Below are positions 1 through 64,000 of a DNA stretch of 64,000 bases, piece after piece (the first letter of the stretch is position 1; every line of letters begins with the position of its first letter). Under the pieces are notes generated by a model. It saw nothing but the letters and a program-made list of their open reading frames with translations. It ran no database searches and had not been told where the DNA came from. Both the position numbers and the translations under genes were made by a program. The stretch covers positions 7,316,001 through 7,380,000 of the forward strand of contig OX597825.1 in the NCBI GenBank assembly GCA_951406725.2, in the 5' to 3' direction. The stretch comes from Octopus vulgaris. Taxonomy: Eukaryota.

Positions 1-283
1 GATAGAGGAAGGCTTGCTCTTCCTTCCGTAGAAGAAAAAATTCAAATTGGACCATGTTAACACCAAAAATTATTTACAACAAAAAGGTGCTTTTTTTTCT
101 ATGAAAATCCCAATTTTTTTACGATCTTTTGACTGCTGTGTCGCCATTTTTCGGTGTATTTCAACCAGAAAAATGATCAGTTAAAAAGAATAACAAGCTA
201 CATAATGCAAAAGTTTTACTTTTCAAAAATTCCAATTCTAAAGGGTCGAAACAATTCCGAGCAACACCGGGCGATACTGCTAG
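1..283 (+). mobile_element. probable 3' end of a non-autonomous Helitron (5' part outside window)
   Basis: Ends in an imperfect GC hairpin ccgagcaacaccggg (257-271), then CTAG at 280-283 followed by T, the canonical Helitron 3' signature. Confidence 0.55.
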
Positions 284-744
284 TTATTTTAAAAGACTTT
301 AGAGAAAAGCAGCTCGTATTATGTATCTAGTCGTTGTAGTCACCCTTCTCCAACACCTCTCCTCGATTTTTCCTTTACTGCAATTATTTTTCAATGTGTC
401 ACAGCAAACAATGTCCAAAAGCTCGTACACTATCTAATCAAAAATTGCTTATTATTTTCTAGTTGCTTGTATGTATTTATATATTTATTTACAATTTTGA
501 ATTTGTGTATTTATATTTACTAAGTTTTTGTTCTAGGTATCACTATCGTTCGAAGATCGGAAACGAAAAGCTTGCAATAACAATTTGTAAAAAAAATTTC
601 ATCTTTCAATACCTATAAATAAATCCACATTCTATATTGACTAACTGTATTCGTTTTCTTGCTCATATTCTCCCCCATCTCTTGTCTCTCTCTCCACCCC
701 CCTCTCTCCCCACACTCACACATAAGATTAAGGATGATATCTTT

Positions 745-1030
745 TATTCTGAACCTGTCGTCATGGCATCCGATTGTTGATCGTGAGTTGAATCAGTTCT
801 TTCAAATTCAAAATCTTGCCCATATTTTATCAATTCAAGTTCCTTAAAGAAATTCAAAAGATTACAACGGACGTTTCAAGACAAAAAATTAGTACTTCCA
901 TCCATGGCTTCTGCACCTACTCACCCCGATTCTTTCTTATATTCCAACCAAATTCTCTTCCTCTCTCAGTCTCAGACCCAACAGTAACGTTTCCTTTCTG
1001 CTATTGATTATTCAGATCAGTTCGTCATCT
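745..1030 (-). mobile_element. possible highly decayed RTE LINE 3' end
   Basis: Minus-strand translation with stops (DDELI*IINSRKETLL..LREEENLVGI*ERIGVSRCRS..ELIKYGQD) loosely resembles RTE ORF C-termini. Confidence 0.25.
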
Positions 1031-1104
1031 TAACAATTGTTCTTTCCAAGACTCTTTTAAGTGTAAAAAATAAATTGGTATTTCTATATAATGTTACATA
1101 GTTT

Positions 1105-1105
1105 A

Positions 1106-1152
<47 letters not shown>

Positions 1153-1367
1153 ATGTGGGTGTATTCTAGTTATAGGTATGATATATGGGTATAGATCTCC
1201 AGAAGAATTATGGGAATAGGAAAAAGTGTTTGCAGCACGTAAGGTATTGCACTTTATGACTAAAAAAAAAAAGAAAGAAAACTTAGTTTATTCCAAACGT
1301 ATTAAGGTCTTTGTTATTTTTTGGTATCCATAGATATATGAATAGTTTTACACAGTACACACATAAT

Positions 1368-1407
<40 letters not shown>

Positions 1408-1561
1408 GCGGACAAACACACACATCATACACAAGAATACAAGTAGCTATGACGAAGCCGTAGTAATTGCTATCTCGAAGTATTTTAGTTTGCACATTCA
1501 CACATACATCATATCTGTGTGTGTGCGCGCGCGCGTGTGTGTGTGTGTGCGCGCGCGCGCG

Positions 1562-1596
<35 letters not shown>

Positions 1597-1683
1597 GTAA
1601 ATATATATATATATATATATATATTTACACACACAGAAATATGTCTCTTTTATATATATACATATATATGCCAATGAAAAGTA

Positions 1684-1765
<82 letters not shown>

Positions 1766-1782
1766 TATATACATGCACACAC

Positions 1783-1818
<36 letters not shown>

Positions 1819-1900
1819 TTTACACACAGAAATATGTCTGCCCTACATATATATATACAAATATACACACACACATACATACATCAGTATACATATGCCA
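1105..1900. repeat. compound (TA)n/(TG)n/(CA)n/(CG)n microsatellite region
   Basis: Directly visible dinucleotide arrays; the motif acacacagaaatatgtct recurs at ~1630 and ~1822. Confidence 0.95.
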
Positions 1901-2601
1901 CTCATGTGCATTATATAACGTAATGTAATGTAGATATATACGTATATCTCATATACTTGAAATTACATTATACACATCAAAACATCTCTGTATCTATGTA
2001 GTTATAGCGGTATGTATGTCTATGAATGGATACGTTTGTATGTTTACACGGCAAACAACGATGTAATAAACAAGCAATTTGATATGTTGTTTGTAAAATT
2101 GTTATTTATGAAAATGTCTACCGAGTAAAACTGATGGAATCTTAGTCGTTTCCTTTTAGCAAACCTATATTTGCATTCCCGTTATTGTTGTTCTTCATGT
2201 TGTTTCTTGTTAATGTTAATGATGGCCGTGTTTTTTTTTTTGTTTTTAGTTTTTGATATCGAGAAATATAGTTTTGTCTGAATATCTGAGATAAGGAATT
2301 ATGATAATTCTACACTGATATTGTACGGAGTTGCGATCTTATCTTTGTTGTCTCACTGAATTCTGGCCGTTGCATTCTCCACCTTTCTACAGGTGCATGA
2401 CATATTAAGAAAAGTACGTGCAAATTAGAATGGAAGACAGAGGAGGAATCGAGGTCGGTAAAAGCTTCTATAGCGAAAACCAAAAAATTTACCCCAGTGA
2501 AATCATTCTCTCTCTCTCTCTCATATATATACTGGAGTAAGCACATAAATGTGAAGCAAGGGGGGGGGAGAGTACTCAAATACCAGAGGTAGAGTAATAT
2601 G

Positions 2602-2703
2602 CTTTATTTAAAAGCAGCAGAAACATAACAAAAGCTGTTACTCAGAGTTTCACGTTCCCGTTCGTTGGACAGTTATGTATATTTCTGCTGCTTTTAAATA
2701 AAG
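2602..2703 (-). mobile_element. fold-back Penelope-type fragment with degenerate hammerhead motif
   Basis: Perfect 22-bp inverted repeat (2602-2623 / 2682-2703). The minus strand between the arms reads ctgt-CCAACGA-acg ggaa cgt-GAAA-ctctgag-TA-acag. Confidence 0.5.
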
Positions 2704-2714
2704 TATATATATAC

Positions 2715-2747
<33 letters not shown>

Positions 2748-2757
2748 TGTATGTATG

Positions 2758-2846
<89 letters not shown>
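2704..2846. repeat. (TATG)n + (TA)n microsatellite
   Basis: Direct inspection. Confidence 0.95.
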
Positions 2847-2850
<4 letters not shown>

Positions 2851-2899
2851 TAGCTAATTCATACAATCACCATCTCACCCTTACCTTCTACTACCGATA

Positions 2900-3053
2900 T
2901 GGTGTGTGGTAAGAAGCTTGCTTCCCAACCACATGGTTCCGGGTTCAGTCCCACTGCGTGGCACTTTGAGCAAATGTCTTCTGCTGTAACCTCGGGCCGA
3001 CCAAAACCTTGTGAGTAGATTTGGGTGACGGAAACTGAAAGAAGCCTGTCGTA
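2900..3053 (+). mobile_element. SINE family A, 5' half (tRNA-derived head), followed by (CTAT/CTAC)n
   Basis: gtgtggtaagaagcttgcttcccaaccacatggttccgggttcagtcccactgcgtggc... matches the copies at 31645 and 53367. Confidence 0.85.
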
Positions 3054-3154
3054 TCTATCCATCTATCTATCTATCTACCTACCTACCTACCTACCTACCT
3101 ACCTACCTACCTACCTACCTACCTACCTACCTACCTACCTATCTACCTACCTAC

Positions 3155-3215
<61 letters not shown>

Positions 3216-3537
3216 GGTCTGTTTGCCTATCTGTCTATCTGTCTGTATACAGAATTTAAGAAGAGTTACTAATAATTTCATGGTGTAGAGATAAGATAAT
3301 TTGGCAGATTTGTGTAACATGCCTCGAGTCTCCAAGTAATCTTTCATACAGAGAGACAAACCGTTAGACCTATTCGAAAACCAGGACTCTGGTCTATGAG
3401 AAAACATCAGAAAAGACGAGAAAAAAAACGTGAAGTACTGGATGGAATACTTGTTCTTGTTGATACCACCCACGACGGAACAGTAAACTATATATATACA
3501 TGCATGTATGTATAAGTATGCATTATATGCACATATA

Positions 3538-3581
<44 letters not shown>

Positions 3582-4058
3582 AGCAATCGTTTATGTATAA
3601 ACACAGATATGCCTGTTTAAGCCATCAATCATCATTTATGGCAGATCTGCATGTTATAAGTCCATATTTGGTTATATTCGGTGACTGCAAGGTCATATTA
3701 TATCAGGGAGGTCATAAACGCACATCCTCTGCTCCAACAACTTTACTGAGATTTCATTCAACTTAATACAAACTACTCGCTTCTTACATGCATCTTGTGG
3801 AAAATTTAGTTATTTTCTTGATATAGTTCAAACAACAACAACAACAACTACTACTACTAGTAGTAGTTGTAGTACTGCTACTGCTGCTGCTGCTACTACA
3901 TCCATACATCCATACAAACGCATACACAGAAACGTATACCCATGCAGGTTGTTATGCAAGATTAGTAACATCTTATATACACAGTAATCTCTTTCGTTTC
4001 AAATACATACACTCGCACACATATGCATATATAAGTATATCTAAGTGTATATATGCAC

Positions 4059-4099
<41 letters not shown>

Positions 4100-4403
4100 C
4101 GTATTTGTGCATCTGTGTGTGTCAGTATGCACTCATCAAAATGGATGCAATTAACGCAAATGAAGAGGAATTTAATTAAACATAAATGCTTCTTGCTTTA
4201 TTACAAGTTGAGATTTGCTGGTCACTTGGGCTTCTGGAATGTCGTCTAATTACCAAATTTGCTAAAATTTAATTACAAAATGGAAGTATAATATCAGCAT
4301 TAAAAATGCAAATATGATTATGTGCACATTTTTATGCAATTATATACACGCACCAGCACACACGTATGTACATATATACATTCCTACAGACAGAGATAAA
4401 AAC

Positions 4404-4578
<175 letters not shown>

Positions 4579-5167
4579 CACGTGCGTGCATGTGTGTGTA
4601 TGTTACACTTCGTGTTTTTAGTTTTGCATGCATGTGTGTGTGTGTATATATATATATGTACACAGGCACACAAAACACACACACATACACACATATATAT
4701 CTTCACATACACATACATTCATGTACATCCACGCGTATATATGCATACAAATGTACACACACACACACACACAGATAGACACACACGCGCGCACACAGAC
4801 CAATCAGGATGTAGAGCTAAAAGCTTCAGAAGTCTTACATGATATTGCAGGAATCACCGAAGAAGTCAAAGGTTATTCTTGAAATAAGCTCACCCCGAGA
4901 GACACTCCCTAAATTGTAAAAGTGATACAGTTAATGATTGGTTTGAACATCTGCACGTCTCAGAGGGATGCAGTTTATAGGGGAAGGATTAAACGAAACG
5001 GCTGGTGTTGCATCCAGAAGGTGAAACACACTTGGTAGGACGAGGGGGCGATGGGAGCGATGGGGTTATGCGAAGATGAGTTGAAGACCGTAGGGAATGT
5101 TATAGAAGTGGTATAAAGATAGGGAGGAGAACAGGGCATGTGTGTCATTATAGGAAGAAATATATAA

Positions 5168-5548
5168 GCAATGGCCCAGTGGTTAGGGCAGCAGACACGC
5201 GGTCATAGGATCGCAGTTTCGATTCCCAGACCGGGCGTTGTGAGTATTTATTGAGCGAAAACACCTGAAGCTCCACGAGATTCCGGCAGGGGATGGTGGC
5301 GAACCCTGCTTTACTTTTTCACCACAACTTTCTCTCACTCTTTCTTCCTGTTTCTGTTGTACCTATATTTTCAAAGGACCAGCCTTGTCACATTCTGTGT
5401 CACGCTTAAATCTCCCCGAGAACTACGTTAAGGGTACACGTGTCTGTGGAGTGTTCAGCCGCCACTTGCACGTTAATTTCACGAGCAGGCTATTCCGTTG
5501 ATCGGATCGACTGGAACCCTCGTCGTCGTAACCGACGGAGTGCCACGG
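5168..5548 (+). mobile_element. SINE family C, near full length, with 11-bp target-site duplication
   Basis: A-box tggcccagtgg (5172-5182) and B-box-like gtttcgattcc (5216-5226). TSD tataagcaatg at 5163-5173 and 5549-5559. Matches the copy at 33787-34142 (-). Confidence 0.9.
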
Positions 5549-6456
5549 TATAAGCAATGTGTAACGATTAACAAAGACAATGATTTATTTTGTCTATTTC
5601 TATTGTTAGCAAATTAACCAATAACCATGACTCTATCAAAATACGATTTCCTTTTGCAGCCTGTGTTCAGCTATCAGTCTGTATATTTATATATGAATGG
5701 ATCTATCTATCCATCTCTCTTTTCTCTCTCTGCTCCCTTTATCACTCTTTACACACACACACAGAAGTACGTATACTTGTGTGTGGCATGTGAGTGTGTG
5801 TATGTGACATGTGTGCGAGATACATGTGGCTGTGTGTGCGTTTATTCCATTTAACGTAAATATTCTGAGCTCGTGTTCATGATTATGAGAAATAACATTA
5901 AGTGATGACAATGATGGTAAAAGGGAAATGGCACTCTGCTATTATGTTATTGAAGCTGATATCAACGATGTTTGTAAGAAGACGGTTGAAATATATAAGT
6001 GATCGGCCGGTGAGTTCATTGTAGATTATCACTAGATTAGATGTATTTACATCCAATAGTGGGAGTCAGATAATCGGATCACCATCAGCTTTCGTTGATT
6101 ACGGATGAAGTTAATATCTTAATATGGCAAACGTCGTACAATAAGAGGTTGCTTCTTGGCAACCCAATAACATGATACGGTTTTAATCTTTCGTTTCAAG
6201 CAATTTCGGTTTATTTACTTCTCTACTTCTATTAGGATTGGCATCAAGATTGAAAGTCTCTTTCTTCAAGGGTCTCTTAACATTTAGAATATTTATGATA
6301 TTTAATAATGAACGTGGCGAACTGTGCTCGACAAGAATTTTTGAAATAATACATTTCTAAATTTCCCAGAGAGATTTATGCAGTAACAGCACGAGAAAGT
6401 GATAGTATGTTGTCAACTTAATGTGACAGTCTCATGAAAGGGAAGAATGCTACTGC

Positions 6457-6679
6457 TATTTAGCCCTAGGAAACACTGTTTCCTGTATTTCACTTGAAAT
6501 ATATATGTTTTCAAAGGCGGATAGGCATCGACAGCTAGCAAGCCATGCTACTCCAGACTGATGATGAGCAAGGACTCTGAAACTAGTCTCTGGATGCTGG
6601 CTTTGCAGGGTGGAGATGCTTACCTCCACTTTGAAGACATCAGGACACAGGAAATATGTCCAGTCCAACAGGCTAAATA
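6457..6679 (+). mobile_element. rod-like fold-back element carrying a hammerhead ribozyme (retrozyme-like)
   Basis: Nested complementary segments 6457-6465/6671-6679, 6479-6486/6647-6654, 6510-6529/6615-6635, 6538-6545/6598-6606 and 6552-6557/6589-6594 enclose an HHR core. Confidence 0.55.
6552..6594 (+). ncRNA. minimal type I hammerhead ribozyme motif
   Basis: tccaga-CTGATGA-t gag caagga ctc t-GAAA-CTAG-TC|tctgga: intact core, 6-bp stem I, palindromic stem III (ACTAGT) and a GUC cleavage triplet. Confidence 0.75.
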
Positions 6680-6694
6680 ACCTCTAAATACAGA

Positions 6695-6761
6695 GACGTA
6701 CACACACCAATACCGGTTGTCAAGCGGTGATGGTGGACAAACGCAAGCACAAAGACCCACT

Positions 6762-6795
<34 letters not shown>

Positions 6796-7064
6796 CATAC
6801 ACACACACATATATATATATATATATTTCTTTACTACCCACAAGAGGCTAAACACAGAGAGGACAAACAAGGACAGACAAACGGATTAAGTCGATTACAT
6901 CGACCCCAGTGCGCAACTAGTACTTAATTTATCAACCCAAACAATGCTTTAGCTAGCCCGAGGTTTTAGTTGGACACATTTGCCCAAGGTGTCTCCCAGT
7001 GGATCTGAACCCAGGAATATGTGGTTGGAGATCAAGCTTCTTACCACACAGCCACGCCTGCGCC
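6695..7064 (-). mobile_element. SINE family A (diverged) with nested family B tail fragment at 6826-6937
   Basis: Head accacacagccacgcctgcgccta at ~7043-7066, 3' part caccaataccggttgtcaagcgg at ~6704, and B tail ctttactacccacaagaggctaaacacag inside the internal microsatellite. Confidence 0.75.
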
Positions 7065-7760
7065 TATAGATATAAAAAGGAATAAAGCTGGAGTTGTCTA
7101 TACGTATGCACAAAACAAATGCGAGCTCTATTATTCATATACTAGAAGGTAAATACAAATATATTACAAATTTTTACACAGTTGTATTAACATACATAAA
7201 TGCGCGCATGTACACACACACATACACATACAAAATATTCATTTTCTCTAAAAATTAGTCTAAATCTCAAGAAGTTAACACACGCAGTGTAACACTCATT
7301 CTACGCCTGATAATGCCACGGAGCCGAGGCAGCAGAAGCCAACCTGGCTTTACGTAATTTTCATTAACGAATTTTAACTATACTCCAAGGCAAACACTTT
7401 AATCGGTTTATGTCTATTTTATGCTTTGATCTTGAAAGCGGAAATGTTACATGTCTGACATCAAAACAGAAGTTATTTACTTCATTATATATATATATAC
7501 ATGTGTGTGTGTGTGTGCGTGCGTGTGTGTGTGTGTGTGTGTTTCCGGTAATTAATTTGCATTTTAGAATGAATTGGGAATAGCTTTTTTGCTTGTTTAT
7601 TAATTAATATTTCTAGCCTTAGTCTACGCTCTGTCAGACATACCTCAACAGACGGTATGTCCCCTGTGGAAATCACACATACCTACCTGTGCCCTAGTTT
7701 CTCCGCTGCTAGTTTCTCAGGTACACTCTTATATATATATATATACCAATCATATACATA

Positions 7761-8282
7761 CATTTCCGCAACTCGGGCAATTCCAGCGGTTTCGGTACAA
7801 CCGCAGCTTTCTACAGTAGGTTGGTAGAGGCTGGAAATGATGATGCCCCGGGAAGGACTCTGGGTCTCGATGATAATCAGTTAGACAGCTTGTTCCGAAG
7901 AACATTCGGGCCGAAGACACAGAATAACTTCCATAAGTCTTTGGCCTGGCAGTGTCACCGATGAGCCCTACCCGTTAGGGATAAGCTCACCAGACACGGC
8001 CACCCTGGGCTGTCGGCCTGTCCAAGATGCGGACGAGACGTGGAAACCGACCCGCACGCTATTGTTCAGGGTCCGGGTGTATCAAAAGTGTGGACTTATG
8101 CAGAACACCTGTTGTCAGATGGAAGAAGAGTACAACTACCGTCTGAGTCAATTCTAAAAGTTAACCCACCGGATTTCCTCATGGAAGAAGGTAAAAATTG
8201 TTTTCTCGTAGTTGAAGCAATTGCCAGAGAGGTGATATGGAAGTCGAGAATGAAAGGTATAGTGACAGACAACTTTGTCTAA
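7761..8282 (+). mobile_element. Tx1/L1-clade LINE ORF2 C-terminal fragment (zinc-knuckle region), pseudogenic
   Basis: Frame reads NFHKSLAWQCHR*ALPVRDKLTRHG..CPRCGRDVETDPHAIVQ..VW with one in-frame stop. Homologous to 16725-17122. Confidence 0.8.
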
Positions 8283-8287
8283 CGGGC

Positions 8288-8543
8288 ATATGGCGTAGTG
8301 GTTAAGAGCGCGGGCTACTAACCCCAAGATTCCGAGTTCGATTCCAGGCAGTGACCTAAATAATAATATTAATAATAATAATAATAATAATAATAACACC
8401 GAAAACACCTTAGGGATGAGAAACCAGGTTCGAAATTTCCCCAAGACACCTGATGGAGGCTGGAGGGTATATCAGCCGAAATGTTGTGTTAACAAGATGA
8501 GGATAATGTACATAATTCCTCATCTCTTAAATATAGAACTGTA
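8288..8543 (+). mobile_element. SINE family E: tRNA head + (AAT)n linker + hammerhead-like 3' module
   Basis: A-box tggcgtagtgg (8291-8301), B-box gagttcgattcc (8334-8345), and gacac-CTGATGG-aggctg..cagcc-GAAA-tgtt-gtgtt (8445-8490). A second copy lies at 20741. Confidence 0.8.
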
Positions 8544-8694
8544 TCGACCTCAGTGTTCAACTTATTTTATCAACTCCGAAAGGATGCAAGGCAAAGTCAA
8601 CTTCGGCGGAATTTGAACTCAGAACATAAAGACAGACGAAATGCCGCTAAGTATTTTGCTCGGAGCGCTTAACGATTCTGCCAGCTCGCCGCCT
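8543..8694 (-). mobile_element. SINE family B
   Basis: Reverse complement of ggcggcgagctggcagaa..gttctgagttcaaattccgccga..cctttcggagttgataa. Confidence 0.85.
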
Positions 8695-9110
8695 CGGAAG
8701 TATAAAATTTGGAGATGGTTTGCAATGCTTGCCATATAAACTTGAACCAACGATCTTCCTACCAACAATCACGTGGTACTGATACTTTCTAGAAATGGAA
8801 ACGTGTTTCCATTACCTAAAGGTAGATATTTCAAACTAAAACCTAATATGGAGCGAAACCCAGAATTTGGGTTGGCATGTGGGAAGTTGGAATTAGGGTG
8901 CCGCAGCTATCTACACAATCCGAGAATTTGAACTGTGGTGAGCTATTTGCGTTGCGCACACCTAGCTTCCTCTTATTCACTGATGCGTGCCACACCCCAC
9001 TCTTTATATTTAGCGCCACCTTTCTAAAAATTACCGTTTCCGTTATCTTACAATCCGATTCACAAATATTTCAGGGTTTGAATCATTTCTATCATGTACA
9101 TGTCTGTCTG

Positions 9111-9434
9111 AATGTCTGGCTGTGTGTGTGCGTGCGTGTACATATATGTGTATATATGTGTGTATGTATATATGGGTGTGTGTTTGCCCTCACACACTGA
9201 GAGTGACATTTGCATGTTGGCGCATATCTCTTTATCTATCTATCTATCCATCCAGAGAGGGAGAGAGTGGGAGAGAGGAAGAAAGAGAGCGGGAGAAAGG
9301 GAGAAGAGGGAGAGGAGAGAGAGATGTAGAAAGAGACAAGGGCAGATAGACATATATATTGTAGTGCTACCAATGTCTGGCTCTGTGTGTGTGTGTGTGT
9401 GTATGTATATGTTTGTGTGTCTGCACTCACATAC

Positions 9435-9476
<42 letters not shown>

Positions 9477-9505
9477 TTGCATGCTGGCGCATATCTCTTT
9501 GTCTG

Positions 9506-9539
<34 letters not shown>

Positions 9540-9592
9540 CAGAGAGAAAGAGAGCGGGAGAGAGGGAGGGAGAGAGAGAGAGCGGGAGTAAG

Positions 9593-9625
<33 letters not shown>

Positions 9626-9675
9626 GTGTAGAAAGAGACAAGGACGGATAGACATATATATATTGTGGTGCTACC
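9111..9675. repeat. tandem duplication (two ~260-300 bp units) built of microsatellites
   Basis: Unique anchors aatgtctggct, gacatttgcatg(t/c)tggcgcatatctcttt, tgtagaaagagacaagg and tgctacc each occur twice in the same order. Confidence 0.85.
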
Positions 9676-9963
9676 TCATCTTCCTCTTTTGGTATTTAAA
9701 CGGTTTGATTCGATGATAAAGTTGTGATGTTATGCGTGGGTGTAGAATATAGGTGTCAATCCTTAGAAAACAGAATGTTACACCTTATCTCAGCTGGGAA
9801 ATAAACATTATTGGCTAATCACATCATTTCGTCATTGTAGACATTTATTATTTTTTTTTTTTTGATCTCATCTCTCTTGAGTGTTTCAGAGAATCCCAAC
9901 ATGACCGAGATACAGGAGAAAAACTAGAAAGAGAAAACACGATTTACGACGTGTAAGAAAGGA

Positions 9964-10006
<43 letters not shown>

Positions 10007-10920
10007 TGTGTGTGTGTGTAAAAGAGAGAGAGAGAGAGAGAGTGAGAGAGAGAGATGAAAGGAGAAGGCCATAAATAAGTAATGTGATGATAGAAAGAAA
10101 CTTGAAAAGAAGAGAAAGAATGAATTGAAGTCAAGTAATAAAAGAGAAAAGCGAAACGTAAGAAATGATAAAGTAGAAACGGGGTGGATAAAGGGTGGGT
10201 AAAGGGTGTTAAAGAAAAGCAGATGTGAAGACAAAAGATGTGGAGGGAAGGACTAAAGACAATAGGAAATAAAGAGAAGAAGAAGAAGAAAGCGGGGTGG
10301 AATTCTAGAAGGAGAAAATGGAAAACAAAAACGATGCCAGAGGAAAATGATTTGTTCCAAATGTACCAAAATGTGGAACTTAAACCCGGTCATTCTACCT
10401 GCCAAAAATTGCTGCCAATTTTCCCTCAAATCATACTATATTGCCTTGAAACAGGAAGGACATGATAATCAATATTGAGTTAGATACGAAAAAAGGTATT
10501 TTCGCTTATTGTTTATTTAAACCAGCCGTTCCCAAAATGCTAAGTCCTAGCTCTAGCCACGCAAATGATGTAAAATTCTTTACCCTATCCATTCCTTTAT
10601 TAATGAAGAGACAGAATAGTTCGCAGCCATAGAACTTTTTCTTCCTTCACCATGGAGTTGAAGAATTATAAAAAAGGTTTTTAAAAATCATTATTTTTTT
10701 TTCAACTGGAATCCATTTAACGAAAAATACTGGATTGAACAACAACAACAATAAAAATCAGCCTCACACTGACGTTTGTGATTTGAGGGAGATTTGGTTA
10801 TGATTTTTTGCAAGGATGAGTGGCCACATAGAAGTTCCTTCATTGGTCTTCCACTCAGCTCGAGCTACACAACAACTTCTACGTACGAAGAGCAGTGAAT
10901 CTCTCTCATACCATAACCTA

Positions 10921-11249
10921 TTTTTTTACTACCCACAAGGGGCTAAACACAGAGAGGACAAACATGGACAGAAAAATGGATTAAGTCGATTACAGAACGT
11001 AATGGCAGACGAAATACCTATTTCTTTACTACCTACAAGGGGCTAAACAAAGAGGGGACAAACAAGGACAGACAAAGGGAATAAGTCGATTGCATCGACC
11101 CTAGTGCGTAACTGGTACTTATTGATCGACCCCGAAAGGATGAAAGGCAAAGTCGACCTCGGCGGAATTTGAACTCAGAATGTAACGACAGACGAAATAC
11201 CGCTAAGTATTTCGCCCGGCGCGCTAACGTTTCTGCCAGCTCGCCGCCT
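10921..11249 (-). mobile_element. SINE family B, head-to-tail multimer
   Basis: Full head at 11249 and two copies of the tail tacc(c/t)acaaggggctaaac, joined at gacgaaatacctatttctttac (11008-11029). Confidence 0.85.
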
Positions 11250-11728
11250 TTCGGAGCGGAATTATATATTATTTACACTGATAACCATTGGTCTATCATT
11301 TATAAGCTAAAATGAGATTGTGCAACATTCATGCCTTTCTGAAGAGCATGAAGAACGACAGAGAAGTGAAATAATTCCATTCGGATTGAGGAACATTAGT
11401 GAGGTCACGGTTCACCGCGAAGTTTACTAATGGACCGAATCTGATTCCAGAGAATGAAGAAATAAAACACGAAAGACCTAATTGATAGTTGAAGTGTTTC
11501 AAAGGTGATGTTTAATGTATTGGGAAGTATGTCTGATATGTACACGGCTGCACGTGTACTGGACGGGAAGGTTCACTGGTTTCTACTGTTATGGACTGTT
11601 ACAGGTCAATCAGTTTTTCATTCAATCATAACAGAATTCACTAAACAATTGTCTATTTGGCAGGAACAAGTGGAAAGGTGAAACGAACAAATGGTGAAAG
11701 TAGACTAACGAATGGGAGATTTAATGGG

Positions 11729-11802
11729 TTTCTTCTTCTTCTTCTTCTTCTTCTTCTTCTTCTTCTTCTTCTTCTTCTTCTTCTTCTTCTTCTTCTTCTT
11801 CT
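11729..11802. repeat. (CTT)n trinucleotide repeat
   Basis: Direct inspection; source of the poly-L and poly-K ORFs. Confidence 0.95.
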
Positions 11803-12527
11803 TTTTGTTCTTTTTCTTATTATCGTTATTATTACTATTACTATTATTGTACATTGTTAGAGAAAGGCAATATGAATCTATCACAGTGTAAAAATAATTG
11901 CATGAAAGGTAAAAGGTAAAAACGGGTCCAGTTCTGTTCTGCAAGTGAAAGAAGATGGATTTAAAGAAGAAAGAATATTGCTAACTAAAGAACCAAAAGA
12001 ATTGTGTAAAATGTCAGAGAAATATGAGATTATTTTAGCGAAACTGAGATATATCGATATTTGATGGCCTTGTTTTGCCGCCTTCGAATTTTTCGCGCTA
12101 TTTGTGTCGACAGGTTGATACCATCTCAGGTGGAACACCTAATCTGTTTACTTTTCGCAGAGTTCTAAGCTTGTATGTTTATTAAAAAAAAAAAAAAAGC
12201 TAACCCTTATATTTAAATTCCACGTTACGGAAGAGGTGCGTTCATAAATATATTGTCGTAACGTGGAATCAATGTGAAATGTTACGTATCAGATAATAAT
12301 TTTTCGGATTATTAGCGTCATCTTTAGAGTGGAAATATTTTCTAATATATCTGTATAACAGTTAGAGCAACAATTTCACCTCCGATCGATCACAGTACTG
12401 GACTAGATTCCAACTAGTTATCTACAATCTTAACATAATATAAGGCTCTTATAACCAATCTACATTACATGTAAGTTCATAGATTAGTAGTTTAGTTCAT
12501 AAGGGCGTTAATATTCTTAGTTCAGAC

Positions 12528-12749
12528 GCGCGGCGAGCTGGCAGAAACGTTAGCACGCCGGGCGAAATGCTTAGCGATATTTCGTCTGTCTTTACGTTCT
12601 GAGTTCAAATTCCGCCGAGGTCGACTTTGCTTTTCATCCTTTCGGGGTCGATAAATTAAGTACCAGTTGCGTACTGGGGTCAATCTAATCGACTTCCCCC
12701 ACCCCCACCCCAAATTTCGAGCCTTGTGCCTAGAGTAGAAAAGAATATT
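12528..12749 (+). mobile_element. SINE family B, full-length monomer with TSD
   Basis: Head cggcgagctggcagaaacgttagc and B-box gagttcaaattcc. Flanking repeat aatattcttagtt(c/t)aga at 12510-12526 and 12744-12760. Confidence 0.9.
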
Positions 12750-13941
12750 CTTAGTTTAGAAATAAAGGTTTTTTTGTTTGATTCCTTGTAGAGACGTGTA
12801 AGTTAGTGGCTAAGGATGTTAGGCTTACGATCATAAAGGAATTTATGTTGCTCAGGTTTAATCATCCGTAACATCGTTGAGTCAACGATAGTGGTGTTGG
12901 TGGGGGGAGGGGAGCGAAATGTCTATACCTGCTCGTAAGTACATAATTTGCGAAGCTATGATACAGTTTACTAAGCCATACCCGCTCGTGAGTGACGGCT
13001 GTTTGTACTACTCTACTGAATGAGTTCGAACCCATTGTGGGTTTCATGTAAATATCCAAGAAGAAGAAAGCTACTAAAAAAATTATGAACGTGTAAATAA
13101 CATCTCTCCTCAGATATTTGGACTTTTAAGCGAGTAGAATATTTTTGAGTAAGCTCAGGAGGATGAGATACAATATCAAACGACCCAGACGAGAATTGAA
13201 ATCAGAAAGAGGCAAAATTAATTTCAGTAAGGCATTTATTCCAAATCTTTATGGAGTGTACCCCACCCCAGAGTCTCCAGGTTTATTTTTATTTTCGATA
13301 AAATCTTTCTCCATTAAGTGATTGAACAACAAACGAAACATTTTAAGGTGTAAGTCAAGCTAAGTGGTAACATTTTAAAGTCAGAAAAGCTGAAAAACAA
13401 ATGCGTCAAAAAATACAACAAAAATGGCTTTGGTGTAGAAGCAATTTTTCATTTTTGTCATTTTCGTAATTTTACCTTAAAGGAGAAAAAAATAACTAAC
13501 ATTTTACCTTTATGTGTTGCCGATAGATGACTTGTGTAAATATAAGCAAGGAAATTCAACTTACCTGCAATGGAAAACAAAAATCAAATGTCATTGCTTT
13601 TACATCAAAATAAACACATCATAAAATACATACATGCATGTGTGTATATGCGTGCGTGTGTGTGAGTATGTGTGCGTGTATATGCTTTTGTGTTGATATA
13701 TGTTTGTACACCGGCGTTTCTGCAGGTGCTTGTGTTGCTTCTGTTTATGTGAAAATGTTTGTTTGAGAAAGTGCACGAGTTTGTGTTTTTTTGTGAATTT
13801 GTGTAGTTCTGAGTATACACGCTTGTTTGTTCTATTCAGGCGTTCAAGGAATAACAAAATCTGTGTGTGTGTGCGTGTGTGTAGGCATAATCATGTCTCC
13901 ATCACCGTCAGCATCACCATCGTAGCTCTACTCATCCTCCC

Positions 13942-13942
<1 letters not shown>

Positions 13943-13976
<34 letters not shown>

Positions 13977-13978
13977 GA

Positions 13979-14046
<68 letters not shown>

Positions 14047-14235
14047 TAGTTTTGTTTTTATAGCGTGCTTTCATTTCACTACCGAGCGCAGCTCTGTGTG
14101 CCTTGGGTATGTGCTGTGATTTGTTATGATGCTCTGATGGTTATTGTATGGAAAGTGTTCTGCTTAGGATGTGTGCAGTGCCTAGTAGTGCAATTTTCTG
14201 TATGTTATCTGTGTTTGTAAGTCCTGGTGTTTTTG

Positions 14236-14295
<60 letters not shown>

Positions 14296-14389
14296 GTTAT
14301 TATTAATATTTTTTTTGCTATTATTATTATTATTATATTATTATTATTATTATTATGATTTTTATTGCTATTATTATTATTTATTATTA

Positions 14390-14442
<53 letters not shown>
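13943..14442. repeat. (TTA)n arrays interrupted by a LINE fragment
   Basis: Direct inspection. Confidence 0.95.
14043..14237 (-). mobile_element. 5'-truncated R4/Dong-type non-LTR retrotransposon (ORF C-terminus + 3' UTR)
   Basis: 14233..14141 (-) encodes KTPGLTNTDNIQKIALLGTAHILSRTLSIQ*, matching the R4/Dong C-terminal 'QK..LLGTAHILR' motif. Flanked on both sides by (TAA)n. Confidence 0.8.
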
Positions 14443-14446
<4 letters not shown>

Positions 14447-14954
14447 TTTCGAGCATACAGTTGTCTCTCAAAGATAGCTCCAAGAATATTGGATAATTAC
14501 CAAGTTGAATTGTAAGAAATATCTTCGCTTTTGGATTATTTTGCAAACAAGGAACTTCGAAACATTTCGACGTCTTTCCCAAAATCTTAAGTAGACAAAA
14601 CATGTTTTTTTTTCCCAAAAACCTTCCTTGTGTTTGCAGTCTATTCATTATGGCTTCTTCTACTAGAGAGTGATAGTAAGAAATATTATTAAGAAAGGAA
14701 GTGGTACCGGACATGGCTCCCCACGGACGAAAATTATGAAATAGATTTCTAATATACGAACACGGAATGATTGTTAAAGAGAATAATAAATAGATAAATA
14801 GATAAACAGAAACACTAACAATGAAATAAATAGACTTACAAGGATGAGAAGACGATCACAGTTTGACACGCGAAGAATTAAATGTTCATGAAACGAACGA
14901 GAATATTATCAACAACAACAACAGAAACTTGTGCAATATTAATAAGAATACCAA

Positions 14955-15178
14955 GACGGTGGGCAAGAAGGACCGTTAGCACACCAGGAAAAATGCTTAG
15001 TACAATTTCTACTGTGTTTACGTTCTGAATTCGAATTCCTTCGAGGTCGACTTAGCCCTTCATCGTTCGGAGATCGATAAAATAATTACCAGTTGAACAC
15101 TGGGGTGAATGTAATCGACTTCCTCCTCCCCCATCCCAAAAATTGCTGGTTTTGTGCCAAAATTTGAAATCAGTATTA
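14955..15178 (+). mobile_element. SINE family B (diverged); further decayed piece at ~15290-15390
   Basis: cgttagcacacc..cgttctgaattcgaattcc..gaggtcgac..ccagttgaacactgggg..tgtgccaaaatttgaaa. Confidence 0.75.
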
Positions 15179-15397
15179 ATAATGATGCTAACAAGGACTT
15201 CTATGCTAGCATCATTCCTTCCGGAATAATGCTAGCAAAACAAAGGTGATCTTTGAGGGATTTTGTTCTGTGGTCAAATCTTAACAAAGTGAATTTCCTT
15301 CCGGGGTTGATAACACTAGAACACCAGTCATGTACTGGGATCAATGTAATTGGCTAACCCCATCTCCTAAAAAGAGTCAGAAGCCATTATTTAAGGC

Positions 15398-15441
<44 letters not shown>

Positions 15442-16724
15442 GCATACTCACACATGTATACCAATATGTATGTGCATACATAAGTGTATAAAAATACATA
15501 TATCTACGTGTGTATATTTGTGCATATATACACATACACACATGCACACATATATATATACACTGGCAAATATATAAACAGGTCTATATATATGTACGAG
15601 AATATATACATACGTTGCACTCACACACATATATGTATACACATACACATACGCATAAATGCATACACACACATTCACACACATGCTCATACGTACACAC
15701 ACACAAACACATGCACACACCAAATTCATTTCTTCCTCTTCTTCGTTCTTAGAATCCAAATATTTATTTCATATGTTAAAACAAATCCGCCTTCGCCGTG
15801 TTCCTGTGTTGCTAACTATGTTTGTTTTGGGATCTGTAATCTGTATCCTTATTTTAAAGGTCTCTCGCGAAGTAAACCTCCCTCATATGCCTGTTTAGTG
15901 GGAAAATATTTAGAATTACATAGAGGTAGATCTTCTGCGGTGATTCTTATGTAAAAAATACCAACTAATATGATTAACGCATATGAACATCACTCCTATA
16001 GATAGAAACACATGTGTTTTTGTGGAATATCTTTGATAATGTATCTTCCAAATGTGTTATATTCAGTTGTAGCGGTTCATCCAGGTTTTAGTATCATAAC
16101 CTTTTCTGACGACCTGGTTTCCTTTTCGCACTATAACTAATTCATTTTACTAACGCTGCTAACGTACTTGAAATATATCGCATCAGTATGTATTATTTTA
16201 GTACATGGTCTAATCTATAAGGATGTATCTTAGTGTTTTAATATCAAGTGATTAGCGATATACTTAGATGAAATATCAATAGGTTACGTTTCTTAATTAT
16301 TACTAAGTTCCGATTAATTATGCAAACTGGACGTCATTGACAGCCATGTTGTAAAATGGATGAGTGGTGTGTCATCTACAAAACAAGGCTCCAAAACTTC
16401 TGTGATCTCTAGAGAGGAATAGAGCAACAGCTAACCACTCACAGAATCTGTCTTCACTCCTAACTACAACTAATTCATTTCATTAACATTCATAATGTTT
16501 TTGAGGAAGACTTGAATGTCAAATCCTCTCATACCACTTCTCTATAAACTTGTGACAGCCAGACGTGGTACAAATTAAAAACAATGGCGAAAATCTTTTA
16601 ACCTATACACCAGTTCTTGGTTACTAACCAATTTCACTTTTCAGCCGGTAATCCAGCATGGCCGCAGCTCCCGAGTTGAAACTAGTAAAATGAAAATGTC
16701 ATTTTAATGCAGTGAGTACGCTTA

Positions 16725-17122
16725 GACTAGGCCCGTTCACTGGGGTCATTTATGCTACATTCACCAACCTTTTCGCAAAATTGCTGGGCGGCAGCATTTT
16801 CCTCTCCCCTCACCTTCCTTTCAGGTGAAACTTGAAAAAGCTGATGAGGGCTTGGCCAAAGAGTAAAATATCTGCCTTTAGCCTTTTCAGTCTGGCCCAC
16901 CACAAAACCTCTTTCGTTAAGGCATCCAGACAAAGAAATACTGCTTGCCTTTTCTGGCCAAAGGAAGACTGTGGAACGATTTTCACGATGGAATTCGGCC
17001 CTAGCCGGATCTATCCTACACGCAACAGCAGGTATTCGATATAAACCCACAAGTCAATATTCAGGAACTGGACGAGAGCGTGCAGAACAGTTTCGTCGCT
17101 CTATGCGCATCTCGGGCAAGCC
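16725..17122 (-). mobile_element. Tx1/L1-clade LINE ORF2 C-terminal fragment, pseudogenic
   Basis: Minus strand reads ACPRCA*SDETVLHALVQF..LWVYIEYLL..VFLCLDALTKEVLWWARLK..GQALISFFKFHLK. Homologous to 7761-8282. Confidence 0.8.
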
Positions 17123-19160
17123 ACCCTCCTATCTTCTCAGTTAGGCGACGAAGACGACGCCATTTAAATTTTAGTCTATATTTCGAAAAGAATTATTTTC
17201 CTTTCGAAATTTCGCCCCTTAGGGCAAATAACAATAACTTTTGCTCTTACAAAAAAAAACTAGACTTATAACAATGAAAACAAGTCAATAACTCACGGAG
17301 CATTCGCGACATGTCTCGTCTTGGCAATAAACAGCAACAACAACAACAATCATAATTATTCAATTGTTTAGTTTTATGAGAAATACAGTATATCTTTTTT
17401 TTGGGTGTTAAAAAAGCTTATCTTTGAGTTGTCACCTACTGCAAAACCTTCACCCAACGAAAAAAGTAATGTAGTTAAAATGAAATTACTAAAGATTAGT
17501 ACAAAACCTCATCTCAAAAACATCACTATTTAGCCTGTAACTCTGATAACAGATCATAGAAAGACTTAATGATAACCTCTCCATCACTGGTCGGGCTAAG
17601 AATCGCAACCACAACCTCTTTTGATTGTAACAAGCATCGTCACTAACTAAATTTTATTCGTCCAAGATTCGAAAATATACTCTTTGTGTGTAGTCTGGGA
17701 ATGTGAAATGTTGCAAAATGGTTAACTTTGAATTTGGGGCTCGGACATAAAATGAATATAACATTGGCAAATATTTGCAAATGATTTAGTCATTATCTTC
17801 TCTTGTATTAGTACAATGTGTAATGAATTAATTACATTAGACATTTCATGCATAATAGAAACTTGAAAATGATATTAAAAAATTATAATCAAAATAGGAT
17901 TTTGAATTAACATCGATTCGCATAACCAATTTCCGACAAGTTGAAAGAAACGTTTCTTTTTAGTATGAGAAAGAAAATGAATTCTAGTAGCACTTGAAGT
18001 ATTGGTTATTTAGTTTCGAAGAAATACGTTTCATCCCAGGAAATTCTTATTAATCAAATAAATGGGCGGGAAGTGTTGGAATATCCTATCAGATTTGTCT
18101 TTGTGTTTCAAATCCTACTTTGTCCTCTGGGGAAAGCATTTACGTATTTAGCATAACTGTTGACAGAGCAGAACTTCGACGCAGACATGGCTCCGGGCGG
18201 CGGTTCCTTTCCAGTAATCAGAACAGTTCATTATACACACTTGAACTTGGTCTTTTAAGCATTTAAAATAATATATATAGCTGTGCAATGTTTGGTAATC
18301 TTTCAGTCATTAATCGATGTTGAAACTCTTTCTTAGTTACATTAAGTGCTACTTCTTTCTTTATTTTTGTTGCGATTATGAAACACCGTTCCTACTTCTG
18401 GATTCGAACCACTGTCCGTTCTGTCTGTAAACGTGAACAAAAACGTGAGAAAAACACATAAAAGACTGGTTACTGACAAATTATTTCTCTGTTCACTGTT
18501 ACGTCTACATACTTGGTTTTATCAGGACAAAGCGGGATTGAATATAAAATAACAAATCAGATAAGGGTTTTCATCACAACCCGCCTTCCTACTTGATTAA
18601 TAATAAAGAATTTCCGGGAAACTAAATAGACTATTCTTCAAGTGTTCCTACACTTCATATTCGTTCCCATACGAAAAAGTTGTTGTCGTAAATTAGTTGC
18701 TTGAATCAAAGTAAATTGACTCAAATAATTTTATTATTTTTTAATATCATTTTCAAATTTCTATTATCTTGTGGACGCTCGACGTAATTACTTCATTACA
18801 GAACGTACTAATACGAGAGAAGATAACGACTAATATGAAATATTGTGTTCGTCTTCTCTTCCAATCCTAAATTTGAATTTAGTCAAAGTGCAGCACATCA
18901 CACATATACGTACATAAGTATCTGTGTATATGTATTTATGTATGTGTATAGATATGCGTATTTATACAAATATATATATATACGTACATAACTATATACA
19001 TACACCTCCCATCTATCTATTTATATATATATTCACGTATATGAGTAAATGTTTATCCATCTATATATGTATATATATATTTATGTATGTATATATATAT
19101 ATGTATGTATAGCATATATATACATGTGCGTATATTTACGTATATGTGTATACATAGATG

Positions 19161-19222
<62 letters not shown>

Positions 19223-19319
19223 CATATTTGTAATTATATGTATATACCCATGTATATCTATCTATCTTTAAAATTTGTAGGTACTTCTATAGAATATCCG
19301 TAGAAATAACCGTAACAAA

Positions 19320-19386
<67 letters not shown>

Positions 19387-19489
19387 GTCTGTCTGTTTGT
19401 CTGTCTGTCTATCTGTCTATCTATCTGTTTATCTATCTAAATATATGTGTGTGTGTATGCATTTATATATGTGTATGTTTGATACTCTT

Positions 19490-19720
19490 ACCACGATCGA
19501 ACAGTCCGGCATGTTGCTATAGTTTACTTAATGCACCACCAACCACCCTCAGTGTTGACTGGCCGAGGGTACACAAAATCTGGATCAACGATGTTGGACA
19601 CGTATTACAAAACCCTTCGACAGAATACAGTGTGCACATCCTATGACCATGGGCGGAATGCATGCCTAACCATGCAGTATTTTACGGACCTACAGAACGT
19701 AATCGTATGGTCTTACCTTT
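19490..19720 (+). mobile_element. decayed RTE-like LINE 3' end
   Basis: Frameshifted WPR..HKIWINDV....L..DLQN..VW pattern resembles RTE C-termini. Confidence 0.3.
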
Positions 19721-19757
19721 GTGTAAGCCAAAACAAATAATCTACTAGTGTCTATGC

Positions 19758-20101
19758 CAGTGGTTCAGGAGTCCATATAACACCTGAGGATCCATATAAG
19801 ATTCTGGGGGGGGGGTGTTCACATCACAAAGCAGTAAATAGAAGGCCCACAATAGTATTTTAAGGCCCCCTGAAGAAATTTTGCTTTAGATATAAGTGTT
19901 AGTATGTATTGTAACTAAGAACTAGGATTCTTCCTCTTGGAAGTTCAACCTACATAAATTATTTAAAAAAAAACGAAGTAGGAATTTTGAAAGCAGATTC
20001 TATAAAACTAGTTTTTGAACATTGAATGGTTATAAGGGTCCACCAGAATAAAATAGTAAGCATTGGGGTCCATAGATAAAAAGAATGGTTAAGAACCCCT
20101 G
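19758..20101. mobile_element. hAT-like MITE
   Basis: Termini cagtggttc / gaacccctg, internal g(g/a)(g)tcca subterminal repeats, and an imperfect 8-bp flank (gtctatgc / gcaaatgc). Confidence 0.55.
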
Positions 20102-20649
20102 GCAAATGCGAAGGCTTTAGATAGACCTAATGGTGTGCACAAGCGGGTATATGGTGGTAACTTGTAGCAGTGTTTGTGGCCATGTACCATGACGGATAGG
20201 CCAGGTATGTTTGAGTAGGAGTGTGGGCCTGTGCTCGCGTGGGAGCATTGACGCTTGTATGTCAGCGGGTGGTGTGTGTTTGTGGGTGCGTGAGACTAAT
20301 TATGTGTTGGGAGTGAGATGTATGAGCAAGCGTGCGTGTGTGACGCGTGTGTTTCGGGGCGCGTGGTGGACAACCTGCCGATGCTGCCCAGAGGATTACA
20401 AGATTGTTTATGGGTCTAAAATTCCAGACAAACGTGTGTGTCTAAGCGGACGAAATTTGAAACTGATACCTTGAATCTGTCAGTAACCGACCTATTTTCT
20501 TAGTTTTACTTTCTGATATACACCACTGACTGTTCATAATGTAGTCGCTATCATACTTGCTATTAATGTTGTTGTAATTGTTGTTGTTGTTGATTGTACG
20601 TCGCCATAGGCTTATTTCATTTTCCGCTCTGCACTCTACAGGGTATATA

Positions 20650-21104
20650 CAGGGTGGCCCAAAAGTAGGCTTACAGTTATCAAGTAGGCACTTTAAATTT
20701 CTTTTAAAGCATTTTATTACATTTAAATTTCATATCTTACATATGGCGTAGTGGTTAAGAGCGCGTGCTACTAACCCCAAGATTCCGAGCTCGATTCTAG
20801 GCAGTGAGCTGAGTAATAATAATAATAACAACAACAACATCGAAAAATACCTTAGGAATGAGAACCCAGGTTCGAAATTTCCCCAAGACACTTGATGAAG
20901 GCTGGAAGGTATATCAGCTGAAACGTTGTGTTAACAAGAAAAAAGATGAGGACAAATATCCGTCAAATGTAAATAATGTTCTATATTACAATTAACGAAA
21001 TTAGCATAGAATAATAATGGCTTCATAGTTTTTCATAATTAAGATCTAAACTGTTAATATATGAATGCCAAAGAGATAGGTGAATAACTGTAAACCTACT
21101 TTTG
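20650..21104. mobile_element. Tc1/mariner-type MITE interrupted by a family E SINE
   Basis: TA-cagggtggcccaaaagtaggcttacagttat on the left. The right TIR remnant ataactgtaaacctacttttg (21084-21104) matches 20/21. Confidence 0.7.
20741..20980 (+). mobile_element. SINE family E (second copy) with hammerhead-like 3' module
   Basis: Same head as 8288; gacac-TTGATGA-aggctg gaaggtatat cagct-GAAA-CGTT-gtgtt at 20887-20932. Confidence 0.8.
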
Positions 21105-21449
21105 TATGCGTGTGTGTGTAAACATGCACGGAGGGGAGGTTTGGCCACCAACGTCCTCCTTTCATCGGCCGTCTATCTGCCTGTCTGTCTGTCTATCTTT
21201 TCTTAACTCCATCTACTGCTAATACGCATTATTACTCTTTATTCTATTATACCAATTGATATCGAAAGCAATTTGCAGAGCTGGAATATGTTATGGCGCG
21301 CATTTGCTGAAAAGGTCAGGGAAGTGAGTCGATTGTATTATGTTATCTGGCCTATTGACTTCCTTGTGTGTGTGTGTATGCATGCATGAATGGATGGATG
21401 TACGTCATTATTCAATTTTATGTCAAGATTTCTTGCCAGTAGAGAGCCA

Positions 21450-21590
21450 GTTTCTCTCTTTGTTTCTTTCTGTGGAAGAGCGTAGGTTCGAAACTTAAAG
21501 ACTTTTTCACTTCCCGGGAGTTATACTAATACATCTGTTTGTTGTCTACACCGGCTGTCTTCGTCTTTTGTTTTTTTTTGTGTGAATTCT

Positions 21591-21593
<3 letters not shown>
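21450..21593 (+). mobile_element. Penelope-type terminal-repeat fragment with variant hammerhead motif, abutting (TA)n
   Basis: tcttt-ctgtgga-a-gagc gtag gttc-GAAA-ctta-aaga. The same family occurs inverted at 61315-61470. Confidence 0.5.
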
Positions 21594-21650
<57 letters not shown>

Positions 21651-21787
21651 CGTCCCTTATATATATATATATATAGAAATAAGCATTCTTGACTGCTATT
21701 TCTATTTTTCGTATGTGAACTGTGCGGTAATCGGCTATACCGAATTCTAAGTAAATAATTGGGGTTTTTTTTAAAAGCCTTATGAAA

Positions 21788-21826
<39 letters not shown>

Positions 21827-22073
21827 ATAAATAAAATATATGCATACATACAAACATATATGTACGTACCTACATCTACATGTATATATACATGCATATA
21901 TAAATAATTATATGTGAGTACAGGACACCACAATAAGACGTAGAAACGGGAAAAACAAAAAAACAAAAAAAAAGAAAACGAAAAAAACAGTTACAGGACG
22001 AGCTACACAAGGAAAAAACCCCCGTCATCAGCTGTCGCTAAGTAGACTCAAGCATGTTTCGAAGGCAAATATT

Positions 22074-22106
<33 letters not shown>

Positions 22107-23580
22107 GTGTATATATATATATGTATGTATATAATGAGGGACACGTGTGTTTGTATGTTTGTGTAACTTTATTGACTAATAGTCGTTATAAATATTGGTC
22201 GTTTCGTTAGTAGATTTCTCCATTCAAGAGAGAGGGTAAAAATCACGCAGGGCGTTAACACAAGGTGTGTCGGATTAGTTCACGTATTAGGCTTGATGGG
22301 CGGCAAAGGAACGCCGCACACTCCCACAGTGTGAGAAAGAAAAGAATCAGAAACGAAGGAGAGGAGTGGAAAGGAGGGAAAGGTGGAAGATGATGAGTGG
22401 GAGGAGAAGGAGGAGGCGAAAAGGGTTTGTAGTATTTTTATCTAGCAATGAAAACCTATTTTCCTCATATGCTGTTTAAGATGATCGTTAGCAGAATAAT
22501 ATTATTATTTTTTTGCATTAATCACCAGAGTTTTCGCTAACTTAATAATTTATGGCAAAGTGTTCCAAATGAAAATTCCATTACTGTTGCTACAATAATA
22601 TTTAGACACTTCAACCACCATGCTGGTATCGGAAAATAAATATTTCTTGATACGAAACTCCCGTATATACACGCATGGTAGGTGTGTTTATACTTGCCGA
22701 TTCGATCGTATGCGACAACCTGCGAATATTCAACAGGTTCATATCGTGACAGAGACTTTCTGTTGAGTTTCTGGTGGAAACCTTTCATGTCTACCCATGT
22801 GTGTATGTGTGTATGTATGTATATATGTATGTATGTATGTGTGTATGATGTATGTATGTAACTTTATATATTTATATATATCTCTATCTATGCATACATA
22901 TAACACACACATACACACACACACACACATCACAATTTACGGTGTAATCCCGTGATACAGTAGAACCATACGCTGGTGCTGACAAGAAGTTCGTCTATTG
23001 ATATAGTCTGTGCTTTTTAGCCTTTGTTCTCAACAGGAAATGCTTTCCCAGGACATTCCCCGCTGTCTAAAGAGTTCTAAATAACACATCCCAATTTAGG
23101 CTGGATGTGGCTGTAAATAGACAGAACTGAAGGCCGAGCTAGCGACGTATATCTGCCGAATATTTTGCCTCCAAGTCTAGTCTTTATGAGAGAGAGTTAG
23201 CTTCTGTTAAACTGTAAAACGTTACATGAAAATTGTGTCTTCCGTAACTAAGATTTAGTGAACACTTACCATTATTTTCGTCGAAATGTTTGCTTATAAC
23301 TTTGTGTATTGTAAGTAATCATCATTATTGCCTGCGTTTTTATATTGCCGAATTCCATTTTATTTTGTTTTATATTAGAAAATTATAAAACACGTAAAAG
23401 ATTGTCTTGCCGAGTAACGAAGTACGTTCAGGTGCCGTGTGAAGTTTCGATGTTGAAGTTAAGGATAAATTACATCTTCAATTCGATCTTGTTCTGGTTG
23501 ACTAAAATAAACCCAGTCTCTTATCAATGGTTACACCTTTAATTGCGTTGGGTGGATACCCAGTTCGAGATGATGGCTCT

Positions 23581-23646
<66 letters not shown>

Positions 23647-23798
23647 ACCATTGGTGATTGCATAGTGATATATTTAATTATAAACATTGGATTTGTATAA
23701 AGAAGAGGCGAAATTCAAGAACAACAACCGTAATTTTATTGCAGGTGTTTTCTGTTGGTTATTGTATACCATTTATAGTGTCTATAAATGCATATACT

Positions 23799-23838
<40 letters not shown>

Positions 23839-24197
23839 CAAACGTCGATTTTGCTTTGCTTAGCTCTCATAAGAAACAGAAAAGAAACTCGTGGCATACG
23901 CCAAATCAACGCCTTTCAACAGGCAATAACTAAAGGCTGTCGTCTCCCCCATGTTGTAATAAGAATGTATTAATCCTAATAGAAAACTGGGAATCCAGGT
24001 GAAGAGTGAGTCTGCTGCTGAAATCGCCGTATCATTCATTGTTTATGAGGCCATCGCTGATAAGTTAAAGAAAGTTTCTTACTTCTTTCATCACCAACCG
24101 ACCAGGAAATTCAACTTGCTTGAAATAACAGCCAAATCTGCTTCACTCAAGAACGTAGCTACCGTTTTCAAATATTAGGATGTATAGCACAATATAA

Positions 24198-24581
24198 GGA
24201 TTTATGACATCGTTCGTGAGTTTGTACTGGTTTTAAGGTTTTAGAGATAGGGATAGGGTTTTAGGGTTAGGGTTAAGGTTTTAGGGTTGGGGTTTTAGGG
24301 TCGTCATAAATAAAAGTGACAAACGAAATATACACCGGTGGAAGTTCTTGTTGACAAACAACAACAGTAATTTTATTCAGCTGAATACACGTCATTGATT
24401 GGTTGAAATTACCGAAATACGAGAAATTTAACGTGAAATAACTTCATAAATATAAGTTTTTCTCAAAAATGCTAAGACTAAAAGATGTTTTATATAACAC
24501 ATTCTACCAGTGTCCAAAGTTTGAAAGTGTTTAGTTACAAAAAATTATGTTTTAAATCTGTCGGTCAAAAGGTAAAGATCC
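24198..24581. mobile_element. non-autonomous DNA transposon with 8-bp TSD carrying telomere-like repeats
   Basis: TSD caatataa at 24190-24197 and 24582-24589, termini ggattt.. / ..gatcc, and internal degenerate (TTAGGG/TTTTAGGG)n at ~24230-24300. Confidence 0.65.
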
Positions 24582-25194
24582 CAATATAATCTGTACATTA
24601 TATCATGACTGCGATGCTTCTATCACGACAAGTTCTGGGTTTAAACAATAACAATTGAATTTATTGCTTCGAGCGAATATTTTCTTTGTGTACAAATAGT
24701 ATTCAATCTCTGAGTGAACTTGGATCATATTCCACGTTTCTCCTGCATAAACTACCGTTGGAAGTACAATCTCAATACGGTTACAAGATAATCTCGATAC
24801 AGAAGCAAGATCTCGATACGGTTGCTAAGCCTATATCTTGTTTAGTTTGAGAAAATGGTGAAATCCAGCGCTAATTTCCAGAGGTGAAAGAGACGGTGGA
24901 GAGTAGGATAGGAAAATAGGGGTGAACTAATATCGGGCTGGTCCATATCTTGTTTATTGTGCAACACACCCGATTTGGGAGTTAGCATCTGCTTTAGTAC
25001 TCTTCTCTGTTACAATTGTGTTACCCAGGTAGATGACGTTAATGACGTCTACAAGTTCTTGATTCACTAGAATTCGCCTGTCTCATTGCCCCCTGGTCTG
25101 CATGAAGCTCACCTACAGGGGACGGAATCACCCATTTTGTAGTTCAGAGAAGAGCCAATATGTACAACTTGCAAGAGACTGTAGTGGAAAAAAG

Positions 25195-25330
25195 AAGTTT
25201 TCCAAGACAGCTATACAATGGGTACGACCAGATGGACGAAGAAAGAGAGGCACAAGAAGACATGGTTCATCATCTTAGCATCACCCGAGAAGATGCTTGC
25301 GACTATTCTCGAAACCAAATGTCCCGGCCA
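25195..25330 (+). mobile_element. RTE LINE 3' remnant
   Basis: From 25201 the frame reads SKTAIQWVRPDGRRKRG, then KKTW after a frameshift; a typical RTE C-terminal motif. Confidence 0.55.
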
Positions 25331-25413
25331 ACTGTGCAAGAAGAACTGAGACAAGAAACATCGCTAGAGATACACAAAAAGTTCATAAAGAGAACTATTT
25401 TATTGGCAAGCTA

Positions 25414-25630
25414 GTGAATTTCACAGTATAGCTGTGAAAACAGCTGAGTATTCTACGATTAAGCTAAACGTCAGCGGGCCGTTTAGCTTAATGGTAGAGT
25501 ACTCAGCCGTTATCTGAGGGGTACCGGTTCGATTCCCGTAGTCGCCTACTGACAATTTTTTTCCCCGTCTTATAGAAATAAATACCAAATCTTATGCTGT
25601 TTTCACGGCTGTATTGCATTCAAAATCCAC
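25414..25630. mobile_element. MITE-like element with 21-bp imperfect TIRs enclosing a tRNA-like unit
   Basis: cagtatagctgtgaaaacagc (25424-25444) vs gctgttttcacggctgtattg (25596-25616), 18/21 Watson-Crick matches, extendable outward. Confidence 0.6.
25477..25547 (+). pseudogene. tRNA-Asn(GTT)-like sequence (pseudo-tRNA / Pol III unit)
   Basis: D arm tagcttaatggtagagta, anticodon arm ctcag-ccGTTat-ctgag, T arm accgg-ttcgatt-cccgt, weak acceptor stem, and a T7 run at 25556-25562. Confidence 0.6.
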
Positions 25631-26088
25631 TTCCTTGACCGTAAAATAACAAACACATTCGACGCAAAAATGAAATGTAAGATTATAGACCGGAACACAC
25701 ACAAAGAGAACTATTTGGAGGCAAACTTCAATGACAAATACTTCGTATCCATTGAATCTCAACGGCTTTTATCTTGTCTATTTGCAAACCAAAGTACTTC
25801 TGTGCGGATGGCGCGTCAATATCACAGATTGTTTTCATATTTTCTTCATAAAAAACAGGAAGGGGCATGCGCCTATCGTGTAAAATATCTTTTAGCGCAG
25901 TCGAGTTTGGATTGTGATGTGAGGCGGCTGTTGCCAGTTAAAACTGGTGGAGTAAATATTTAACAATCTTGACGAGAACAATTGAGTCACCGGAAGTTGT
26001 GGTGAAACCATTAATCAGTTGAATGAAAGAGCATATTACCTCTACACACACACACACACACACGTGTACATATATGTATAGAAACACG

Positions 26089-26186
<98 letters not shown>

Positions 26187-26187
26187 C

Positions 26188-26237
<50 letters not shown>

Positions 26238-26285
26238 ATCTATCTATCTATCTGCCTATCTATCTATCTATTTATCTATCTACCT
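26089..26285. repeat. (TCTA)n tetranucleotide array
   Basis: Direct inspection. Confidence 0.95.
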
Positions 26286-26292
26286 ATGTGTG

Positions 26293-26324
<32 letters not shown>

Positions 26325-26461
26325 TGTATGCGTTCGCATGCACTCGCGCTATGTACGTGTGGTGGTAACTAAAAAAAGAAAGGTTAAAACATGTATAAAG
26401 AGACAAAATGAGAAAGAGACGGAGTAAGAGGGTTTAAACTCGAACGCACAGTTACATGAAG

Positions 26462-26497
<36 letters not shown>

Positions 26498-26577
26498 GCA
26501 GCGAGTACGGCAGTAGTTGTCTCTCCATGGCAAACTGTTTATCAGACGTTTTTGGATATATATTATATATATCTGTG

Positions 26578-26623
26578 GTAGATAAATAGATAAATAGATA
26601 GATAAATAGGTAGATAAATAGAT

Positions 26624-26711
<88 letters not shown>

Positions 26712-26759
26712 TGATTGATAAGTAGGTAGGTAGATAGGGAGGTAGGTAGTTAGACAGAC

Positions 26760-26826
<67 letters not shown>

Positions 26827-26879
26827 GAGATAGAGAGAGAGATGGAAAGAGAGACAGATAGATGGATAGAGAGATAGAC

Positions 26880-26919
<40 letters not shown>

Positions 26920-26949
26920 AGAGAGAGAGAGAGATAGATAGATAGGTAA

Positions 26950-26982
<33 letters not shown>

Positions 26983-27003
26983 TGGATAGACAGACAGACA
27001 GAC

Positions 27004-27065
<62 letters not shown>
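26578..27065. repeat. (GATA)n compound array, inverted relative to 26089-26285
   Basis: Direct inspection. Confidence 0.95.
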
Positions 27066-27066
<1 letters not shown>

Positions 27067-27277
27067 GAAGTGACGGGAAGGGAGCAAAAATGAAACGTAA
27101 GATTATAGACCAGAACACACACAACTCTGCAGCCCACACTTCTGTTGTCTGCGCGCCAAAAGTTCACATGCTTCGCCGAACTATTTAGCTTGTTGCCAAA
27201 ACAGCAGCACAATACAAACATCATTCCACTCTGGGATTTCTCAGTCTTTCCTTTCCCCTCTTCCCCCGTTCCCTCCT

Positions 27278-27326
<49 letters not shown>

Positions 27327-27699
27327 TCCACCTCTCTTTTTACCTTTCTATTTTATCTCATTTCTGTTTCTTCTCCGACTCCTCTTTCTCTGTGATTTCA
27401 TTTATTTATATTTGATAAAAAGAAAAGAGGATGGGGTTTCGAACTAACATGTCAATTACTTTGCTATTTTAACTGTAGACTTACCTCTTGTCATCTCGCT
27501 GTGGCATATCCAGTTTTCAAACGTGCATATGTATATATGTATGCATGCATGATGTATGTATGTGTATGGGTGGATATATGTATATTTATATATATATAAA
27601 TGTATGTGTGTATGTGTATATATATGTATGTATATATGTATGTATGTGTATATATGTATAATATATATATGTGTATATATATGTATATATATATGTATG

Positions 27700-27785
<86 letters not shown>

Positions 27786-28325
27786 TGTATGTATGTATGT
27801 ATGTATGTATATAACTAAATAAATCCTGCGGGAATTGTTAATTACACAGGGAAAAAAGGATTCTGAATGTATTTTACTTTTTAACTCATGAATGTTGCAG
27901 TAATTAAAATTAGAGTAATTAATTAGTAATTATACTAGTTAATAATAGTAATTATAATTACACTCCTCTTTTGTTCCTATCTTCATGCTGAGATATTTAT
28001 GAATAGATCAATTAAGTCTTGCAATTTATTCCATACTAATGAGGTCTAATTAGAGTGAAACATGCCCACAGTTGTGTTTAGATCAGACAACCCCATTGAA
28101 ATAACTCAAAAGGATTTAATTCATAATTTCTTGAAACATTTACATTTATACAAAACTGAGGTGCGCGTGCAGTGTTACGAACTCAGAGTGGTGCAATCAA
28201 TAATTCGGAAAAATGGTCACTGATACAAACGTCACATGTATTCTAGTAAGGGACTCGCTAAGTTCTGATCAGTAATTAGCGTTTAGAATTATATAATGTT
28301 TGATAGTTATTTAACTAACTCCTCA

Positions 28326-28757
28326 ATATTCTTTTCTACTCTAGGCACAAGGCCCGAATTTTTTTTTGTGTGTGTGTGTGTGTGTGGGGGGACAGTTGAT
28401 TAGATCGACCCAGGACACATCTGGTACTCAATTTATTGACCCTGAAAGGATGAAAGGCGGAAGTTGAATTCAGAACGTAATGACAGACGAAATAACGCTA
28501 AGCATTTCAACTGGCATGCTAACGTTTCTGGCAGCTCGCCGCCTTCACTAATGGTTATATTTTCTACTCTAGACACAAGGCCCGAAATTTTGGGGATTAG
28601 ATCGACCCCAATACGCAAATGGTACTTAATTTATTGAGCTGGAAAGGATGAAAAGCAAAGTCGACCTCGGTGGAATTTGAACTCAGATCGTAAACACAGA
28701 TGAAATACAGCTAAGCATTTCGCTCGGCGTGCTAATGTTTCTGCCAGCTCATCGCCT
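28326..28757 (-). mobile_element. SINE family B tandem dimer within a single TSD
   Basis: Two complete units, flanked by ctaa(c/t)tcctcaatattc at 28315-28331 and 28760-28776. Confidence 0.85.
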
Positions 28758-29173
28758 TCCTAATTCCTCAATATTCCTACAATGAAAAGTGACGAGCTGG
28801 AAGTATCATTAGCACACCGGGCAACATATTTGGCGACATTTATATATATTAACGACAGAAGATGGAATTCACGAGAGTTTATTATTAATCGCAACGATTG
28901 TTTCGACACATCAAGCATTGATTCCTTTTGGTTGGGACACTCAACAACTGATTCAGGGACATCCGGTGGTGCAGATGTATCTCGTCGGGTGATAAATAAA
29001 TACAACTCATTAAAATGACTGTGTTCCGCAATGTAACTTTCCGTTTTGTAGAAAGAAAAGCAGCCAGACAGAGGAAATATCTTCATTTATATAGAAGATA
29101 AACATAAAATCACAGATGGTAAAAAGAGAAATGAATATGCAATCCAGCAAAAAATTAAAGTATTATTAAAAGT

Positions 29174-29237
<64 letters not shown>

Positions 29238-29931
29238 TATATATATATATCTATGTATACACGCGCACACACGTACATATACATGTACAAATGCATATAT
29301 TCATAACGTAACACATAGCTGTGCTGTGTTCTTGGTTTGCGTCAACTGTTCCCACAGGAAACCAACGGCATAACGGAAGATAAAATGGTGATTCCACTGT
29401 CACCAATATTATTACAATCTCCGCCAACGCCGCGACCACCACCACCACCACCACCACCTTCAAAACCGTAAATAACTACAACATCAAGAACAAGAACAAT
29501 CCTTTCCAGTAATAAACCAATATAGCTATCAACCACATTCCCGGCTTCTAAACGCTGATTATCTTCTTCGACCAGCCACCCTACACTACAAATTTCTCCC
29601 CACCTCAATTCTATTTAAGGGTGGATTTCATATCCGAGGCCCCTCCCTTGCACACCCAATATATCTCCATGTATGCCCTTATCCTAAGCACACAAATATT
29701 TGCTTATGTTCCTTTTTTTCCTTTCGTTTGTTTGTTTTTGATGCTACTCTGCATATTCTAATGTAAGACAACACAAAATATTTTTGGCTCTGATTTCTCT
29801 CTGAAAATGTTTCCCACACTTCTTCTATATCATCCTCCTCCTCTCTCTCTCTCCCTCTCTCTAGACCCTAACCCATCATTATTAACTACAACAGTAACAC
29901 TAACCACTACTACTACTACTAATAATAATAA

Positions 29932-30560
29932 TCCTTTCTACTGTAGGCACAAGGAATGAAAATTTTGGGGAGGAGATTACTTCGACCCCACTGCGTAACT
30001 GGTACTTAATTTATCGACCCCGAAAGGATGAAATGCGAAGTCGACCTCGGTGGAATTTGAACTCAGAACGTAACGGCAGACGAAATGCCTATTTATTTAC
30101 TACCCACAAGAGGTTAAACACATAGAGAACAAACAAGGACAGACAAACGGATTAACTCGATTATATCGACCCCAGTGCGTAACTGGTACTTAATTTATCG
30201 ACCCCGAAAGGATGAAAGGCAAAGTCGACCTCGGCGGAATTTGAACTCAGAACGTAGCAGCAGACGAAATACCGTTAAGCATTTCGCCCGACGTGCTAAC
30301 GATTATGCCAGCTAACCCTTTCTATTATAGGCACAATGCCTGAAATTTTAGGGGAGGAGATAAGTGGATATCATCGACCCATTACTCAACTGGTACTTAT
30401 TTTATCGACTCCGAAAGGATGAAAGGCAAAGTCGAGCTTGGTGGGATTTGAACTAAGCATTTCCCCCGACGCTAAGCATTTTTCTTTTTTAATTTTGTCC
30501 TGGGACCAACAATTTTGAGGAGAGGGACAAAGTCGATGGAATCGACCCTAGTAGTCGACT
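29932..30560 (-). mobile_element. SINE family B multimer (3-4 units)
   Basis: Repeated actggtactta..tatcgac(c/t)ccgaaaggatgaaa..gtcga units. Confidence 0.85.
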
Positions 30561-30832
30561 GTTTCTTCATAGGATTGCCAATAAGTATTTTTTTCCGATT
30601 CTCTCGCTATTCAACCAATCCATTTTTGTTTTCGCTCCGTCAGGTTTCCCAACCGTAATAACCACGTACTTAACTTATTACTACACACACACACACACAC
30701 ACACAGCTTAAACATATTTCTTTCCGCACATTAGCTATTTTCTCCGAAGAACATTTCTCTTCTTTCATTACCTGTCAAAAATGCTGCGCCCATTACCTAT
30801 CTATCCATTCCTCTATCTAACTATATTATGTA

Positions 30833-30834
<2 letters not shown>

Positions 30835-30904
<70 letters not shown>

Positions 30905-30985
30905 ATCCGTCTATCTATCTATCTTTCTATCTATCTATCTATCTACCTACCTGTCTCTCTTTCTCTCTATTTATCTCTCTCTCTA

Positions 30986-31059
<74 letters not shown>

Positions 31060-31105
31060 CCTACCTATCTACCTACCTGTCTCTCTCTCTCTCTCTATCT
31101 ATCTA
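30835..31105. repeat. (CTAT)n/(CT)n array
   Basis: Direct inspection. Confidence 0.95.
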
Positions 31106-31322
31106 TCTGCCTGCTTGTCTGCGTGTTGTCCATCAGTCTACATAGCTACGCATCTGTCAATACATCTCTCCATCCACCCGTCTGTCTAACTACGTATATA
31201 CATCTACGTGTACCTGTCTGCATATACGTACACACACACACACCTTCTGTTTGTCATTTTTGTATGTCAGTTTTCTGCCTCCTTTCCTCTCAGCTCATCC
31301 ATTTCCTTCGCTTTAACATCAT

Positions 31323-31405
<83 letters not shown>

Positions 31406-31609
31406 CTTATATCTTCATTTTTATTTTTTTCTTCCTGCCTATATTGTTTCACCTTTTCTCTGTTTCCTTTCTCTACATTTTTACTCTCTGACTCAAGTTT
31501 CCGCCTTTTCTTTCAGAATGTTATCCATCTACATTCTGTAATTCACTCCGTGCATAGTTTAACATGTATGGGGTGGTGGTGGTGGTGGCTGACAAAATAC
31601 ATACATTCA

Positions 31610-31644
<35 letters not shown>

Positions 31645-31646
<2 letters not shown>

Positions 31647-31806
31647 GCGTAGGTGTGGCTGCGTGGTAGGAAGCTTGTTTCCTAACCACACGGTTCGAGG
31701 TTCAGTCCCGCTGCGTGGAACCTTGGGCAAGTGTCTTCTACTATAGCCTCGGGCCGACCAAAGCCTTGTGAGTAGATTTGGTAGAAGGAAACCGAAAGAA
31801 GCCCGT

Positions 31807-31867
<61 letters not shown>

Positions 31868-32140
31868 GTATGTATGTATGTATGTATGTATGTATGTATG
31901 TATGTATGTATGTATGTATGTATGTATGTGTGTATTTATATCTGTGTTTGTCACCCCATCATTACTTGACAGCCGATGTTGGTGTGTTTACGTCCCCGAA
32001 ACTTAGCGGTGTGGCGAAAGACACCAACAGAATAAGTACTAGGCCTAAGAAATAAGTTCCTGGGTGGGGTGAGCGGAGGCAAGGTGGTGCTCCAGCATGG
32101 CCGCAGTCAAACGACTGAAACAAGTTTAAGCATAAAAGAT
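31645..32140 (+). mobile_element. SINE family A, full length, with internal (TA)/(TATG) microsatellite
   Basis: Head aggcgtaggtgtggctgcgtggtagg, core ccttgggcaagtgtcttctactatagcc, tail gtgctccagcatggccgcagtcaa..gactgaaacaag. Confidence 0.9.
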
Positions 32141-32803
32141 TGTATTCATGCATAGATATTTACATACACATTGCGTTTGCGACTGTGTTTCTAAGTGTGT
32201 GTGTGTGTGTGTATTTATGTGTCTATATTTTATGACCATATATGTATATTATACACCCACATGCATACTCTCTTTACTTTCCTTAATACAGCTCTTTGTT
32301 CTGCTTTACCAGGCGATCTTTCACGATATTAGTTCCCCTCCATTTTCCTCTCCTACTCTCCACTGTCTCTTTCACCTCTGGAATTCAGCGCTGGATTTCA
32401 CCACTTTCCCATCTTAAAACTCTTCTACCGAGTAAAAAAATGCAAAATTCTTTGATTTTTTTTTGATTTTTTAAAAACACTATTTCCTTATTTTTAACCT
32501 TCTATCCTTGCTGCTGTGTACTACGACTTCACCTCCAATACTTTGCGGTTATATCATCACTGTTTTAGACTCTTCATCCATGCGTCTTTTATATGTTATT
32601 TTTCTCGCTTTTCCTATATATTTTTTTAACCTTTTCTATCTTTCTTCTGATGAATGACCAGCCTCCAAAACGCCGCAACTGTATCCCATCTTCTTAAGCA
32701 TTAAACTAATACAATATGTGTTAAAACTTATCCCTCTCGTATTTTCTTTTAGCATTCATTGCCCGGAAAAGGTGCAAGGATGTGCGTGCGGCCAGCTCCA
32801 ATC

Positions 32804-32887
32804 AAACTATAAAGTGGGACCAGTTCCCATGAAACTATAAAGTGGGGCAAGCTCCGATGAAACTATAAAGTGGGACCAGCTCCGATG
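32804..32887. repeat. 28-bp minisatellite, 3 copies
   Basis: aaactataaagtggg(acc/gca)ag(t/c)tcc(c/g)atg repeated three times. Confidence 0.9.
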
Positions 32888-33108
32888 AAGCTTTGAGTTC
32901 ACTGCAAAAAGTAGGGTATATATATATATGTGTGTTTGATTCTCTTGAAAGCTTAAGACTTCACAAATCATTACTCTGAATCTCATATTTCCGTTTTCAT
33001 GCGCAAATTAGGAAAAATAGAACATTTTAGGAGATATCTAACAGCAACCATAATCAAAAATCAAAATGAATGTCGAATACTGAATGGCTGAACCTGGTCC
33101 ACTGTACA

Positions 33109-33156
33109 AGCGTTCTCCTGATGAGTAGCTTCAGTTAGAAACAGTCAGACAACGCT
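33109..33156 (+). ncRNA. minimal type I hammerhead ribozyme motif
   Basis: agcgtt ctc-CTGATGA-g tagc ttca gtta-GAAA-CAG-TC|agac aacgct: intact core, distal stem I agcgtt/aacgct, GUC triplet. Confidence 0.6.
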
Positions 33157-33786
33157 GGATTAAAGAGGCCACGTTTATCCAAGATACATCTTGCACACAT
33201 GATGCTTTGGCTACAAAAGATGTCTGTGCTGTTATCGACACTATATTTTCATCCATTAGCTCTAATTTAAGCTACCCAAATTTCTAGATCTAAGTGTCGG
33301 CGGATAGATGTCTTTGCTAGTATATACGCAGTGAAGCTATACACAATAGCGTCGTATTTATTACGATTGCTATTTTCCAATAAATATTGGTACCTTGTTG
33401 TACCATTTATCTATTTTTATATGTATAATTTTATCCTTATGGGCTATCTTTTACTGGAAAGTAATACATTCGTATTGCATTATTATTTTCATTGAAACTT
33501 CTTCACTGTTCTCGTTCTGTTAACGTTTTGGCGTTCAGACGAGGTATTGATGTAGCAACATGTGAAATCTTGCCTAGGTAAATGCAGCTGATGAAGATTA
33601 ATCAAATTTACGTTGACAAACGTATTTGGAGAGTCAGAAACCGGTCCTGCATTATCCGATTCTAGGTTGTTCATTTATCAGATGTTCTTCCTAGAGGTAA
33701 GACAAATGTTTTTCATGTTTGTTGCACACACGCGTCTTTGCTAGTATATACGCAGTGAAGTTATATATATATATATATATGTTTCA

Positions 33787-34142
33787 TGGCTCTCTGTCGG
33801 TTACGGCGACTAGGGTTTCAGTTGATCCGATCAACGGAACAGCTTGCTCGCGAATTTAACGTGCAAGTGGCTGAGCACTCCACAGACACGTGTACCCTAA
33901 TGTGGTTCTTGGGGGAGATTCAGCATGACACAGTGTGTGACAAGGCTGGCCCCTTTGAAATAAGGTACAACAGAAACAGGAAGAAAGAGTGAGAGAAATT
34001 TGTAGTGAAAGAGTACAGTAGGGTTCGCAACTGCCCAATGTTTTCGCTCAATAAACACTCACAGCACCTGGTCTAGGAACCGAAACAGCGATCCTACGAC
34101 CATCAGTTCGCCGGCCTAACCACTGGGCCATTGCGCCTCCAC
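33787..34142 (-). mobile_element. SINE family C, full length
   Basis: Reverse-complement match to 5168-5548 along its length; head gtggaggcgcaatggcccagtggttagg. Confidence 0.9.
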
Positions 34143-34977
34143 TATTATTCAACTAAAAGTAATTAATTAAAAATCATTCTTCATAGGCTAATTACTATCA
34201 CACATGTTCCTCTTATAGTGTTTTTATGGATGTGCGTGCGTGTGTGTGTTGCTGTAGCTTTGCGTGTATGAATGTGTGCGTGTTAATTAGGACATAGGTG
34301 TATACTTATGTGCACACCTGTGAACTAAAGTATATGCATGCATTCGTATAGTTATATATAAGTATGTGATTGTATGTGTTTATGTGTGTGTCTAAGTGTG
34401 TGTATCTATGTGTGCGCGTAGATTTAAGTATGTATGTGTGGTTGTGCAGATCTATATATATATATATGCAAGTGTTCTTTGAATGCAAGTAGATAAACGT
34501 GTAGTACGTGTGTAAGAATGTATTTACGTGTGTGCGTATGCGTACGAATATGTACTTGCGTGAGTGGTCCGTATGTGTATGGGTTCTTGCTTGCATGTGC
34601 GTATATGTGCGTATATGTGCATGATGTGCGTGTGTGTTACGCAGAGGCTTTTGAAAGTGTTTGCTACACGTAGAGAGTCGCTAGTTTTCTCACGAAGATT
34701 TCCCTCCGAGATAAAAGTGTCTGCTTCAGCTGGTACCTTCGTCTCTCGCGTCTTGTTCTTTTATATTTTCTCTCTCTCATTTTTTTTTCTGTGACGATTT
34801 AAACATGATCTTCAGACAATTTTATTCACACAGTTGTTTGCTAACAAGCGTGTGAAGAACGTTTTTAGTGCATTATCGTATTAACACGTGGCGAGGATCC
34901 CTTGCCACGCTCCCTCAATGCGTTTATGATAGCTTCTGTATATTTGCGTGTGTGTATGTGTGTATGTGCGTGTGTGA

Positions 34978-35016
<39 letters not shown>

Positions 35017-35182
35017 TGTATATATATATATATATATATGATAGTATATATATATGTATATATATGAGATTAGAAAAGAGAAAAAAAGGGCTAGATTGAT
35101 AGGTCTAGGTATTTGCGTGCTTAAATATACGTACATACAAGCATATATATATATATACAGATATATACGTATGTATATATAT

Positions 35183-35246
<64 letters not shown>

Positions 35247-35320
35247 ATGTATATATAAGTATATGTATGTATCTATATATATATATATGTTATGTGTATA
35301 TATATATATAAATATGTATG

Positions 35321-35351
<31 letters not shown>

Positions 35352-36149
35352 GCACATATATACACATGTATGTATATATACCCATGTATATATACATACA
35401 TAAATGCATATGTATGTAAATACCCATATATATAGGTATATATATATATGCATGCATATGTGTGTGTGTGTGTGTGTACGCATACACCTGCGGCATCATT
35501 AATATACACAGGAAAATATACAAACAGCCATACAACGAAATAGATGGATACAAACGTAGCTGTATACATGCATACATATACACATGTGTGTATACATATA
35601 TTAGAGAAATAGAGAGATAGAGATGTAGATAGGTAGATGGAGAGAGAGAGAGAGAAACAGAGCGAGCGAGGTAGGTATAGAGAGATAATGGTATAAAAAT
35701 CTAGATAAAGATGTTGAATTTGCCTGCAAACATATCTCTGAGCATGCACATGCATACACACACATATAAGCAGACACTCACTTACATATACACGCACACA
35801 TACACACACACGCACACACACACACACATGCACACACACTCACAGAGGGAATATCAGTCATTGAAAGCGAAGGGGAAGGAGAAAGGGAAAGGAGAGAGAG
35901 GTGATAGATGCGAAGGTAGAGCGATATGGGTAGATTAATCTCTTGACACCGAGATATGTATCACTTCATACAGACACACACACACACACACACAATCATT
36001 AATACACACACACATGCACACCCATATACACACACTGCACATACACATACACACACACCTATAAAATAAAATCTAGAAAGAAAACTATAAATATATAAAG
36101 CACAAAATTATTTCTCTGTAATACTATCCTGGTTTTAAGATAGAGTTCT

Positions 36150-36589
36150 AAGGCGACGAGCTGGCAGAATCGTTACCGTGCCGGGCAGAATACATAGCGG
36201 CATTTCTTATGTATCTTAGTTCAAATTCCACCAAGGTCGACTTTGCTTTTTATCCTTTCGGGGTCGATAAAATATGTACCAGTTGAGTACTGGAGTCGAT
36301 GTAATCAACTAGACTCCTCCCCGGAAGACAGCGAGCCGGCAAAATCAGTAGCACGACGGGTTTAGCGGCATTTCGTCTGTCTTTAAGGTCTGAGTTCAAA
36401 TTTCGCAGAAGTCGACTTTGCCTGTCAATCTTTCAAGGTCGATAAAATAAGTACCAGTAAAGCACTGGGGTCGATGTAAATTACTTAACCCCTTTTTCTA
36501 ACTTGCTGGCCTTGTGCCAAAGTTTGAAATTAATATTATAGAAGCTGCTGTTCCGCCGAGGTCGGCGTTGCCTTTCGTCGTTTCGGGAG
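36150..36589 (+). mobile_element. SINE family B tandem copies plus fragment
   Basis: Two heads (aggcgacgagctggcagaatcg and cagcgagccggcaaaatc) each followed by gtcgactttgc..gtcgataaaat..gtaccag. Confidence 0.8.
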
Positions 36590-36839
36590 CTGGTGACCAT
36601 AGTCAAGGAGGTATCCGAAGATCTTCCTAAAGTTATAGTGAGGAACGCATGCACCAGGTTCCGGAGCAACCCCGAGGCCGTGGTAGAAGCTGAGGGTAGC
36701 TACTTTTAGTAAACTGTTATCTCCCAGCCATAATCTAATTAATATTTTTTGATTTTTTGAAATGCTTTCATTTTTGGATGAGATAGTGTGCTTTCTTATC
36801 GTTTGCTGAAAACAGTCAAATTTAGACCCAAAAACTGTA
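36590..36839 (+). mobile_element. Tc1/mariner superfamily transposase C-terminus and 3' end
   Basis: 36590-36709 encodes LVTIVKEVSEDLPKVIVRNACTRFRSNPEAVVEAEGSYF*, similar to the Tc1/maT C-terminal 'AC..F..RL.AV....G..FE' motif. The element ends in ..ctg-TA. Confidence 0.7.
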
Positions 36840-36939
36840 CGTGTGCGCATTGTAATACTGTTGCTGACTTTGTTTCCGCTTACATTTCAGCGAAAAGCAG
36901 TTGGTCGAATTGAGTTCGATAAACTATGTAGTCTTTTCC

Positions 36940-37188
36940 TTGCGCCCTTTTAAAGCCTAGTCAGGCTCCTGGGCCCGGTTTCCCGGTTTCAATGGCGTAT
37001 GTGTTCCCCAGCTGGACGGGGTACCAGTCCATCGCAGCGTTAATCATTTTTGCCAGTTGAGTGGACTGGAGCAATGTGAAATGAAGTATTTTGCTCAAGA
37101 ACACAACCCGTCGCCCGGTCCAGGAATCGAAACCACAATCTTACGGTCATGATGCTGACACCATAACCACTAAGCCACGCGCCTCCAC
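36940..37188 (-). mobile_element. SINE family D (tRNA head + CORE-like segment)
   Basis: Minus strand reads gtggaggcgcgtggcttagtggtt..ggtttcgattcctgg..gtgttcttgagcaaaatacttcatttcacattgctccagtccactca..ctgcgatggactgg. Confidence 0.8.
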
Positions 37189-37261
37189 AAAATATGCATT
37201 AGACTGAGATAATCACTATGGTTACACAAAATATGCATTAGACTGAGATAATCACTATGGT
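37186..37261. repeat. perfect 37-bp tandem duplication at the SINE D junction
   Basis: cacaaaatatgcattagactgagataatcactatggt at 37186-37222 and 37225-37261. Confidence 0.9.
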
Positions 37262-37577
37262 CATTAACCCTTAATTGTGGTGCCCCAGCATAACCATAGT
37301 CCAATCTCTGAAACCACTAAATAACTAAGTAAATATCTAAAATTAAAATAAGACAGATGAAAACAAAGAAAAAAAAACCCATTTATTTCCCTTTCGGATT
37401 TCGTTGCAGTATCGCACCACTTTTCACACATCCATGTTCCTACATCCATAAATATTACTCGATGCTAGAACAAATAGTTATCTAACATTCTCACACTTAT
37501 ATTTATATAAGCATCGACTGACATCCAAGTATAAAGGCGCATCTATAACACATACACGAATAAATATGCACAGAGAT

Positions 37578-37645
<68 letters not shown>

Positions 37646-64000: not shown

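Follow-up and report, generated by a model that had tools for sequence, protein, structure and literature searches.

The stretch at 6457-6679 of the window (the whole 64,000-nt stretch of Octopus vulgaris contig OX597825.1 that was analysed) raises the question of whether a short, self-complementary DNA carrying a ribozyme-like motif represents a mobile RNA and, if it does, how copies of that RNA enter the genome. An earlier note had described the interval as a rod made of five nested complementary blocks and capped by a hammerhead. All five blocks are present (block 1, 6457-6465/6671-6679; block 2, 6479-6486/6647-6654; block 3, 6510-6529/6615-6635; block 4, 6538-6545/6598-6606; block 5, 6552-6557/6589-6594), and the fold of 6457-6679 reached -85.4 kcal/mol, with z -6.6 against shuffled sequences and none of 200 shuffles equally stable. 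The predicted fold is branched, however, and not the single long imperfect rod that had been proposed. Block 2 had a mean pairing probability of 0.02, compared with 0.95 for block 1, 0.88 for block 3, 0.99 for block 4, and 0.78 for block 5, and a competing hairpin suggested at 6610-6629 had a probability of 0.0 in the same fold.

The motif at the tip is as had been described, a minimal type I hammerhead on the plus strand (6552-6594) with an intact core, a palindromic stem III and a predicted cut after C6588. Stem I is formed by 6552-57/6589-94, the CUGAUGA core lies at 6558-64, GAAA at 6579-82, and the stem III palindrome, ACUAGU, at 6582-87; stem II consists of three pairs (6566-68/6575-77, p 0.89) with a U.U at its base (6565/6578). 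The G10.1-C11.1 pair before GAAA is absent from all three families of this repeat described below, family A having U.U, family B A.A, and family D C.A at this place. The U.U variant at the base of helix II also occurs in the axolotl ribozyme HHR_Amex2, which is active and cleaves better as a dimer (PMC7229834). Stem III palindromes differ in sequence among families A, B, and D, yet persist in all three. An Rfam match, which the earlier note had put forward as a check, was not obtained, as no hammerhead family appeared at E<=5 in 5000-8500 and the output held only microsatellite-driven noise. In the MFE fold of the monomer the opening bases of the core are wrongly paired (p 0.84), with an open-core fold just 1.7 kcal/mol above the MFE. 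For a double-hammerhead fold the cost over the MFE is 3.4 kcal/mol in the consensus dimer and 9-12 in the two tandem family-A loci, L205 and L209. In Xenopus, 8/9 predicted retrozyme dimers stayed uncleaved in vitro (10.64898/2026.07.22.740005), which tells against the retrozyme reading favoured below. The unit rod (6500-6645) gave z -5.1 on the plus and -2.9 on the minus strand, and the circular consensus fold gave -8.5 on the plus strand, which bears the ribozyme, and -5.7 on the minus strand, on which no hammerhead was found. A second CUGAUGA...GAAAC match in the window (33111-33155, matching at 33118; chance expectation 0.28 per window) was considered and rejected, as it belongs to none of the three families.

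The window locus (about 6343-6681) is one copy, now decayed, of a dispersed repeat family. We number the family's 348-nt unit from the first base after the ribozyme cut. Family sequence begins near 6343 and not at the previously drawn boundary of 6457. The inverted arm (6343-6486, minus strand) holds unit positions 80-223 with its 3' end leftward, belongs to the long (tailed) 3'-end class, and is 92% identical to the family consensus across 144 nt; read by eye, it may extend to about 6336 past a small deletion. The direct arm (6484-6672, plus strand) runs from unit 244 to 348 and then from 1 to 84, through the ribozyme cut site, at 96% identity to the consensus (181/189). The arms meet head-to-head at 6484-6486, a 3-nt microhomology that belongs to both. 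After an internal deletion, a remnant of unit positions about 103-111, read against the consensus, follows at 6673-6681 on the plus strand and supplies the outer 3' arm of the rod as first drawn; no further unit pieces were found within 6673-8200, the remaining 3' end being lost. The broken right end adjoins unrelated interspersed repeats, which we take to be SINEs, and a microsatellite (6682-7070), and 6679-6760 has independent matches of 74-80% at other loci, with a CA repeat nearby. No target duplication was found around the window copy. Neither the left junction nor the right end is an assembly error, since contigs from an independent DNA run span both.

This anatomy explains the blocks. 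Blocks 1 and 2 are complementary because 6343-6486 inverts unit 80-223, of which the plus arm holds a direct copy. These two outer blocks arose as a perfect inversion of DNA during insertion and are not the G-U-tolerant RNA arms that had been supposed, and the three inner blocks (3-5) are the unit's own rod, which occupies 6505-6641 on the plus strand in the MFE fold with the ribozyme at its tip. In place of a 220-nt monomer bearing its ribozyme in the middle stands a circularly permuted 348-nt unit; the ribozyme had seemed central because the window copy starts at unit position 244. The rod also contains a LINE target site (6533-6544, plus strand; unit 293-304) that is unoccupied here and filled at other copies. 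With a single ribozyme and its right end lost, the window copy is probably inactive. Elsewhere in the window, 62573-64000 is a purine-rich tandem repeat with periods of 31 and 151 and strong strand skew, and at 24233-24301, within the chromosome arm, lies a short run of degenerate TTAGGG-like sequence.

As an insertion, the window copy is dead and unremarkable, and the interest lies in the signature of its family and in the LINE that targets it. The genome-wide count that had been called for gave 118 exact matches to the 31-nt ribozyme sequence (control 0), and family A yielded 1,988 first-look candidates, 40 of which were scored. The unit has a period of 348 nt (72/76 positions) and is circularly permuted. 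Two sister families are collinear with A, family B with a 353-nt unit (2,788 candidates) and family D with a 357-nt unit (2,491 candidates). Both keep the ribozyme core, and stem I is altered compensatorily at 6/6 pairs across the three families. Both-sided changes were present in 13/19 consensus pairs in an alignment of 25 real copies, including all 6 of stem I, and behind this covariation stand three families or lineages, not 25 independent events. Over the whole unit, the 110 pairs of family A include 16 compensated and 29 broken in B, and 16 compensated and 42 broken in D. In unbiased sets, changes hit the core at 14/396 positions (3.5%) compared with 228/3,453 elsewhere (6.6%, p 0.016), a modest within-family conservation indicating that genomic copies mostly decay. 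An apparently stronger conservation in family A (2/341) was discounted as possibly ascertained, because sets chosen without regard to the ribozyme showed a weaker effect. Copy counts, the permuted unit, and covariation bear out the earlier view of a dispersed, non-coding, RNA-mobilised element of the retrozyme/PLE (Penelope-like) kind.

Other related repeats were seen alongside these families. A younger family at L208:1192-2088 has tandem units that are 98.9% identical and a UUGAUAA core, which reflects the U3-A8 covariation noted in PMC4209133; judged by its sequence, it is the best candidate for current activity. Older hammerhead families with longer stem III regions (L216, L220, L226, L227, L230, L232, L236, L238, L240) belong to the same superfamily as units A, B, and D. 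Copies of family D (among the B and D loci L064-L093 and L179-L203) often end beside (TA)n runs, and at L004:1100-1235 and 1830-1950 a short repeat with hammerhead-like motifs encloses a family-A copy, with a 14-bp duplication.

The form of the insertions was examined at 60 fetched loci, reduced to 52 non-redundant ones by removing 8 duplicates or second halves. Thirty of the 52 were head-to-head, none was tail-to-tail, and 22 lacked inversion. The outer 3' ends fell largely into two classes, 73 of 82 lying at unit 157-176 (41) or 216-249 (32), with clusters near unit 172 and 225, about 55 nt apart. Among the 30 inverted loci, 22 had one end of each class, one had two alike, and 7 were broken. 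Family B was inverted at 18/29 loci, 14 of the 18 with one end per class, a count for which the query forced one long end. Flanking duplications of at least 7 bp were present at 24/52 loci, 16 of these being 11-14 bp, and at 4/150 shuffled flank pairs used as the control. Arm junctions were variable, most of them lying at overlaps of 1-5 nt or in the inverted repeat that the rod itself provides. Published marks of PLE insertion are head-to-head inverted repeats, an optional tail of 30-40 bp and duplications of 8-10 bp (PMC3846280, PMC8557442). In vitro, the tail was traced to reverse transcription that begins at two internal places, both strands of the DNA being cut (PMC11167929). The tail here is about 55 nt, exceeding the published 30-40 nt. 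The insertions bear a PLE signature of inversion, one-arm tail, and 5' truncation.

Copies longer than one unit were found at 14 of the 52 loci, none of which reached two units. A targeted search for paired ribozymes gave 6 matches (control 1), comprising two in family A, two in diverged relatives, one in the younger, 98.9%-identical family, and one that was unrelated; the family-A loci, L205 (856 nt) and L209 (737 nt), span 2.1-2.5 units, and no long tandem arrays were found, the largest in this search being 2.5 units. The earlier description of the element as a monomer stands for the window copy and does not extend to the family, as two-ribozyme tandems occur elsewhere in it. Since copies exceed one unit and tandems exist, the template is one that runs on through the cut site without a break, either as a circle or as a multimer.

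We consider it likely that the element is a non-LTR retrozyme and that an autonomous PLE supplies the reverse transcriptase-endonuclease which inserts its RNA. The rare tandem two-ribozyme loci would be transcribed, and a double hammerhead cut would release unit-length RNA, which is probably ligated to a circle, a linear multimer being somewhat less probable. The PLE protein would make one nick in each DNA strand, the two being about 12 bp from each other, and reverse transcription would start at internal positions of the RNA, near unit 172 for one strand and near unit 225 for the other. Each cDNA would pass back through the ribozyme site and halt at a variable point, the two cDNAs would join 5'-to-5' at microhomologies, and the inserted copies would decay afterwards. 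Judged by sequence, the features of a retrozyme and of a PLE insertion are found here, with the exception of abundant tandems and a shared pseudo-LTR; catalysis and circles are predicted.

Candidate enzymes are encoded in the same genome. Of 6,136 GIY-YIG candidates 150 were scored, and 781-aa frames hold 16/148 GIY-YIG matches, intact PLE proteins being abundant. In a young PLE family at L151 and L152, many 781-aa frames with RT and GIY-YIG are intact, a long open frame lies upstream, and the 3' region has tandem repeats of about 100 nt. An autonomous PLE family carries a 3' hammerhead (L164:868-902, L160:921-957) built like the present one, with a U.U at the base of stem II and a palindromic stem III. 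The copies could instead be 5'-truncated pseudo-LTR fragments of an unsampled or extinct autonomous PLE, with no separate non-coding replicon. Every insertion signature observed is indeed a PLE signature, the scored share of GIY-YIG candidates leaves room for an unsampled relative, and at L196:864-1330 a mid-ORF PLE fragment is directly joined to a family-D unit, a joint that is possibly a template switch. Against this, what lies upstream of the ribozyme is more unit (up to 2.5 units) and never the end of an ORF; a search of 200 repeat loci with 29 PLE proteins found an adjacent fragment at L196 only; and the unit is held at 348-357 nt in three families. We regard derivation from such fragments as improbable, and favour a retrozyme mobilised by a PLE protein. 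A point against the favoured reading is that no sequence shared with units A or B was found in 58 PLE stretches, apart from an independent insertion of family D.

Readings that dispense with PLE machinery fare less well still. A MITE or foldback DNA transposon, with the inverted arms as terminal inverted repeats, would account for the many inverted copies and for the target duplications, and is nonetheless scarcely credible: there are no fixed, symmetric terminal inverted repeats, arm lengths and junctions differing in almost every copy, while the two ends correspond to different positions of a permuted unit, 22/52 loci have no inversion, and the covariation of the ribozyme is strand-specific. 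A viroid-like RNA-to-RNA replicon, or a host regulatory ribozyme selected at the window locus, might be suggested by the strong self-pairing of the circular unit and by the intact core of the window copy. A viroid was rejected for want of a ribozyme on the minus strand, and the window copy is truncated, 4-8% diverged, and one among very many, which makes either form of this reading very unlikely. RNA reads were drawn from about 6% of each of three cDNA runs dated 2026, libraries in which small circles may be lost and the species of which may differ. The unique flank at 5900-6331 had 0 reads in the three runs, possibly from another species, a further point against selection at this locus. Reads on one unit numbered 421, 380, and 300 of about 12 million, came from both strands and were 85-88% partial; no pile-up at the cut site was found in these runs, which may derive from a related species. 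These read data tell against the favoured reading of a PLE-mobilised retrozyme. Joints with permuted ends carried no information, the chosen point lying within almost every genomic copy. On L005:1708-1805, reads of a related family in the three runs (X21-X23) exceeded those of family A, and had 0 exact matches in the genome.

The proposed PLE-mobilised retrozyme can be set beside known systems. Metazoan non-LTR retrozymes (mussel, 350-390 bp; axolotl Rtz_331/353; coral; PMC7229834) have non-coding units of 150-450 bp with a type I hammerhead, as here, and share with the octopus families a GC content below 50%, duplications of more than 4 bp, and a self-paired predicted circle. Unlike those elements, for which long arrays are common, the copies here are dispersed, 5'-truncated, and mostly inverted, with tandems of at most 2.5 units. 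Mobilisation by PLEs was proposed for them from shared ribozymes, tandem layout, and co-occurrence (PMC7229834). The same origin has been proposed for non-autonomous PLE derivatives (10.64898/2026.07.22.740005; MRC1, PMC8557442), and those of Xenopus occur as monomeric dispersed copies, as here (10.64898/2026.07.22.740005), but the derivatives have sequence in common with known pseudo-LTRs (10.64898/2026.07.22.740005, PMC8557442), and no such partner was found here. Penelope/Poseidon and Neptune PLEs show head-to-head inversion, a one-arm tail, 5' truncation, and partial tandems, all as here (PMC11167929, PMC3846280, PMC4209133), and the minimal PLE hammerhead, CUGANGAH-G...GAAA-palindrome-UH, fits the present ribozyme (PMC4209133). 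The octopus unit differs from these PLEs in having no ORF and in carrying U before GAAA where C is published (PMC4209133). The sample of 10.64898/2026.07.22.740005 covered vertebrates, three insects, and one coral, and no cephalopod retrozyme was found in the literature seen, including two supplement files of PMC4209133.

A second element appears to exploit these retrozymes. Of 30 loci found by the ribozyme pattern, 6 were interrupted at unit 292-296 by an element of about 1.8-2 kb with a zinc-knuckle ORF only and duplications of 12-23 bp. This ORF1-only LINE has inserted serially at one site and has at least three 3'-end variants, and an ORF2 remnant with zf-RVT (Tx1/L1-type) occupies the identical retrozyme site; LINE loci were recorded at L061:1787-4273, L120, L210:633-2645, and L211-L260. 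In a converse sample, 30 loci were picked solely by the LINE 3' end from 136 candidates and classed by reading. Sixteen passed straight into a hammerhead unit, the distance being almost constant, in families A, B, and more diverged ones; of the others, 1 did so via a second LINE fragment, 11 had the target word and then another LINE start, and 2 were unclear, so that 28/30 were target-linked. When 20 loci were extended upstream, 6 with a full-length LINE had the upstream half of the retrozyme and a duplication, while none was detected at the other 14 with three consensus units as queries. The 14 loci fit a chimeric RNA recopied by the PLE protein, but the same picture would arise if the target had been deleted or had diverged too far to be detected; no convincing target duplications were found around the truncated LINE-retrozyme chimeras.

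Assignment of the LINE to clade Tx1 is provisional, being made from the ORF1 zinc knuckle and the zf-RVT remnant. HAL1 are ORF1-only elements. As with Tx1 LINEs and HAL1, the octopus LINE uses one site within another mobile element and has long duplications and serial tandems. Targeting of other transposons by Tx1 LINEs has precedents, Tx1L inserting into Tx1D and Tx1-Mar into Mariner-N4 (PMC4494074). Unlike in those cases, the target here is a ribozyme retroelement, hit at the same position in families that are about 65% alike, and recognition across diverged families would perhaps depend on structure, not sequence. No report of a LINE with a retrozyme target was found in the literature covered, Repbase being outside the search. 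A three-tier system is tentatively conceivable, although we hold it to be less than likely as a whole: circular retrozymes would ride the PLE protein, a Tx1/HAL1-type LINE would target them about 55 nt 5' of the cut, and the ribozyme would trim LINE-retrozyme read-through RNA, which the PLE protein would then copy again, beginning at the start sites of the retrozyme.

The published case for PLE mobilisation was built on shared ribozymes, co-occurrence, and pseudo-LTR homology, whereas in the present families the fingerprint of PLEs is borne by the insertions. It points to two start sites on the 348-nt RNA that can be tested, and the intact PLE ORFs of the same genome are candidate enzymes. If the three-tier reading is true, the LINE would spread via a second class of retrotransposon machinery.
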